Below, piece by piece: positions 1-63,289 of a DNA stretch of 63,289 bases (within the stretch, counting starts at the first letter, position 1; every line of letters begins with the position of its first letter). The translations under genes were made by a program, and so were the position numbers. The notes below the pieces were generated by a model. It worked only from the letters and a program-made list of their open reading frames with translations. It did not search any database and was not told the origin of the DNA. The DNA is taken from NCBI GenBank assembly GCA_964504535.1, contig CAZDED010000009.1:1-63289 (forward strand), read 5' to 3'. This DNA is from an uncultured Gammaproteobacteria bacterium. GTDB taxonomy: Bacteria; Patescibacteriota; Microgenomatia; Levybacterales; GWA1-39-11.

Positions 1-52
1 TCCAGGAATTTATAGAAAGAAGTTTTGTGGTAAATTGAATTTTTGACATATG

Positions 53-125
53 GGTGGAAGACGGGTGCCGCCCCCGCGACCTCCGGTTCCACAAACCGGC
101 GTTCTACTGTTGAACTACATCCACC
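53..125 (-). tRNA. tRNA-His (anticodon GTG) with encoded G-1; non-canonical T-loop
   Basis: The reverse complement folds as acceptor GTGGATG/CTTCCAC (one T:T mismatch), D arm GTTC..GAAC, and anticodon arm CCGGT-TTGTGGA-ACCGG. The T stem is GCGGG/CCCGT, but the T-loop reads GGCGGCA rather than a TTCRAxx-type loop. An extra 5' G lies opposite discriminator C. Confidence 0.55.
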
Positions 126-216
126 ATGTTTGCTTCGCAAATGTGGTGGATGCAAGCAAGCGTAGCGCGCGCCACATCCATCAAACGAAGCTTAATTATT
201 GCCTTTTCTTTCTCTG

Positions 217-289
217 CGCCCTCGGCGGGACTCGAACCCACAACCTAATCGTTAGAACCGATGTGCTCTATCCATTGAGCTACGAAGGC
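217..289 (-). tRNA. tRNA-Arg (anticodon TCT)
   Basis: Reverse complement: GCCTTCG-TA-GCTC-AATGGATA-GAGC-A-CATCG-GTTCTAA-CGATT-AGGTT-GTGGG-TTCGAGT-CCCGC-CGAGGGC-G. This is a canonical cloverleaf with no encoded CCA. Confidence 0.85.
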
Positions 290-342
290 GTACTTTCAGC
301 CTATATTTTACTATACCATGGGTTACTAACACAACTGAGGGT

Positions 343-1590
343 TTAGAAAGAGAATTTAATGAATGTACAGTTATTTGCGTCTTGTCCTGTTTCTACATTT
401 TTGGCAGGCGTGAATGTCTGAAGTTGAAGATTTTTCTTTTGTTGTGCTGTCAGAGTTGGGGTTGGCGTCGACACTGCTACTTGATTTGTTCCACCACCAA
501 ATAGTCCTACGAAAAATGATGCCATCCTATCCCACAAACTCGGTGTTTTTGTACTAGTCCCCAAAACAACACTATGTGAAGCAAAATAAGCCGCAGCTGT
601 TTTTCTTGAACAATCTGGATGCGCCTGAATCCGGTAGGTTTGTGACTTATCAAGACCAGAATCGAGATTCAGAGTCCAAACAGCTTGGTATCTTGTCTTT
701 TCAGCACTGTCTTCGACAACTGTCGTATTAACTTTTTCAGGGGCTTTTACTTGCGTTACAATAGTTCCATTTCCTTTGTAAAATGTGAATGTAAAGGTAG
801 GTATTTTTGCATAATTTTTATTGGTTCCCATGACTTTCCCATAAGCAGTTACATGAAAGGGATTACCCAACACAATAGGTTCCAATGGTTGCTTTATATT
901 GTCACACTGACACATCGAATTATTGAAAGGAAAAGGAGTTGGTGTTGGTGTGGGGGTAGCCGTGGGAGATGGTGAAGGAGTTGGAGTAGCGGTTGGAATA
1001 GGTGTAGGAGTAGCACTTGGTGTTGGAGTTGCGGTTGGAATAGGTGTAGGAGTAGGCGTATTTGAAGGTGTTGGTGACACTGTAGGAGTCGGAGTTGCTG
1101 TAGGGGTTGGCGGGGGTGGTGAACATTTTTTATTAATACAGACAGTACAACCATCTTTCGCTCCCTGACAAGCATAATTTCCAGAACACGAAGACCCACA
1201 AGAGGGGGGTATTGTAGGAGTTGGTGTTGGAGCTGAACCACAAACATTTCTTCCTGCCCCATTTGGGTTACAAACAGGACATTCTAATGGACAAGTTGAT
1301 TCTGCAGGTGAACATGGTCCACCACAGGACACAATCGGTGGAGTAACCGGCGGCAAGCAGGACGACTCGTCTATCTCGTAGGCTGTGCAGTAAAGAGCAC
1401 CGTTTGTGCATCCGGTCGGCTCAACATTTTTGCAGATATTGTGGCACAACTGTCCACTAGAATTTGTCGTATAGGTATTGTATGCCTCGGTCCCTGAGGG
1501 TGGAGTAGCTGCCAATAGTCGCCTGGTTAATACTACGCAACCAATAAAAACAAGAAAGATAAATAAAATTATATTGATTTTTTTTGTCAT
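343..1590 (-). CDS. Secreted or membrane-anchored Cys-rich protein with a long Pro/Thr linker; function unknown
   Basis: 415-aa ORF. It has an N-terminal hydrophobic signal/anchor (KKINIILFIFLVFIGCVVL), a Cys-rich N-terminal half (CPLECPVCNP, CTVCINKKC) and a (T/S)P(T/S)P low-complexity linker. The start ATG abuts the stop of the upstream gene. Confidence 0.7.
   Translation of the reverse strand: MTKKINIILFIFLVFIGCVVLTRRLLAATPPSGTEAYNTYTTNSSGQLCHNICKNVEPTGCTNGALYCTAYEIDESSCLPPVTPPIVSCGGPCSPAESTCPLECPVCNPNGAGRNVCGSAPTPTPTIPPSCGSSCSGNYACQGAKDGCTVCINKKCSPPPPTPTATPTPTVSPTPSNTPTPTPIPTATPTPSATPTPIPTATPTPSPSPTATPTPTPTPFPFNNSMCQCDNIKQPLEPIVLGNPFHVTAYGKVMGTNKNYAKIPTFTFTFYKGNGTIVTQVKAPEKVNTTVVEDSAEKTRYQAVWTLNLDSGLDKSQTYRIQAHPDCSRKTAAAYFASHSVVLGTSTKTPSLWDRMASFFVGLFGGGTNQVAVSTPTPTLTAQQKKNLQLQTFTPAKNVETGQDANNCTFIKFSF
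981..1064 (-). repeat. 42-nt coding tandem repeat (2 copies) inside the PT-rich linker
   Basis: The first 33 nt of copy 1 (981-1013) and copy 2 (1023-1055) differ at one position (ttggagtWgcggttggaataggtgtaggagtag). They encode the repeated TPTPIPTATPTPS segment. Confidence 0.8.
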
Positions 1591-2756
1591 AACGTGCTAT
1601 TCAAATAAATCAGATAATTCGTGTAAGCAGTGTCTGATATTAATATCATATTAGTGGAAGGATTTGTAGACTTAGATTTAGAATAAAATGTTGTTCCACC
1701 TTCGCCAAATAGGATTTTGTTATCAGCAGTATCGTAAAAATGAATCAAAAAATCCGTAAGCAACTTTCGTGCAGTATCCTTGTAACCTGCATTTTCCAAA
1801 TACTTTCCTCCCAACATAAACGTTTCGATACATGGATGAATATGAACAGGATTATCAAATTCGACAATCGCATTCATTCGATTATTGATCCTTAAATATT
1901 CCAAAGCATTAATAACAGAGATCTCATCGTTCTCGGCGATTGCAATTTCCACCTGAGCCAAAGTGACCCAGCAGGCATATTTGGGCAAAACTACTTTGGG
2001 ACCGAATGGATTCAGATACTGTTTTTGCACTTCATCCTGAGCCAAAGCAAGTCTAGATTTTGCTTTTACTAGGAGAGATGAATCAGCAAAAAATTTCGAA
2101 AGCAAAGCTAATTCTCTGGCTTCTATTGAGAGAAGCATAAGGTCTGTCGAAGGCTTCTGAGCAACTAGTGCTACAGATTCCTTCTTGAGAAATGTCACCA
2201 TATTTTCATCCTTAAGGTCAGAGCTCATGATAATAGGTTGAGCAATCAGATAGGTACAGTCTTCTATTCTTGGCTTGCACCAATCATAGAGTACAGCCAA
2301 ATCTCTCTTAGTCTTCCCCAGTGCACTCATGTCTCCAATAGCTTTATATGCAGAATAGTGCCCTAATGCGGTCCAAGAATTAACCGGCAGTGAATTATTT
2401 ATTTCATAGAAACACTTTTTTTTACCATTAATTTCAGGGCAAGTTACTTCCTCATGCGACTGATACTTATATGTGGTGTCATCATTTCTTTGTGTTTCTA
2501 GATATCTAGAAATCCTTGATGTATTCTCACCCGAATCGTCATCGGAAATAGCTTTATCTATAAAACTTTTCTCTGAAATAACCCTTTTAGTATTATCTAT
2601 AGATACTTTTCGGCTTAAAAAGAGAATCATAAAAACGAGGATTAGACCAAATACAAAAAAGGCAGCAATAAAAATCTTTACCCTGCTTTTTCTTGGAACA
2701 AGATCAGCTGGTGCTTTTTCAGTCTCGTTAGATATAACGTTACTTTCTTCATTCAT
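1587..2756 (-). CDS. N-terminally anchored hypothetical protein
   Basis: The ORF track gives 1587..2819. I place the start at ATG 2756 (MNEESNV...) because the upstream gene ends at 2764. A single TM helix (IFIAAFFVFGLILVFMILFL) is followed by a roughly 330-aa soluble domain. Confidence 0.6.
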   Translation of the reverse strand: MNEESNVISNETEKAPADLVPRKSRVKIFIAAFFVFGLILVFMILFLSRKVSIDNTKRVISEKSFIDKAISDDDSGENTSRISRYLETQRNDDTTYKYQSHEEVTCPEINGKKKCFYEINNSLPVNSWTALGHYSAYKAIGDMSALGKTKRDLAVLYDWCKPRIEDCTYLIAQPIIMSSDLKDENMVTFLKKESVALVAQKPSTDLMLLSIEARELALLSKFFADSSLLVKAKSRLALAQDEVQKQYLNPFGPKVVLPKYACWVTLAQVEIAIAENDEISVINALEYLRINNRMNAIVEFDNPVHIHPCIETFMLGGKYLENAGYKDTARKLLTDFLIHFYDTADNKILFGEGGTTFYSKSKSTNPSTNMILISDTAYTNYLIYLNSTL

Positions 2757-2763
2757 AATAAAT

Positions 2764-3381
2764 TTATAGCGCGAGAAGAACGATGCCGCCAACAATAGCC
2801 AATAATATTCCTCCTGCAAGAATTACTGTCTGCCCTATTCCACCCGGAGGTTCAATTGTTGGAGTAGCCGTTGGGGGAATAGGAGTTGCAGTTGGTGCAA
2901 CAGAAGGTGTAATTAAAGCATCGACTTGACAGAGCAATTGATCGGAAGTAGCAGCTGCCAAGCCTCCGCAAGCACTCACCGCAACTACATCACATTTGTA
3001 TGTCTTGCCCTGCGTAATTGCAAAAAGAATTTTGGTTGTTGAAGCTGATTGTGACTCGTTATTCTTAAGTATTGTTCCTGATTCTACTTCTGTTACTGTG
3101 ACGTTAAATGACGCAGCATCCGCCTGAGAACTCCAAGAACAGCTTGCTTGTGTAAGATCGCATGAGGTTCCTGTACAGCCAGGGAACTCAACAACAACTC
3201 CACTAGCTGGAGCTGGAGCTGCGCATGCCTGAGCATGAGCCTTAGGTGCGTTAAACAAACCGAAAACTGACAAACTGAAAATAGCAAAAAGGAGAATGAA
3301 ATTTTGTAATGCAAGCCATGCAAAATGCTCTTTTTGCCTGAAAACTTTTTGAGAGGCAAAAATAAATACTTTTTTTATCAT
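2764..3381 (-). CDS. Secreted protein with a C-terminal hydrophobic anchor
   Basis: 205-aa ORF. It has a signal-like N-terminus ending AHAQA, a PT-rich stretch (APTATPIPPTATPTIEPPGG), and a terminal TM segment (ILAGGILLAIVGGIVLLAL) with no charged tail. Confidence 0.6.
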   Translation of the reverse strand: MIKKVFIFASQKVFRQKEHFAWLALQNFILLFAIFSLSVFGLFNAPKAHAQACAAPAPASGVVVEFPGCTGTSCDLTQASCSWSSQADAASFNVTVTEVESGTILKNNESQSASTTKILFAITQGKTYKCDVVAVSACGGLAAATSDQLLCQVDALITPSVAPTATPIPPTATPTIEPPGGIGQTVILAGGILLAIVGGIVLLAL

Positions 3382-3504
3382 AACTACAGAATCACCAGCA
3401 CGTGTGGTTCTTCTAATATACGCATAGAATTACCCGCAGGTCAAGAGGGGGAGGAGGATGGGTTTAGCTTGGTAGGGTTAAGGGTTTAGAAAACGTAAGT
3501 ATTG

Positions 3505-3576
3505 TGAGCGGCCAGGGACTCGAACCCTGAACCGATTCCTTAAGAGGGAATTGCTCTACCATTGAGCTAGCCGCCC
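3505..3576 (-). tRNA. tRNA-Lys (anticodon CTT)
   Basis: Reverse complement: GGGCGGC-TA-GCTC-AATGGTA-GAGC-A-ATTCC-CTCTTAA-GGAAT-CGGTT-CAGGG-TTCGAGT-CCCTG-GCCGCTC-A. Confidence 0.85.
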
Positions 3577-3601
3577 GACTCACAATTTCTAAATCTTTCT
3601 G

Positions 3602-3674
3602 CGCGCTCGAAGGGACTCGAACCCCCAACCCCATGGTCCGAAGCCACGTACTCTATCCATTGAGCTACGAGCGC
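3602..3674 (-). tRNA. tRNA-Arg (anticodon TCG)
   Basis: Reverse complement: GCGCTCG-TA-GCTC-AATGGATA-GAGT-A-CGTGG-CTTCGGA-CCATG-GGGTT-GGGGG-TTCGAGT-CCCTT-CGAGCGC-G. Confidence 0.85.
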
Positions 3675-3775
3675 AAAGACAATTGATCAGATGATGTATT
3701 TTATCAGATAATGAGCTTGTTTCAAAACTCTTTGGGTTCTTTTCGGTTTGTTTCATGTATTTTTAAGCGTAACTT

Positions 3776-3784
3776 TGCTATAAT
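3776..3784 (+). promoter_or_regulatory. Extended -10 promoter element (TGcTATAAT) about 11 nt upstream of the GT2 ATG
   Basis: The sequence tttGcTATAAT ends at 3784 and the first in-frame ATG is at 3796. This implies a leaderless or very short-leader mRNA. Confidence 0.4.
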
Positions 3785-3795
3785 TGAACCACACA

Positions 3796-4734
3796 ATGAA
3801 CCCAAAATATTCTGTCGTTATCCCTATTCTCAACGAGGAAGAAAGCATTGACGAGCTTCTGTCACAAATAGATACTGCATTTTCCAAGCTGAAGGAAAAA
3901 TACGAAATCATATTCGTTGATGATGGTTCGACCGATTCCACGCTTGAAAAGCTCAAAAAATATGCACAAAAAAATTCCTCCATCCATATTTATTCCTTCA
4001 GAAGAAATTTAGGAAAATCTACTGCTTTAACTTTAGCTTTCCAAAAAGTTAAAGGAGAATTCGTGATCACAATGGACGCTGATCTTCAAGATGATCTTGC
4101 AAATCTACCTGCAATAATCAAAACCCAAAAAGAAGGCAACTATGATCTAGTATCCGGATGGAGAAAAAATAGGAAAGATTCTTTACTTAAGATTATCAAT
4201 TCACGCTTCTTTAACAGCTTTATTATCCCCATGCTGTTTCAGGTAAATTTTAAAGACATGAATTCAGGACTAAAACTGTACCGCTCAGAATTGGCAAAGG
4301 AAATAAAAATATATGGAGGAATGCACAGATTCATTCCTATTCTGGCAAAAGAGATGGGATTTAAAGTGAAAGAAGAAGTTATCACTCACAAAAAGCGGAA
4401 ATACGGGGTTTCTAAATATAAATCAACAAAAATATTTACCGATATTCCAGATCTTATGACAATGTATTTTTTAGTCAAATATACAAGGCGCCCTCTGCAC
4501 TTTTTCTCCAAATTAGGCGGTATGCTTTTGGCAGCCGGAACACTGATCCTCCTATACCTTATTGTCATAAAACTTTTAGGACATTCTATCGGTACCAGAC
4601 CCCTTTTAACTTTCGGCGTACTATTTGAAATTGCGGGCATCCAAACAATATTTACAGGACTTCTTGCTGATCTTATGGTTAATTTCAACCGAGTCAACAG
4701 AGAAGAAGATCTTCCCATTAAGTATAAGTCTTAA
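3796..4734 (+). CDS. Family 2 glycosyltransferase (polyprenyl-phosphate glycosyltransferase-like) with C-terminal TM helices
   Basis: The N-terminus YSVVIPILNEEESI, FVDDGSTDST and TMDADLQDD are typical GT2/DPM1-like motifs, and there are two C-terminal TM helices. The track start at 3784 is a TTG inside the -10 box, so ATG 3796 is preferred. Confidence 0.85.
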   Translation: MNPKYSVVIPILNEEESIDELLSQIDTAFSKLKEKYEIIFVDDGSTDSTLEKLKKYAQKNSSIHIYSFRRNLGKSTALTLAFQKVKGEFVITMDADLQDDLANLPAIIKTQKEGNYDLVSGWRKNRKDSLLKIINSRFFNSFIIPMLFQVNFKDMNSGLKLYRSELAKEIKIYGGMHRFIPILAKEMGFKVKEEVITHKKRKYGVSKYKSTKIFTDIPDLMTMYFLVKYTRRPLHFFSKLGGMLLAAGTLILLYLIVIKLLGHSIGTRPLLTFGVLFEIAGIQTIFTGLLADLMVNFNRVNREEDLPIKYKS

Positions 4735-4739
4735 TTTCC

Positions 4740-7034
4740 ATGAAAAGCTTCAAAAAATTCGTAAGATTTTTTCTTGGAATTCCAGTAACGATATTAGCCT
4801 TTGTATTTATAGGTAAAGTCTTTTTCGATAACAGAAATGTCATCGTCAACTCCCTTCTGACACTAAATCCTCTTCTTTTTCTTTTGGGGTTATTATTCTT
4901 CGCGATATTCTTTATGATCAAGTCCTTTGTGTGGATCGAGATTCTCAAAAAAAGAGGCTATGTCCCACCAAAACGGTCTACCATATATCTTTACTCAATT
5001 TCAGAAGTAAAAAGATATATACCGGGAAGTATTTTTGCATTTATCGGACGCGCAAACTCTTTGTCTGAACATATTCCTGGAAAAGAGACACTGAAGAGTA
5101 TTGGAATTGAAGCGATACTATTAGTGCTGTCTGCCCTTGTTCTTTGCATTCCAGCTGCCTTTTTCCCCTTTCATAAAGCACAACAACAGGGATTTTCAGT
5201 TCCTGGTTATTTAGCGGCCGCTTTAATAGTACTTGGTATTGTTGCAGTTACTTTCGTTTATTTGAAATTCAAGCGCATAGTTCTTTCTTATCTTGACAGT
5301 TTTCTTCTTTTTGTTCTCGCTTGGTTTTTCTATGCACTCGGTTGTTTTTTCATAGCAATTTCCATAACGTACATTTATCCCTTCAATATTACTTTTATCC
5401 TTTCTTTTTTTGTTCTTTCATGGCTTAGCGGGTATCTTCTTTTTATTACGCCAATGGGACTTGGTATACGGGAAGTTATTGCAACAGCAAGTCTTTCTTT
5501 TTTCTTACCGGTACCTATCGCGTCAACCATAGCTATCCTTACAAGAGTTGGTATGGTTTTGGGTGAGATACTGTATCTTGCAGTCACGTATATATTTCAC
5601 AAACTAAAAATTAATTCGAGAATTTTACGACTCAATCCATGTCTTCTTATTGTTTGTTTTTGTGCCATTGTTTATTTTGCGTTCTTTTCAACTTACACAA
5701 CAACAAGGCATGACATATACATCTCCGGCAGATTTGATCTCGGAAACATGACGCAAACAGTATGGAACACTTCACATGGAAACTTTTTTTCTTTGACTAA
5801 TCCTGATGGCGTTGAGCAGATTTCCAGGTTGGCAGACCATTCGGATATCATTTTGGTCTTATTTGCTCCACTCTACCTTATCTGGTCTGACCCAAAAGTA
5901 CTACTTATCATCCAATCGCTTATTATTGCACTTGGAGGAATTGTGGTCTTTCTCCTTGCGAAAGAGGTTTTGAAAAATCAACGCATAAGCCTCGCTCTGG
6001 CACTATCATTTTATTTGAATTTCTGGGTACATGAACAAAATATATTTGATTTCCATGCAGTCTCAATCGGCACAACATTACTTCTTACGACATTCTACTT
6101 CCTGATCAAAAAAAGATATGTTCTGTTCTCCCTCTTTTTATTACTATCTGTTATGACAAAGGAAAATGTTTTTCTCGTAGCAAGTTTTTTCGGCTTGTAT
6201 CTTTTTTTCAAAGAAAAAAAATGGATTATAGGAACTTTACTTACAATAATTCCGACTATAATTTTTTTCTATCTTGTATCAAAAGCAATTCCCGATGCTC
6301 GCGGAAATGCACATTTTGCACTGTCATATTATTCCTATCTTGGAGGAACCACGCAAGAAATAGTCCAGAATCTTATCTTCAAGCCACAGATCGCTTTTGG
6401 TCACCTTTTTAGCCTTTCGACATTTGACTATCTTCATCAATTGCTTATACCAACCGGATATTTGGCGCTCCTTTCGCCTTTTTATCTGATATTCACACTA
6501 CCCGAACTTGCAATCTACCTATTGTCTGCTAACCCTGGGTTGAGATCGTATCAATACCATTATGGCGCTATAATCCTCCCTTTCATTTATATTTCAACAA
6601 TTTATGGAGTTAAAAGGTTTTTTGCAAAATTTGGGAATCAAAATTCTGAAAAAATTGTTTTTTATTACATACTTTTTTCAGCATTAGTTTCTCTCTATAT
6701 CTATTCACCTCTACCGGGCATGAGGAATGCTGACTATTCGCCTTATACTACTACCAGTAGCAAAACTATAGATACTTACTTGTCTATAATACCCGAAGAT
6801 GCTTCAGTAAGTGCATCAAATAACATAGGGGCACATTTGTCACACAGGCGTGAAATATTTGTCGTACCTTTTGCGATTGATACGGCTGACTATGTAGTTC
6901 TTTACATGGAGAGTAAGATCATGAAGGGGAATATTAATCTTCACAAATATCAAACAGTTATAGCAGACAGTAAAAATAATTTTTATCTCTATAGAATAAA
7001 ACCTATTGTCCCCTGTCCATCATGCAAACCCTAA
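4740..7034 (+). CDS. Polytopic membrane fusion protein: flippase-like (LPG-synthase-TM/UPF0104-type) N-terminal domain plus a DUF2079-like domain
   Basis: 764 aa with more than 15 predicted TM helices. The N-terminal third (about 300 aa) resembles the lysyl-PG-synthase TM family (...ITPMGLGIREV...). The remainder carries the DUF2079-like signature RHDIYISGRFDLGNMTQTVWNTSHG. It starts 6 nt after the GT2 stop. Confidence 0.7.
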   Translation: MKSFKKFVRFFLGIPVTILAFVFIGKVFFDNRNVIVNSLLTLNPLLFLLGLLFFAIFFMIKSFVWIEILKKRGYVPPKRSTIYLYSISEVKRYIPGSIFAFIGRANSLSEHIPGKETLKSIGIEAILLVLSALVLCIPAAFFPFHKAQQQGFSVPGYLAAALIVLGIVAVTFVYLKFKRIVLSYLDSFLLFVLAWFFYALGCFFIAISITYIYPFNITFILSFFVLSWLSGYLLFITPMGLGIREVIATASLSFFLPVPIASTIAILTRVGMVLGEILYLAVTYIFHKLKINSRILRLNPCLLIVCFCAIVYFAFFSTYTTTRHDIYISGRFDLGNMTQTVWNTSHGNFFSLTNPDGVEQISRLADHSDIILVLFAPLYLIWSDPKVLLIIQSLIIALGGIVVFLLAKEVLKNQRISLALALSFYLNFWVHEQNIFDFHAVSIGTTLLLTTFYFLIKKRYVLFSLFLLLSVMTKENVFLVASFFGLYLFFKEKKWIIGTLLTIIPTIIFFYLVSKAIPDARGNAHFALSYYSYLGGTTQEIVQNLIFKPQIAFGHLFSLSTFDYLHQLLIPTGYLALLSPFYLIFTLPELAIYLLSANPGLRSYQYHYGAIILPFIYISTIYGVKRFFAKFGNQNSEKIVFYYILFSALVSLYIYSPLPGMRNADYSPYTTTSSKTIDTYLSIIPEDASVSASNNIGAHLSHRREIFVVPFAIDTADYVVLYMESKIMKGNINLHKYQTVIADSKNNFYLYRIKPIVPCPSCKP

Positions 7035-8383
7035 GACTTACTTTTGGATAAATTGTATTCTTTAGGGAAGTAATAGAACGAAGCAGGCGCATCATCAGTC
7101 AGATATTTCTGGAAATCAGCATATATCTTTTTTCTCTTTTCCAAATCAGAAATAGACCTTCCATCTTCCAAAAGTTTGTCTATCCTGAGGTTTTTATAGT
7201 GAGTAATGTTATTCCTTTGATCTGAATGCCAAAGGACATATTGGTCTGGATCTTGCGGTAGCTTTACACGGTATATAAAAATCTGAAAATCAGAAGGCAC
7301 ATCCTGGACAATTTTAATCTTGGTTTTTATCCCTATTTGCTCCCAAGCTTTTTGGACATTTTGTGCAACTCTTTGATATTCATCAGTTGTCGAAATTTCA
7401 ATTGGATCTTTTATCGGTTCTTTTACCGAAAATAGTAATGTTTTTGCAAGTTCTATGTCAGTGATCTTATAAGTAGGAGGTTGGCTAAAGAAAATTGAAT
7501 TCGGTGGTATTGGCCCAAATGCCCGCTCACCGACTGACACTTTTTCAGGTAGAGAATAATTGAGAGCTTGGCGTATCTTCTTGTTGTTAAGAACCGAATC
7601 GTTATTGTTATAAAATATCGCAACAAGACCAGTATAGTTTGTGTAATTTTCTGTACGCACTTTTTTCCATTGTGATAGGTCTATCTTTTCAACTGTAGGC
7701 GTTATCGCACCATAAATTTTTGATACTTCACCAAGCATGAAAGCAACCTTTAACGCCCGCTGAGTTGGGTAGAAATATATTTTTTTCTTTTGATTTTTTA
7801 ATTTTTTGTTGGACAAAGTTATTGATCTGACAAATCCTCCATTTATATCTACGTTCTCAACCTTGTACCTTCCAATCCCTGCCAATTTCTTTCCAAAAAT
7901 AGGACGCGCAACCGTTGAAAGAAAAGGAGAGTAAGGATTGGCAAGAATGTATTGGATAGTATATTTGTCGATTACTTTTTCAGTCACATTCTCGAAATTG
8001 AAATTCACATTTTTACTGGTAAGCTCCTGACCGTTATGAAACTTAATGCCATGCTTTAACTTGAAAGTATAGATTTTCTCATTCTGAACTGTCCAGCTTT
8101 CTGCAGCACCAGATGTTATTTGGCCATCCGAGGCCACTTTCGTCAAACCATAACTTACCTCATCTAAAATTTCCGGAGGCAGCGTTGCAAGAGTATAAGA
8201 ACCTGCGTATCCAACATTCTCTGTTGTTTTAAAAATTAACGGACGGAAATAATAGTTAAGAAGCCCTACAATCGCAAAAAATACCAGTATTCCCAATACG
8301 AGTGAACTTATAATCGTTCTACTCATTTTCTTGAAATACGCTTTGATAAGCCAAACGTAATATCGTCTCTTGAGACTGGCCAT
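7031..8383 (-). CDS. ABC-transporter substrate-binding protein, family 5 (peptide/nickel type), N-terminally anchored
   Basis: 450 aa. An N-terminal TM helix is followed by an SBP_bac_5-like sequence (GLTKVASDGQITSGAAESWTV..., KFHNGQELTSKNV). Confidence 0.7.
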   Translation of the reverse strand: MASLKRRYYVWLIKAYFKKMSRTIISSLVLGILVFFAIVGLLNYYFRPLIFKTTENVGYAGSYTLATLPPEILDEVSYGLTKVASDGQITSGAAESWTVQNEKIYTFKLKHGIKFHNGQELTSKNVNFNFENVTEKVIDKYTIQYILANPYSPFLSTVARPIFGKKLAGIGRYKVENVDINGGFVRSITLSNKKLKNQKKKIYFYPTQRALKVAFMLGEVSKIYGAITPTVEKIDLSQWKKVRTENYTNYTGLVAIFYNNNDSVLNNKKIRQALNYSLPEKVSVGERAFGPIPPNSIFFSQPPTYKITDIELAKTLLFSVKEPIKDPIEISTTDEYQRVAQNVQKAWEQIGIKTKIKIVQDVPSDFQIFIYRVKLPQDPDQYVLWHSDQRNNITHYKNLRIDKLLEDGRSISDLEKRKKIYADFQKYLTDDAPASFYYFPKEYNLSKSKS

Positions 8384-8389
8384 ACAGAT

Positions 8390-8605
8390 CTATTGTAATA
8401 CGAGAGTTAAGATGGAGTTTGCAGCGAAAAGAACAGCCAAAATAATCGTAGCGTAGAAAAGGAACCTTTCAAGACCACGCTTACTCCGAAAACTTTCAGT
8501 ACCTCCACCAAAAGCTATTCCTGCCTCACTACCTCTTTGCTGCAAAATAATAACAACTACTAAAAGGAGAGACAAAACAACTTGTATGACTGCGAAAATA
8601 TTCAT
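8390..8605 (-). CDS. secG: Preprotein translocase subunit SecG
   Basis: 71 aa with two TM helices and the characteristic LLQQRGSEAGIAFGGG segment. Confidence 0.8.
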   Translation of the reverse strand: MNIFAVIQVVLSLLLVVVIILQQRGSEAGIAFGGGTESFRSKRGLERFLFYATIILAVLFAANSILTLVLQ

Positions 8606-8607
8606 TT

Positions 8608-9012
8608 TTACTTACCAAAAAGCCAGTTAATTGCCTTCGTGATGAGGTATATTGTAACAGAAATCAGGCAATAAGACAAAAGAAGTGACACATAAAACTT
8701 GTGTATTTCGATTCCCCAAAACGACAGACCATAAAAAGTAAAAGCTTTGACATCAATAGAAGGATAGATCAGTGTAATGAGAAACAAAATGAATGCTGTT
8801 ATAAATATGCTAAATAAACCCAGACTTAACATATTAAATGGAAGAGATATAACTGACAAAATTGGTTTTATCACCTTAAATCCAATTGCCAAGAGGATTC
8901 CGCCGATAACAAGGGTTCTAATTCCTCCATGTAGCACCAGCCCTGAAAAGAGCATTTGAGTTATGTACAAAGCGAATGCGTACAGTAATACGTTTCGTAA
9001 AATCCCACGCAT
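8608..9012 (-). CDS. Four-TM membrane protein, DUF360 / holin-family-4-like
   Basis: 134 aa with four hydrophobic helices. Size and topology fit the DUF360 family; the assignment is tentative. Confidence 0.5.
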   Translation of the reverse strand: MRGILRNVLLYAFALYITQMLFSGLVLHGGIRTLVIGGILLAIGFKVIKPILSVISLPFNMLSLGLFSIFITAFILFLITLIYPSIDVKAFTFYGLSFWGIEIHKFYVSLLLSYCLISVTIYLITKAINWLFGK

Positions 9013-9032
9013 ATCTTTAAGAATACCACAAG

Positions 9033-9053
9033 TTAGAAGCTAGAAGCTAGACA
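9033..9053. repeat. Three in-phase heptamers TTAGAAG-CTAGAAG-CTAGACA
   Basis: Direct reading. The repeat overlaps the uvrC stop codon (9047-9049) and lies 20-40 nt upstream of the 9012 start. The CTAG cores put stop codons in all three frames on both strands. Confidence 0.8.
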
Positions 9054-10342
9054 AGCATTGCTTTCTTTCTGAGGAGACGGTGATACGTTATTGCAAAGCG
9101 GTGAGCCTCATCTCTAATCCTTCGTAATAAATTAATACCGGGAGTTGAGTGAGAGAGCTTGATCTCTTCAAAAGAGATGCCGGATTGTTGTTTTACCGGT
9201 ACAACAATAATCTCCTCGCGTTTTGCAAGACCAATGATTGGAATTCTTTTACCTAAATTTGCGAGCGCTTTTAAGGAAGCTCCAACTTGTCCCTTGCCAC
9301 CGTCAATGACAAGAAGATCTGGCGAAGGCCATGAAGTGTTATCAAGTCTTCTCGAGAGCATCTCTTTCATCATCGCAAAATCATCTGGAGTATCTTTTAT
9401 CCGTATCCTAAATCTTCTATACTCTTTACCTGCCTTGTCTCCATTCTCAAAAACTACCATGGATCCTGTCGCGTTTTTTCCGGAAATATTTGAGATATCA
9501 TAGCACTCGATTCTTTTAAGACTTGATAGCTGGTAGTATGGTTTTAAAATCTCAGCCAGTGATGCTACTTCTTTCTCAATTCTCTCAAAATAGAAGTCGG
9601 GCTTATCAATATAATGAAACGGGTCATATGTATCTGAGGTTATTAGATTGATTCTGTTAATCCGCTCCTGAATCATTGCGGAATTCTCATAATTCTCAGC
9701 TTTGGTGTATTCGTCCCTTTGCTTGATCAACTCTTTTATTACTACTTCTTTTTTTCCATCGAGAAAATTTCCTATATTTTTTAGATTTTTACTATATTCA
9801 TTTTTATTGTCAGTATTTACAAGTACGCAGGGGCACAAACCAAGATGGTAATAGAGGCATTTCCTTTTTGGGTGATTTTTTACCGATTGATACGGAAAAA
9901 TTTTCCTTAAGAGTTTGAGTACGGCTTTAAGAGCCGTTACGTCTGAATATGGTCCGTAATATGTAGAACCTAAGTCAATTTTTTTTCTAGTTATTGTGAC
10001 AGAAGGATTTAACCCGGAGGTTATTTCAATCATAGGATAAGACTTATCATCGATAAGCTTGATATTGTAGAAAGGCTTGTGTCTTTTTATGAGAGAAGAC
10101 TCCAGAAGAAAAGCTTCAATCTCTGACCCAACTCGGATGTGCTCAATTGTTGAAACTAACGAGACTAATTTTAGCGTCTTGGCATCAAGTGCCTTGTGGG
10201 AGAAGTAAGAGGAAACGCGCTTTTTCAAATCTTTTGCCTTTCCCACGTAAAGAAGTTTACCGTTTGCGTCTTTGAAGAAGTACACTCCCGGTGTGGAAGG
10301 TAATTGCTGCAATAATAGTTGATCCACCGATAATTCCTCCAA
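9047..10342 (-). CDS. uvrC: Excinuclease ABC subunit C, short form lacking a C-terminal (HhH)2 domain
   Basis: It has a GIY-YIG N-terminus (PGVYFFKDANGKLLYVGKAKDLKKRVSSYF), a UVR-like helix and a C-terminal endonuclease region ending ...DEAHRFAITYHR. At 431 aa it is well short of the roughly 600 aa typical for UvrC. The track start is TTG at 10342, overlapping the upstream gene by 86 nt; GTG at 10327 is an alternative. Confidence 0.9.
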   Translation of the reverse strand: MEELSVDQLLLQQLPSTPGVYFFKDANGKLLYVGKAKDLKKRVSSYFSHKALDAKTLKLVSLVSTIEHIRVGSEIEAFLLESSLIKRHKPFYNIKLIDDKSYPMIEITSGLNPSVTITRKKIDLGSTYYGPYSDVTALKAVLKLLRKIFPYQSVKNHPKRKCLYYHLGLCPCVLVNTDNKNEYSKNLKNIGNFLDGKKEVVIKELIKQRDEYTKAENYENSAMIQERINRINLITSDTYDPFHYIDKPDFYFERIEKEVASLAEILKPYYQLSSLKRIECYDISNISGKNATGSMVVFENGDKAGKEYRRFRIRIKDTPDDFAMMKEMLSRRLDNTSWPSPDLLVIDGGKGQVGASLKALANLGKRIPIIGLAKREEIIVVPVKQQSGISFEEIKLSHSTPGINLLRRIRDEAHRFAITYHRLLRKKAMLV

Positions 10343-12104
10343 TAAGAAGCAACAACTGTAAGTCAGGGATAAATGAAATCCTTATTTTCTTTGAGTATGT
10401 AGCATCCTTTACCTGAATTGTAAGCAGATATTTCCCGTTTGTCAAAAAAGGGGCATCATCAAATGAGGTTGTAATTTTTTCAAGACCACCAGGTGGAATA
10501 TAGTCTATCAAGAACTGTTTTGTCGTACCCCTGCTCGTTTTGACATATGCAGTAGCATTTTCAAGCGCTGCGTTTCCGGAATTTTTAACTATAAAACTAC
10601 CCTGTATCTTAAATTTGGGAAAGGAAAATGTGGGGAATGTGTCTGTAATCACAATCTTTGAATTAGGTTTGAATGAACTACTCTCTGCAAATTTTACCTC
10701 GACGTCTTTGGATTCATTGTCGAATTTATAGCCACCGGCAGGTATAGGATATTGGCTGTCTACCCCTTTGATGGCAAATGCTATGTGGGCAAAGTCAAGA
10801 GTATTGAAATAATCCATACCCTTGGTTGTATTACCCCATGTCGGATCTACCATGATCCATTTTTTAGAAGAAGCATCATAATACTCAGGCCATGCATGCA
10901 AAATATCATTAACCAATGACAGCGGTCTTAATTTTGAATTTTGTGTGTATGCATATCCCTCAACAGAACGTGCCGGAATCCCTTTGGCCCGCGCCAGTGT
11001 TACGAAAAGATCGGTAAATTCAAGGCACACACTGTTTTTTGGATCAGAGAGAGCACCACTACCTCCAAGACGTAGATTGTCAGTAGCTACTTTTGAGTAA
11101 TTGTAGGAGAGATTTTTAACAACATAATCATAAATTTCTTGAGGCGTTTTAATATCTTTCGTTGCTTTTTGTATGGAGGGTGAATTAATATCCCAATGTT
11201 TCTCCGACGAGATATATTCTTTGTAAAGAGCGCTTGGGAGTTCTTCCTTGTTGGGTGAGGGCACGAGTTGCACCACTCCCTTTACCACTACTTGCTGCTT
11301 TTGTTGTGGTAAAAGCCTGTATTCAGCAATCCAATTCCCATCCTTATCCCGCGTTACATTTAGGGGGTCTATCGAAAATGAGTTGATGAGAACATCTTGA
11401 TAATTAGTTTTTGGAGGCAAGGCTATCTCAGTCCTTACAGGAAAAAGATTTGGGTTTGAAATATTGTATTTTACTGAAAAATTATAGTATTGCCGGTCTC
11501 CATACAAAATGTACACGCCTGATTTACCAACATCCTCCTTAGACAAGGTTAATGATTTGTCTTTTTGAGGATCTTTCTGTGGCTTTACAATTGTTGGTAA
11601 TCCGAAAGATGGAGGAACAATGATGTTAGAAGTATAAGAGCTAAAATCACCAGGAGAGGCAATTCCCGGTATGCTGACTTCCCACACACTCCCTTGTTTT
11701 TTTGCTATGTCTTTAGTATCAAATTTTAAAGTAAAGGTATTAACGTCAGACACCCCCGTGTACCGTTTTGGGAATGTTAATTTTATACTTTTATTTGAAG
11801 GTTTTTTGTCGTTAAGAGTCGTTGCTATTGTTCCATCTGCATTGTAAGCTTCAATATTTTGAATATCTGAAAATCCCACAGACACCGTATATGTCGGTGT
11901 GTAGTAAAATTCCGTTTTATTTTTTATATGAATAGTTTGAGAAATTGTCGTAAGGCCATTCTCTGAAATTTTGTACTTAGAGTCTACTGAAATGTCAAAA
12001 TTGGAGTCAGCGGCATTGGCCTGTGGCAAAGTAAAACCTAAAACTTCAAACGTTAAACTTAAAACTATGACAAGGAAAAGGGGAAGGAAAACTTTTTTAA
12101 ACAT
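10257..12104 (-). CDS. Transglutaminase-like (Cys-His-Asp core) envelope protein with signal peptide and C-terminal TM anchor
   Basis: 615 aa. Signal peptide ...PQANAAD. Transglutaminase core: NSVCLEFTDLFVTLARAKGIPARSVEGYAY...HAWPEYYD...WIMVDPTW. The C-terminal TM helix is followed by LLQRRKR. Confidence 0.8.
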   Translation of the reverse strand: MFKKVFLPLFLVIVLSLTFEVLGFTLPQANAADSNFDISVDSKYKISENGLTTISQTIHIKNKTEFYYTPTYTVSVGFSDIQNIEAYNADGTIATTLNDKKPSNKSIKLTFPKRYTGVSDVNTFTLKFDTKDIAKKQGSVWEVSIPGIASPGDFSSYTSNIIVPPSFGLPTIVKPQKDPQKDKSLTLSKEDVGKSGVYILYGDRQYYNFSVKYNISNPNLFPVRTEIALPPKTNYQDVLINSFSIDPLNVTRDKDGNWIAEYRLLPQQKQQVVVKGVVQLVPSPNKEELPSALYKEYISSEKHWDINSPSIQKATKDIKTPQEIYDYVVKNLSYNYSKVATDNLRLGGSGALSDPKNSVCLEFTDLFVTLARAKGIPARSVEGYAYTQNSKLRPLSLVNDILHAWPEYYDASSKKWIMVDPTWGNTTKGMDYFNTLDFAHIAFAIKGVDSQYPIPAGGYKFDNESKDVEVKFAESSSFKPNSKIVITDTFPTFSFPKFKIQGSFIVKNSGNAALENATAYVKTSRGTTKQFLIDYIPPGGLEKITTSFDDAPFLTNGKYLLTIQVKDATYSKKIRISFIPDLQLLLLIGGIIGGSTIIAAITFHTGSVLLQRRKR

Positions 12105-12105
12105 A

Positions 12106-14994
12106 CTAAGACGCCATTTCGCGCTTCAAATACTGTCCGGTGTAGGAGCCGGGAACCTTTGCAATATCCATAGGTTTCCCTGTAGCAACGACAGTGCCAC
12201 CAAGACCTCCCCCTTCCGGTCCAAGATCAATGATATAGTCTGCATTTTTAATTAGATCCAAATTGTGCTCTATAACAACAACCGTGTTACCTTTATCAAC
12301 AAGGCGTCTTAAAACGAGAATCAATTTTTCAAGGTCTGCGAAATGTAGCCCTGTTGTAGGTTCGTCCAAAACGTACAGTGATCCCCCTCCACCTTTTTTA
12401 CTCAACTCTGATGCGAGTTTGATTCTTTGTGCTTCTCCACCTGACAATGTTGTTGCAGGTTGGCCTAGTCTGATATAAGAAAGGCCCACTTCTTTAAGCG
12501 TTGTCAGTCTGGACGAAAGTGGCTCATGGAATGAGAAAAACGGTATAGCCTCTTCGACAGACATGCTGAGGACTTCGGCAATATTTTTCCCGTCAAACTG
12601 AATCTCAAGTGTATCCTGCGTATATCGTGTACCGTTGCAAGACTCGCACTTGACATAAACGTCAGGCAAAAATTGCATCTCTATTTTTATTTGTCCTTCC
12701 CCTTCGCACGTTTCACATCTTCCTCCCTTTACATTAAAAGAAAATCTACCCGGAGCATATCCTCTCATTTTTGCATCTCTGGAATTTGCAAAGATGTCCC
12801 TGATATATGTGAAAGCTCCTGTGTATGTTGCGGGATTGCTTCTCGGGGTTCTTCCAATCGGAGACTGGTCTATCATAAATATTCTTTTTATTTCATCATA
12901 GCCACTTATTTCTGAAAATTTTCCAGCCTTTTCTTTATGGAATGGGTTTTTATAGTGCGCAATTGCATGATAGAAGACATCATTGATAAGTGTTGATTTT
13001 CCACTACCAGAAACTCCGGTAACACATATAAATTTTCCAAGGGGGAATTGGACATCTATATTTTTCAAGTTGTGCTCACTAACCCCTTTAAGTGAAATAT
13101 TTCTTGGATTGTCTTCAACTCCTATTTGTTTTTCTTTCTTAATCTTAATGACTGCCTTACCAGACAAGTACTTTCCTGTTATAGAATTTTCATCAACTAA
13201 AATTTGTTTTGGAGTTCCATGTGCAATTATTTTACCTCCATGCTCCCCAGCTCCGGGCCCAAAATCAAAAATATAATCAGATTCCATCATCATTTCCTTA
13301 TCATGCTCTACAACTATCACACTGTTGCCTATATCCCTCAAGTGCTTCAAAGTCCCTATAAGCTTTGTGTTGTCTCTTGGATGAAGTCCGATTGAGGGTT
13401 CGTCAAGAACATACAAGACACCGGAAAGACCACTTCCTATTTGCGAGGCAAGCCGTATTCTTTGTGCTTCTCCCCCAGCGAGGCTATCGGCGGTGCGGGA
13501 TAGCGTCAGATAGGAAAGCCCGACATCAAACAAAAATTTAAGACGGGCATTTATCTCTTTGAGAATAATGGTGGCAATAGCTGTTTCTTTGGGGCTCAAT
13601 TTCTCAAGAAGTTTTAACGAGAAATCATAACAATCCTCTATAGACATGTCAGAGACATCAACAATTGATTTATCTACAATCGTAATCGCTAGTGCTTCCG
13701 GCTTGAGACGTGCTCCAAGACAGCTGTCACACACTTTTGAAGTCATGAATTTCTGGATTTCCTTTTTGATAAGTTCGCTGTCTGTCTCAAGAAAACGGGC
13801 TTGTAAATAACCTACAACTCCATGATATGGCTCAAAAATCGAAGTGGATTCACCAAAGCGGTTTTTTCCCTTGACTTTGTATACTCTTTCACCGGTACCA
13901 TAGAGCACTATTTTCTTTTGCTCAGGTGTCAAAGTCATGATAAGTTCTGTCATGGGGATGTCATTCTCATCAAATGCAGTTTTTAATGTTCTAGTAAGCC
14001 ATGTCTCTCTGTCATACAAATTGGCAAAGGCCAAAATCCCACCCTCAGCAATTGTAAGATGAGGATTTAAAACAAGATCCTCGTCAACAGTCATGATATT
14101 CCCAAGCCCATTACATTCGGGACAGGCCCCAAACGGTGAATTAAAGGAAAAAAGACGGGGCTCAATCTTTGGCATAGGTGTCCCGTCATATGGGCACGCA
14201 AATTTTTCAGAGTAGAAAGTGTCTTCCATTTCCTCTGGAATTTCTGGAAAAGTAAAACTTTTGTCAGTGACAAGAGAAAGTATCAACTCCCCACTACCCA
14301 ATGATAAAGCTTGCTCTACGCTATCCAAAACCCTTTGTCTCTCGAAATTTTTATCCAGTATTAGTTTGTCTACAACTGCCTCAATGGTATGCTTGTTAGT
14401 CTTGATGAGGGTGATGTCTGAATTAAGATTGATAACCTTGCCATCAATTCTTACTTGTTGAAAGGATCTTTTTCTCAAATCTTTAAAAAGATCTAAATAT
14501 TCTCCTTTGCGTCCACTCACTATTGGAGCCAAAATCATTACTTTCTTAGGAATGGACCCAACAAATTTCGAAATGATCTCTTCAACTATCTTTTCTTTTG
14601 TTGTGCGAGTAATTTCTCGTCCGCATTTTGGACAATGGGGATGACCTATTCGGGCAAATAGAAGCCTCATATAATCGTATATCTCGGTAACAGTACCTAC
14701 AGTCGAACGGGGATTATGAGAGGTTGTCTTTTGATCAATGGAGATAGCAGGAGACAGACCTTCAATAAAATCCACGTTAGGCTTTTTCATAATACCCAAG
14801 AACTGGCGAGCATACGAGGAAAGAGACTCGACATACCGTCTTTGTCCCTCAGCATAAATAGTGTCAAAGGCAAGGGATGACTTTCCACTACCTGACAGTC
14901 CCGTAAAAACGACGAGTTGATCTTTTGGGATTTCAACATCTACATTTTTGAGATTGTGCTCCCGTGCACCTTTAACTACTATTTTTCTATCCAT
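12106..14994 (-). CDS. uvrA: Excinuclease ABC subunit A
   Basis: 962 aa with two ABC ATPase modules (GLSGSGKSS; GVSGSGKST; LSGGEAQRI twice) and zinc-finger Cys clusters (CPKCGR, CPECNG, CETCEGEG, CESCNG). Confidence 0.97.
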   Translation of the reverse strand: MDRKIVVKGAREHNLKNVDVEIPKDQLVVFTGLSGSGKSSLAFDTIYAEGQRRYVESLSSYARQFLGIMKKPNVDFIEGLSPAISIDQKTTSHNPRSTVGTVTEIYDYMRLLFARIGHPHCPKCGREITRTTKEKIVEEIISKFVGSIPKKVMILAPIVSGRKGEYLDLFKDLRKRSFQQVRIDGKVINLNSDITLIKTNKHTIEAVVDKLILDKNFERQRVLDSVEQALSLGSGELILSLVTDKSFTFPEIPEEMEDTFYSEKFACPYDGTPMPKIEPRLFSFNSPFGACPECNGLGNIMTVDEDLVLNPHLTIAEGGILAFANLYDRETWLTRTLKTAFDENDIPMTELIMTLTPEQKKIVLYGTGERVYKVKGKNRFGESTSIFEPYHGVVGYLQARFLETDSELIKKEIQKFMTSKVCDSCLGARLKPEALAITIVDKSIVDVSDMSIEDCYDFSLKLLEKLSPKETAIATIILKEINARLKFLFDVGLSYLTLSRTADSLAGGEAQRIRLASQIGSGLSGVLYVLDEPSIGLHPRDNTKLIGTLKHLRDIGNSVIVVEHDKEMMMESDYIFDFGPGAGEHGGKIIAHGTPKQILVDENSITGKYLSGKAVIKIKKEKQIGVEDNPRNISLKGVSEHNLKNIDVQFPLGKFICVTGVSGSGKSTLINDVFYHAIAHYKNPFHKEKAGKFSEISGYDEIKRIFMIDQSPIGRTPRSNPATYTGAFTYIRDIFANSRDAKMRGYAPGRFSFNVKGGRCETCEGEGQIKIEMQFLPDVYVKCESCNGTRYTQDTLEIQFDGKNIAEVLSMSVEEAIPFFSFHEPLSSRLTTLKEVGLSYIRLGQPATTLSGGEAQRIKLASELSKKGGGGSLYVLDEPTTGLHFADLEKLILVLRRLVDKGNTVVVIEHNLDLIKNADYIIDLGPEGGGLGGTVVATGKPMDIAKVPGSYTGQYLKREMAS

Positions 14995-15020
14995 AAAATT
15001 TCAATTTTGCATACAAACTC

Positions 15021-15041
15021 TGTGAATAATACGAATTCACA
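15021..15041. promoter_or_regulatory. Perfect inverted repeat TGTGAAT-N7-ATTCACA between the small ORF and uvrA
   Basis: Direct reading: tgtgaat aatacga attcaca. It lies 27-47 nt upstream of the uvrA ATG (14994). The same TGTGAAT word recurs at 15390-15396. Confidence 0.45.
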
Positions 15042-15044
15042 ATA

Positions 15045-15380
15045 CTATGTTTGCCTATACTTATCGATACTTATAACCTTTCTGGCATCTGCCGTGGGTA
15101 GTCTCACAGGCTCATTTGCAGTATCAAACATTTCACTTACCAGAGGCATAACCATTTCGCCATATAAGATTTCCTCCTGTGATATTTCCTGACCATCAGA
15201 GTTTCTCCCAAAGATTTCGTATCCTTTTTCGCTTGCTTGTTCAAATAAACCATGCCTATGTGCGGCAAATACTAAATATGAAGGCACATCCATTTCAAGC
15301 TTCTCAGCTTCAAAAGAGACTACTGCCATTTGCTCGGGAGTAAAACTTACTACCACATTGATTTTACTTTCTTTTGTCAT
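15045..15380 (-). CDS. Hypothetical acidic protein (111 aa)
   Basis: The ORF is co-directional with and immediately upstream of uvrA. I recognise no motif. Confidence 0.5.
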   Translation of the reverse strand: MTKESKINVVVSFTPEQMAVVSFEAEKLEMDVPSYLVFAAHRHGLFEQASEKGYEIFGRNSDGQEISQEEILYGEMVMPLVSEMFDTANEPVRLPTADARKVISIDKYRQT

Positions 15381-15427
15381 ATGCTAGTTGTGAATTGTGA
15401 ACCCTCAACCTACTGAGTGGCTACAAA

Positions 15428-15441
15428 GTTAACCATTGTAC
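15428..15441. promoter_or_regulatory. GTTAACCATTGTAC, the second copy of a GTTA-N4-TTGTAC motif (candidate LexA/SOS operator)
   Basis: It matches GTTACAAATTGTAC (19041-19054) at 11 of 14 positions in the same orientation. It lies upstream of the small-ORF/uvrA unit. Confidence 0.3.
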
Positions 15442-15479
15442 ACCTAAAAGGGGATATTATTCAAGCAATTAAGCAGGTA

Positions 15480-16457
15480 TTACTTCCAAACATTGTGACT
15501 GAAATCCAATCCTTTTTTCCCTAAGTTTAACCAATGCTCATTCTCCTCTGAGTTGTTTTTCTTGGCATTCTTCTCAAGAACTGCACCAAGGTAATTCATA
15601 CTGTGGGCAAGTTTGATAAATAGAGGGAGAGCCTCAAGGTCTTCTTTAGTAAGCTTTATATATTTTTGGTATTCAGAAGTTAGTAAGTCAAAATACTTCT
15701 GAACAGTTACTTTGCCGGCGGGGTCAAACATAATATCAGACATAATAACAGCAAGCTCTACGATACGCGGATAATAATTTGCGGAGGAAAAATCCACAAA
15801 ATACATTTTCTCTTTTCCTTTTATTATGTTTGTTCCTATCAAATCTCCGTGAACCAACGAATGGGATAGGGATTTAATATTTACTTTCTCGAATTGGGCG
15901 AGAAGATTGTCAAAAACCTTTTTTTCATTATCTGATACATATTTTCTGGCTTTTTTGTACTCTGTAGGGAAATTGACCGTTGCCCATGGGTCATACAGAT
16001 CTGCGGTTTTGTAGTCGATTCCATTAATAGTCGCGGCCATTTTGATAATTTCCTTGAGTTCTGAAGTCGTTGGATTTCTTTTTAGCTCGTAAAAGGTTTT
16101 GCCTTCAATAAACTCAAACACTGCAAGGCGGATATTGAATTGCTCATATTGATTTCTAAAAATATATCCAACATCCCTTTTCAAAAATTCAGGATGGGAA
16201 ACTCCGTTGTCGGTACACATCTTTACGATGTTGATCAGACGTAAGCACTCTGCATTGTCTCTTTTTTCATTGAAAATCTTAACGAAATACTTGCCTTTTG
16301 TTGTTATGAGTTTTAGATTTAGATCCTCGATCCCCAGAAGCATCGGTTCAAATGAAACATATGAACCAAGTTCGTAAGAATTCGTAACATCAGTCAGTAG
16401 TTCTTCAAACTCACCCTGATAATTGATGCGTTTGCGGAGCGTTTGGGGTATATTCAC
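15480..16457 (-). CDS. Aminoglycoside/choline/homoserine-kinase-type phosphotransferase (APH family fold)
   Basis: 325 aa with the Brenner-type catalytic loop LVHGDLIGTNII and the metal-binding FVDFSSANY motif. Confidence 0.75.
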   Translation of the reverse strand: MNIPQTLRKRINYQGEFEELLTDVTNSYELGSYVSFEPMLLGIEDLNLKLITTKGKYFVKIFNEKRDNAECLRLINIVKMCTDNGVSHPEFLKRDVGYIFRNQYEQFNIRLAVFEFIEGKTFYELKRNPTTSELKEIIKMAATINGIDYKTADLYDPWATVNFPTEYKKARKYVSDNEKKVFDNLLAQFEKVNIKSLSHSLVHGDLIGTNIIKGKEKMYFVDFSSANYYPRIVELAVIMSDIMFDPAGKVTVQKYFDLLTSEYQKYIKLTKEDLEALPLFIKLAHSMNYLGAVLEKNAKKNNSEENEHWLNLGKKGLDFSHNVWK

Positions 16458-16480
16458 ACTCTATTCTAACAGATTTGAAT

Positions 16481-17014
16481 TTATTTTGCTTCAAAATACA
16501 TTTTTGCTTTAAAAAATGCGGCGATTGTCCCTGAAAGTGTTATCTCGTTTTTCCTTATAAGGTCCTCTACTTCATCAAGTGAATATTTCCGGACTTCAAT
16601 AGTGGGCTCTCCTTCTTTCACTTTTTTACAATTTAGTGCTAAAAATAGATAGAAAGGGGATTTTACTATCATAGTCAAGGGATTTACCACTCCAAGATCT
16701 ATCCAAGCATTTGATTCGTATCCTATTTCTTCCAACAATTCCCTTTTTGCGGCCTCAAGAGGGTTTTCGCCAGCGTCCACCCCTCCAGCAGGGAAAAGGA
16801 GGTCGTACCGCTCAATAGCATACATATACTCTCTGATGACAATCACTTTTCCGTCATTATCAATTGCCATAATGTGCGCTCCAGGCGCATAGTCGACAAC
16901 TCCAAAAATGCCATCCTTCCCGTCAGGTCTTTTAACACTATCCTCCCTGACTTTTATCCAAGGGTTTTCATAAATCACCTTACTGTCAATTACCTCAAAT
17001 GGTCCTTTTTTCAT
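16481..17014 (-). CDS. NUDIX hydrolase (ADP-ribose pyrophosphatase-like)
   Basis: Nudix box: GGVDAGENPLEAAKRELLEEIGY. Confidence 0.85.
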   Translation of the reverse strand: MKKGPFEVIDSKVIYENPWIKVREDSVKRPDGKDGIFGVVDYAPGAHIMAIDNDGKVIVIREYMYAIERYDLLFPAGGVDAGENPLEAAKRELLEEIGYESNAWIDLGVVNPLTMIVKSPFYLFLALNCKKVKEGEPTIEVRKYSLDEVEDLIRKNEITLSGTIAAFFKAKMYFEAK

Positions 17015-18987
17015 TAGTTTTGTTGAAGATATCTTACTTTGTCTCTTATCAGTGCTGCAGTTTCAAAGTCCAAATCTTTTGCTGCAGCCTGCATCTCGCG
17101 TCTTAGACTTTTTATCAACTTTTCTTTTTCATCTGGCAGGAGTACATCTTTTTCTATAAGAGGCTTTAGATCTTCCAATACCTTTTCCCGCTCGATGAGT
17201 TTTGCCCGTATCTCCTTTTCTACTGTCTTTGCAGTAATTCCATGATCCTTGTTATATTTCAATTGATACGCTCTTCTTCTGTTGACTTCAGATATTGCCT
17301 CTTCCATAGATCCAGTAGTGTTGTCAGCATACAAAATAACATGTGAATCAACACGTCGTGCTCCCCTACCCATAATTTGAATCAAAGAACTTCTCGATCT
17401 CAAAAAACCTTCCTTATCGGCGTCAAGGATGGCCACAAGCCCAACTTCCGGCAGATCAAGTCCTTCCCGAAGTAAATTTATTCCAACTAAAACATCGTAA
17501 ACACCCGAACGAAGGTCATCTAGAATATCTTGCCTCGATAATGTATCGACATCCGAGTGAAGGTAATTGACCTTTATTCCTTTTTCTTCAAGAAATGTAG
17601 TAAGGTCTTCCGACATTCTTTTTGTTAATGTGTTGACCAAAACCCTTTCACCTTTTTTGATTATCTTCTCAATTTCTCCTATTAGATTTTGAATTTGTCC
17701 TTCAGTTGGACGGATCTCAATTTCAGGGTCTACAACACCGGTAGGTCTTATCAACTGCTCGGCAATATTTTCTTTGCCTGATTTTTCTATTTCATAATCA
17801 CTTGGAGTTGCCGACATGTAGATAGTGCGCCGTATTTTCGTCAAAAACTCCTCAAATTTAAGAGGCCTATTATCATATGATGCCGGGAGACGAAAACCGT
17901 AATCGATAAGCGTTGATTTTCGTGATCTATCCCCGTTGTACATTCCCCGTATTTGAGGCAAGGTCATGTGAGACTCGTCAAGCACCAACAACCAATCTTT
18001 ACTGACATGATTGAAAAATTCCAATAGCGAATAAGGTGGATCCCCCGGATTTCTTCCATCAAAGTATCGCGAGTAATTTTCTATACCATTCACATATCCC
18101 AGTTCCTTTATCATCTTGAGGTCATATTCTGTCCGTTGCCGTATCCGTTGCGCCTCCACAAGCTTTCCTTCTTTTTCAAATTTTTCAACTTGAGCTGCCA
18201 GATCTGCACGAATCTGATCAAAAACTTTCTCGTACGTCGAAACATCCGTCATGTAATGTTTTGCCGGATATACAACCAGAAATTTACGCTCTTCAATTAC
18301 CTCTCCCGTAAGTGGATCTACTTGCTCAATATTTGATACATAATCTCCGTTAAATGATATTCTGTAAGACTTGTCTTCATATCCCGGGAGCACCTCGACA
18401 ACATCTCCCCTAACCCGGAACGTACTTCTTGTAAAGTTGTAGTCATTTCGCTGATACATAAGATCCAAAAGTCTATCCATGACAGACCCCCGCGAAACTT
18501 TTTCACCTTTTGCGATTTCTAGAACATATTTTCCGTATTCAGTCGGAGACCCAAGGTTGTATATGCAAGAAACCGATGAAACTACGATCGTATCCGGCCT
18601 TGTCAATAAATTTGTAGTTGCAGCTAGTCTTAGCCTGTCTATTTCATCATTTATCTCAGTCTCTTTTGCTATATACGTATCGGTTGTCGGGATATATGCT
18701 TCAGGTTGGTAGTAGTCGTAATAACTGACAAAGTAGCTCACTGCGTTGTTGGGAAAAAAATCACGAAGCTCCTGATATAACTGCGCTGCAAGGGTCTTGT
18801 TGTGGGAAAGAACAAGCGTAGGTCTTCCATAGTTCTTTATTACGTTTGCTATCGTATACGTTTTTCCACTACCGGTCACTCCAAGAAGCACTTGGTCAGG
18901 CTTGTTATTCTTCAGACCGTCAGTAAGCTTTTTTATTGCTGTGGGTTGGTCTCCGGTAGGTTGATATTTTGATACTAATTCAAACAT
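17014..18987 (-). CDS. uvrB: Excinuclease ABC subunit B
   Basis: 657 aa with GVTGSGKT Walker A, DESH box (VLDESHMT), helicase motifs and a C-terminal UVR domain (DFETAALIRDKV). Confidence 0.97.
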   Translation of the reverse strand: MFELVSKYQPTGDQPTAIKKLTDGLKNNKPDQVLLGVTGSGKTYTIANVIKNYGRPTLVLSHNKTLAAQLYQELRDFFPNNAVSYFVSYYDYYQPEAYIPTTDTYIAKETEINDEIDRLRLAATTNLLTRPDTIVVSSVSCIYNLGSPTEYGKYVLEIAKGEKVSRGSVMDRLLDLMYQRNDYNFTRSTFRVRGDVVEVLPGYEDKSYRISFNGDYVSNIEQVDPLTGEVIEERKFLVVYPAKHYMTDVSTYEKVFDQIRADLAAQVEKFEKEGKLVEAQRIRQRTEYDLKMIKELGYVNGIENYSRYFDGRNPGDPPYSLLEFFNHVSKDWLLVLDESHMTLPQIRGMYNGDRSRKSTLIDYGFRLPASYDNRPLKFEEFLTKIRRTIYMSATPSDYEIEKSGKENIAEQLIRPTGVVDPEIEIRPTEGQIQNLIGEIEKIIKKGERVLVNTLTKRMSEDLTTFLEEKGIKVNYLHSDVDTLSRQDILDDLRSGVYDVLVGINLLREGLDLPEVGLVAILDADKEGFLRSRSSLIQIMGRGARRVDSHVILYADNTTGSMEEAISEVNRRRAYQLKYNKDHGITAKTVEKEIRAKLIEREKVLEDLKPLIEKDVLLPDEKEKLIKSLRREMQAAAKDLDFETAALIRDKVRYLQQN

Positions 18988-19040
18988 GACTAACTAGTAT
19001 AACATATCTTTGAGGCCGAAACCCAAAATTGACGTAGTTT

Positions 19041-19054
19041 GTTACAAATTGTAC
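19041..19054. promoter_or_regulatory. GTTACAAATTGTAC (contains palindrome TACAA-A-TTGTA); candidate LexA operator in the uvrB/lexA divergent region
   Basis: Direct reading. It lies immediately upstream of the lexA -35 box, and a related copy occurs at 15428-15441. Confidence 0.35.
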
Positions 19055-19056
19055 TG

Positions 19057-19086
19057 TTGACATACTTCTACTTTTTTTCGTATATT
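19057..19086 (+). promoter_or_regulatory. Sigma-70-type promoter for lexA (TTGACA, 18-nt spacer, TATATT)
   Basis: TTGACA at 19057-19062 and TATATT at 19081-19086, about 74 nt upstream of the lexA ATG. Confidence 0.5.
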
Positions 19087-19120
19087 TTTAGTATAGTTTT
19101 ATAGAATAATTCTAGATACT

Positions 19121-19148
19121 TTCTAACTTCTAGCTATTAACTTCTAAC
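19121..19148 (+). repeat. Four in-phase heptamers TTCTAAC-TTCTAGC-TATTAAC-TTCTAAC in the lexA leader
   Basis: Direct reading. It shares the words CTTCTAGCT and CTTCTAAC with the coding-strand sequence of the 9033-9053 repeat. Confidence 0.8.
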
Positions 19149-19159
19149 TACTATTTTAT

Positions 19160-19813
19160 ATGACCGCAGTACTTTACCGACGAGAAAGAGAACTTTTAAC
19201 ATTTATCTGGCAGTTCCAGGAAAGAAATGGATATTCACCTACCCTTCGCGAGATGGCTGATGCAATGAACCGCAAAGCTCCATCAACTATTCATTCATTG
19301 ATACGGGGACTTGTAGAGAAAGGGTACGTCCAAAAAGTTGATGGTAACATGAGGACGCTAAAGATTCTCAAAAAGGAACAGCTAGGAGCACTCATTGGAG
19401 AAAAGATGAAGGGGATGGGAACAACCATCGCTTTGCCGCTCATGGGTTTTATTGCGGCCGGTGCTCCACTCGAGCCACATACTGATCCTGAGGCATCTCT
19501 TGATGTGGCTTCTTCCATGATATCGGGAAAAAGAACTTCTTATGCATTGCAAGTCAAAGGAAATTCAATGATTGAGGATGGAATTTTTGACGGTGATTTT
19601 GTTGTTGTCGAAAAAACCGATATCTGCAATGAAGGAGATATCGTTGTTGCTTTGGTTGATGATAGCCTGGCAACGCTGAAGCGTTTTTACAGGCAAAATG
19701 GACGCATAGTACTGATGCCATCAAATAGTGAAATGGATCCTATTTACCCTACTGAATGCAGGATACAAGGAGTTGTGACGGGGTTAGTTAGAAAATTTGG
19801 AGCGCTTAACTAA
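19160..19813 (+). CDS. lexA: LexA repressor (S24 peptidase)
   Basis: 217 aa with a winged-helix N-terminus (YSPTLREMADAM...SLIRGLVEKGYV), an Ala-Gly cleavage site (GFIAAGAPLE), catalytic Ser (GNSM) and Lys (ATLKRF). Confidence 0.92.
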   Translation: MTAVLYRRERELLTFIWQFQERNGYSPTLREMADAMNRKAPSTIHSLIRGLVEKGYVQKVDGNMRTLKILKKEQLGALIGEKMKGMGTTIALPLMGFIAAGAPLEPHTDPEASLDVASSMISGKRTSYALQVKGNSMIEDGIFDGDFVVVEKTDICNEGDIVVALVDDSLATLKRFYRQNGRIVLMPSNSEMDPIYPTECRIQGVVTGLVRKFGALN

Positions 19814-20499
19814 TCTTTTTTCATTACTGTCTTTATTTCTTTATATGAGACTGATTCTTCTTCCTTTCTCTTTCTTTTTTGCATGTTGTGCTTAATAAAT
19901 TCAAAGATCATTGGAGTAAGTGATAAGAGGATAATAATGTAAATCGCGTACTCAAAATTATCTTTGATAATTGGAAGATTTCCGAAGAAATATCCGGCAA
20001 GCACTAGACTTGTCACCCAGACAAAACCCCCAATTATGTTATAGAGAATAAATACACTGTATCGCATGCTCCCTATCCCTGCTACAAAAGGGGCAAAGGT
20101 TCTTATAATAGGTACAAATCTGGCTATGATGATTGTTTTGCCACCATATTTTTCATAAAATTCTTCAGTCTTTCGAAGGTATTTTTTGTTAAATATTTTT
20201 GAATTTTCTTTACTAAATACTTTTGCGCCCAGTTTGTGCCCAAGCCAGTAGTTGACTGTGTCTCCTAGTATTGCCGCTGCTAGAAGTACGATGTATACAA
20301 CTATGATATTGAGGTGTCCTATAGCTGCAAAAGCGCCAACAATAAAAATCAGAGAATCACCTGGCAAAAAAGGCGTGACTACAAATCCGGTTTCGGCAAA
20401 AATCACAAGAAACAGTATTGCATACGTCCAGTAGCCAAAGACTTCAATAATTTTTGCTAAATAATCTCCTAGATGCAGAAGGACGCTAACGATATCCAT
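19810..20499 (-). CDS. DedA-family membrane protein
   Basis: 229 aa with the DedA/SNARE-associated signature ...FLPGDSLIF...GHKLGAKVF...ARFVPIIRTFAPFVAGIG. Confidence 0.85.
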   Translation of the reverse strand: MDIVSVLLHLGDYLAKIIEVFGYWTYAILFLVIFAETGFVVTPFLPGDSLIFIVGAFAAIGHLNIIVVYIVLLAAAILGDTVNYWLGHKLGAKVFSKENSKIFNKKYLRKTEEFYEKYGGKTIIIARFVPIIRTFAPFVAGIGSMRYSVFILYNIIGGFVWVTSLVLAGYFFGNLPIIKDNFEYAIYIIILLSLTPMIFEFIKHNMQKRKRKEEESVSYKEIKTVMKKD

Positions 20500-20557
20500 C
20501 CCAAAATTTTATCAGTAATAACTGGCAAATAGCAATCACATAAACTACAATACAAAA

Positions 20558-21250
20558 ATGGATGGCAAAGGAACTTTGAGTGCTAAAGGTAATTTGTATG
20601 TGGTGGCTACACCAATTGGCAACTTGCAGGATATAACGCTTAGAGCTATTGAGACGCTTAAAAAAGTTGACGTAATTGTTTGCGAAGACACGCGGGTAAC
20701 TTCAACGCTTTTAAAGAAATATGAGCTAAAAAAGCCGATGATTGCTGTCAACGAATTTAATGAAGAACAAATCGTTTATCAGATCATACAACAACTTGAA
20801 TTAGGCAATGTAGCGCTTGTATCCGATGCCGGTACTCCCTTGATCTCAGATCCTGGATTTAGACTGGTTAATACAGCACGAAAGAAAGGTTTTCAGGTCA
20901 TACCTATTCCTGGACCGTCAGCTCTTGTTGCAGCGCTTTCTGCATCAGGACTTCCTACGGATAAATTCGTCTTCCTCGGATTCCTTTCAAAATCTGAAGC
21001 AAAAGCTGAAAAAAGCCTGGAAACAGTGAAAGAACTTCAAGCAACCGTTCTTCTGTACGAATCTCCTCATAGAATTATTCAAACTCTTGTTGTTATACAA
21101 AAAGTTTTTGGAGATATTGAAATTACTGTTGCTAGAGAACTGACCAAAATATATGAAGAGATTTACACTAAAAAAATTTCAGACCTGCTTGTGGATTTGG
21201 AAACAAAGCAGCCAAAAGGCGAATTCGTCCTTCTCTTCTCAACTAAGTGA
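20558..21250 (+). CDS. rsmI: 16S rRNA (cytidine1402-2'-O)-methyltransferase
   Basis: GNLYVVATPIGNLQDITLRAIETLKKVDVIVCEDTR... and ...LVSDAGTPLISDPG; tetrapyrrole-methylase fold, RsmI-type. Confidence 0.9.
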   Translation: MDGKGTLSAKGNLYVVATPIGNLQDITLRAIETLKKVDVIVCEDTRVTSTLLKKYELKKPMIAVNEFNEEQIVYQIIQQLELGNVALVSDAGTPLISDPGFRLVNTARKKGFQVIPIPGPSALVAALSASGLPTDKFVFLGFLSKSEAKAEKSLETVKELQATVLLYESPHRIIQTLVVIQKVFGDIEITVARELTKIYEEIYTKKISDLLVDLETKQPKGEFVLLFSTK

Positions 21251-21254
21251 CTGG

Positions 21255-21275
21255 ATCCCTGGTCAGGCCAGGGAT
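21255..21275. terminator. GC-rich hairpin between convergent rsmI and eno (ATCCCTGG-tcagg-CCAGGGAT)
   Basis: A perfect 8-bp stem with a 5-nt loop sits between the two stop codons. There is no clear U-tract on either side. Confidence 0.5.
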
Positions 21276-21286
21276 GATAATTGACG

Positions 21287-22552
21287 TCAACTCAGCTTGC
21301 TCTTACTTAATTCCTGCTCGATAGCCAGTAATCTGTTGTATTTTATTATCCTTTCGCGAGAGGGAGCTCCGAACTTCACGTAATCAGCATCAATAGCTAC
21401 CGCAAAATCAGCAATAAAATCGTCTTCAGTTTCGCCACTTCTACTACTTACAACAATCTTTAACTGCTTAAATTTGGCAATTTCAGCTACCGCTAATGCT
21501 TCAGTTACCGTGCCTATCTGGTTTGGTTTTAGAACTATTGCATTAAGAACGTTATTGTTGAGAGCTGATTGAAGCCGATACGGATTTGTACTGGTGATAT
21601 CATCCCCTGCAATAAGGGTTTTTGCGGCAAATGATGAAAACATTTTTTTCCAACCTTCCCAGTCGTCTTCTGCAAATGGGTCTTCAATGTATACCAATGA
21701 GAAATCATTGATCAGAGTTTGGTACAACTCAATAAGGTCATCCTGATCTAGCTGTCCATTTTTATCCTTGATAACATATTTTTTGTTTGAAAGAATAGCG
21801 TTTGCAGCAATATCAACTCCCATAAATACATCCCTCAGAAAAGCGTAGCGTGTTCCTTCAATTACAGCCTTTAATGTCCTGAAGGCATCAACATTTCCAG
21901 CATAAGAAGGCGCAAATCCTCCCTCTTCAGCGCTCAGAACAGACTGATTATTGTCTTTTAAGTACTCACGTAATTTTTTGTGAATTGTCACTCCAATTTC
22001 TAGAGATTCCGATAATGTATGCGAGGAGGCGGGAATGACAAGAAATTCCTGATAGTTCAGGGTGTTTTCAACATGCTTTCCTCCTTCGATAAGATTAAAC
22101 ATTGGACTTGGTATTCTGTGCTCTTGGCCGCTTTTTGAGGTAAACTGTCGTATATATAAAGCAAGGGGAAGTAAAGAACTTCTTGCAGCTGCTTTACAAA
22201 CTGCTTGACTGACTGAGAGAATGCTATTTGCCCCCAGTTTCATCTTATTTTGGGTGCCATCCATTTCAATCAGAAGTTTGTCTACAATCTGCTGCTCTGA
22301 TGCCTCCATACCAATGACTTTCGGAGCGATAATCGTATTTACAATATCGACCGCTTTTAATACCCCCATTCCAAAATATCTACTCGCATCCTCATCGCGC
22401 AGTTGTTGGGCTTCATAGGTTCCTCTGGATGACCCGGTAGGAACAGATGATCTCGCAACAGTACCATCTGACAATGAAACGGTAGTTTCTATAGTTGGAA
22501 ATCCCCTTGTATCCAAAATTTCCCGTGCTAATATTTGTTCAATTTTTGCCAT
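21287..22552 (-). CDS. eno: Enolase (phosphopyruvate hydratase)
   Basis: 421 aa; ILAREILDTRGFPTIET..., SRSGETED. Confidence 0.95.
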   Translation of the reverse strand: MAKIEQILAREILDTRGFPTIETTVSLSDGTVARSSVPTGSSRGTYEAQQLRDEDASRYFGMGVLKAVDIVNTIIAPKVIGMEASEQQIVDKLLIEMDGTQNKMKLGANSILSVSQAVCKAAARSSLLPLALYIRQFTSKSGQEHRIPSPMFNLIEGGKHVENTLNYQEFLVIPASSHTLSESLEIGVTIHKKLREYLKDNNQSVLSAEEGGFAPSYAGNVDAFRTLKAVIEGTRYAFLRDVFMGVDIAANAILSNKKYVIKDKNGQLDQDDLIELYQTLINDFSLVYIEDPFAEDDWEGWKKMFSSFAAKTLIAGDDITSTNPYRLQSALNNNVLNAIVLKPNQIGTVTEALAVAEIAKFKQLKIVVSSRSGETEDDFIADFAVAIDADYVKFGAPSRERIIKYNRLLAIEQELSKSKLS

Positions 22553-22573
22553 AATGCTTTTTCTGTGGAAAAA

Positions 22574-22685
22574 GAAATCCGAAATTCGAAATTCTAAATC
22601 CGGAATCTGTTTAATTCTTAATTTTCAATCTTTGAAGTTTGAAACATTTTGATTTGTTTCGAGCTTCGATATTAGTGCTTAGTGT
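22574..22685. repeat. Sixteen consecutive in-phase heptamers arranged as runs of near-identical neighbours
   Basis: In-frame reading: GAAATCC GAAATTC GAAATTC TAAATCC GGAATCT | GTTTAAT TCTTAAT TTTCAAT | CTTTGAA GTTTGAA | ACATTTT GATTTGT | TTCGAGC TTCGATA | TTAGTGC TTAGTGT. The run fills the whole intergenic space upstream of eno. Confidence 0.85.
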
Positions 22686-22691
22686 TTATTC

Positions 22692-23873
22692 TCATGATAC
22701 TAACATACTTCCTCTTTTTATCTCCCCTGTTGTTGCATTCAGACTAATCACATCCCCCGTAGAATAGAGCATCTGATTTTTTTTGCGAATGACGGTTGGT
22801 ATTCCAAAATTCTTCAATAAAAAAGCTACTTCAGGATGTGGTTCTTCTTCTATAATAAGCCCTTTTGCTTTTTTTAGTGCAGATAGCATTGATCTATCTA
22901 GTTTTTTTAGCATGATGATCTCGTCCTTTACCAGAAGCCCTGCTTTATCTTTTTCGTCAATTACTTTCAGTCTACCAATTGTGATCCCGGGATGCACTGA
23001 AAGATTTTTTGTGAGTGAAGAATATGTATCATGATAAGAAATCTGATCACTCAACGGGCCAACATGTGAAACCATAAACGCATCATCCTTTTTCCCCCAC
23101 AAAAGAATTTGAGGAAGATAGAGAGCTTTCTCAGTCAGTGTCGCATAATGGAGCAAGATTTTGATATCTTTTGGCGACAGTGCATCTTTTTTCCCACCGG
23201 GAAGAATATTACCTTCCAAAAGTTGTCGTGCGTGCTTGTTGTAGGTAAATTTCACCATAGAATGAGCTTCAATCTCGTACTCACTTTTCGTTTTTCCGAT
23301 AGTGGTAATTGATCCGGTAAGTTTGAATTCATATTCAGGTAGGATGGATAGGCATACTGAAAAAGTGTGATGATTGTTGTTGTGAATAGTGTGTTTTTTA
23401 AGATATTCCGGAGAATATAGATTTGCCCAGGCCAATCGTAGATTTTCTACCAAAACCGCTTCGCCTGAAATATTATTCCACGAATTTTTCCCTATCAATT
23501 TACTTCCTTGAAAATAGTATGCGTAAAGTGTTATAGATTTTGTATCTTGTTTTTTTAGCTTGTCAAACAAAGACTCTGCTAATTTTGCTGGAAAGACTCC
23601 TTTTTCAACAAGTTTTCTAATATAGGATGATGTCTGAGCAAGTGAATCGTGCCGTTCCGGATTAGTACTACCCAATAAATGTTTTATTTGCAAAGAAAGG
23701 TTATTGCCGGTAATAAATGCAGAGAAAGCATACGGAGTAACAATAATTGAGGGCATAATAGCTACACCCTGTCTTGAGATTTCTCCGAGTGAAGCAAGCT
23801 CAGCGCCTACCTCGCTCTTGTCTTCAAGTGTTAGATCTTTATTCCACACCACAAAATCTGTTTGGGCCAACAT
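22692..23873 (-). CDS. PEP-utilising-enzyme-like protein (PPDK/PpsA N-terminal nucleotide-binding plus swivel domain); no recognisable GGxTSH motif
   Basis: 393 aa. The N-terminus EVGAELASLGEISRQGVAIMPSIIV resembles the PPDK_N family. The C-terminus GLIIEEEPHPEVAFLLKNFGIPTVI aligns to the phosphohistidine swivel domain, but the canonical GG-x-TSH is replaced. Confidence 0.55.
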   Translation of the reverse strand: MLAQTDFVVWNKDLTLEDKSEVGAELASLGEISRQGVAIMPSIIVTPYAFSAFITGNNLSLQIKHLLGSTNPERHDSLAQTSSYIRKLVEKGVFPAKLAESLFDKLKKQDTKSITLYAYYFQGSKLIGKNSWNNISGEAVLVENLRLAWANLYSPEYLKKHTIHNNNHHTFSVCLSILPEYEFKLTGSITTIGKTKSEYEIEAHSMVKFTYNKHARQLLEGNILPGGKKDALSPKDIKILLHYATLTEKALYLPQILLWGKKDDAFMVSHVGPLSDQISYHDTYSSLTKNLSVHPGITIGRLKVIDEKDKAGLLVKDEIIMLKKLDRSMLSALKKAKGLIIEEEPHPEVAFLLKNFGIPTVIRKKNQMLYSTGDVISLNATTGEIKRGSMLVS

Positions 23874-23912
23874 ATACTTCCATTGTGGGGAATTGGTTAA
23901 AAAAATGCAAGA

Positions 23913-24956
23913 TTACTTCGCCAACTCTTCTTTGAACCAGTCTACCCAGGGATTAACGGCAGGATTCTGCTCATGGATAAGTCCCAAAAATAGTGTGAGA
24001 TATGAACCATATGATAAAGTAAGGATGAAATCCTCATATACATTTTCTCCCCCGAAATTTAGCTCGGCTACTTCAAACATGTTCTTCTCAACAACATCTG
24101 TCGTCAACTGTACTCTTTTCGTGATCTTCTCTGAAAAATTTGTTGAGTTGAGAATAATAAATTTGAGAACATGGTGCTTTGGGAATGCAAGACCTTCCAT
24201 GAGGTGATGGTTGAGATCCGGGATAAGAAAGCATGAGGAAAATGATTTACTTGTTTCATTGAATTGATTTCTCAAAATCTGCGCGTTGCCTGACAGATGT
24301 TCCGAGGCAAAAATGACTGGTATATACCCTTCGTATTCTACTGCATCAGCCATTGCCTGCTTTTTAATCTCTGGTGCATCATTTTTCAGTCTATTTATTG
24401 CCCCCATTAATTGCTCTTTATTTACTTCAAAAATACCAGCTTTATCCAGTAACCCTAAAAGCCCAATAATTGTATACCCATTACCAAGTCGTGGAACACC
24501 AGCCGGGTTGAGAGTACCATCGAAAATATAAGCAGGAATATTATTGGTTTTGGAAAATGCTGAAAGCGGCCCACCTTTGGTAAGTATAAGCATCTTTGCT
24601 CCCATATCTTTTGCTTCACGGGCACAAGAAAGTACCTCTTCAGTCGTTCCCGAATAGCTAGTCAGGACAACTAGGGTGTTGGCGTTCACAAATTTAGGAA
24701 GGTGATAATCCGAAACATATTCGGTAGGATAACGGTTATTTTCACCGGCAAGAGCTTTAAATACCAATGCTCCGTAAATAGAAGCACCCATCCCACAGAA
24801 AACGATGTTTCCCACATCTTTATAGTCCGGTGGTACCTGAACCTCTTGAACCTGAGCCCAGGCGGCCTCCATTTGATGCGCCAACATTTCTGTAGATCCT
24901 AAAGTATCCTGAGGATCAAGTCTTTTTATTTCTTCAATATTATTTAAATCAATCAT
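23913..24956 (-). CDS. Bifunctional phosphoglucose/phosphomannose isomerase (SIS domain)
   Basis: 347 aa; SIS motifs IVFCGMGASIYGA and VVLTSYSGTTEE; archaeal/CPR-type PGI/PMI architecture. Confidence 0.8.
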   Translation of the reverse strand: MIDLNNIEEIKRLDPQDTLGSTEMLAHQMEAAWAQVQEVQVPPDYKDVGNIVFCGMGASIYGALVFKALAGENNRYPTEYVSDYHLPKFVNANTLVVLTSYSGTTEEVLSCAREAKDMGAKMLILTKGGPLSAFSKTNNIPAYIFDGTLNPAGVPRLGNGYTIIGLLGLLDKAGIFEVNKEQLMGAINRLKNDAPEIKKQAMADAVEYEGYIPVIFASEHLSGNAQILRNQFNETSKSFSSCFLIPDLNHHLMEGLAFPKHHVLKFIILNSTNFSEKITKRVQLTTDVVEKNMFEVAELNFGGENVYEDFILTLSYGSYLTLFLGLIHEQNPAVNPWVDWFKEELAK

Positions 24957-24958
24957 GA

Positions 24959-25807
24959 TTACATCTGTCCGCGTTCCAATTTTCTCTGCGCATCTGTCTC
25001 GTCAGGCCTCTCATAATCATCTTGTATCCTCCACGTTTTGCCACGTTCCGGGGTTGATACTTCGAATACCTCACAGTCCGTTGCGCCTTGTTGCCTGTGT
25101 CTTTGTCCTACATTTGTAGTATATCCTTTATCATATTCCAATTGGAATGTTATCAACTCGCGGTTGGAATTTTCTATGATCATATTGCAGGTTCCTGAAA
25201 GCATCCAATAACTCTCTGTTTTTATTCTGTGAGCTTTTTCAGAAAGCCTGTCACCCTCATTAATGTGCAGTATTTTAGCCATAAGAGGATTACCCTCCTG
25301 ACCAAAATGTAGCTCATAACCCCATGGCTTTCCGATACGGGCAACGTACTCTTGAGACTGAAAATTTTCCCGAAGCACATCCCCTTCATCCGGACTTGCC
25401 ATAGCGGCTTCCAATATTCTAGAGACGTTATCTGCATGAATACTATACCGTTGACCCTTTTCTATGCAATATCCCAGATCAGTCTCCATCTGCTTTGTCA
25501 CCATATTCCCCGCCTCATCCTCTATCTGAATAGTTGCCCTGCCGTCTCTAAATACAAATATCCTAAATCTATCGCTTATCTGCTCGCCTGTTTCTTTTCC
25601 TTCTTCAAAACGGAGCTCTGCACCCATATAAGGAAGCCCTTGTGGCGTCCAGACTGCTCTTGTACCCCAACTGGTACTCGTAGTCTCAACAAATGGTTGC
25701 GTAATAAATGTTGCCGCTTCAAAATACTTAGCTGCATCAGCATATTTCAGATTGTCGATATTAATTTCTTCCGTGTTTGTATTTTGGGGATGTGAATTGT
25801 CGTCCAT
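24959..25807 (-). CDS. Cupin-fold protein (mannose-6-phosphate-isomerase-type cupin, tentative)
   Basis: 282 aa. KPWGYELHFG...AKILHINEGDRLSEKAHRIKTESYWMLSG is typical of a cupin_2/PMI type II barrel. It starts 3 nt after the stop of the upstream IMPase-cluster neighbour. Confidence 0.45.
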   Translation of the reverse strand: MDDNSHPQNTNTEEINIDNLKYADAAKYFEAATFITQPFVETTSTSWGTRAVWTPQGLPYMGAELRFEEGKETGEQISDRFRIFVFRDGRATIQIEDEAGNMVTKQMETDLGYCIEKGQRYSIHADNVSRILEAAMASPDEGDVLRENFQSQEYVARIGKPWGYELHFGQEGNPLMAKILHINEGDRLSEKAHRIKTESYWMLSGTCNMIIENSNRELITFQLEYDKGYTTNVGQRHRQQGATDCEVFEVSTPERGKTWRIQDDYERPDETDAQRKLERGQM

Positions 25808-25902
25808 TTTTTAGTATTTATATTTGTACCATCTATTAAAATCAATTACAAATTTAATAGATGTCGAGCGTCTTCTTGGCGCGTCTCATCTATTCAAACC
25901 CG

Positions 25903-26703
25903 TTACAACGGCGTGAATTCCGGATTGCCAAAAAGCACTCTTATTTCATCTTGAACAGAAGGCATTGCACAAACAATAAATTCTTTGCTCTGATCTTTGT
26001 ACTTACCTACACTAATACCGGCTTCGAGAAAAAGCCCGAGTCGCGGCATGGTATCCATAATCTTTGCCGATTGATTGAGAAGCAGGCATGCATCGACACC
26101 ACCGGTAAGTAAGCCTAGACTAAAAGTAGCTGCTGTAACTCTCATTCTGTATGCATTCCGAGCGATAATATTTAAAAAATTCAATTTCCATTCGATATCA
26201 TCACTTCTTCCTCCAAATTCAAAATCTACAATACAATCCTTTAACTCAGTACGGGGAGTTGGTGACAATTTTATATTATTGAGATAAACACCTGAACCCT
26301 TTGATGATGAAAAGAGCTGACGGGAAACAGGATTGTAGACAACTGAAACAACCGGAAGATTATTATGAACAAGGGCTACCTGAACAAAGTACAGAGGGAT
26401 ATTGCCAACATAATTTTTGGTTTGATCGATAGGATCTATGACCCAGTTGAATTCGTGCTTTTCAGTACTTTTACCCTCTTCCAGAAGAAATCCGACCCCC
26501 GGCAGGACATCAAAAAGGGCATCGGTCAGCATTTTTTCAGCTTCAATATCTACCGAAGTAACCATGTCACGGCCATCTTTGTAGTGAATCGTTCCTTGAT
26601 TCTCCCGGGACTTGTATACAAATTCACCAACAGTTCTGACAATTTCTTGCGCCTTTTCCCGAATCTCTGAAAGATCTTGTTGCGTTGGAGGATTAGAATA
26701 CAT
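25903..26703 (-). CDS. Inositol monophosphatase / FBPase-family phosphatase
   Basis: 266 aa with IMPase motifs (GFLLEEG..., WVIDPIDQTKNY). Confidence 0.8.
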   Translation of the reverse strand: MYSNPPTQQDLSEIREKAQEIVRTVGEFVYKSRENQGTIHYKDGRDMVTSVDIEAEKMLTDALFDVLPGVGFLLEEGKSTEKHEFNWVIDPIDQTKNYVGNIPLYFVQVALVHNNLPVVSVVYNPVSRQLFSSSKGSGVYLNNIKLSPTPRTELKDCIVDFEFGGRSDDIEWKLNFLNIIARNAYRMRVTAATFSLGLLTGGVDACLLLNQSAKIMDTMPRLGLFLEAGISVGKYKDQSKEFIVCAMPSVQDEIRVLFGNPEFTPL

Positions 26704-28510
26704 CGACTTTTATGGTTGATAATATCTCTTCAAATGTTGCAGCTATGGATTTTTCAAGAATTTCGGCTTCCTGCATAATCTCCGCTTTTGATTTTTCCTG
26801 AAGTCTTCCTTTTACATTCGTGTAGTATTTCATCTTCGGCTCTGTCCCTGATGGCCGTGCGTGTATCACGGTTCTTTCATCCTCTGTAAAGAAGAATGAG
26901 ATCATGTCCCCCTTGTCCCATGCTCGAGTTTCTAACAACTCCCCTGTTTGGGCATCACGGAGCTCTCCAGTTAGTCTGTCTAGTACCTTTAGGACTTTTC
27001 TTTCCCCAATTTCCTTTGGCAGATCTTGCCTCAGCTTTTTCATAGCCAAATTCATTTGATCAAATGCTCCAAAACCTTCAATGAGTTTGTAATACAACCG
27101 TTCTGCATAATAACCGAACTTTTCGTAGATAGACTCAAGCATTTCGCCAGGAGTTGTATTGTTATCTCTGCAATAAGCAGCCATCTCTGCAGCAATAACT
27201 GCTGGTGTTTCAGCTCCTTTATCCCTGTAAGCGGTACCGAAAAGATATCCTACGCTCTCCTCTGCAGCAAAAATGAAGTTCTTGTCGGAAGGCAAATGCT
27301 CTATCCTATCCCCGATGAATTTGAATCCAACCAAAAGATCCCCAATAACCTCAACACCATAACTTTCGCCAATATCTCGAAAAAGTTCAGTTGTAACAGA
27401 TGTCTTTACCATAACAGGATTTTGGGGGAGTTTGCCTGCTTTAGACATAGATTCTAAGATAAAGTATTCCATCAGAACCGCCCCCTGGTTACCGTCTAAA
27501 TTCTTCCAGTTACCATCCTTGTCAGGAACAGCCATCCCGAGTCTGTCAGCGTCAGGATCACTGACCAGAATAATGTTGGCATCTGTCTTTTTGGCAAGTT
27601 CTATTGCCATGTCATAGCATTCTGCAAATTCAGGGTTTGGGAAATGACCGGTCACATTTGGGAAATCGCCATTCAACTCCATCTGTTCCTCAACAACCTC
27701 GATATTGGTAAACCCCAGTGCTTTAAGAACTGGCAGAACTGACTGTGATCCTACTCCATGGAGAGGCGAAAACACAATTTTTACATCCCTACTGTCGTAA
27801 ATAGATGCTTTTTTAGCAGACTCTGCAAATGCTGTATCAACTTCCTTTGAGATATATTTGATAAGACCTTTCTCAACTGCCTCATCAAAATTCATTTTCG
27901 TAATTTCAGAAACCTTGTTAAATTCTTCTTCTATCTGAAGTCCGACATTTGGAAGAACCTGTATTCCATTTTCGTCATAGACTTTATATCCATTGAATTG
28001 TGGGGGATTGTGGCTTGCAGTAAGCACTATCCCACCCGCGCAGTGAAGATACCGGACGGTAAATGATAGTTGAGGGGTAGCTTTGTAATAATCGTATATG
28101 TGAACAGGTATACCATTTGCTGCTAGAACGCGCGCGGTCTCCTTCATAAACTGCTCAGAGTTATGCCTACTGTCATAAGCGATTGCAACACCCTTTTGTA
28201 CAATTTCTGATTTATGCTTGAGCAAATACTGCGCGTAAGCTTGAGAGGCCCATCGGACCATATAATTATTTATCCTATTGGTGCCAATATCCATTACCCC
28301 CCTGATTCCCCCAGTTCCAAAGATAAGTACTCTATAAAAAGAATCCATCAGGTCTTCCCATTTTTCATCCTTAATTCTTTGAGAAAGTGCAGGTACAAAT
28401 TCTGAAAATTCTTCATCGCTTAGCCATTTGGTTATTTCACCAAACGCCTTTTCGTTGAGTTTTTTTTCGTCGAGGGCTTTTTGAAGTAATGATTTTAATT
28501 CTTCCAGCAT
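26693..28510 (-). CDS. Phosphoglucomutase/phosphomannomutase (alpha-D-phosphohexomutase)
   Basis: 605 aa with the active-site loop TASHNPPQFNGYK and metal loop DPDADR. Confidence 0.9.
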   Translation of the reverse strand: MLEELKSLLQKALDEKKLNEKAFGEITKWLSDEEFSEFVPALSQRIKDEKWEDLMDSFYRVLIFGTGGIRGVMDIGTNRINNYMVRWASQAYAQYLLKHKSEIVQKGVAIAYDSRHNSEQFMKETARVLAANGIPVHIYDYYKATPQLSFTVRYLHCAGGIVLTASHNPPQFNGYKVYDENGIQVLPNVGLQIEEEFNKVSEITKMNFDEAVEKGLIKYISKEVDTAFAESAKKASIYDSRDVKIVFSPLHGVGSQSVLPVLKALGFTNIEVVEEQMELNGDFPNVTGHFPNPEFAECYDMAIELAKKTDANIILVSDPDADRLGMAVPDKDGNWKNLDGNQGAVLMEYFILESMSKAGKLPQNPVMVKTSVTTELFRDIGESYGVEVIGDLLVGFKFIGDRIEHLPSDKNFIFAAEESVGYLFGTAYRDKGAETPAVIAAEMAAYCRDNNTTPGEMLESIYEKFGYYAERLYYKLIEGFGAFDQMNLAMKKLRQDLPKEIGERKVLKVLDRLTGELRDAQTGELLETRAWDKGDMISFFFTEDERTVIHARPSGTEPKMKYYTNVKGRLQEKSKAEIMQEAEILEKSIAATFEEILSTIKVDVF

Positions 28511-28538
28511 GGATAGATACTTTTGTTGACTAACCTAC

Positions 28539-29219
28539 TCATATTAGTTGAGTAAGGATCAGTATGTCAAGATGTTTTGATAGACCTACGGGCAATTTTC
28601 CTGATTTCATTTTTATCTCTGTTTCTTGCAGTTTTTTATAGAAAAAAAGTAAAGTATCCTTCTTCCACAAACGCAACTGGCTCTGAAGCTTTCCAACTTG
28701 CCAGGGCGCCATCTTTGAAAGGTCTGAGACAGTACTTCCATTTGAAAGAACCACAAGTAGTCGAATGCGCTTTAGTAGTGAATAAAAAATCAGCTCTTCA
28801 CTGGTCGTTTTGAGTAGTTCATGATACATTGCAAAAAGTCTTTTTCCATTCCCGGGAGCGTATGAGTCGAGGAACAAGAAGTAATTTTGAGGCAATAAAA
28901 AGTCCCTTACCGTCCCATTTTTTAAATTGCCATATGAAGTTTTAGGAAGTTTTTTATCTTCCCACAATATTAACAAGACTTGACTGTTACTCGCATTGAG
29001 AAAGTTAACAAAATCTTTTTTCTTGGCATTTCTTGATAAAAGGTTTTCAACAATAACCGCTTTTTTTTCTTCAAAAAGAGACGTTGATGTTAATTTCTCT
29101 TCAAGGTCTTTTAGAGAAAGGGTTTTTCCATCTAACATGGTGACCTGAAACCCCTCAGTCAGATCTGAATAGAATTTTCTTGAGGCAGAGATATCATCTC
29201 CATGAAGAACGTATAACAT
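28539..29219 (-). CDS. holA: DNA polymerase III delta subunit-like protein (short)
   Basis: 226 aa. The N-terminus MLYVLHGDDISASRKF... and overall helical pattern resemble short CPR-type HolA. This is a weak motif-level call. Confidence 0.5.
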   Translation of the reverse strand: MLYVLHGDDISASRKFYSDLTEGFQVTMLDGKTLSLKDLEEKLTSTSLFEEKKAVIVENLLSRNAKKKDFVNFLNASNSQVLLILWEDKKLPKTSYGNLKNGTVRDFLLPQNYFLFLDSYAPGNGKRLFAMYHELLKTTSEELIFYSLLKRIRLLVVLSNGSTVSDLSKMAPWQVGKLQSQLRLWKKDTLLFFYKKLQETEIKMKSGKLPVGLSKHLDILILTQLI

Positions 29220-29239
29220 GTGTCAATTATTATCAAAAA

Positions 29240-30379
29240 TCAAAAGAAAAAGCGAACGTAATCTATCAAAAGTTCTTTTGCACTATATAGCTGTTGCTTC
29301 TCCGGGGTCACTACCAGCTGTTTAAATTTAGTTATTTGCTTTATCGCAATCCCTTTAACTGCCTGGATAAGCGGCTGTCCTTTTGTTTTTTCCATTTTTT
29401 CCGATGTTGCATAGTATTCTGTGAACTGTCCATTTTTGACAAACGAAAATATATCAAACGCTCCTCCTTGAGAGTTGAGAAGAAACGGGGTTATTGCAAC
29501 AATTTTGTCTTTATCCTTACCCCAAAAATCGTCATAGGCTATTTCGAAATACTTTGCAACGACACTACCTGGCAACTTACTGCTGTCCCATCCGGTTTCT
29601 GTAATAAATGCCGGAACTTTTTTACCACTGTGAGCGTTTATAAGCTCGTATTCGTATTGATATGTAGTTATTCCTTCCAATTTTTTAGGCAATGGAGGTG
29701 CTACAAACCCTGGATTGGGGTAAGAATGCGATGCAAATCCATCAATCTTAGTGAAAATCTCTGGGTCATGGGCTAGCATTTTATTGAGATAAACAAAATT
29801 ATCCATATATTTTTTACCGTCATTTGGCGCAGCATTATCAAGTCCACTCATGATGACATAGAAATTTTGACTTCTCTCTTTGAAAGTATCGTACGCATAT
29901 CTTAAAAGACCAGCGTACTCTATGGGGCTTGGTGCCTCTCCTCCCCATTCATCCGACCTATTAACTTCATTAAATACGATTATGTATCGGTTCTCGATAG
30001 GCCAATTTAGGCTATTTAAGAAATTTGCAAAATCCAAAATATCAGTGGCAGTCGGCTTGCTCCATGACGCGGTATTGAAAGGGTCACCCTGCGTTGCAAG
30101 TCTTAATATTGGAATCAATTTTAAATTTTTTGCCGAATCCATGAAGTTTTGCCATTTCTCAATATCTTTATCCCCTGCTTGTATTGGAATAGTTACATAT
30201 CCCCACTCACCTGTTTTTGAATTTACAAGATTTGCGGCATCGGGAAGTTCTGATGGGAATAAAATGTGAATACCATAGAAATTGTTGGGGCGGGACAAAG
30301 GATCAAAAAACGCAGATGTTTTGACTGGAAAGACGCATATTAAAAGACACAATATGACAACGGCAAGAATCTTTTTCAT
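29240..30379 (-). CDS. Secreted TIM-barrel glycoside-hydrolase-like protein (clan GH-A features)
   Basis: Signal peptide, an Asn-Glu acid/base-like motif (IIVFNEVNRSDEWGG) and a nucleophile-like motif (AFITETGW). Confidence 0.5.
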   Translation of the reverse strand: MKKILAVVILCLLICVFPVKTSAFFDPLSRPNNFYGIHILFPSELPDAANLVNSKTGEWGYVTIPIQAGDKDIEKWQNFMDSAKNLKLIPILRLATQGDPFNTASWSKPTATDILDFANFLNSLNWPIENRYIIVFNEVNRSDEWGGEAPSPIEYAGLLRYAYDTFKERSQNFYVIMSGLDNAAPNDGKKYMDNFVYLNKMLAHDPEIFTKIDGFASHSYPNPGFVAPPLPKKLEGITTYQYEYELINAHSGKKVPAFITETGWDSSKLPGSVVAKYFEIAYDDFWGKDKDKIVAITPFLLNSQGGAFDIFSFVKNGQFTEYYATSEKMEKTKGQPLIQAVKGIAIKQITKFKQLVVTPEKQQLYSAKELLIDYVRFFF

Positions 30380-30432
30380 GGTGTATACAATATTAAAGAG
30401 TTTAGCTCAAAAGTCAAATGAAATGAGTAAAA

Positions 30433-30609
30433 CTATTTCTTTTTTCGTGAAGAGGCTTTTGAAGGAAGATACCAAAGAATAACACCGCCGACTGCAAAAA
30501 GTGCACCTGTAATCTGACTACCATCTGACGCAAATTGGGAAAATTGTGGATAAAAGTAAATGATGACTCCTACTACTACTAGAACGAGGGCAAGATTTCT
30601 TTTGTTCAT
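30433..30609 (-). CDS. Unannotated small two-TM membrane protein (58 aa)
   Basis: Hand translation gives MNKRNLALVLVVVGVIIYFYPQFSQFASDGSQITGALFAVGGVILWYLPSKASSRKKK*. It falls below the 60-aa cutoff of the ORF track and fills an otherwise empty gap. Confidence 0.4.
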   Translation of the reverse strand: MNKRNLALVLVVVGVIIYFYPQFSQFASDGSQITGALFAVGGVILWYLPSKASSRKKK

Positions 30610-30661
30610 GAAACTAGCGTATCACCCTTAAAAATAACTTGTCAAGGGGCAAAAAAGGGGT

Positions 30662-30703
30662 TAAGGATAAAGAATCAAGAATTAAGGAATTATGGATTAT
30701 AAT
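30662..30703 (+). repeat. In-phase heptamers TAAGGAT-AAAGAAT-CAAGAAT-TAAGGAA-TTATGGA-TTATAAT upstream of dus
   Basis: Direct reading. The repeat runs across the track's ATG at 30692. Confidence 0.65.
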
Positions 30704-30709
30704 ATTAAG

Positions 30710-31735
30710 ATGAAATTTAGTTGGAAAACTTTGCCAAAGCCTTTTTTTGTACTCGCACCCATGGAGGGAGTAACTGATACTGTTTTTCGTCAAGTCGTAG
30801 GAAGTCTTGCCGCACCCGACGTATATTTTACCGAATTTACTAATTGTGAGGGAATGATGTCAAAGGGAAGGGAGAAAGTCGGCAGACGACTTATATATAG
30901 TGGACATGAAAAACCACTTATTGCACAGCTCTGGGGACTTGATCCTAATGCATTCTTTGAGGTTTCGAGAATGGTTGTTGAGATGGGATTTGAGGGTGTA
31001 GATCTTAACATGGGGTGCCCGGTCAGTGCTGTAGTTGCTAGGGGCTCATGCTCTGGCCTTATTGGCAACCCTACCCGTGCAAAAGAAATGATAGAAGCAA
31101 CAAAAAAAGGAGTCCAGTCCGCCGGCTGGGGGATTCCTGTGAGTGTCAAAACAAGAATTGGACTTAAAAGTATTACTACAGAGGAATGGATAGGATTTTT
31201 ATTAGAACAAAACCTGGATGCACTTACCATCCACCTTCGTACCCAAAAAGAAATGTCAAATGTTCCCGCTCATTTTGAAGAACTTGAAAAAATTGTAGCT
31301 TTAAGAAATAAGATTTCACCAAATACTGTACTTATTGCCAATGGCGATATCATGTCTAAATCACAGGGAAAAGAATTGGTTGAAAAATACGGCATTGATG
31401 GGGCAATGATAGGACGAGGAGTATTTCATAATCCATTTGTCTTTGATGAGTCCGTAAACTACGTACTACAAACTAAAGACCAGAGAATTGAACTTCTTAA
31501 ACTTCATATAGATATGTTTGAGAAAGTGTGGACTCATGACCACCCTCTCTCTGAAAAAGAGATAGCAAAACTTTTCCCACCTCTCAAAAGATTTTTTAAG
31601 ATTTATATCAGTGGATTTGAAGGAGCCGCAGAACTGAGAGAAAAATTGATGTCAACAAAAAGCATTGACGAGACAAAGAAAGTGCTTGGGGGATTATATA
31701 ACATTTCAATTCCTGAAGCTAATGCGACAAATTAA
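30710..31735 (+). CDS. dus: tRNA-dihydrouridine synthase
   Basis: FVLAPMEGVTDTVFR, LNMGCP and KTRIG motifs. The track start is 30692. ATG 30710 (MKFSWKTL...) is preferred because 30692 lies inside the heptamer repeat. Confidence 0.85.
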   Translation: MKFSWKTLPKPFFVLAPMEGVTDTVFRQVVGSLAAPDVYFTEFTNCEGMMSKGREKVGRRLIYSGHEKPLIAQLWGLDPNAFFEVSRMVVEMGFEGVDLNMGCPVSAVVARGSCSGLIGNPTRAKEMIEATKKGVQSAGWGIPVSVKTRIGLKSITTEEWIGFLLEQNLDALTIHLRTQKEMSNVPAHFEELEKIVALRNKISPNTVLIANGDIMSKSQGKELVEKYGIDGAMIGRGVFHNPFVFDESVNYVLQTKDQRIELLKLHIDMFEKVWTHDHPLSEKEIAKLFPPLKRFFKIYISGFEGAAELREKLMSTKSIDETKKVLGGLYNISIPEANATN

Positions 31736-32115
31736 GAAGAGAAAACTACTCCAACTTTTCCTTGACTACCTGTTATCAAATCATAAAATTCTACCGGAAC
31801 GACTGAGTTTTCTACCCTCCTCCACATACCGATGTGGCCATGGTCGTAGGCAATAGTCCTGTCCTCATTTAAACTAACAGCCACTCCCAGAACTAGCTCA
31901 TTCCTATAAAGAACCTGTTCCTCTCGTATCCCGGCCACCTCTTGCAGTGCCTCGCGAAGCTTCGTCGCTTCAGCATTCTGATAAAATTCGTACTTTGAAG
32001 TACCCTTCCTGTTATCAGCTACAATTCCTATCTCAACGGTAGTGCAGCTTGTTATCTTCCCCATTACGCGAGCGGTGGCAGGATCGATGGGATGAATGTA
32101 TTCTAATCTTTTCAT
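31732..32115 (-). CDS. Hypothetical protein (127 aa)
   Basis: The track ORF 31732..32160 is trimmed to ATG 32115 (MKRLEYIHP...) because the upstream part overlaps tRNA-Lys(TTT). The purine-rich GGTAGAGG precedes this ATG. Confidence 0.5.
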   Translation of the reverse strand: MKRLEYIHPIDPATARVMGKITSCTTVEIGIVADNRKGTSKYEFYQNAEATKLREALQEVAGIREEQVLYRNELVLGVAVSLNEDRTIAYDHGHIGMWRRVENSVVPVEFYDLITGSQGKVGVVFSS

Positions 32116-32128
32116 ACCTCTACCTAAG

Positions 32129-32200
32129 TGATCCGGCAGAGATTCGAACTCTGAACCCAAAGCTTAAAAGGCTTTTGCTCTACCATTGAGCTACCGGACC
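32129..32200 (-). tRNA. tRNA-Lys (anticodon TTT)
   Basis: Reverse complement: GGTCCGG-TA-GCTC-AATGGTA-GAGC-A-AAAGC-CTTTTAA-GCTTT-GGGTT-CAGAG-TTCGAAT-CTCTG-CCGGATC-A. Confidence 0.85.
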
Positions 32201-32286
32201 AACGGCTCAACATCAGCTTTGTTCCACATAACTTCAATTGAACCGACCCTAATTTTACCAAATTCACCCTCATATAAGCAAATGGA

Positions 32287-32323
32287 TTGTCAATTTGACA
32301 AAAACTGCAATATTTTTCATACT
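32287..32323 (+). promoter_or_regulatory. Promoter (TTGACA, 17-nt spacer, CATACT) whose -35 box is embedded in the 15-bp palindrome TTGTCAA-T-TTGACAA
   Basis: Palindrome at 32287-32301, -35 at 32295-32300, -10 at 32318-32323. A strong SD (GGGAGGGGAGGTGA) precedes the ATG at 32347. Confidence 0.5.
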
Positions 32324-32346
32324 GTGAAGGGAGGGGAGGTGAGAAA

Positions 32347-33003
32347 ATGGACAGTGTAAACAATGTTTTAATAAGTACATTGAATGGAAGTGTATCAACT
32401 ATCTTCTCTTTTATCCCACGCTTCTTGTCCGGTTTTATAATCCTTCTGATTGGAATAATAATCGCTACTTTTTTAAGGCAACTTGTACAAGAAGTTCTCA
32501 AATTCGTTAAATTTGAGGTATTTCTGAAAAAGTACGGCGTTCCTGAATCAAAAGAGAATGCACAGTGGAGTGTAATTATTGCTGAGATAGTCAGGTGGTT
32601 TGTTATCATTGTATTTTTAGTACCAACAGCTGATGTCTGGGGACTTGGTAAATTTGTAGATGTTCTCAACAATTTACTTCTTTTCCTTCCAAACGTTTTC
32701 ATAGCAGTACTGCTGCTTTTAGTCGGATTTGTCGTCTCAAAATTGGTCTATGATTTACTCTTGGCTTCGGTGAGAGGACTCTCAAAAGATAGCGCAAGGA
32801 CAATTGCTATGGTGGGAAGATGGTCAGTGCTCACCTTTGTGTTCTTGGTAGTTCTCAATCAACTAGGGATTGCAAGTGATCTCATACGGATTCTCTTTTC
32901 GGGCATAGTGGCAATGCTAGCTCTTGCTGGTGGACTGGCTTTTGGTCTTGGAGGAAAGGATGCGGCAAAGGATATCATAGACAAACTTCGTAAAAAGATC
33001 TAG
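32347..33003 (+). CDS. Membrane protein with repeated conserved TM helices (TM_helix / small mechanosensitive-like, tentative)
   Basis: 218 aa with four or five TM helices and internally repeated helix-loop units. Confidence 0.55.
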   Translation: MDSVNNVLISTLNGSVSTIFSFIPRFLSGFIILLIGIIIATFLRQLVQEVLKFVKFEVFLKKYGVPESKENAQWSVIIAEIVRWFVIIVFLVPTADVWGLGKFVDVLNNLLLFLPNVFIAVLLLLVGFVVSKLVYDLLLASVRGLSKDSARTIAMVGRWSVLTFVFLVVLNQLGIASDLIRILFSGIVAMLALAGGLAFGLGGKDAAKDIIDKLRKKI

Positions 33004-33121
33004 TTTGTTGCATTTTGCTATACTCGAGCTGTAATTAGATGACAGATGAAGCTCTCGCATAACCGAGCACTTTATTACTAGGCATGATTCGGTTATAATA
33101 TAAGGCTGGTAAATCACATAC

Positions 33122-33193
33122 GGCCCGTTCTTCTATCGGTTAGGAAACAGGGTTTTCATCCCTGTAGGGTGGGTTCGACTCCCACACGGGTCA
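33122..33193 (+). tRNA. tRNA-Glu (anticodon TTC)
   Basis: GGCCCGT-TC-TTCT-ATCGGTTA-GGAA-A-CAGGG-TTTTCAT-CCCTG-TAGG-GTGGG-TTCGACT-CCCAC-ACGGGTC-A. A TATAAT box lies at 33094-33099. Confidence 0.8.
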
Positions 33194-34707
33194 CTAAATG
33201 GGACGACACCGTCGTCAAATGAACGAATACATTGATATAGCGGGCTAATCTGGCGGTTCGAAATGCCCGGATAGCTCCACACCAGTTTTTTAGCAAATAT
33301 CGAACCAAGAAGGATGCGTTTTATAGTTAGGTTGGAATTGAGGTACGTTTGACCTAAATTTTCAAAATAGATTTTTACAGTTTCCACAATTTCTTCAAGA
33401 TTATATTGCTGAATTAGCATTCCGCTCCTATTCATCTGACAGGAGGCAATCTTATCTTCTATGACAGCATTTTGTTCTCTGAATATTTGGTCTGAATAAG
33501 TTCCGCTTAGATTTTTCTCAATTAACGCTTGTCGTAAAGCATAAAGTTTTGTGATTTCTACCTCTGCCATTTCTTTCCTCTTTTGAATATTAGAAAGCCT
33601 TTTCATATATTCCCTTCGAAGAACGGAGATAAATAGAGCTAAACACTTTTCGGTTGGTGTTATTTCTTGTAATGTACCAACTAAAGTTTGTTCCAATTTT
33701 TCAATCGGTACAGATGGAGCACCACACCTCTCTCGACAAAAATAATACCCATACCTACAACTTCTACCCTTACTCCATGCGCCTGTAAAAACTGCCCCGC
33801 ATTTGCCGCAGTTAATTATTCTTCGTAAGGGAAAGTCTGTATTATCTTTATTCTTTCTGGCTAGTGGGACAGCAATATTCGTGTTTCTTCCGTCAAGAAT
33901 AGATTGAACCTTATAAAATTGTTCTTCGGTAACCATCGGCGGATGTTGACCCTTAACTTCTTCCGGATGTGCACTAGAAGTTAGAATCCCCATGTAAAAC
34001 TTATTCTTAAAAATCCTTTGCACAACGCTTTTTCCAAGAGGATATCTCTTTCCCTTATAAGTTTGGTACAACCCCCAATAATTCATTATGTTAACAATTT
34101 CCCTTAAGGACTTGCTGCCAGTTGTCATCAAGTCCCATGCTTCTTTTACTTTGTTAAAGGCTTGAGGGTCTTTTATCACATATCCGTTCTGGTTTAGGTA
34201 TCCTAAAGGAACATAACCTGTATGAAGGCCTGATAAAAACCGCGCACGCATACCATTTCTTGTTCTTTCCGATCTTACGTCATTATCAAGCTGTGCAAAC
34301 CCGGCAAGCATAGTCTCAACAAGCTTTTCCGTAGGGCTGTTTCCGGTAGGCTCTGTAGCAGAAATTAACGTAATTTCACATTCTGCTAACTTTTTTCTTA
34401 TAGCTAGATAATCAGATGTTTGACGGGAAATTCTGTCTAATCGGTATATAAAAACAGCGCTTAAATTCCTTTTGTTTCTCCTGCAATACTCAAGCATTTC
34501 AATAAGTATTGGCCGTCCAAGAATAGTTTTTGCGGATTTTCCTTCTTCACGAAACACTTCTACAATCTCAAAACCCTTGCGCATCGCCTCTTTCCTACAT
34601 AGCTCTTCTTGAGTTCCAAGAGAGAAGTTGTCAACCTGTTCTTCGGTTGAGACACGAAGATAAATGACTGCTTTTTTTGGCTTTACGTTCTCTGTATATA
34701 TACCCAT
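33133..34707 (-). CDS. Large serine recombinase (resolvase catalytic domain plus recombinase domain plus zinc ribbon)
   Basis: 524 aa. KAVIYLRVSTEEQ carries the catalytic Ser, followed by ...VFIYRLDRISR, and the Cys cluster CGKCGAVF...CRERCG. The last 61 nt of the ORF are antisense to tRNA-Glu. Confidence 0.9.
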   Translation of the reverse strand: MGIYTENVKPKKAVIYLRVSTEEQVDNFSLGTQEELCRKEAMRKGFEIVEVFREEGKSAKTILGRPILIEMLEYCRRNKRNLSAVFIYRLDRISRQTSDYLAIRKKLAECEITLISATEPTGNSPTEKLVETMLAGFAQLDNDVRSERTRNGMRARFLSGLHTGYVPLGYLNQNGYVIKDPQAFNKVKEAWDLMTTGSKSLREIVNIMNYWGLYQTYKGKRYPLGKSVVQRIFKNKFYMGILTSSAHPEEVKGQHPPMVTEEQFYKVQSILDGRNTNIAVPLARKNKDNTDFPLRRIINCGKCGAVFTGAWSKGRSCRYGYYFCRERCGAPSVPIEKLEQTLVGTLQEITPTEKCLALFISVLRREYMKRLSNIQKRKEMAEVEITKLYALRQALIEKNLSGTYSDQIFREQNAVIEDKIASCQMNRSGMLIQQYNLEEIVETVKIYFENLGQTYLNSNLTIKRILLGSIFAKKLVWSYPGISNRQISPLYQCIRSFDDGVVPFSDPCGSRTHPTGMKTLFPNR

Positions 34708-34709
34708 AT

Positions 34710-35093
34710 TTATAATGTTTGTAATATTTCACCTAATGTTTTTCCTCCGTAAGTTTGTCGTTCGAAAATATCAAGCCAACTACAAGCCAAAAACTCAAAA
34801 TCCGATACTAGATTCGTAAGTTGTTCGTCTGTAAATTCCCTTGATGCTTCTCCAATAACTCCTCTTGCTCGCTCCGACTTTGTAAGTTCCTGTGATGTAG
34901 GGAAAATAGCACTTAAAGCTTTTTCTATGCTTGTCGTTTGTATTGGAGTAGGCAAGTAGTTTTCTTTTGCATAATCAGTAACATTCTGAGAATTCAATTC
35001 AGGACTATCAAGCTTAAATAGTGGTAATTCTGAGGTTTGCATACTATCAATATATGGATAGTATATATCCAAATAGGGATAGTTGTCAAGCAC
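34710..35093 (-). CDS. Hypothetical protein (127 aa) directly upstream of the recombinase
   Basis: The ORF ends 3 nt before the recombinase start. I recognise no motif. Confidence 0.45.
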   Translation of the reverse strand: MLDNYPYLDIYYPYIDSMQTSELPLFKLDSPELNSQNVTDYAKENYLPTPIQTTSIEKALSAIFPTSQELTKSERARGVIGEASREFTDEQLTNLVSDFEFLACSWLDIFERQTYGGKTLGEILQTL

Positions 35094-35154
35094 TAACTTG
35101 CTTCAAAATTATGTGATATACTACGCTTAATCTGCTCATCTGCCCATTAAGGGT

Positions 35155-37797
35155 ATGATGGATTATCAGTCATTAAGAGCTGACCATATAATCGGAGCAT
35201 TTATCTCCAATCTTCCCCATATAGTTGGGAATTTTAACAGGGGTTTTCAGGTAGTCATTTTCATCTTTCTTTCGGTGTTCTTAGTTTTTCTTCTTGGATT
35301 TTCCTTACTAATGCTTATAAGGCTCTATTTCTTCGTAAGATCTTTAAAGAAAGAAGAAGTATACTTGGAATTAACCCCTCCTTCAATAACCGAACAAAGC
35401 GCATATTCTACAGAACAGCTTTTCCTACTTATCCATACCTTAGGGAACCAAAAATCTTTTCTTGAAAGATTATTAAATTTAAAACCGAGATTTTCACTAG
35501 AAATTGTATCAACAAAGAGCGAAGGTATCCGTTATTTACTAAAGACTAATAAGAAAGAGGCGGGAGCACTTAAGAAAAGCATCCTTTCATATCTACCCCA
35601 GGTAAAGATACAAAAAGTTAATGATTATTTAATAATGGAACCGAGTTTTAGTAAGTTTAAAATTGTCGAGTTTAAATTATCAAATCATTTTGCCTACCCC
35701 CTAAAGAGCCAACAAACACTAGGGTTGCACGATCCGATTTCATATATAACGGGCATGATGACAAAGCTTGAAAAGGATGAGTTGGTAGCCCTTCAGATTG
35801 TTTTAACTTCAACCAAAAATAAAAAGATAAATGAAATTTCAAACTTAATCCTTCGAAATTACGATGTCCTAGATTTTCTTAAAAATGACAAGGACTTTGG
35901 TCTGCTAACTCCGATTATTGCTCTTGGTAAAATTCTTATTTCCTTTGTATTTATTGTTTTCTCAATTCCATTTTGGATTCTTTCAAATATAACAACGAAC
36001 GGAAAAGCACCTTTCCCAAAATTACCGTTTCAAAAACCCGGAACTCTTTATATACCCTCAATCCACGAGCAGGAAATTATAAGTTCCGTTAAATCAAAAA
36101 TAGAACAAGGTTTATTTGAAACCTCAATTAGGCTTTTACTCGCAATTAATGACAGAGATGATGCAAAAGAGCGTATAAGAGGCTTTAAATCATCATTCGC
36201 ATCCTTTAATAGTCCTGAACATCAAAGTGTAGTATCGGTTAAGGACTCAAGGTTTAAATTCTTAAAACAGTACCGACTTTTTATTTTTAAGAATAGATTA
36301 TTATCCTTTTTTAACAAATCCATCTTCTCGGTTTCCGAGATTTCAAGCATTTACCACTTCCCTTATACCTCAAACACAAAAACAGAAAATATTGTCAAAA
36401 CCTACAGCAAAGAGCTTCCGGCACCACTTTCTTTAAAAGGTGAACGGGAATTGGATGTTGTGTTTGCCAAAAACACTTACGGTGGAACATCTACTCTAAT
36501 CGGTTTGTCGGAAGAGGAAAGGGAAAAGCACATGTATATTATCGGAGCAACAGGATCGGGAAAAACAACCATGATTACGTCTATGGTTTCCCAAGACATT
36601 AAAAACGGAAAAGGGGTGGCTATAATTGATCCTCATGGAGATCTGGCAGAAACACTTTTAACTTGTATTCCGGACTCTAGAATTGACGATCTGATTTATG
36701 TTAATCCTGACGACTTAAAGTATCCTATCGGAATAAATCTACTTGAAATTACACCCGGACTTGATGAGGATGATTTGCTTAGGGAAAAGGAATTTATTAC
36801 AGAAAGTGTAATTTCTCTTTTTAGAAAAGTTTTCTCGGAATCAATGGCAGGTCATGCTCACAGAATTGAATACATTTTAAGAAACACTATCCAAACCGCA
36901 TTAACTCTTGAGAACCCAACCCTTTTTACAATTTATGAGCTATTAAATAACCCTCCTTTTCAAAAGCAGGCAACAAAGAATTTGGAGGATGAAAATTTAA
37001 AAAACTTTTGGAAGTATGAGTATGGGAAAGCCGGTGACTACCAGAAAGTTAAGATGATTTCACCGGTTGCAGCACGTATCGGAAGATTTTTATTCTCCCC
37101 TTCTGCAAAGCGAATGCTTGAGCAGAAAAAATCTACCATTAATTTCGATGAGATTCTAGAAAAACAGAAAATACTAATTTGCAATCTTGCAAAAGGAAAA
37201 TTAGGTGAGGACACATCGGAAGTTTTAGGAATTATGGTTATCGCAAAGCTACAGCTTGCCTCCCTCAGACGCGCCAGGATAAGCGAAAAGAAGAGAAAAC
37301 CGTTCTATCTATACGTTGATGAGTTTCAAAACTTTGCAACTGTATCGTTTATCCAAATGTTATCGGAAGCAAGAAAATACAAGACATATTTAGTCATGGC
37401 CGAACAGTCAACTTCCCAGCAAAAAGATAAAAATTTGGTAAATGTTATTTTGGCAAATGTGGGAACAGTTGTTTCTTTCAGAAGTGCAAACCCCGATGAT
37501 GAAAGACTTATGCTTCCGCAGTTTTCCCCTTTTATTGAGAAGGGGGACATTGCAAATTTACCCCGTTATAACTTTTATATAAAGATTTCTGCAGTTAATC
37601 CCGAAGAATCCTTCTCTGGAACAACAATGCCTGTTGAAATTACTTTTAGTAAAGACCGTATTGAGAAGTTGATTCAAGCCTCACGTTTACAAAACGCAAT
37701 AGTATATAAGAAGCCGATTGTTAAATCTTACCACAACGTAAAAACCGCGACTGATACGCAAAATAATATCAATCCCAAAGACGTTTCTGTACTTTAA
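35155..37797 (+). CDS. Type IV secretion coupling-protein-like ATPase (VirD4/TraD/TraG, DUF87-type P-loop) with an N-terminal TM region
   Basis: 880 aa with Walker A (IIGATGSGKTTMI), AIIDPHGDLAE, Walker B (FYLYVDEFQNF) and ARKYKTYLVMAEQS. Confidence 0.75.
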   Translation: MMDYQSLRADHIIGAFISNLPHIVGNFNRGFQVVIFIFLSVFLVFLLGFSLLMLIRLYFFVRSLKKEEVYLELTPPSITEQSAYSTEQLFLLIHTLGNQKSFLERLLNLKPRFSLEIVSTKSEGIRYLLKTNKKEAGALKKSILSYLPQVKIQKVNDYLIMEPSFSKFKIVEFKLSNHFAYPLKSQQTLGLHDPISYITGMMTKLEKDELVALQIVLTSTKNKKINEISNLILRNYDVLDFLKNDKDFGLLTPIIALGKILISFVFIVFSIPFWILSNITTNGKAPFPKLPFQKPGTLYIPSIHEQEIISSVKSKIEQGLFETSIRLLLAINDRDDAKERIRGFKSSFASFNSPEHQSVVSVKDSRFKFLKQYRLFIFKNRLLSFFNKSIFSVSEISSIYHFPYTSNTKTENIVKTYSKELPAPLSLKGERELDVVFAKNTYGGTSTLIGLSEEEREKHMYIIGATGSGKTTMITSMVSQDIKNGKGVAIIDPHGDLAETLLTCIPDSRIDDLIYVNPDDLKYPIGINLLEITPGLDEDDLLREKEFITESVISLFRKVFSESMAGHAHRIEYILRNTIQTALTLENPTLFTIYELLNNPPFQKQATKNLEDENLKNFWKYEYGKAGDYQKVKMISPVAARIGRFLFSPSAKRMLEQKKSTINFDEILEKQKILICNLAKGKLGEDTSEVLGIMVIAKLQLASLRRARISEKKRKPFYLYVDEFQNFATVSFIQMLSEARKYKTYLVMAEQSTSQQKDKNLVNVILANVGTVVSFRSANPDDERLMLPQFSPFIEKGDIANLPRYNFYIKISAVNPEESFSGTTMPVEITFSKDRIEKLIQASRLQNAIVYKKPIVKSYHNVKTATDTQNNINPKDVSVL

Positions 37798-37801
37798 AAC
37801 T

Positions 37802-37827
37802 GTGTAAGCTGATTTACACTGTTTTTT
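37802..37827 (+). terminator. Intrinsic terminator after the coupling-protein gene (GTGTAA-gctgat-TTACAC followed by TGTTTTTT)
   Basis: A 6-bp stem followed by a T-run, 5 nt after the stop codon. Confidence 0.5.
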
Positions 37828-37870
37828 CATTATTTTAAGGCTAAATAGATAACAAGTTCTATATCTATAC

Positions 37871-37890
37871 CCTTATATAAATATAAGGGG
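37871..37890. promoter_or_regulatory. Perfect hairpin CCCTTATA-taaa-TATAAGGG between the coupling-protein and relaxase-like genes (oriT candidate)
   Basis: Direct reading; an 8-bp inverted repeat about 35 nt upstream of the replication-relaxation gene. Confidence 0.35.
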
Positions 37891-37924
37891 AATAAAAATA
37901 ATTTTAAACCTAAAAATAAACTTT

Positions 37925-38695
37925 ATGATAACTCCTACAGAATTAAAACTAAAAGATAAACAAACAGAGATACTCCTTAACCTATATCGCTTTCGCTTCT
38001 TAAACAGAAACCAAATCCAACGACTACTTAACCACAAGAAACACAACAGAATAATTAAATGGCTAAACGAACTAACAAAAGAAAAATATGTTATTCAGGA
38101 ATTCGAAAGAAAAATAGGAGCCATACCTTCTGTGTATTGTCTTGGAACGAAAGCAAGAAAAGAACTTAAAAAGAGAAAGGAAATTAACGAAAAATTACTT
38201 GAACGGGTATACCAAGAAAAAAACTCTTCTCTGGAATTCAAAGCTCACAATATGGCAATAGCCGATATCTATCTATCGTTAATCGATTTAACAAAAAAAC
38301 ATGATGCAAAACTAACCTTCTATACAGCAGTTGATTTAACAGATATGAAATATCTTGTTCTGCCACATCCGGACGCTTACTTTTCTATTCAACAAAAAGA
38401 AATGACAAAGAGATATTTTCTTGATGTTTTTAATCTCAATGCATCTGAAAAATGGTTATTCAAAAGAGTAAAGCAATATTTTAATTACTACGAAGAAGAG
38501 TATTGGCAAGACCACAACAAAAACCCATTTCCTGAAATTATTCTTGTTTGCTTTGATGAAAAAACCAAAAAGAATCTTATAAAAAATATAAAGAAAGGTT
38601 TGGAGGATGAAGAAAACCTCAGCTTTTCCTTAACAACTATGAAGGATATTAAAAACAAGGGAATAAGTAAAGAAATTTTGCTTAAGGTTGATTAA
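37925..38695 (+). CDS. Replication-relaxation family protein
   Basis: 256 aa. The N-terminus LKDKQTEILLNLYRFRFLNRNQIQRLL and ...PHPDAYF are typical of this family. Confidence 0.65.
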   Translation: MITPTELKLKDKQTEILLNLYRFRFLNRNQIQRLLNHKKHNRIIKWLNELTKEKYVIQEFERKIGAIPSVYCLGTKARKELKKRKEINEKLLERVYQEKNSSLEFKAHNMAIADIYLSLIDLTKKHDAKLTFYTAVDLTDMKYLVLPHPDAYFSIQQKEMTKRYFLDVFNLNASEKWLFKRVKQYFNYYEEEYWQDHNKNPFPEIILVCFDEKTKKNLIKNIKKGLEDEENLSFSLTTMKDIKNKGISKEILLKVD

Positions 38696-38710
38696 AACTT
38701 TCAACATTTT

Positions 38711-38878
38711 CTATTCTTTCCCTTTTTGTTCATTAATTATTTTATACCCATCATTCATAATCTTATTAACAAGTACTGTCACTATCCCCTGTAAATCGCT
38801 TCTCGTGTACTTGTCTTGATTATCGATAAGTTCCAAAATCTCATTTTCGTACTCATTTGTAAGTAGCGGATTTATCAT
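38711..38878 (-). CDS. Unannotated small ORF (55 aa) with a strong SD
   Basis: Hand translation gives MINPLLTNEYENEILELIDNQDKYTRSDLQGIVTVLVNKIMNDGYKIINEQKGKE*. It is preceded by AAAGGAGGTTAAAAAAT. Confidence 0.45.
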   Translation of the reverse strand: MINPLLTNEYENEILELIDNQDKYTRSDLQGIVTVLVNKIMNDGYKIINEQKGKE

Positions 38879-38951
38879 ATTTTTTAACCTCCTTTCCCTA
38901 TTTTAGTTCTTGCTGCTTACCTCTACAATAAGTAAAGGCAAGCTGTAAAAA

Positions 38952-39257
38952 CTAAACTTGTTCGTGTAGTTTTTTAACTTCCGTTAATAAACAGGGAGTA
39001 AAATACAAATCTCTCTCAACCCCTGCACCATATGGTCCCTCTATCTCTTTTAGTTCTTTTAATGAAAAATAGCCGAGTTCCGGAAAATCACCCACAACGT
39101 AGCCGAAAAAAGTATCTTTTCCGTCGAACTCTAACGCATACCATGTCCATTTGGTGAACGGTAGAAAGAATTTACATAAAACTTTTGGGTCTTTCTTGTT
39201 TTCGACAGAGTAAAGAGGAGGTAGTTTCTTCTCCACATAAGAAGGCATAAGCATCAT
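38952..39257 (-). CDS. DUF2958-family protein
   Basis: KFFLPFTKWTWYALEFDGKDTFFGYVVGDFPELGYFSLKELKEI matches the DUF2958 core. The start is placed at ATG 39257 (MMLMPS...) behind AAAGGAGGTGAAAAGTAT; the track start is 39338. Confidence 0.65.
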   Translation of the reverse strand: MMLMPSYVEKKLPPLYSVENKKDPKVLCKFFLPFTKWTWYALEFDGKDTFFGYVVGDFPELGYFSLKELKEIEGPYGAGVERDLYFTPCLLTEVKKLHEQV

Positions 39258-39392
39258 ATACTTTTCACCTCCTTTCTTTTCACTTTTTAGAATTTGTTTT
39301 CCTGAAAGCATGCTCATGCTTTCAGATATGAAGAGCACTTAAGCGGGGTGAATTTTGCAAGGGCGAATGTAATGAGTGCACTTTACCCTTGT

Positions 39393-39413
39393 CAAAAGAG
39401 GGGTGCAACCCCT
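39393..39413 (-). terminator. Intrinsic terminator closing the R-M/LexA-like/MBL operon (AGGGGT-tgc-ACCCCT followed by CTTTTG)
   Basis: Read on the minus strand about 20 nt after the 39433 stop codon. Confidence 0.5.
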
Positions 39414-39432
39414 AAAGATATACTTTAACTTT

Positions 39433-39918
39433 TTATCTACTTGCCTTTATTCTTTTTGTTATATAGTCCGTTTGTTTTCTATAGGAACACAAGAACATAA
39501 CCAAAAGTAAACTAATTAATATATAAGGACTCCAGCTTTCAAGTAGTTGAAGTTTTAATTCAATAAATTCATAAAATTTTAACAAAAACAATAGTACCAA
39601 CATTGAACAAAATGTTCGATACATATTATTCGTCTCGGAAAGAAGATCAATCATTGAATCTTTTTTTGAAGCAAAAATAAATTCCTTGTAGTCTGTGAAC
39701 TTTAAGAACGAAACCTTTCTCAATAGTGGTTCAATGACTAACGACCCAAATCTACTAATCACTAATCCTATGAAATAGTATGTAAAAGCCGCAATAATAA
39801 GATTGTCCTGCACTAAGGAAAAGATTGTAAACTTATCGAGAACAATTATAAATATTGTGCCGGGTAACAAATAGTTAAAAAGATTGTATGATGATATCTT
39901 GTCTAAAATTTCCTTCAT
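39433..39918 (-). CDS. Four-TM membrane protein, hypothetical
   Basis: 161 aa. It starts 3 nt after the stop of the upstream MBL gene. Confidence 0.5.
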   Translation of the reverse strand: MKEILDKISSYNLFNYLLPGTIFIIVLDKFTIFSLVQDNLIIAAFTYYFIGLVISRFGSLVIEPLLRKVSFLKFTDYKEFIFASKKDSMIDLLSETNNMYRTFCSMLVLLFLLKFYEFIELKLQLLESWSPYILISLLLVMFLCSYRKQTDYITKRIKASR

Positions 39919-39921
39919 GAT

Positions 39922-40791
39922 TCAATCTATTAAAAAGCTTCGGTAGGTTCTACTTCCATCAAGGTCAAAACTTACCCATAAATGTCCATCGCTACGCGTA
40001 GTAAGGACTTTTCTTAGTGGTCCAATGCCATTAAGACTTACTCCCGTGGTTACATGTTGTGCATATCTACTTGCCATACCACCCTGTGTATCATACATAA
40101 TGTCTCTATCTGAAATGACTATACAATCTACATTAGAGCAATGCAAGAAAATATTTTCATGATAGCCGTTATCGTGACCATGATGTGATGCAACATAAAC
40201 ATTTGTGGAATTAAGATGACTCTGTATTTCTGGATTCTGTAAAAGTTTCTCCCAGGAAGGTGTTTTTTCAAGATCTCCACCAATACAGATTTTTGATCCG
40301 CCATATTCAACAAATACTAATTGACTCAAATGATTTGTGTTGATTTCGTATGAATTGAGATCGCTCCTATTTAGCGAGTATATATATTTATTATACGGTG
40401 GCATATGATAGGGAACCGGCGTGGTATAAGTGTCTTTAAGGTAACAAATATGCCTCAATGCCTCGGTAATTTCGGGCTTAATACTTTTTAATTCGCTTGA
40501 TGAAATATTTTGAGCCAATGAAACGGTTTGAATATGCATTTTTTGTCTAATACTGGGAAGCCCAAAAAAATGATCATGGTCATAATTTGTGATCGTAAGA
40601 TTTCCGAGCACATGCCTTGTTCCATCATGATGGATTAGATTTTGTTTTACTAAAAAATCAATTGGATCATAATTTTCTCCGGAAGCACAATCAACAAGCA
40701 TCCCGTATTCTGGATGACTTCGTGGATAAAAAAAGATGCATTGTGCTTGTCCAACATTGAATATCAAAATCTCTAAATTATTGCTGTTCAT
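39922..40791 (-). CDS. MBL-fold metallo-hydrolase (divergent)
   Basis: 289 aa; ITNYDHDHFFGL (HxHxDH-like) and VASHHGHDNGYH. Confidence 0.65.
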   Translation of the reverse strand: MNSNNLEILIFNVGQAQCIFFYPRSHPEYGMLVDCASGENYDPIDFLVKQNLIHHDGTRHVLGNLTITNYDHDHFFGLPSIRQKMHIQTVSLAQNISSSELKSIKPEITEALRHICYLKDTYTTPVPYHMPPYNKYIYSLNRSDLNSYEINTNHLSQLVFVEYGGSKICIGGDLEKTPSWEKLLQNPEIQSHLNSTNVYVASHHGHDNGYHENIFLHCSNVDCIVISDRDIMYDTQGGMASRYAQHVTTGVSLNGIGPLRKVLTTRSDGHLWVSFDLDGSRTYRSFLID

Positions 40792-40808
40792 ATAAATTCC
40801 ATTTCACG

Positions 40809-41867
40809 TTAATCTTCCACTTTGTCGTGAAATGGTTCTTCTTGTGCCACAGACCAATCCGGTCGTTCAGGAGCCTCGTGATGATGATGCAAAATATTTT
40901 TTCTATTAACATATACTCTTGTTCCTTGTTTCTTGAGCGCATTTGTAATTTTTTTTGCAGGATGCTTTGGATTGTCTCCAGAAGCAGAAATGAATGCGGT
41001 TTCAGCTTTAATTCTTGATAGCACCTTACTACTAAGATTTCTCTTACTTCCATGGTGGGGTACGTCTAAAAACCGAAGGTCGTTAAGTATTAGTCCTTGG
41101 CTGTCAGCATAATCCGATGCAAGTGTTAATCCAGTTTTTCCTGCATCTCCGGTAAATAAAAGCTTGTAACCATCGATGTTAAACAAAATAATTGTACTAG
41201 TATTATTTTCGGGCGAAGTTGTGTCTTCGTCGTTATTTATTAAGTCTATACCAGTATTATCCTCCAGCCAATTAATAGCCTCTTCAGCCATTTTTTGAAT
41301 CGGTGCAAATAATTGACTGAGTGTCTCAATCGGAGAAGGAGTTGACCGAAATAACGGTATTTGAGTTTCATAGTATTCCTTTGAGGGGCCTAAAATGTGC
41401 ATTTTCCCACTGTATCCAGTTGTCCCTTGAAAAGGTTCAATAATTGTAATTCCTTTGCTGGTTGCAAGTTCCTCTAGCTCGTTCGCATTTTGGATCGATT
41501 TCTCAAGTCTTTCCTTCAATCCAGAAAAGGTAATATTTTTATTTTTAAAAAAGTTTTTTATTTCTTGGGAATGTTCCCACGGTTTATGCATAAGTAAGGC
41601 ACCAACCCTTAACTTATCTAATACGATAAGGAGCCCAGAAATATGGTCGATATCTGGATGTGTTGAAATTACTAGGTCAACATAGTCAGTATTGTAATAT
41701 TGGCTAATATGTTGAACAATTAGTTCACCTGCCTCGCTAAAACCCCCATCGATTACAATGATAAATTGCTCGTCGCGCGTCCCGGTTAAATTACCAAAAC
41801 GCAATATAATAGCGTCACCACTTTTTTTACCATTACCAACCGGTATGTAATCTACTTCATATGCCAT
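40809..41867 (-). CDS. MBL-fold metallo-hydrolase, ComEC/Rec2 beta-lactamase-domain-like
   Basis: 352 aa; GDAIILRF...IVIDGG, VISTHPDIDHISGL, LLFTGDAG, LDVPHHGSKRN. Confidence 0.7.
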   Translation of the reverse strand: MAYEVDYIPVGNGKKSGDAIILRFGNLTGTRDEQFIIVIDGGFSEAGELIVQHISQYYNTDYVDLVISTHPDIDHISGLLIVLDKLRVGALLMHKPWEHSQEIKNFFKNKNITFSGLKERLEKSIQNANELEELATSKGITIIEPFQGTTGYSGKMHILGPSKEYYETQIPLFRSTPSPIETLSQLFAPIQKMAEEAINWLEDNTGIDLINNDEDTTSPENNTSTIILFNIDGYKLLFTGDAGKTGLTLASDYADSQGLILNDLRFLDVPHHGSKRNLSSKVLSRIKAETAFISASGDNPKHPAKKITNALKKQGTRVYVNRKNILHHHHEAPERPDWSVAQEEPFHDKVED

Positions 41868-41869
41868 AT

Positions 41870-42109
41870 TTAATGTTTTTTATCTTTGGGTGGATTAGGA
41901 TCGTGTCCGGGGGGAACAGTGTCACTGTCCCGAATTTTCCCGTCAATCCCATGAATTCTGACCTCTCCACCACCAGAGTTAGCTGAAAAGTGTTTTGCAT
42001 TTGCTTCAGCTTGTCTTTGAGTACTACTGTTTGAACTTGCTCGAGAAGCATTATCTCGCTTGGAATCCCATCCGCCATTTGGATTTTTTACTACATGATA
42101 ATTTGCCAT
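41870..42109 (-). CDS. DUF2188-family small protein
   Basis: YHVVKNPNGGWDSKRDNASRASS...TQRQAEANAKHF...GGEVRIHGIDGKIRDSDT fits the DUF2188 pattern. Confidence 0.65.
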   Translation of the reverse strand: MANYHVVKNPNGGWDSKRDNASRASSNSSTQRQAEANAKHFSANSGGGEVRIHGIDGKIRDSDTVPPGHDPNPPKDKKH

Positions 42110-42111
42110 TT

Positions 42112-42729
42112 TTATCGACCTCCTTTCTTGATTACGTCTGACACAACTCCTTGTATTGAAAAGTCTTCAAAAAGATAAATTGGTTTGTTTGCTGGATTTG
42201 TAGATTCGGGCTCTAATCGATAACCTTCTTCACCTTTTGTTAATTTTTTAATAGTTGCTTCCTCGCCAATTAAAGCCACAATTCTACTACCAAAATCTGC
42301 TGTAGACTGTTTTTTGATAAGTACATAATCCCCATCATCAATAGTTTTTCCTGCAACACTTGTATCATTCATACTGTCACCAACTGCACGCAAAAAGAAA
42401 TAATCTTGTTGGGTTCCACGAATTCTCGAAGCATCATATGGGATATATGCTTCTATATTCTCGGTTGCCAAGAGGGGCATACCGCAAGCCACATTTCCAA
42501 CTAAGGGGATTTGTATTTTTTCCGAAGAAACGGGAAGCGACAAGCCACGAGATTTATCAATATATCCTTTTTCTTTCAAAGCATCTGTGTGACGTTGTAC
42601 TGAACTTATTTGAGTGTAATTGAGGGCAATTCGTAATTCCTCAAGTTTAGGGGGAGAGCCCTTTTTATGAGTTAAATCATTAATAGTAGAAAGAACAATT
42701 TTTTGTTTTGACGTAAGAGGATTCCGCAT
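42112..42729 (-). CDS. LexA-like repressor / S24 peptidase paralogue carried by the element
   Basis: It has a LexA-type winged helix (LTSKQKIVLSTINDL...SVQRHTDALKEKGYI), a cleavage-site region GNVACGMPLL, Ser (GDSM) and Lys (ATIKKL). The start is placed at ATG 42729 (MRNPL...); the track start is 42765. Confidence 0.8.
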   Translation of the reverse strand: MRNPLTSKQKIVLSTINDLTHKKGSPPKLEELRIALNYTQISSVQRHTDALKEKGYIDKSRGLSLPVSSEKIQIPLVGNVACGMPLLATENIEAYIPYDASRIRGTQQDYFFLRAVGDSMNDTSVAGKTIDDGDYVLIKKQSTADFGSRIVALIGEEATIKKLTKGEEGYRLEPESTNPANKPIYLFEDFSIQGVVSDVIKKGGR

Positions 42730-42770
42730 GCGTACTATTATACGCGAAATAGCGTAATTATGCAAGGGGT

Positions 42771-43907
42771 TTACGAAGCAACGAATGATTTTTGCATCAA
42801 AGCCTGAAATTGTATATCTAAATCTCCTGATTGTTTGAGCATTTTTTGTTTAAGTGATTCTGTTTTCTGAACTACATCAGAAAATTTTTTTTGTAAAACG
42901 ATCGGAATGTTTGGTATTGTTAAGTCTCTTATTGCATCTTTTCTTATAGTTTTTGTAACTGCTCCCTTTACCTTCTTTTGAATTATATCTTCACCATATT
43001 TAGAACGAAGAAGATAATACATAAATTGAGTATCAGTATATTCGTTGAATCTTAATAAGAAAGCGTTCATACCAAGTGAAACCGGCCTATTAAGTTTTGG
43101 CATCAAATAAACTTTGCCTGCACTTCCAATTTTGTTAATAATCATTTCACCCCCGTATACTTTTGATTTGTCTAAAAAATTATATGCGTGCTGGTCGATA
43201 TATTTAACATCTTTAATAAAGTTATTGCTTTCTAGGTCTGAGGTTCTAACCATAAGTGCATAATCGGGTTCTGAAAGCAATGTCACGTTTTTCTTAAGAG
43301 TTTCGTAACTACCGTTTGCGTGGTAGTCAGTCAAATTTAGAATGAACTTTCCTAAGTTTGAATATGTCCAATTCTTGTCATTTTTATGTAAGTCTCCGAA
43401 CATATCTAAAAAAACAGATCTTAAGTAATCATCTAGTAGGTTAAGTGATTCTTTTCGTTTTTGACGAATATAATCAACCTTATCAAACACTTCTACAATT
43501 CGTTTTTGATCATCAAGAGTCAACTTCGGAATGTCAATATTGTCTATGAATCCTTTTGAAATATGTTTCAGTCCAGCTCCTTTGAATCCTTGTTCTAAAA
43601 TCCATATATTACCAGACAGATAATAATAAATAAATTTTATATCGAATTTTTGAAAAAAATCAGACCTTAATTGCGCTACCAAGCAATCTGTTGAGACTGA
43701 AAAAGGATTTTCGCATAGATGAATGCTTGCGTTACCACCAGTTCCAAAAATTAGACTCGGCATGTTGAATTGGAAGGAATTGGAATATTTTGAAAGAGTT
43801 GGACTTGACGTAAAGAATGGATATGACCCTTCAGTTAATCCGTCCCCTGCTTTTATGTGCGATTTTTCTTGAAATTTCAGTATCTGCGAGAATTTTATGG
43901 AATCCAT
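42771..43907 (-). CDS. hsdS: Type I restriction-modification specificity subunit
   Basis: 378 aa with two target-recognition domains separated by a conserved helical spacer (LTLDDQKRIVEVFDKVDYIRQKRKESLNLLDDYLRSVF). Confidence 0.85.
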   Translation of the reverse strand: MDSIKFSQILKFQEKSHIKAGDGLTEGSYPFFTSSPTLSKYSNSFQFNMPSLIFGTGGNASIHLCENPFSVSTDCLVAQLRSDFFQKFDIKFIYYYLSGNIWILEQGFKGAGLKHISKGFIDNIDIPKLTLDDQKRIVEVFDKVDYIRQKRKESLNLLDDYLRSVFLDMFGDLHKNDKNWTYSNLGKFILNLTDYHANGSYETLKKNVTLLSEPDYALMVRTSDLESNNFIKDVKYIDQHAYNFLDKSKVYGGEMIINKIGSAGKVYLMPKLNRPVSLGMNAFLLRFNEYTDTQFMYYLLRSKYGEDIIQKKVKGAVTKTIRKDAIRDLTIPNIPIVLQKKFSDVVQKTESLKQKMLKQSGDLDIQFQALMQKSFVAS

Positions 43908-43909
43908 AT

Positions 43910-45427
43910 CTATGATTTTTTTAAATCACTAAGACCTGCAACAATTTCTCGTTCCAAAAGTTCAATTTTTTCTAAAATTAATTTTGGATCTTCATATTCC
44001 TCTTCAGTATGATCAGTCACTTTATAATGATTAATACTCAAATCAAGATTATCATTTTCAATCTCCTTTTTTTCAACATAGAAAAACTTACCCGAACGAT
44101 CATTATTCTTCTGTTCTTTTCTATGTTTCCATTTCTCAACAATATCTGGAATGTCATTTTCTTTTATTCTGCTTCGTTTGTCATCCAAACTATATCCATC
44201 TGCCTTCATGTCATAAAACCAAACTTTTTCTGTTTCTCCACCTTTAACAAAAATAAGAATCGCTGTGCTGACGCCCGCATAAGGCTTAAATACTCCACTA
44301 GGTAAGGATATAACTCCTTGAAGTTCACAATCATCTAACAACATTTTCCTTGCATGTCTATGAGCGTTACTTGAACCAAAAAGAACACCATCAGGGACAA
44401 TTACGCCTGCGCGCCCTCCGATTTTAAGTGATTTGATAATTCTATTTATAAAAAGAAGCTCGGTTTTGGTTGTCGCAAGTGAAAGTGACTCATTGATATC
44501 TCCCTTATCAATACTTCCTTTAAAAGGCGGGTTTGCCATAATGACATCAAAATGATTATCATCTTCATGCTTTTTAGAGAGAGTGTCCTTTTGTTCGATG
44601 TTTGGGCTGGATATTCCGTGCATCATTAAATTCATGAGTCCAATTCGCACCATGCTGTCATCCATATCGTACCCGTAAAATGTTTTTTCTTTTAGTTGTT
44701 TCCATTGTCTTTCATCGGTAAGTTTATCTCCTACCAACCCTCGAGTAAGTCCGTTTTCATCAATTTGTTGGTGCTCTTTACTTGTATGTTGAGTAAGAAT
44801 GTGTTGGTAGGCTCCAAGCAAGAATCCTCCCGTTCCACACGCTGGATCACAAATCGTATCACCAAGTTTTGGATCAACTAATTCGCAAATGAGCTGAATT
44901 ATGTGTCTGGGAGTACGAAATTGACCAAGTTTTCCGGCACTCGTTATCTCTGAAAGTAGATACTCGTATAAATCTCCTTGTGTATCTTGAAAGCCTTGAC
45001 CTGCAGATTCTTGCTTTGATATTTCTTCAAAAATTTCATCAATGATGTTTACTGCTTCAACTAATAGGGAAGGCTTTGAAATAATAAAAACAGCGTTACC
45101 CATATGCTTTGCAAAATGGCTTTCCTCATCTCCCAATGTTTTTAAGAAAGGGAAAACTTTGGTTTGAATATGTGTCAACATCTCTCCACCTTCCATATGG
45201 CGGAAATGACTCCATCTCAAAGCATCATTTTCTCCATTAAATATTGACTTATAAGCCTCTCCTGTAAATTTGGCATCTTGTCTTTTTTTAATATCAAATT
45301 GATCAAGCCTTTTCATAAAAAGAAGATATGATATTTGCTCAATTGCTGTTAGAGGGTTTGATATGCCACCGCTCCAGAATTTATCCCAAAGACGGTCGAT
45401 TGATGATTTAATTTTTGTATTAAGCAT
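43910..45427 (-). CDS. hsdM: Type I restriction-modification N6-adenine DNA methyltransferase subunit
   Basis: HsdM_N (SIDRLWDKFWSGGISNPLTAIEQISYLLFMKRL), motif I (DPACGTGGFL) and motif IV (NPPF). The start at ATG 45427 overlaps the hsdR stop by 8 nt; the track start is 45481. Confidence 0.92.
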   Translation of the reverse strand: MLNTKIKSSIDRLWDKFWSGGISNPLTAIEQISYLLFMKRLDQFDIKKRQDAKFTGEAYKSIFNGENDALRWSHFRHMEGGEMLTHIQTKVFPFLKTLGDEESHFAKHMGNAVFIISKPSLLVEAVNIIDEIFEEISKQESAGQGFQDTQGDLYEYLLSEITSAGKLGQFRTPRHIIQLICELVDPKLGDTICDPACGTGGFLLGAYQHILTQHTSKEHQQIDENGLTRGLVGDKLTDERQWKQLKEKTFYGYDMDDSMVRIGLMNLMMHGISSPNIEQKDTLSKKHEDDNHFDVIMANPPFKGSIDKGDINESLSLATTKTELLFINRIIKSLKIGGRAGVIVPDGVLFGSSNAHRHARKMLLDDCELQGVISLPSGVFKPYAGVSTAILIFVKGGETEKVWFYDMKADGYSLDDKRSRIKENDIPDIVEKWKHRKEQKNNDRSGKFFYVEKKEIENDNLDLSINHYKVTDHTEEEYEDPKLILEKIELLEREIVAGLSDLKKS

Positions 45428-48230
45428 ATTGGAATATATGGTCTGTAAATTGAAGTATTTCTTTTTGCATAGGCGAATCAAATAAACCTAAGAAACCGTT
45501 TGCATGAAGCTTTGTAAATGGTTCTTGAACCAAGTCCTTTTTCGTAAGCTCACCGTTTTCAACAATAAAGGTTTGTAGGGTATGCAAAAACTGTATTTGC
45601 TTTGCTGAAAGAGTGTTGTGTGTTGCAATAAACTCAGCAAAAGCCTCAGACACTTTCTCAGGAAAAGTGATCAAACCCCCAATTCCCATTATGTGCCTAA
45701 TAAGATCTAGAAAACTTACCTTACGCGCATCATAAGCCTTTTGAAGATTTTCTTCAGTTGGGTAGGGCTCATATTCCTGTAAAGTAGTTGCAAGTTCCTC
45801 AACCTCTTCGCTTGTTATGCTTTCCCCTTGCTTTATCTTCTGTAAAATTTCATTTTCATCTTCAAGCTTTTTTATGAGAGCTTCAACTTTTTCTCTGTAT
45901 TTTTGAATTGTTATACGCTCATTTGCAGGACCGAACTTAATATATTCTTTTTCTAAGGTTAAATCTCTCAAGTTGAGTGAGTCCTGGTCAGGCTTGATAC
46001 CTTCCTCACGGTATTTCATTAAAGGCGCAATCCTTTCTATCAAAATGTCTAAATCTTTCTCATCGGCAATTGTTAAATAGCCACTATGTAATACTGCTTC
46101 GATAAGATCCTTTTCTTTAGCAACTACATTAACCGTTAATGGAAGATCTGAAACCATTTCAATAATAACCTCTTCGAGAGTCTGAACTTTCTTATCCTGT
46201 TTTTCAGTATCTGAAAGTTTTGCGATAGAATACTGAAGAACCTTTAGTTCAAAACTCATCGCTTTATAATCCTCACCAGTTCTAGTTCTCATTAGTGGTG
46301 CAATCTCTTTTTGAAGATATTGCTTTTTTTCATCATTTAGTTTTTGCCAGAAGGTATCGTTTACAACTTCTAATTTAGTCTTTGCATCTAAAATTACCAC
46401 GTTATTTTGTGGAAGCTTTTCTATATCACTTTTAAGTTTTTTAATTGTATTTTGAACAACAAATTCATTGCCAACAGTTTCTGCAGAGTTCAGTTTTTCT
46501 AACTTTACTTCAAAAAGTCTTACCGGTATTGGTTTTGTAGGTCTTTCTGTTTTTCCCGTAGGATTCATTTCGAAATACTCAAAATTATCCCAACAATCCA
46601 TGATTAAAAACTTATCTTTTTCTTTACACCAGGGTTTCATTTTCTTAGGTTCCAGAAGTCTTGTTCCTCGACCAATCATTTGCCAGAATTTTGTATACGA
46701 AAATACGGGCTTCGCAAAAACTAGATTTACAACCTCACGCACATCAATACCTGTATCAAGCATGTCAACGCTTATGGCAACTCTTGGAAAATCATTATTA
46801 ATAAACTGATCTAACAACCCTCCTTTTCCATAAACACGAGGGTCATCCGAAACAATAACTTTAGCAAGATTACCTTTGTGTTCTGGATACAGATCATCAA
46901 ATACTTCCTGCAAGCGTCTTGCATGTTTCATTGTCATTGCAAAAAATATGGTTTTTCCGGGCAAAGTTCCGCTCTCATCCTTAATGCATTCTTCCATAAA
47001 TTCTTGGACAATTAATGCGTTTGTCCCTTTATTGGTAACCTTCTTTTCAAGATCAGTTCCTTCGTAATTTATCTCTTCGGGCTCTTTCCCGTCGGCTAAA
47101 AGCTTTTGTTGCTCAGCAAGAGAAATATTTTGCTTATGAATTCCTTCTTTTTGGAATTTAGTTTTAATTCTTAAGACTTCATAATCACAAAGATAGGGTG
47201 GTTTGTGATTTATTGCTTCCTCATAAGAATAGGCATACGTTGGAAGACCATCTTCGCATTCAAACAAGCTAAATGTATTATGCTCAACAACATCTTTTGG
47301 AGTTGCAGTAAGACCTAATTGAACACAATCAAAATAATCAAAAATGTTTTTATAAACGTTATAAATTGATCTATGACTTTCATCTGCAACGATCATGTCA
47401 AAGAAGTGAGGGCTTATAGGACAATCTTTATTCTCAATAATATTTAGCATCGTTGGGTAAGTAGTTACATAAACACGTCTGTCTGTAGCTATTTCTGTTT
47501 CTCCAATTTTTGGCCACACAGGGGCGTTTGGTAAAAATTCTTTAAACGCATCTAGGGCTTGGTTTCTTAGGGCTATTCTATCTACTAAAAATAACACTCT
47601 TTGCACTCTGTTGGTTCTCATAAGCACATCAAGCATCGATACGCAGGTTCTTGTTTTTCCAGTACCCGTAGCCATTACAACCAACGCTTTTCTGTGTCCT
47701 TTTTCAAGACTTTCTAGAACTGATCTGATTGCCTCAATTTGGTAAGGTCTGCCGGAAATATCACGATCAATAAGTTCTTGTGAAATTGGTTTTGCATTTT
47801 TTCTAAGGAAAAGGAGTCTTTCTAAATCTTTTCTTGTTGGGAATCCATAAACTTTTCGTGGAGGAGTTTTCTCGGTGTCCCAAAAATAAATATCGTGTCC
47901 ATTTGTATAGAATACAAACGGCATGTCTTTACCTGAGTTTTTTTGAATGTTTTCTGCGTATTGTCTTGCTTGTTCTTGACCTATGCGAGCGTCTTTGGAT
48001 GTCTTTTTAGCTTCAACAACCGCTAACGGATAACCATCTTCACCCAAAAGTGCATAATCAGCATATTGAAAACCTTGATGTTCATGTTCTGGTTCCTTAA
48101 CTCCTTCCGGTAATCCAATCCATATATCTAACTCTGAAGTAACCTGAGAGGGATCGTTTACATTCCAGCCAGCTTTTAATAGGCGAAGGTCTATTATTTC
48201 CTGACGTGTTGATGCTTCGCTTTGACTCAT
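45420..48230 (-). CDS. hsdR: Type I restriction enzyme R subunit (EcoEI-like C-terminal domain)
   Basis: 936 aa with an N-terminal nuclease region, helicase motifs (MATGTGKT, DESH) and the C-terminal LSAKQIQFLHTLQTFIVENGELTKKDL. Confidence 0.92.
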   Translation of the reverse strand: MSQSEASTRQEIIDLRLLKAGWNVNDPSQVTSELDIWIGLPEGVKEPEHEHQGFQYADYALLGEDGYPLAVVEAKKTSKDARIGQEQARQYAENIQKNSGKDMPFVFYTNGHDIYFWDTEKTPPRKVYGFPTRKDLERLLFLRKNAKPISQELIDRDISGRPYQIEAIRSVLESLEKGHRKALVVMATGTGKTRTCVSMLDVLMRTNRVQRVLFLVDRIALRNQALDAFKEFLPNAPVWPKIGETEIATDRRVYVTTYPTMLNIIENKDCPISPHFFDMIVADESHRSIYNVYKNIFDYFDCVQLGLTATPKDVVEHNTFSLFECEDGLPTYAYSYEEAINHKPPYLCDYEVLRIKTKFQKEGIHKQNISLAEQQKLLADGKEPEEINYEGTDLEKKVTNKGTNALIVQEFMEECIKDESGTLPGKTIFFAMTMKHARRLQEVFDDLYPEHKGNLAKVIVSDDPRVYGKGGLLDQFINNDFPRVAISVDMLDTGIDVREVVNLVFAKPVFSYTKFWQMIGRGTRLLEPKKMKPWCKEKDKFLIMDCWDNFEYFEMNPTGKTERPTKPIPVRLFEVKLEKLNSAETVGNEFVVQNTIKKLKSDIEKLPQNNVVILDAKTKLEVVNDTFWQKLNDEKKQYLQKEIAPLMRTRTGEDYKAMSFELKVLQYSIAKLSDTEKQDKKVQTLEEVIIEMVSDLPLTVNVVAKEKDLIEAVLHSGYLTIADEKDLDILIERIAPLMKYREEGIKPDQDSLNLRDLTLEKEYIKFGPANERITIQKYREKVEALIKKLEDENEILQKIKQGESITSEEVEELATTLQEYEPYPTEENLQKAYDARKVSFLDLIRHIMGIGGLITFPEKVSEAFAEFIATHNTLSAKQIQFLHTLQTFIVENGELTKKDLVQEPFTKLHANGFLGLFDSPMQKEILQFTDHIFQYA

Positions 48231-48239
48231 AATTTAACT

Positions 48240-48248
48240 ATTTTAGCA
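48240..48248 (-). promoter_or_regulatory. Extended -10 element TGCTAAAAT about 9 nt upstream of the hsdR ATG
   Basis: The minus strand reads ...TTTGTGCTAAAATAGTTAAATTATG, which implies a leaderless or near-leaderless mRNA. Confidence 0.35.
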
Positions 48249-48279
48249 CAAAGCCAGCAATATTGATAATAGTTTGAGG

Positions 48280-48663
48280 CTAGTTCGATTTTTTCGTTTT
48301 TTCCTTCTGTTCCTTATCTTCAAGTTTTTTTGAGAGTTCTTCTAGTTGGTCTCTGGTTATAAGTACTTTGCTTGGCACAGACCCGACATAAGGCTCTATT
48401 ATTCCATTTTCAGAGAGAGCTTCCATAAGTCTCATTGCTCTATTAAAACCGATCTGCATTCTTCGTTGAAGTAATGACGCTGATACACGATCATGTTGCA
48501 AGGTAATCGTTACTGCTTTGTCATACAATTCGTCTTGGCTACCATCAATATTTGCTTCTTCAAATGCTTCTTCGAAAGACTGTTGATTGGTTAAAAAATT
48601 TTCAATAATTTTAATACGCTTTTCAAGCTCTTTTATTTTTTTTAATAACTCATCATTACTCAT
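48280..48663 (-). CDS. Stand-alone FtsK-gamma (winged-helix, KOPS-binding type) domain protein
   Basis: ELYDKAVTITLQHDRVSASLLQRRMQIGFNRAMRLMEALSENGIIEP is a clear FtsK_gamma signature, preceded by a coiled-coil. The start is placed at ATG 48663 (MSNDELL...); the track start is 48873. Confidence 0.65.
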   Translation of the reverse strand: MSNDELLKKIKELEKRIKIIENFLTNQQSFEEAFEEANIDGSQDELYDKAVTITLQHDRVSASLLQRRMQIGFNRAMRLMEALSENGIIEPYVGSVPSKVLITRDQLEELSKKLEDKEQKEKTKKSN

Positions 48664-48709
48664 ATTGAAATTGTACCACCAAAAAAATAAATAAGGGTAT
48701 AATTTATCT

Positions 48710-49432
48710 GTGATACGAAAACTTAAGAATTTATTTACTGATATTATTAGCGACTTTACCTCCTGTAAAAACAGGGCTGTATATCTTCTATCATTTTCTC
48801 CAATCAACAAGAAGTTTCTTTTTGCTACATTAATTGCCATATTCTTATTTACCATCTTCCGGTCTTCAAGCAAATATGAATTTTATCTTTATTTTTTAGA
48901 AATTATGTTTGTTAGTCTTATTACATTCATTATTTTTGTACAGTCTGATACTTACTGGTTTTTAAGAAAGAAGGCGTGGAGTTTTAAGCTTGTCGTTAAA
49001 AACAGGAAGAGCATACAAACCACAATCAAAAAAATTAAAGAACTTAAACTTGAGAAAGAGAAAAATCCAAGCGGTGCAATATATGTTACTGCATATAACG
49101 ATTTGGTAGGATATAAACCTCATGCACGAAGACTTGAAATAGAAATTATAATTTTACTTGCAATTCTTTTTTTCACTTTCCCACCATTCTTTATTTTCAA
49201 TCTTGCCCTTTTCTGCATGATGTTTTTTTATGTAACGTTTTATGAAAGCCAAGCCCCAACCTATGTATGGCAAGATATAATGACTCTGACAAATAGCGTT
49301 AAGTCTTTATATGAAGATGATCCAGAAAACTGCAGAAAATTTATCCTTGAAAATGATTCACTATATGTTCGCGAGCTTGGCAATATTTATAGAACTGTAA
49401 GAAATTATAAAAGCAATATCTTTAATCATTAA
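48710..49432 (+). CDS. Hypothetical multi-TM membrane protein
   Basis: 240-aa ORF divergent from the FtsK-gamma gene. The start is uncertain. Confidence 0.4.
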   Translation: MIRKLKNLFTDIISDFTSCKNRAVYLLSFSPINKKFLFATLIAIFLFTIFRSSSKYEFYLYFLEIMFVSLITFIIFVQSDTYWFLRKKAWSFKLVVKNRKSIQTTIKKIKELKLEKEKNPSGAIYVTAYNDLVGYKPHARRLEIEIIILLAILFFTFPPFFIFNLALFCMMFFYVTFYESQAPTYVWQDIMTLTNSVKSLYEDDPENCRKFILENDSLYVRELGNIYRTVRNYKSNIFNH

Positions 49433-49433
49433 T

Positions 49434-49907
49434 TTACGTTTCTAGCATTGTTAATATTGCTTCTTTTCTGTCTTTAAGCATGAATCCCATTTTTTTATGT
49501 AATTTCATCGAGTTCGGATTATCGGTATTAATAAGTGCCTCTATTTTTTCAACTTTTTTTTGTTTAGCAATTGAAATTAATTTCTCATAGAGCAATTGCC
49601 CTATGCCTTGGCCCTGAAATTCCGGATCAATTGCAATATGGTTTACATAAATAGAATCTTTAAAGGGAGAGTTTTCATAAGCAAAAAGAAATCCAACAAT
49701 ATTATTCTCAACATAGGCAACCAACGAGAATCCAGAATCCACGTACGCTTTAAAATCTTCTTTTCTCGAAACCAAACATTCCGTTTTTTTCTTGGATGAA
49801 AGATTCTTCCATTTTTTACCTAAATATTGTATTTGAGTCAATTCATCCACTTCATGTACACCCTTATAATCCTCTTGTTGAACGGGCTTGACCTTAATTT
49901 GTTGCAT
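49434..49907 (-). CDS. GNAT-family N-acetyltransferase
   Basis: HIAIDPEFQGQGIGQLLYEKLI is the acetyl-CoA binding motif A. The start is placed at ATG 49907 (MQQIKV...); the track start is 50045. Confidence 0.75.
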   Translation of the reverse strand: MQQIKVKPVQQEDYKGVHEVDELTQIQYLGKKWKNLSSKKKTECLVSRKEDFKAYVDSGFSLVAYVENNIVGFLFAYENSPFKDSIYVNHIAIDPEFQGQGIGQLLYEKLISIAKQKKVEKIEALINTDNPNSMKLHKKMGFMLKDRKEAILTMLET

Positions 49908-49963
49908 AAAGCGATTATACATCAACTCGTTCCGAAACAAGAAATAATTGTTATAATGACTGG

Positions 49964-50713
49964 ATGAACGGAAAGTTTTACGACAAAGTAGCAAGAAAAT
50001 TTGGAAGCTATTCAAGGTCAATTGCAACCCTTGATGAATATTCAACTCAAGATCCTGAGAAAGTGTTTAAGGAAATGTTAATTAAAATAGGCGGAAAAAA
50101 TAAAAATGCTCTTGATATAGGGTGTGCTGACGGTAATTTTACAATAAAGGTATCAAAATATTTTAAAAACATTACGGGAATTGACATATCTAAAGAAATG
50201 TTGAAAGTTGCTCGTAAAAATCAAGAAACGGCAGGAAATCATAATGTAACATTCCTAAAACAGAGTGTTTTTAGGAACAATTTACAGCCTGAATCATTCG
50301 ATATAATTTATAACCGTCGAGGGCCCACAAATTATCCTTCATTTTATTCATTGCTTAAAACAGGTGGTTATTATCTTGAAATCGGAATTGGGGAAAACGA
50401 TTGCAGGAAAATAAAGGAAATTTTTGGAAGAGGCCAAGGTTATAAAAAATGGGGCAGAAGTACTTTACAAAAGGATATAAAAGAGTTAAAAAAAATTGGC
50501 TTTAAGATCGTTATGTCGGAGGACTATTTTTATAATGAATATTACCCTTCTTATAATGAGCTCGACGTTTTTTTACAGGGGGTACCAATTTTTGAAGATT
50601 TTGATTCTTCAAAAGATAAGAAATTTTTACAGCAATATCAAATAAAGTTCCAGGATAAAAAGGGGATTAAATTACCACGTCATAGAATCGTTATTCTTGC
50701 AAAAAAAGTATAA
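49964..50713 (+). CDS. Class I SAM-dependent methyltransferase
   Basis: Motif I: ALDIGCADGNFT. Confidence 0.75.
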   Translation: MNGKFYDKVARKFGSYSRSIATLDEYSTQDPEKVFKEMLIKIGGKNKNALDIGCADGNFTIKVSKYFKNITGIDISKEMLKVARKNQETAGNHNVTFLKQSVFRNNLQPESFDIIYNRRGPTNYPSFYSLLKTGGYYLEIGIGENDCRKIKEIFGRGQGYKKWGRSTLQKDIKELKKIGFKIVMSEDYFYNEYYPSYNELDVFLQGVPIFEDFDSSKDKKFLQQYQIKFQDKKGIKLPRHRIVILAKKV

Positions 50714-50715
50714 AT

Positions 50716-51759
50716 TTATCTATCTTTTCCTCTTAATACAAGCGAAAGAGTTCTTAGCTCTGAATTATTTAACTTATCAAACGGTTTTCCAAGTATATCG
50801 GAGGGGATTCCAAACCCGTCAACAATAGCTCTTTCCCCAACTCTCAAAAGGCGCGCCCTACTGTTTGAACGATCGTCATTTACCTCAATTCTACCAAATT
50901 CGTTGTATTCTCTTGCAGCCTGTTTTAAATCGAAATTTGCGCTTCTTCTTATTACCTTGCGCCTTTCTTTTTTAGTGCGTGTACCTAAATTTTGCTGTTC
51001 AGTAAATTCTGTTAAACCTTCTTTCATACAATTTCTAACAAGCGGGCTTTTATTTGAAGTTAAAAAAAGTTTTCTCAATAAGAAGTCTCTCATATTGGGA
51101 GGCCCTTCCTTAGGGGAAAGACGAATTATAGATGATTCTGTTCTTGGAGGAGGAAGAAAACTGTCTCTTCCTAATTCCATTAGAACATCTATATCAAAGA
51201 ATGATTGAGCAAGGAGTGTTAATTTTCCAAAGCCAAGACTGTCTTCGTTTTGTGCTTGAATTGATTCGGCTAATTTTCTTCCTACAACCATTGTTGCACT
51301 TTCAATATCAAGTTCCGCTATGCGACGCATAAACGGTTCGGTTATGTGATAAGGGATACTGGCAATAATCTGTGTATCATTTTCGTCTTCTTTTGCAACA
51401 AAATCTTGCAATCTAAGTGCAAGAGCATCCCCATAAACCACATGTAAATTTGAATATCGATTTGAAATTTCAGATAAAATAGGTTCATATCTTCTGTCTA
51501 TTTCTATTGCAACAACTTTAGTTGCGTTTTTAGCTAATGCTTCCGTTAATTGTCCGATTCCGGCACCGACTTCAAGAACTTTATTTCCGGGACTTATTGA
51601 ATGGGTTAGCAAATTTATGGCTTTGTCATCAATTAAAAAATGCTGTCCTAGATTTTCATTTGGTACAATGTCTAACGATTCAATACGACCCAGAACTACT
51701 TGTTTCAGCAGCATTGAATTATCCGGCGTCTGTTGGTTTAAGCTTTCTATTCTATTCAT
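50716..51759 (-). CDS. rRNA adenine N6-dimethyltransferase family protein (KsgA/Erm fold) with a C-terminal extension of roughly 90 aa
   Basis: LGQHFLID (QNFL-like), LEVGAGIGQLTE and IIASIPYHITEPF (NIPY-like). At 347 aa it is longer than my recalled 260-290 aa for KsgA/Erm. Confidence 0.75.
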   Translation of the reverse strand: MNRIESLNQQTPDNSMLLKQVVLGRIESLDIVPNENLGQHFLIDDKAINLLTHSISPGNKVLEVGAGIGQLTEALAKNATKVVAIEIDRRYEPILSEISNRYSNLHVVYGDALALRLQDFVAKEDENDTQIIASIPYHITEPFMRRIAELDIESATMVVGRKLAESIQAQNEDSLGFGKLTLLAQSFFDIDVLMELGRDSFLPPPRTESSIIRLSPKEGPPNMRDFLLRKLFLTSNKSPLVRNCMKEGLTEFTEQQNLGTRTKKERRKVIRRSANFDLKQAAREYNEFGRIEVNDDRSNSRARLLRVGERAIVDGFGIPSDILGKPFDKLNNSELRTLSLVLRGKDR

Positions 51760-51904
51760 GGTAAAATTTATTTTCTAAAAATAAATAGGCCTATATTATA
51801 CTATTCGTGAGTAAATAACGCAATTATAAAAGAGGGGTATCAAATATAGTTTTTTCTATATGGTTGTTACGGTTTAATTAAATTAAAACAAACAGATTAA
51901 TCGG

Positions 51905-52678
51905 TTAAATTGGTTGAAGATTAATTATGGAATCAGACGCTTCTTCGAGTGCCTTTATCTCATCACTCCATTTTTCATTCATAGCCATCCGATTAAAAAG
52001 TAGATCAAATACCATGTCTAAAATTGGATTATTTTGATGTGTTTTTGAAAAATCCATTATTGATGTTTTATTAAAAGTAAACATTTTGTTTAGAAGATCC
52101 AATTTAATTAAATTACCGTTTTTTAGATAAACAAAAATTTCTCGTCTTGGTTTTCCGTACTCAACATTAACTTGCCATGGAATTTTTCTTTCAAACAGAT
52201 AAAACCATAAGTCTATATCGTGTATCCCCAAATCAAATTTCGGATTGATCGAATAATCTCTTTGTGGTTTCAAACCAAACCGATAGCTTTTAATCTTTTT
52301 AATTTCGTGCGTTTTGATGTTTCTTTTTAAAAACTGGACTATTGGATTATATCTTTCGAGGGTAGATTGATATAAGATTAATTTTCTTTTCTGTGCTAAG
52401 TTTTCAAGTATCTTTGCTTCATTCGATGAAAAACAAAGAGGTTTTTCGCATAGAACATTATAATCATTCATTAACAATTTCTTTACAATTTCATAATGAT
52501 TCTGGATTGGAGTAGAAACAATAACCAAATCAACGGGTTGTCGGTAATCTATAAATTCATCAACATTGCTAAAATATATTCTGTTCATGACCGGATTAAC
52601 GTCCACAATATATTTCCCATTTAATAAACTGTCATAAATTTTCCCCATCTTTCCGAATCCGATAATTGCAATATCCAT
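51905..52678 (-). CDS. Gfo/Idh/MocA-family NAD(P)-dependent oxidoreductase
   Basis: MDIAIIGFGKMGKIY Rossmann N-terminus and the LCEKPL motif. Confidence 0.7.
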   Translation of the reverse strand: MDIAIIGFGKMGKIYDSLLNGKYIVDVNPVMNRIYFSNVDEFIDYRQPVDLVIVSTPIQNHYEIVKKLLMNDYNVLCEKPLCFSSNEAKILENLAQKRKLILYQSTLERYNPIVQFLKRNIKTHEIKKIKSYRFGLKPQRDYSINPKFDLGIHDIDLWFYLFERKIPWQVNVEYGKPRREIFVYLKNGNLIKLDLLNKMFTFNKTSIMDFSKTHQNNPILDMVFDLLFNRMAMNEKWSDEIKALEEASDSIINLQPI

Positions 52679-52679
52679 A

Positions 52680-53735
52680 TCATTTCTCTACAAAATACAA
52701 AAGCTTTTTTGATAATTCTTGCCAAGATAAGTCTTTTGCCAACTTTATATTGCTTTTTTTTGCAATATATTTGAGCTTTAATGCGCTTTTTATTCCCTCC
52801 TTCCAGGAAAATACATTACCGTCAACCATTCGGCCTGTCTTTCCATCCTTTAGGAGCCATTCCATTCTTCCTTTACCCATTACAATTGGTGATCCAATTG
52901 CTAAATATTCACTTATAACTATCGGGCTACAGTCAACTTCAACCGGAAAAACAAATACGTCCGCTATATTCATATAGTCAGGGACTTTTTCTATAGGAAT
53001 CATGCCGCATTTAATGATGTTTTTTCTATTTGGAATTTCCTTTAAAAGAGGGCCATCTCCAACTACGAAAAACACTTGCCTATCGTCTATTGCTTCGCTA
53101 ATTACTTTTAAATTATCGTACCATTTTCCAACTTTCCCACAATACATTATTATCTCTTTTCCCATTAAGTCAACGTTGTATTTTTTCTCAAAATACTTTT
53201 TTAACAATGCTATTTTCGCAGATGAATAAGGATAGAAAAGAGATCTGTCATATCCATTCGGAATAATTATAGTATCTTTCGTTTTTAGACCCCAATTTTT
53301 CATTGCTTCGAGAATTACCGGTGACTGTGCAATAACCTTAGATGCTCTTTGCAAAATATCCAAATAGCTATATCGTAGAAGGTAATACTGTTGATTTACG
53401 CCAAATTCCTTTAAATACATTTCATCATACCAGTCTATACAATCAAATATAATTGGAGTTTTAATTTCCTTGCCGATAATTAGGTTGCTAAGCGGATTGT
53501 CAATCATCAAATAATCAAAACTGCGATTAGAAAGAAACTTTTTTAATCTTTCTCGCTCCTTCGTAACAACATCAATATCTTTCAAAATTTTATGTTTAAA
53601 GAAATCAAATTCGATTTCTTTTGAATACTTTAATAAATATTGCTCCCTTTGCGGGAATCCTACTAGATATGATTTAGCGAAGTGTTGAAGGCTTTGGGTG
53701 TATGTTTTATCTCCAATTTTTAAAACTTTTTTCAT
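52680..53735 (-). CDS. GT-B glycosyltransferase (family 4 / group 1)
   Basis: 351 aa; C-terminal domain ...FFVVGDGPLLKEI...VFVFPVEVDCSPIVISEYLAIGSPIVM (E-x7-E-type region). Confidence 0.7.
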   Translation of the reverse strand: MKKVLKIGDKTYTQSLQHFAKSYLVGFPQREQYLLKYSKEIEFDFFKHKILKDIDVVTKERERLKKFLSNRSFDYLMIDNPLSNLIIGKEIKTPIIFDCIDWYDEMYLKEFGVNQQYYLLRYSYLDILQRASKVIAQSPVILEAMKNWGLKTKDTIIIPNGYDRSLFYPYSSAKIALLKKYFEKKYNVDLMGKEIIMYCGKVGKWYDNLKVISEAIDDRQVFFVVGDGPLLKEIPNRKNIIKCGMIPIEKVPDYMNIADVFVFPVEVDCSPIVISEYLAIGSPIVMGKGRMEWLLKDGKTGRMVDGNVFSWKEGIKSALKLKYIAKKSNIKLAKDLSWQELSKKLLYFVEK

Positions 53736-54727
53736 ATAAAAAATTCTTCAAGAGCCTTTCTTATTGTTGAAATTTCATTCATGGTTAAATTCCATCTGCA
53801 TGGAATTGAAACAATTGAAGAAGTGATATCTTCATACTCATCCCTTACCGAAACGGGAAGCACATCATTATCGTAATAAACTTTAGTTTCAATTCCTTTA
53901 TTTTTCATATGTTTTATAAATTTGTCTCTATTATTCAAAATAATATTAAAAGTTGAAAATATGTGCCTGCTTCCTTCCTGTTCTTCCAAAAAAGGTTGAC
54001 TACCGGGAATTAGGGGAATAAGTTCTTTTGCAATATCTCTTTGAATATCCGTTCTCTTGTCATAATCTTTAAGCTCGTCTAAAAGAAACTCTGCCTTAAC
54101 TTCATCAAATCGAAGATTTAGCGCTACATTTTCGGTTAGTTTTCCGCCGTTTCTACCTGATTCAATAAATACTTTTAATTTTTCGTAATAATCTTTATTA
54201 TCGGTAACAACGGCTCCTCCGTGGCCACAAGTGTGGAGCGTTTTGGTCGGATAAAAACTATAACAACCCAATAATCCAAATGTTCCCACTTTTTTCCTGT
54301 TTAATTCCGCACCAAACGATTGGCATGCATCTTCGATAAGAACACTTTTATTAATTGTTTTAACTAATTCATTTGGTTGACCGTATAGATGTGTTATTGT
54401 ATAAAGTTCATTTTTCGTTGTTGCAAGATGCTTTAAGAAAAGCATGCGTTTGAAATTTATTTCATAATTTAACAAACGAGCGGGTTGGTAAGTTGCCGGA
54501 AAAGTATACGGATCAACGGAAAGCTTGCGATATTTATCCCTCAATACCCAATAGCATGCAAGAAGCGCTGAGGTTCCGCTGTTTGTTAATATCACATATT
54601 TTACACCAAGATATTCTTTTATCTTTTCCTCGAGCTCTTTTATTTTTATTCCATCAATCCAATCTCCGCTATTGTATCTCGTACTTTTATGTTGAGATGC
54701 AAGTTTATAAAGAGGGATTTTAATCAT
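53732..54727 (-). CDS. DegT/DnrJ/EryC1/StrS-family PLP-dependent sugar aminotransferase
   Basis: VILTNSGTSALL, EDACQSFGA and SFYPTKTLHTCGHGGAVVT (PLP lysine context). Confidence 0.8.
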   Translation of the reverse strand: MIKIPLYKLASQHKSTRYNSGDWIDGIKIKELEEKIKEYLGVKYVILTNSGTSALLACYWVLRDKYRKLSVDPYTFPATYQPARLLNYEINFKRMLFLKHLATTKNELYTITHLYGQPNELVKTINKSVLIEDACQSFGAELNRKKVGTFGLLGCYSFYPTKTLHTCGHGGAVVTDNKDYYEKLKVFIESGRNGGKLTENVALNLRFDEVKAEFLLDELKDYDKRTDIQRDIAKELIPLIPGSQPFLEEQEGSRHIFSTFNIILNNRDKFIKHMKNKGIETKVYYDNDVLPVSVRDEYEDITSSIVSIPCRWNLTMNEISTIRKALEEFFI

Positions 54728-54736
54728 ATAACGTAC

Positions 54737-55456
54737 CTACATTATTTCTGAAGCAATTTTTAATGCTTTAGGAGTCAATGGAGAATAATTGTTTATTATG
54801 AAAGCTTCTCCATATTCGCCATTGATGGAAGCGCCCCTAATACTTGCTACGGATCTTAATCTTCTTTCAATCCAATCTTGGTTCATACTATGCTCATCTT
54901 TTACTGATGTGTAAAAATTAAACGCTTCAATTTTTCGATTTATATTTTCTTTCGTAAGTAAGGATACAACCGAATAATCAAATGGTGTGGTCATCTCCAA
55001 ATCAACTTCTCCTTGCAAGAGTAGGGGAGCTCTTGATTTTGTAATGCCCCCCACAACGGCACAGCCGCTTTGAAAATTTGCTTCCGGTACTATCCTTCCC
55101 AGCGTTCTGTGGTCAATATGTTTATCTTGAGAATAGTGAGTGAAAATTACGTCTGGATTAATTTTTCTAATTTCTTTAATTGTTTGCTGTAAAAGAACGC
55201 CCTCATTTTTTCCGACCTCCATGTCATGAAAGGGAAGAAAATTAATTTTATATCCAAGGACATCGGAACTTTTATTTGCTTCTATTAGGGAACGCTTTTT
55301 TCTTTTTGCTTGTGTTTCTTTATAGAAGTAGCCTTGACAATTTTGTGTGTAAAATGTAACGAATACTTCATGCCCCTTTTTGATCAGCTTATCTATAGTT
55401 GCTCCACACATAATAATTTCATCGTCCGGATGCGCAACGAGTATTAATATTTTCAT
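54737..55456 (-). CDS. LmbE/PIG-L-family N-acetylglucosaminyl deacetylase
   Basis: MKILILVAHPDDEII and HIDH metal-binding motifs. Confidence 0.8.
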   Translation of the reverse strand: MKILILVAHPDDEIIMCGATIDKLIKKGHEVFVTFYTQNCQGYFYKETQAKRKKRSLIEANKSSDVLGYKINFLPFHDMEVGKNEGVLLQQTIKEIRKINPDVIFTHYSQDKHIDHRTLGRIVPEANFQSGCAVVGGITKSRAPLLLQGEVDLEMTTPFDYSVVSLLTKENINRKIEAFNFYTSVKDEHSMNQDWIERRLRSVASIRGASINGEYGEAFIINNYSPLTPKALKIASEIM

Positions 55457-56148
55457 ATATTTTCTTTAATCTCTGCGATGTTTTTCTCTCTTTCCTTACA
55501 ATTGGCACATTCATGGCATGAGGATATCTTCCCGTCGTTGTATTGGGCATTCCAACACGAAACCGTTAAATCAAGCATTCCTGCATCGGAAAGTCTTTTT
55601 AACAAGGCTTTTTTCGTGAGAGATCTTATTGGGAGGAACACCTCCATAGGCCGCAAGAAGGATTTTGATAGGATGTCTTCAACTCCTTTGTGGTGAAAAT
55701 AATCGTTATCTCCAAATACAAAATTGTCGTCTAACATATAACCTATTGCTATACCGTCCCCATCGATTTGCTCGGCATATATTCCTGCAATTACCATAAA
55801 AAGAGTATTTCTTCCCGGAACCCAAGCATCGGAATCGTCTTTGGACTCTTCACCAAGTAGTTTACTTCTGGTTAATTTCTTAAGAAGGTCTGTTTCGATA
55901 ACTTGCGTTGGTTGAAATCCAAGTTGGACCGGTACGTTTTCTACCAGTTGTCTTTCTGCCGTAGCAGAAGATTGTCCGTAATCAATAAAAAGAGGGTACA
56001 CATCTTTTCCTTGTTCTTGAAGAATTAATCCGGCTACCGTACTATCAACACCACCCGAATACATTAAAACGACTCTTCCGGTATTTTCCCTCTGAAGACC
56101 TCTCAGCAGATCTTCGTTCATTTTTGTTTTTATAGGTTCTAATTCCAT
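55453..56148 (-). CDS. queC: QueC-family PP-loop ATPase (7-cyano-7-deazaguanine synthase-like, divergent middle region)
   Basis: VLMYSGGVDST PP-loop, FIDYGQ, VPGRNTLF and the 4-Cys zinc motif SCWNAQ...SSCHECANCKER. Confidence 0.75.
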   Translation of the reverse strand: MELEPIKTKMNEDLLRGLQRENTGRVVLMYSGGVDSTVAGLILQEQGKDVYPLFIDYGQSSATAERQLVENVPVQLGFQPTQVIETDLLKKLTRSKLLGEESKDDSDAWVPGRNTLFMVIAGIYAEQIDGDGIAIGYMLDDNFVFGDNDYFHHKGVEDILSKSFLRPMEVFLPIRSLTKKALLKRLSDAGMLDLTVSCWNAQYNDGKISSCHECANCKEREKNIAEIKENI

Positions 56149-56151
56149 TTA

Positions 56152-57168
56152 TTAATTTAGTTGTATTAATGAAAAAAACTTTTCAAGATTTAATTTCTTT
56201 ATTCTCTCAGATGATAAATCATTATAAATACTATAACGTAAATGATGCATTTTAACATAACCTTGCATTTCATTCAAAGCTTTTAATACTATTGGTCTGT
56301 TTAGTCCTTCTAAAACATATTTAATACCAACAGAATCCATGAATGATTTTATTTCTATAATGTCCTGTCCCTGAATAAATGCTGTTAACAAAACGCTAAA
56401 AGCTATCATTTCTCCATGCAAAAATTTTTTTAATTTATTTTCCATAGCATATGTAAAGAAGTGTTCCCCTCCCTCTTCAGGCCTACTATTTCCATAAAAA
56501 TTACATAGCTGGACTTCCATAGCGAGAAACTGCACAAGGTAAATTAACCCCTTTTTTGAAACTTTTCTAATTTCACTTGATTCCGTGAGTAATCCTCTAA
56601 ATATTGATTCTGCCATTAAGGCTACGCTTTCGGAATATTTTTCATCTTCTGCTGCCTTTTTTCTATTGTTTGCATATTTCCAATCAAACAACCCGGTATA
56701 TATTGAAAGAACGTCACCGCAACCGCTTAGATGAAATCTTTTTGGACTTTTTTTAAGTAAATTATAATCTAGCAAAACCAAATCTGCTTTTTTTGATGGG
56801 AAATAGGTGACACACCCCTTATCTCTTAATCCGGTGCAATCAACTAGAAAAGCATCTGTTGAAATAATAGTTGGAACACATATTATTTCAAGGTTCCAAT
56901 TATAGGCGATAAAACGGCCCAAATCACATACTCTTCCACCACCCAATGCATAAATAACCTTTCCTACATGTTTTTCTTTTACTAATTTTTTAGCATATTC
57001 TTTTTCTGCGGATTTAATATAAATTGTTTGAACAATATTTAGATTTTTTATTATATTTTTGCTTTTCTTTAATGATGCAGGGCTTGTTATTAGAATTACG
57101 GGACGGGAATCAAATAGTGTATCTATACTTCCCCATTTTATTTTCGGTAGATTTGAAATATATCTCAT
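56152..57168 (-). CDS. Glycerol-1-phosphate dehydrogenase (AraM/EgsA)-like enzyme of the DHQS/Fe-ADH superfamily
   Basis: YALGGGRVCDLGRFIA (GGGxxxD), VPTIISTDAF and SGCGDVLSIYTGLFDWKYA (GxGDxxxxxxxxxDW). Confidence 0.6.
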   Translation of the reverse strand: MRYISNLPKIKWGSIDTLFDSRPVILITSPASLKKSKNIIKNLNIVQTIYIKSAEKEYAKKLVKEKHVGKVIYALGGGRVCDLGRFIAYNWNLEIICVPTIISTDAFLVDCTGLRDKGCVTYFPSKKADLVLLDYNLLKKSPKRFHLSGCGDVLSIYTGLFDWKYANNRKKAAEDEKYSESVALMAESIFRGLLTESSEIRKVSKKGLIYLVQFLAMEVQLCNFYGNSRPEEGGEHFFTYAMENKLKKFLHGEMIAFSVLLTAFIQGQDIIEIKSFMDSVGIKYVLEGLNRPIVLKALNEMQGYVKMHHLRYSIYNDLSSERIKKLNLEKFFSLIQLN

Positions 57169-57170
57169 GA

Positions 57171-58703
57171 TTAATTAGTAGATAGAATAAAAGGATGGAA
57201 TAGGTCCATGTTTCTGAAAGCCAAATGAAAATATAATTCGGATGCAAATTTATCTATAACTTTTGATGGGTCTGGATATCTTGAAGGGTCGAGTGAATGT
57301 TGAAAATTTGCAATCATTTGTTGCAAGGTTTCTCTTTTAGATTTTTCTCCTTCATTTGTGCGTTTTAAGAAAACCTGCAGGTTGGCATTCATAGTTTCAT
57401 TACCATCTGCAAGCTCAGCTTCTAATTCACCCAATAAAGGCAACATATCGTTAAAACCTGCAGCAAATTCAGGATGAGTAAATGCCTGATACCCATAAAA
57501 GCTAAGCAACTCAGGGGGAACGTCCAATAGCCTTCCTTTTCTCTTAAACTCATGATAAAGAGGAGTATTCGGTTGCATTTCAAGATTGGCAATAATGTAT
57601 CCACTTGAGCCCAGATCCTTAAGAAGCTTTACTTCTTCGCGAATGTTTTTTCTGTTCTGCCAGTCCAATCCGACTATGTATGTTGAAACAACATTAATTC
57701 CAGCATCTTGCAATCGTGCATTAACAGCTTTCAAGTCAACTCCTTCATTTTTTTTATATCCTTTAATTAAAGATTCGACTCCAATATTTACGGTACTGAG
57801 CCTTAACGCACCTTTTGTTAACTCATCTATATCATACTTATCAATTACCTTTGAAGATGTTGTGCTGACCAGTTCACATTGAAATGGCAGATCCCTACAA
57901 AGTCTAAGAACGTCTTTCCACAATTTCACATTGCCCATCCCTTGAGGTTCTGCAATACTTACGGTAAAGGTCTCACTTTCGGGAGCAATCGTGTCATGTG
58001 CAGAAATTATTGCATCTTTAATCTCGTCAGCGGCAAATGGCGCCCTATATTCCTGTCCGTACTGTGCTGTTGAAGGGCAGAAATCACACCCATACATACA
58101 TCCCAAACTACTGACCAAAAGACCATAACTTCCTCTCTTTGTAATTCCGTTAAAACGGGTTTCGGTGTCTGAACGAATTGTTGCGACTTTTAATGGATCA
58201 TTGGTAGGTTGGCCAATTATTTTTCTTAAATCGGTAACCTGATCTCCTCTTAATCTATAGTCAGATAAATTTACCGACTCTTCAAGAAGAGCGCCAACAG
58301 AAGAGGCAATTACCTTAACCTCCGGATGTTTATCTCTTACGAATTGTGCAATTTCTCTAAATGTACTGTATCCGCTTAAATATGTTGAAATAACAATATG
58401 TCCATACCTACCGGTATCAAGCTCTTCCCTTGCTCTTTCAAGAGTTATTGGTTCTGGAATTACCGTATTTGGAAGGTTTATATTTGCGCTCATCCATTCA
58501 CCGGGAGCATTTTGTGGATACCAATCAAATGAAAACGTGTCTTCTCTTCCTTGAGTTTTGGTTTGTTGAATATAATCGGCAAGAAATTGAGAATCATAAT
58601 ATTTATCAAATCCTTTTCTTTGTAATCCTTCTAATTTTTCAGTGGGATTTGTTGTGTTGTATGACGGATCTTGAGCTATAGTAAATAGTACTTCTTTACT
58701 CAT
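57171..58703 (-). CDS. Radical SAM enzyme with a roughly 190-aa N-terminal Rossmann-like (B12-binding-type) domain
   Basis: CxxxCxxC cluster (LGCMYGCDFCPS) after an N-terminal domain (HIVISTYLSGYSTFREIAQFVRDKHPEVKVIASS). The class-B assignment rests on architecture only. Confidence 0.75.
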   Translation of the reverse strand: MSKEVLFTIAQDPSYNTTNPTEKLEGLQRKGFDKYYDSQFLADYIQQTKTQGREDTFSFDWYPQNAPGEWMSANINLPNTVIPEPITLERAREELDTGRYGHIVISTYLSGYSTFREIAQFVRDKHPEVKVIASSVGALLEESVNLSDYRLRGDQVTDLRKIIGQPTNDPLKVATIRSDTETRFNGITKRGSYGLLVSSLGCMYGCDFCPSTAQYGQEYRAPFAADEIKDAIISAHDTIAPESETFTVSIAEPQGMGNVKLWKDVLRLCRDLPFQCELVSTTSSKVIDKYDIDELTKGALRLSTVNIGVESLIKGYKKNEGVDLKAVNARLQDAGINVVSTYIVGLDWQNRKNIREEVKLLKDLGSSGYIIANLEMQPNTPLYHEFKRKGRLLDVPPELLSFYGYQAFTHPEFAAGFNDMLPLLGELEAELADGNETMNANLQVFLKRTNEGEKSKRETLQQMIANFQHSLDPSRYPDPSKVIDKFASELYFHLAFRNMDLFHPFILSTN

Positions 58704-59697
58704 AATTAGTTTTAATACCTCGTACTAAGCTTTTATTTAAAGAGTTTATGAAATTATTAACGGAATCGGGTAGGTGTTCTAGATTATATCCACCCTCAAA
58801 AACCACACAACTTGGAATATTAAGTCCTCCAATTTTATAACCCAAATAGCCATAATCATCTGCGGTAAGTCCTGCTAACGGTGTTCTTCCAGGTGGATGA
58901 TCTTCCTCATGTCCATCGAATCCCGCGCTTACTACTAATACATCTGGATTATAACTATCTATAGTTTTAATTGCTCTTCCAAATTTTTCTTTATATCTAT
59001 CTGTAGAAACACCGATATCAACAGGGATATTAACAATTAAGCCTTTTCCCAGTCCCTCACCAATCTCTTCTGGAAAACCTGTGAATGGAAATGCTATGCT
59101 AGGGTCTGCATGGACAGAAACAAACAGCGCCTCTCCAGAATTAAAAAAAATATCCTGTGTCCCATCTCCATGGTGAATATCAAAATCTAATACTGCAACT
59201 TTAGCACCAGCATTTCGTAGGTTACGAGTAGCTAATGCTGCATTATTAATAAAACAAAAACCATGATAAAAATCATGCCCCGCGTGATGTCCAGGGGGAC
59301 GCGAGAGTGAAAAAACCAATTTAGTTTTCTTTTGAATTAGTAGCTCTGAAGAATGAATACTATTACTTGCAGCTAGAACTGCCTGATCATAGGTACCCTT
59401 TAATATTGGTGTTGAATACGCGGTGTCACTACAAAACTTAGTAAACGCTTCATCCCCCACTTTAAGTAACTCGCTGTATCTTTGAAGCAACTCAATCATT
59501 TCAGGTGAGTGGGTCTCTTTTATTAAGGGGTGTTCATATATATTCGGTGCTTCAACTTTTATGTTAAGCCCGCTCCCAAGAAGAGCATTTTTTACCAATT
59601 CTACCCTTTCAGCAATTTCACATGGATCATCTTTACGCGTTTTGTGTTGCGCATGTTTTTCATCGTAAACTAAAAATACATCATGCTCTATTTCCAT
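58696..59697 (-). CDS. Histone-deacetylase-family amidohydrolase (acetylpolyamine/acetoin-utilisation type)
   Basis: RPPGHHAG, DFDIHHGDGTQDIF and SAGFDGHEEDHP. Confidence 0.85.
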   Translation of the reverse strand: MEIEHDVFLVYDEKHAQHKTRKDDPCEIAERVELVKNALLGSGLNIKVEAPNIYEHPLIKETHSPEMIELLQRYSELLKVGDEAFTKFCSDTAYSTPILKGTYDQAVLAASNSIHSSELLIQKKTKLVFSLSRPPGHHAGHDFYHGFCFINNAALATRNLRNAGAKVAVLDFDIHHGDGTQDIFFNSGEALFVSVHADPSIAFPFTGFPEEIGEGLGKGLIVNIPVDIGVSTDRYKEKFGRAIKTIDSYNPDVLVVSAGFDGHEEDHPPGRTPLAGLTADDYGYLGYKIGGLNIPSCVVFEGGYNLEHLPDSVNNFINSLNKSLVRGIKTNYE

Positions 59698-60887
59698 AAA
59701 TCTGTATTAACTTGTCCTGTTTCAAATAACTTGCCCATTAATTCATTTGATGGAATTGCTCGAGAAGCATTTTCTAGAAAAGTCCTAATATCATCCAAAT
59801 ACATACTTGTTTGTAATCGGGAATCTCGTTGTCGAATTGTCACAGAATCATTTTTTACACCCTCTTCATCTGCTGTAAATACATATGGCACACCGATACC
59901 ATCTGCCTTTCTATATCTACTACCAATAGAGCCCGTTTCTAGAATTGGTGTTCGAATACCGTATTCTTTTAATAGTTCACTTACGAGTATGGACATATTG
60001 TGCAACTCAGGTGTTTTCTTAAGGGGAAAAACCATTCCCTGCACGGGAGCCAATCTTTCGGGTAAATGTAGAACGACTCTATCTCCAATTTTCTCCAATG
60101 CTTGTCCCAATGCTATATAGAAAGGTCTGTCGCTTGAAAAAGAAATCTCAAAAACCTCGGGATATTTACCGTTCACTTCCAGTTTTGTTCCTGTCGCAAG
60201 ACTATGTCTTTTAAAATCGTAGGATGAGCGGTATTGAATTCCGAGCAATTCCATTTCATTTCCGTCCTCGTCCGGTACATATAAACCAAATGCTTTGTTG
60301 GCATAAAATGGTTTATCAGATTCAATCTTTTCTCTAAAATTCATACTACCTTCTTTAATACCAACACTATTCATTAATACATAAGATAAATGCTGTAGGT
60401 AATCGACTGTAGCGGCAACATCTACATCTTTTGTCTGCATAAATATATGTCCTTCGTGTCCTGTATATTGTCTTGTTCTCGTTTGCCATTCAGTTTGTCT
60501 ATCATTAGGCAATACGATTCCCGACTGAAAAACTCTAAATGGTAAATTTCCCCTATAATATTCGAGCAGTCTTCTAAAAAGAGGGTATATGGTTGTAGCG
60601 AGTTCACCTCTACCCATCAGCGCTTGACCGTCTGAAGTTTGTGTTTGGAACATCTCGTCATTAAATTTCTGTAAATGTCCACTTGCTTCCCAGGCTTTTC
60701 GGGGATAAAGGACCGGTGTCTCAATCTCATCAAAGCCTTCATCGATAAAAACTTCCCTGAATTGTTGTTCCATATTGGTTTTAAGGGCTTTACCCATAGG
60801 ACCATATGTCATAAAACCAGCCACGCCGTATGGACTGTGCTCCGGCCCCCATAAAAATCCGTTTGAAACTAAATGTTCTTTTAACAT
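59688..60887 (-). CDS. Class II glycyl-tRNA-synthetase-like paralogue (catalytic core plus anticodon-binding-like domain), divergent motif 2
   Basis: GlyRS-type N-terminus (GFLWGPEHSPYGVAGFMTYGPMGKALKTNMEQQF), motif-3-like PEVFEISFSSDRPFY, and a class IIa C-terminal domain (APVQGMVFPL...GSIGSRYRKADGIGVPYVFTAD...VTIRQRDS). Confidence 0.75.
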   Translation of the reverse strand: MLKEHLVSNGFLWGPEHSPYGVAGFMTYGPMGKALKTNMEQQFREVFIDEGFDEIETPVLYPRKAWEASGHLQKFNDEMFQTQTSDGQALMGRGELATTIYPLFRRLLEYYRGNLPFRVFQSGIVLPNDRQTEWQTRTRQYTGHEGHIFMQTKDVDVAATVDYLQHLSYVLMNSVGIKEGSMNFREKIESDKPFYANKAFGLYVPDEDGNEMELLGIQYRSSYDFKRHSLATGTKLEVNGKYPEVFEISFSSDRPFYIALGQALEKIGDRVVLHLPERLAPVQGMVFPLKKTPELHNMSILVSELLKEYGIRTPILETGSIGSRYRKADGIGVPYVFTADEEGVKNDSVTIRQRDSRLQTSMYLDDIRTFLENASRAIPSNELMGKLFETGQVNTDLWK

Positions 60888-60890
60888 AAT

Positions 60891-61634
60891 CTATATTCCT
60901 CTTTTGTCTCCCCAAAGCAATACATGCAAACGAGGGGTCAATCGCCATCCTCGCTCCTTTACTCCTTCAACAACTTCTAGTGCATGTGTTTTAATATCAT
61001 CATCTGTTGTCCCTTCAGGCATGATAATAATTTTTGACGGATCAAGACTGCAATCTTCAACCAATTGAGAAATTTCATCCAGATCTCTTTCGCTTTTTAC
61101 AACAAATTTAAAAGTTGTATTGGGTAGCTCATTAAACTGAGATAGCACTTCCGGTTTATATCTCCTGTTAAGCGCATTACCTGAATTTTCCAGCTTAGGA
61201 GAAACATTAAATTGACATTTATCTGCCAGTGTTTGAGTAGGAGGAATAGTTCCGTTTGTTTCAATTTCAATATCCCAGCTCGGTATCAAATCGACAAATT
61301 TACTAATTCTTTCTTGTTGTATCAATGGTTCACCACCTGTTATGACTAATCTTTTTACAGGGTATCTCTCGATTTCTGAAAGTGTTTTTTGGTAATCCCA
61401 GTTCTCGGCATCTTGCCAAAATTCTTTGGACTTTCTATCCCAGGTATATTTCGTATCGCACCAACCACATTGTAAATTACAAAAATTAAGGCGAAGAAAA
61501 ACTGCCGGCTTTCCTATGCTTTGACCCTCGCCTTGGATTGTAAAAAACACACCATCTCCGGATACCTTAAACTCATCAGCATTCATTCTCATCGATTCAC
61601 GCTCTGATATTGTTGGTGTATATATTTCTGTCAT
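60891..61634 (-). CDS. queE: 7-carboxy-7-deazaguanine synthase (radical SAM)
   Basis: FTIQGEGQSIGKPAVFLRLNFCNLQCGWCDTKYTW. The start at ATG 61634 forms an ATGA overlap with the queD stop; the track start is 61691. Confidence 0.85.
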   Translation of the reverse strand: MTEIYTPTISERESMRMNADEFKVSGDGVFFTIQGEGQSIGKPAVFLRLNFCNLQCGWCDTKYTWDRKSKEFWQDAENWDYQKTLSEIERYPVKRLVITGGEPLIQQERISKFVDLIPSWDIEIETNGTIPPTQTLADKCQFNVSPKLENSGNALNRRYKPEVLSQFNELPNTTFKFVVKSERDLDEISQLVEDCSLDPSKIIIMPEGTTDDDIKTHALEVVEGVKERGWRLTPRLHVLLWGDKRGI

Positions 61635-61990
61635 TCTTTGCTTTCTTTGCCTGGTCCTTGAAAGGCAACAAAACTGCTTGGAGTTTCCCAAAGCTTAATT
61701 TCGTACAGTGGCATATCTCCTTCTAACTGCTCCCATATCCACATAGCTATATTTTCTGCTGTCGGTTGCTTAATAATTTTATTAATAAAAGCGTGGTCAA
61801 GTTTTTGGAGCACCTTTTTATTAACAGAATTTTTTATTTCGGTAAAATCCATGACCATTCCGTTTTTTTGGACAACGCCTTTTAAAATAACTTGTAGTTT
61901 ATAGGTATGCCCATGTAAATTAGCGCAAGGACCATTATAGTTACGTAACCTGTGGGCAGAATCGAAAGTAAACTGTTTAGCAATAAACAT
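61631..61990 (-). CDS. queD: 6-carboxy-5,6,7,8-tetrahydropterin synthase
   Basis: 119 aa; FTFDSAHRL...CANLHGHTYKLQV (PTPS/QueD signature). Confidence 0.88.
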   Translation of the reverse strand: MFIAKQFTFDSAHRLRNYNGPCANLHGHTYKLQVILKGVVQKNGMVMDFTEIKNSVNKKVLQKLDHAFINKIIKQPTAENIAMWIWEQLEGDMPLYEIKLWETPSSFVAFQGPGKESKE

Positions 61991-61992
61991 AA

Positions 61993-62778
61993 TTAATTGT
62001 GTTTAACATCGTCAATACTTGTATATCGAGCGTAGGCATTATGGTTATGTATTGATTCGAAACTTTCACACTCTACAGTGAACGAAAGAATGTTTTTGTT
62101 CTTTTTTATCGAAAGAGCAGTATCTCTAACCGCATCTTCAACAAATTTAGGATTTTCATAGGATTTTTCGGTTACATATTTTTCATCAGGCCTTTTTAGT
62201 ACAGGGTATATCTCACAACTACCGTTTTTTTCAATCGTTTTTATTAATTCATCTATCAATAAGTCCCCTTTTAGAAGTGCGTCTACCGTTATAATCGATC
62301 TTTGGTTGTGAGCATTAAATTTACTTATTGCTTTACTGCACGGGCACAAAAGCATAACAGGAACTTTCACTATTATCCTTTGTTCCGAATCTCCGGAATT
62401 AACCCTTGAATATATTTTGCATTCATAATCAACGAAACTACTTTTTCTGGAAACAGGAGCCTCTTTTTTCAGGAAATATATAAAAGAAATTTCAAGATAA
62501 GCATTGTCTGCCTGTAATTCCTTTTTTGCTTCACTCGCTATTGATTTCAATTTTTCAAACGTTAGAATATTTTCCCGATTCCTAAAAAGTATTTCTACAA
62601 ACCTACTCATATGATGTCCTTTTAATGAATGGCGTAAGTCTGCAAAGAAATTAACAGATGCCGTAACCTGTTGGGTATCTTTTTTGTGGGGGATTAACAA
62701 AGGAAGCGATATCTTGGTAATACCAACCCTATCTAGTCGAAGTCCTCTTTTATCTTTTAGTTTTTGTATGTCTTTCAT
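61993..62778 (-). CDS. folE2: GTP cyclohydrolase I type 2 (FolE2/MptA family)
   Basis: 261 aa; GHHMSRF, LLCPCSK and NHNAYA motifs. Confidence 0.85.
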   Translation of the reverse strand: MKDIQKLKDKRGLRLDRVGITKISLPLLIPHKKDTQQVTASVNFFADLRHSLKGHHMSRFVEILFRNRENILTFEKLKSIASEAKKELQADNAYLEISFIYFLKKEAPVSRKSSFVDYECKIYSRVNSGDSEQRIIVKVPVMLLCPCSKAISKFNAHNQRSIITVDALLKGDLLIDELIKTIEKNGSCEIYPVLKRPDEKYVTEKSYENPKFVEDAVRDTALSIKKNKNILSFTVECESFESIHNHNAYARYTSIDDVKHN

Positions 62779-62781
62779 GCT

Positions 62782-62808
62782 ATAAAAAAACGAGCGTACC
62801 CGCTCGTT
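62782..62808 (-). terminator. Intrinsic terminator/attenuator inside the folE2 leader (AACGAGCG-ggta-CGCTCGTT followed by TTTTT)
   Basis: The minus strand reads AGAACGAGCGGGTACGCTCGTTTTTTTATAGCATG. The 8-bp stem and U-tract end 6 nt before the folE2 ATG. Confidence 0.6.
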
Positions 62809-62899
62809 CTATATAACTATATATCAATATTGGTAGGTATAACCTAAATGCGGGTCGCCCTTTCCACTATTGTTTGCAACTTGAATCTAATTGAACTCG

Positions 62900-62927
62900 A
62901 TTATACCATAATAATTAGAAAAAGCAA
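62900..62927 (-). promoter_or_regulatory. Strong sigma-70-type promoter for the 12-gene operon (TTGCTT, 16-nt spacer, TGgTATAAT)
   Basis: The minus strand reads TTGCTTTTTCTAATTATTATGGTATAAT. The predicted leader is about 115 nt. Confidence 0.55.
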
Positions 62928-62965
62928 AAAATCAATTCTAAAAGAGATTTTACCTCAAATAGTGC

Positions 62966-62994
62966 TTGACTTCACTGAGACGGTCTGATATATA
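62966..62994 (+). promoter_or_regulatory. Sigma-70-type promoter (TTGACT, 17-nt spacer, TATATA) facing the pilin gene
   Basis: Direct reading; it is divergent from the operon promoter. Confidence 0.5.
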
Positions 62995-63027
62995 TTGATA
63001 CAATAATTTAATTGTTCGGTTTTATGG

Positions 63028-63053
63028 AAACTGCTCTCCGGGGCAGTTTTTTT
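63028..63053 (+). terminator. Intrinsic terminator (AAACTGC-tctccggg-GCAGTTT followed by TTTT) between that promoter and the pilin gene
   Basis: A perfect 7-bp stem followed by a T-run, about 30 nt downstream of the -10 box and 34 nt upstream of the pilin ATG. Confidence 0.55.
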
Positions 63054-63086
63054 GTATTTACCGCTTTTTAGAAAGGGGGTGAAGGC

Positions 63087-63289
63087 ATGAAAAAACTAAT
63101 AACATTACAATCAATTATTTTAACTTCATTAATAGTCGCTACTCCTGTGTTTGCACAAGCTGCAGATGTTACAAAAGTCCAAAGCTTTATAGAAAATATT
63201 ATCCAGATTCTAACGACCATGGCAGGATTACTAGCGTCCGGCTTTTTTGTATGGGGTGGAGTCAGATACATAACATCAAGTGGAAATCC
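63087..63289 (+). CDS. VirB2/TrbC-like type IV secretion pilin (partial; runs off the window)
   Basis: Hand translation gives MKKLITLQSIILTSLIVATPVFAQAADVTKVQSFIENIIQILTTMAGLLASGFFVWGGVRYITSSGN... It has a signal peptide ending AQA and a hydrophobic helix followed by GG-x-x-Y-I-T-S-x-GN, typical of TrbC/VirB2 pilins. The SD is AAAGGGGGTGAAGG. Confidence 0.55.
   Translation, partial: MKKLITLQSIILTSLIVATPVFAQAADVTKVQSFIENIIQILTTMAGLLASGFFVWGGVRYITSSGN

Follow-up and report, generated by a model that had tools for sequence, protein, structure and literature searches.

A candidate riboswitch-like transcription attenuator in front of a folE2-headed 7-deazaguanine operon

What controls the 7-deazaguanine operon that begins with folE2 in this bacterium, and does the leader in front of it belong to any known class of regulatory RNA? 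The DNA analyzed here (63,289 nts, hereafter the window) is the whole of contig C9 of a 100%-complete genome of 1.27 Mb; all relatives have genomes of 0.6-1.8 Mb, and the closest named FolE2 homologs, within a graded series returned by protein search, belong to Patescibacteria, which together suggest a Patescibacteria-like organism. folE2 is the first gene of a tightly packed minus-strand operon (Table 1), in which folE2, queD, queE and queC are present and queF is absent, and the neighbor 5' of its leader is a divergent plus-strand gene for a TrbC/VirB2-like (T4SS) pilin. A sequence-only reading of this region had cautiously described the leader as a riboswitch-like transcription attenuator. 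This description is supported by the conservation of the leader, by promoters of its own and by the lack of an Rfam match, and on sequence comparison the leader appears to be a real, selected attenuator that matches no known family. It is quite probably a cis-acting regulatory RNA; that it is a metabolite-sensing riboswitch, the reading preferred here, is given a probability of roughly 0.45.

Table 1. Coordinates of the folE2 leader, its operon and neighboring features in the window
Feature	Position	Strand	Basis or remark
-35-like hexamer TTGCTT	62922-62927	-	Read from sequence
Extended -10 element TGgTATAAT	62900-62908	-	Read from sequence; 16-nt spacer to -35
Conserved core, putative sensor, 48 nt: CAAUAGUGGAAAGGGCGACCCGCAUUUAGGUUAUACCUACCAAUAUUG	62825-62872	-	Comparison among carriers
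Mini-ORF (A/G)UG GAA AGG GCG ACC CGC AUU UAG, MERATRI	62844-62867	-	Inside the conserved core
Switching segment GGGCGACCCGC	62850-62860	-	Predicted to pair inside the core or with the terminator loop and 3' arm
A/U-rich linker	62809-62824	-	Less conserved; 13-15/16 identical between loci
Terminator hairpin AACGAGCG-GGTA-CGCTCGTT (RNA: AACGAGCG-GGUA-CGCUCGUU)	62789-62808	-	Terminator scan
U7 tract of the terminator	62784-62790	-	5 nt before the folE2 ATG at 62778
Start region of folE2, UUUUUUUAUAGCAUG	62776-62792	-	No Shine-Dalgarno sequence
folE2 (GTP cyclohydrolase IB)	61993-62778	-	PF02649, E = 2.6e-82, profile covered from position 1
Operon order, part 1: folE2, queD, queE, class-II aaRS-like, HDAC-like, radical-SAM		-	
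Operon order, part 2: DHQS/Fe-ADH-like, queC, PIG-L deacetylase, DegT aminotransferase, GT4 glycosyltransferase, Gfo/Idh/MocA oxidoreductase		-	
Tailoring genes	51905-60887	-	
KsgA/Erm-type methyltransferase gene	50716-51759		After the tailoring genes
GNAT gene	49434-50045		After the tailoring genes
Terminator-like hairpin GGAAACTGCTCTCCGGGGCAGTTTTT	63026-63051	+	Divergent intergenic region, just 5' of the pilin start at 63087
Start region of the pilin gene, GGGGGTGAAGGCATG	63070-63089	+	Strong Shine-Dalgarno sequence

The promoter, the leader, the sequences of its small hairpins and the terminator proposed by the earlier reading were all recovered on the minus strand where it had put them. 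With a predicted transcription start near 62892, the leader would be ~114 nts long. The folE2 promoter was not listed by a consensus promoter scan because its -35 hexamer matches at only 3 of 6 positions, and promoter scanning of the leader listed no internal promoter. Besides the window, the core of this leader is carried by L083/L084, L085, L086, L126 and L113, whose FolE2 proteins are at least 82% identical, L113 being identical to the window; the protein variants P0128, P0129 and P0132 (~97% identical) were left out of the carrier comparison. The pattern TTGC..TGGTAnAAT is kept in L083, L085 and L126, and a different promoter (TTGACC-17-TATAGT) occupies the equivalent place in L086. The terminator hairpin has a folding energy of -14.2 kcal/mol (z = -5.2; 0 of 200 shuffles were as stable), and the corresponding value for the entire leader is -32.5 kcal/mol (z = -4.0). 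This hairpin is conserved in L083, L085, L113 and L126 and identical in L085 and L126; L083 shows one G-C to G-U change and one loop change, and the U tract of L126 is U9. It is a promoter-proximal, G+C-rich hairpin followed by a U tract and placed 5' of the start codon, and it does not end an upstream gene. The latter possibility, a terminator serving a minus-strand transcript that arrives from upstream, had been raised in the earlier reading and is ruled out, since the upstream (pilin) gene is divergent and the leaders of L126 and L086 have their own promoters in unrelated contexts. Also ruled out was a plus-strand ORF of 46 aa (62848-62988) antisense to the leader, which is cut short in L085 and lacks a start codon in L086.

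The core is 45-48/48 identical across the six distinct contigs carrying it, and the four-fold degenerate sites of the adjacent folE2 genes are 0.43-0.79 identical. In pairwise comparisons with the window, L083, L085 and L086 match at 47, 46 and 47 of the 48 core positions, and their folE2 four-fold sites are 0.79, 0.58 and 0.45 identical (binomial P = 1.5e-4, 3.7e-9 and 1.8e-15, respectively). The 57 nts 5' of the core, which comprise the promoter and the 5' leader, are 78%, 78% and 54% identical in the same three loci. Because the identity of the core lies far above that of the folE2 four-fold sites, the core is apparently under strong purifying selection, stronger than that acting on the protein. 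Conservation of the leader in homologous loci far beyond neutral expectation, on which the earlier proposal had hinged, thus holds, and the putative sensor is conserved beyond neutral expectation as in a riboswitch, here on six distinct contigs only. All six distinct core sequences come from folE2 genes that are at least 82% identical at the protein level, which counts against the riboswitch reading. More distant folE2 loci (L087-L092 and L116-L119, ~65-78% protein identity) have short, unstructured leaders without the core.

Variation in the core consists of G/A at position 6, a G-to-U substitution at position 8 (L126), and C-to-U substitutions at positions 20 (L085) and 23 (L086). This pattern bears on leader-peptide attenuation, in which the 7-codon mini-ORF inside the core would be translated and the position of the ribosome would select the fold. 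Three of the four substitutions are silent for the mini-ORF (GUG/AUG start, ACC to ACU, CGC to CGU), and its lack of a ribosome-binding site, a point against translation, is matched by folE2 itself, which likewise starts without a Shine-Dalgarno sequence. Nevertheless, such a mechanism is improbable: the phase pattern of the four substitutions is not significant (~0.1, hand count), the L126 change turns the GUG start into GUU and leaves the mini-ORF intact in five of six variants, and invariance is just as high in the 19 core nts that follow the stop codon, which a peptide cannot explain. Moreover, as read by eye from the sequence, a ribosome on the mini-ORF would cover the antiterminator segment, and there is no trp-like 2:3 pairing.

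The minimum-free-energy fold predicted for the core is one irregular 48-nt hairpin (-11.5 kcal/mol, z = -1.8) with the stems CAAUA/UAUUG, UGG/CCA, AGG/CCU and GACC/GGUU and an 8-nt apical loop. It is only marginally better than shuffled sequences (10 of 200), which also counts against the riboswitch reading. The earlier reading had drawn two small hairpins in this region, GGGCGACCCGC and TAGGTtatACCTA; both sequences are present, but they do not form the thermodynamically preferred fold of the core, as the two hairpins combined with the same outer helix in a three-way junction are ~3 kcal/mol worse than the irregular hairpin. The three-hairpin drawing is best regarded as one of at least two modeled folds that are compatible with the data. 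Both folds accommodate a substitution in a 1x1 internal loop, a G-C to G-U change and a loop substitution, and the L126 change breaks one predicted pair unless the register shifts. Variation among the carriers is low, and 0 of 23 predicted pairs changed on both sides, with two one-sided G-C to G-U changes and one cell unpaired, so that covariation favors neither fold.

The complementarity between ACCCGC of the core (62850-62855) and GCGGGT of the terminator (62798-62803), noted in the earlier reading, is genuine and forms the nucleus of a longer helix than had been claimed. It extends to GGGCG:CGCUC and further, with weaker pairs reaching into the U tract, so that GGGCGACCCGC pairs with GCGGGU-(A)-CGCUC, that is, with the end of the terminator 5' arm, the loop and the 3' arm. 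Of 2000 dinucleotide-shuffled versions of the core, 5 paired as strongly as the predicted core-terminator duplex (-21.9 kcal/mol), as did 5 of the 1703 natural 48-nt tiles taken from the window (p ~0.003, two controls), and the duplex is kept in L083 (-19.8 kcal/mol) and L085 (-18.9 kcal/mol). The substitutions at paired positions, a C-to-U in the terminator 3' arm of L083 and a C-to-U in the core of L085, both lie opposite G and keep pairing in both alternative folds. When enforced on the whole leader, the alternative fold reaches -25.3 kcal/mol against -32.5 kcal/mol for the minimum-free-energy fold, and the complete RNA is predicted to favor core plus terminator by ~6-10 kcal/mol. For the nascent RNA, at the point where the terminator loop or early 3' arm has been made, predictions for the window, L083 and L085 place the two conformers within 0.7-2.2 kcal/mol of each other. 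The two mutually exclusive folds proposed earlier are therefore computed to be within ~2 kcal/mol at the decision point, and computationally the core pairing sequesters a terminator arm in the manner of an attenuator. Such a balance is what would be expected of a switch under kinetic control, since binding to the core worth a few kcal/mol would be enough to tip it.

The same calculations bear on whether the leader is regulated at all. It could instead be a structural leader, acting as a 5' stabilizer or processing element, or the ~105-nt terminated transcript could be an sRNA acting in trans, and the terminator would then set a constitutive level of read-through. The absence of covarying pairs (0/23) and the fact that the full RNA is clearly most stable with core and terminator both formed are consistent with such a passive role. 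We consider it quite unlikely, because neither a core-terminator complementarity of this rarity nor folds balanced at the decision point would be expected of a passive leader, and 48 nts at 94-100% identity exceed the needs of a generic stabilizing hairpin. As for an sRNA, the genome contains no second copy and no obvious target.

Under the riboswitch reading, transcription would start near 62892 and the core would fold first. If the core were locked, in the model by a ligand, the hairpin followed by U7 would form and RNA polymerase would terminate 5 nts before the ATG. If the core were not locked, the nascent GCGGGU of the terminator would invade it and pair with ACCCGC, and the invading helix would extend (CGCUC:GGGCG) and capture the 3' arm of the terminator, resulting in read-through. 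At odds just short of even, the core would then be the sensor (aptamer) of a new, very rare and narrow riboswitch class that turns folE2-queD-queE OFF. Such a leader would share its promoter, aptamer, intrinsic terminator and exclusive antiterminator built from part of the aptamer with classical OFF riboswitches such as guanine xpt and SAM-I. However, in the usual arrangement of the xpt and SAM-I type, the 3' strand of the aptamer pairs with the 5' arm of the terminator, whereas the antiterminator predicted here is built from the 5'/central strand of the sensor, with the terminator loop and 3' arm as its partners.

Beyond the promoter, the flanks of the carriers are unrelated, with a pilin gene in the window, an IS in L083, a GH1 gene in L085, an integrase gene in L086 and an OB-fold gene in L126, and folE2-queD-queE are the only genes common to all carrier loci. 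The unit of leader, folE2, queD and queE thus appears, from these comparisons, to move as a module, and an element that travels with its operon into unrelated contexts favors a self-contained cis sensor. Another reading is a DNA-level role, in which the nested inverted repeats would be an operator or a recombination site of the mobile module; the core does contain inverted repeats, and integrase and transposase genes adjoin the leader in L086 and L083. This is very improbable, since the element is invariably placed, in the sense orientation, after a promoter and before the start codon, the breakpoints of the module are 5' of the promoter and not at the core, and 48 invariant nts with nested arms and complementarity to the terminator point to RNA folding.

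L086 suggests a second way in which the putative sensor could be coupled to termination. In this locus the linker and the terminator hairpin are absent, and the closing helix of the core, extended to GACAAUA/UAUUGUU, directly abuts U8. If the contig is correct, the folded L086 core would itself be the terminator hairpin, and its position next to U8 predicts termination (OFF) when the core is folded or locked; L086 is a single metagenomic contig, in which the hairpin may simply have been deleted. It is typical of riboswitch families that one sensor occurs with two expression platforms. A precedent for a terminator-embedded aptamer is the HMP-PP riboswitch (thiS motif; PMC6478431), which is rare and small like the element here and, as the L086 variant would, unites aptamer and terminator in one structure. 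It differs in that its sequence and ligand pathway are unrelated, and in that the window and three other variants have a separate terminator hairpin 16 nts 3' of the core. As a side observation, the L086 leader (3005-3069), which consists of the core followed by T8 and the ATG, adjoins a divergent tyrosine integrase gene and a Y1 transposase gene.

The element is very rare. A covariance model of the core (R1) scores 87.7 bits for the window, the only copy in its own genome, and found no credible match in 150 relatives, 150 class-level genomes and 150 phylum-level genomes (overlapping samples). Applied to 93 folE2 loci from many phyla, it matched only the known members, and the regions 5' of 80 folE2 loci in other phyla gave nothing. 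Among the outsiders, L128 scored highest (33.5 bits) and was rejected as it lies antisense inside a 418-aa transporter ORF, and L123, L124, L125 and L127 (19.6-26 bits) were rejected as chance matches because of their low scores and because no folE2 or deazaguanine gene is tied to them. A degenerate pattern scan of JGI metagenome contigs gave 23 matches, 22 by chance and one true (L113); the scan of viral contigs gave 0 matches, and blastn searches against plasmid and phage collections found nothing.

An alternative is that the core binds a trans-acting RNA-binding protein which sets termination in the manner of PyrR, TRAP, LicT or HutP. Such a protein-dependent attenuator would account for the same RNA evidence as a riboswitch, namely the conserved core, the terminator and the competing pairing, and near-total invariance that includes the loops is also typical of protein-binding sites. 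It is nevertheless unlikely. The element moves with only folE2-queD-queE, none of which encodes a known RNA-binding regulator, and no regulator gene is conserved beside the leader. Moreover, folE2 is rare in this lineage: searching 460 other genomes of the phylum did not recover it (0/60 relatives and 0/400 phylum genomes), which makes a dedicated host regulator unlikely.

The earlier reading could not assign the leader to preQ1-I or to any other class, and a cmscan search with Rfam 15 at E <= 10, of both 1790 nt and 131 nt, agrees in giving no family match. The models without a match include preQ1-I/II/III, THF, folE/THF-II, purine, ZTP, PRPP and guanidine; the sole listings, among them the L20 leader, OmrA-B and Bp1_162, are terminator-driven and align only to the terminator. 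In addition, no such element is described in the titles and abstracts listed by library searches on riboswitches in connection with folE2, Patescibacteria or 7-deazaguanine. Among the closest known systems are the preQ1 riboswitches (RF00522, RF01054 and RF02680), which, like the leader here, are cis-regulatory 5' leaders before genes for 7-deazaguanine or queuosine precursors; many preQ1-I members are OFF switches that act by transcription termination, as in the model proposed here. Unlike them, the core here lacks an H-type pseudoknot with an A-rich tail and is predicted to form a 48-nt irregular hairpin or a three-way junction. Preference for preQ1 is also not indicated by the gene content: QueF (PF14489) was not found in the 100%-complete genome, as queF was not in the operon, so preQ1 would not come from the standard QueF route, in keeping with the lack of a preQ1 aptamer. 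A tRNA-guanine transglycosylase (TGT) is encoded on contig C1 (117351-118448, +; PF01702, E = 2e-130), and this match contains one TAA.

The THF-II (folE motif, RF03111) and THF-I (RF01831) riboswitches are likewise small hairpin-type RNAs 5' of a GTP cyclohydrolase I gene. The folE motif acts on folE at the ribosome-binding site and occurs mainly in Alphaproteobacteria. In contrast to THF-II, the gene here is folE2 at the head of a queD-queE deazaguanine operon, control is predicted to be exerted by an intrinsic terminator, and neither RF01831 nor RF03111 matches at E <= 10.

As folE2-queD-queE are the only genes shared by all carriers, the ligand would be a 7-deazaguanine-type product, for example 7-carboxy-7-deazaguanine (CDG), preQ0 or a derivative. 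More weakly than for the sensor role of the core, these shared genes thus point to a small-molecule effector related to their part of the pathway (GTP to CPH4 to CDG, then preQ0). Overall, the element may represent a new riboswitch class on a mobile 7-deazaguanine module of ultrasmall Patescibacteria-like bacteria, which senses a CDG/preQ0-type compound rather than preQ1 and uses two platforms, one with a separate terminator and an unusual antiterminator that takes up the loop and 3' arm, the other terminator-embedded; we put forward this full version tentatively, with the odds somewhat against it.

Gene regulation in candidate-phyla-radiation bacteria is, to our knowledge, almost unexplored, and we know of no natural riboswitch described as specific to these bacteria, so that the element, if confirmed as one, would be the first. 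Should the core bind a metabolite, 7-deazaguanine sensing by RNA would have a fourth solution, structurally unrelated to the others, and the ligand would offer a chemical way into a deazaguanine/amino-sugar natural-product pathway that is as yet uncharacterised. Being compact and self-contained, a 48-nt switch might also be used for inducible control; a review on Patescibacteria genetics (PMC11665869) regards riboswitches as promising for inducible expression there, with development still needed. If no metabolite is bound, the leader would still be a clean example of a strongly selected attenuator travelling with a mobile operon.

Several minor observations concern translation and gene content. 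A Shine-Dalgarno sequence is absent from the folE2 homologs L087, L089-L091 and L116-L119 as well. Pairing of the extended terminator stem in the minimum-free-energy fold reaches position -1 of the folE2 AUG, so the terminator hairpin might act on folE2 translation too. The tailoring genes of the window combine a GT4 glycosyltransferase, a PIG-L/LmbE deacetylase and an aaRS-like ligase, reminiscent of mycothiol-like logic, with DHQS-like, DegT, Gfo/Idh/MocA and radical-SAM genes of aminocyclitol-like logic, plus queC. Downstream tailoring genes differ among the carriers, with aaRS-like and HDAC genes in the window and L126 and a SAM methyltransferase gene in L085 and L086. GlyRS-like and HDAC-like genes are again found 3' of queE in L126; at the same place in L085 (4882-5541) and L086 (4899-5588), a class-I SAM methyltransferase gene replaces the aaRS-like/HDAC/radical-SAM set. 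L086 also has a GNAT gene, and queC was not found within the 3 kb fetched for L085 and L086. The gene content of these two loci suggests that the folE2-queD-queE module feeds different tailoring chemistries.
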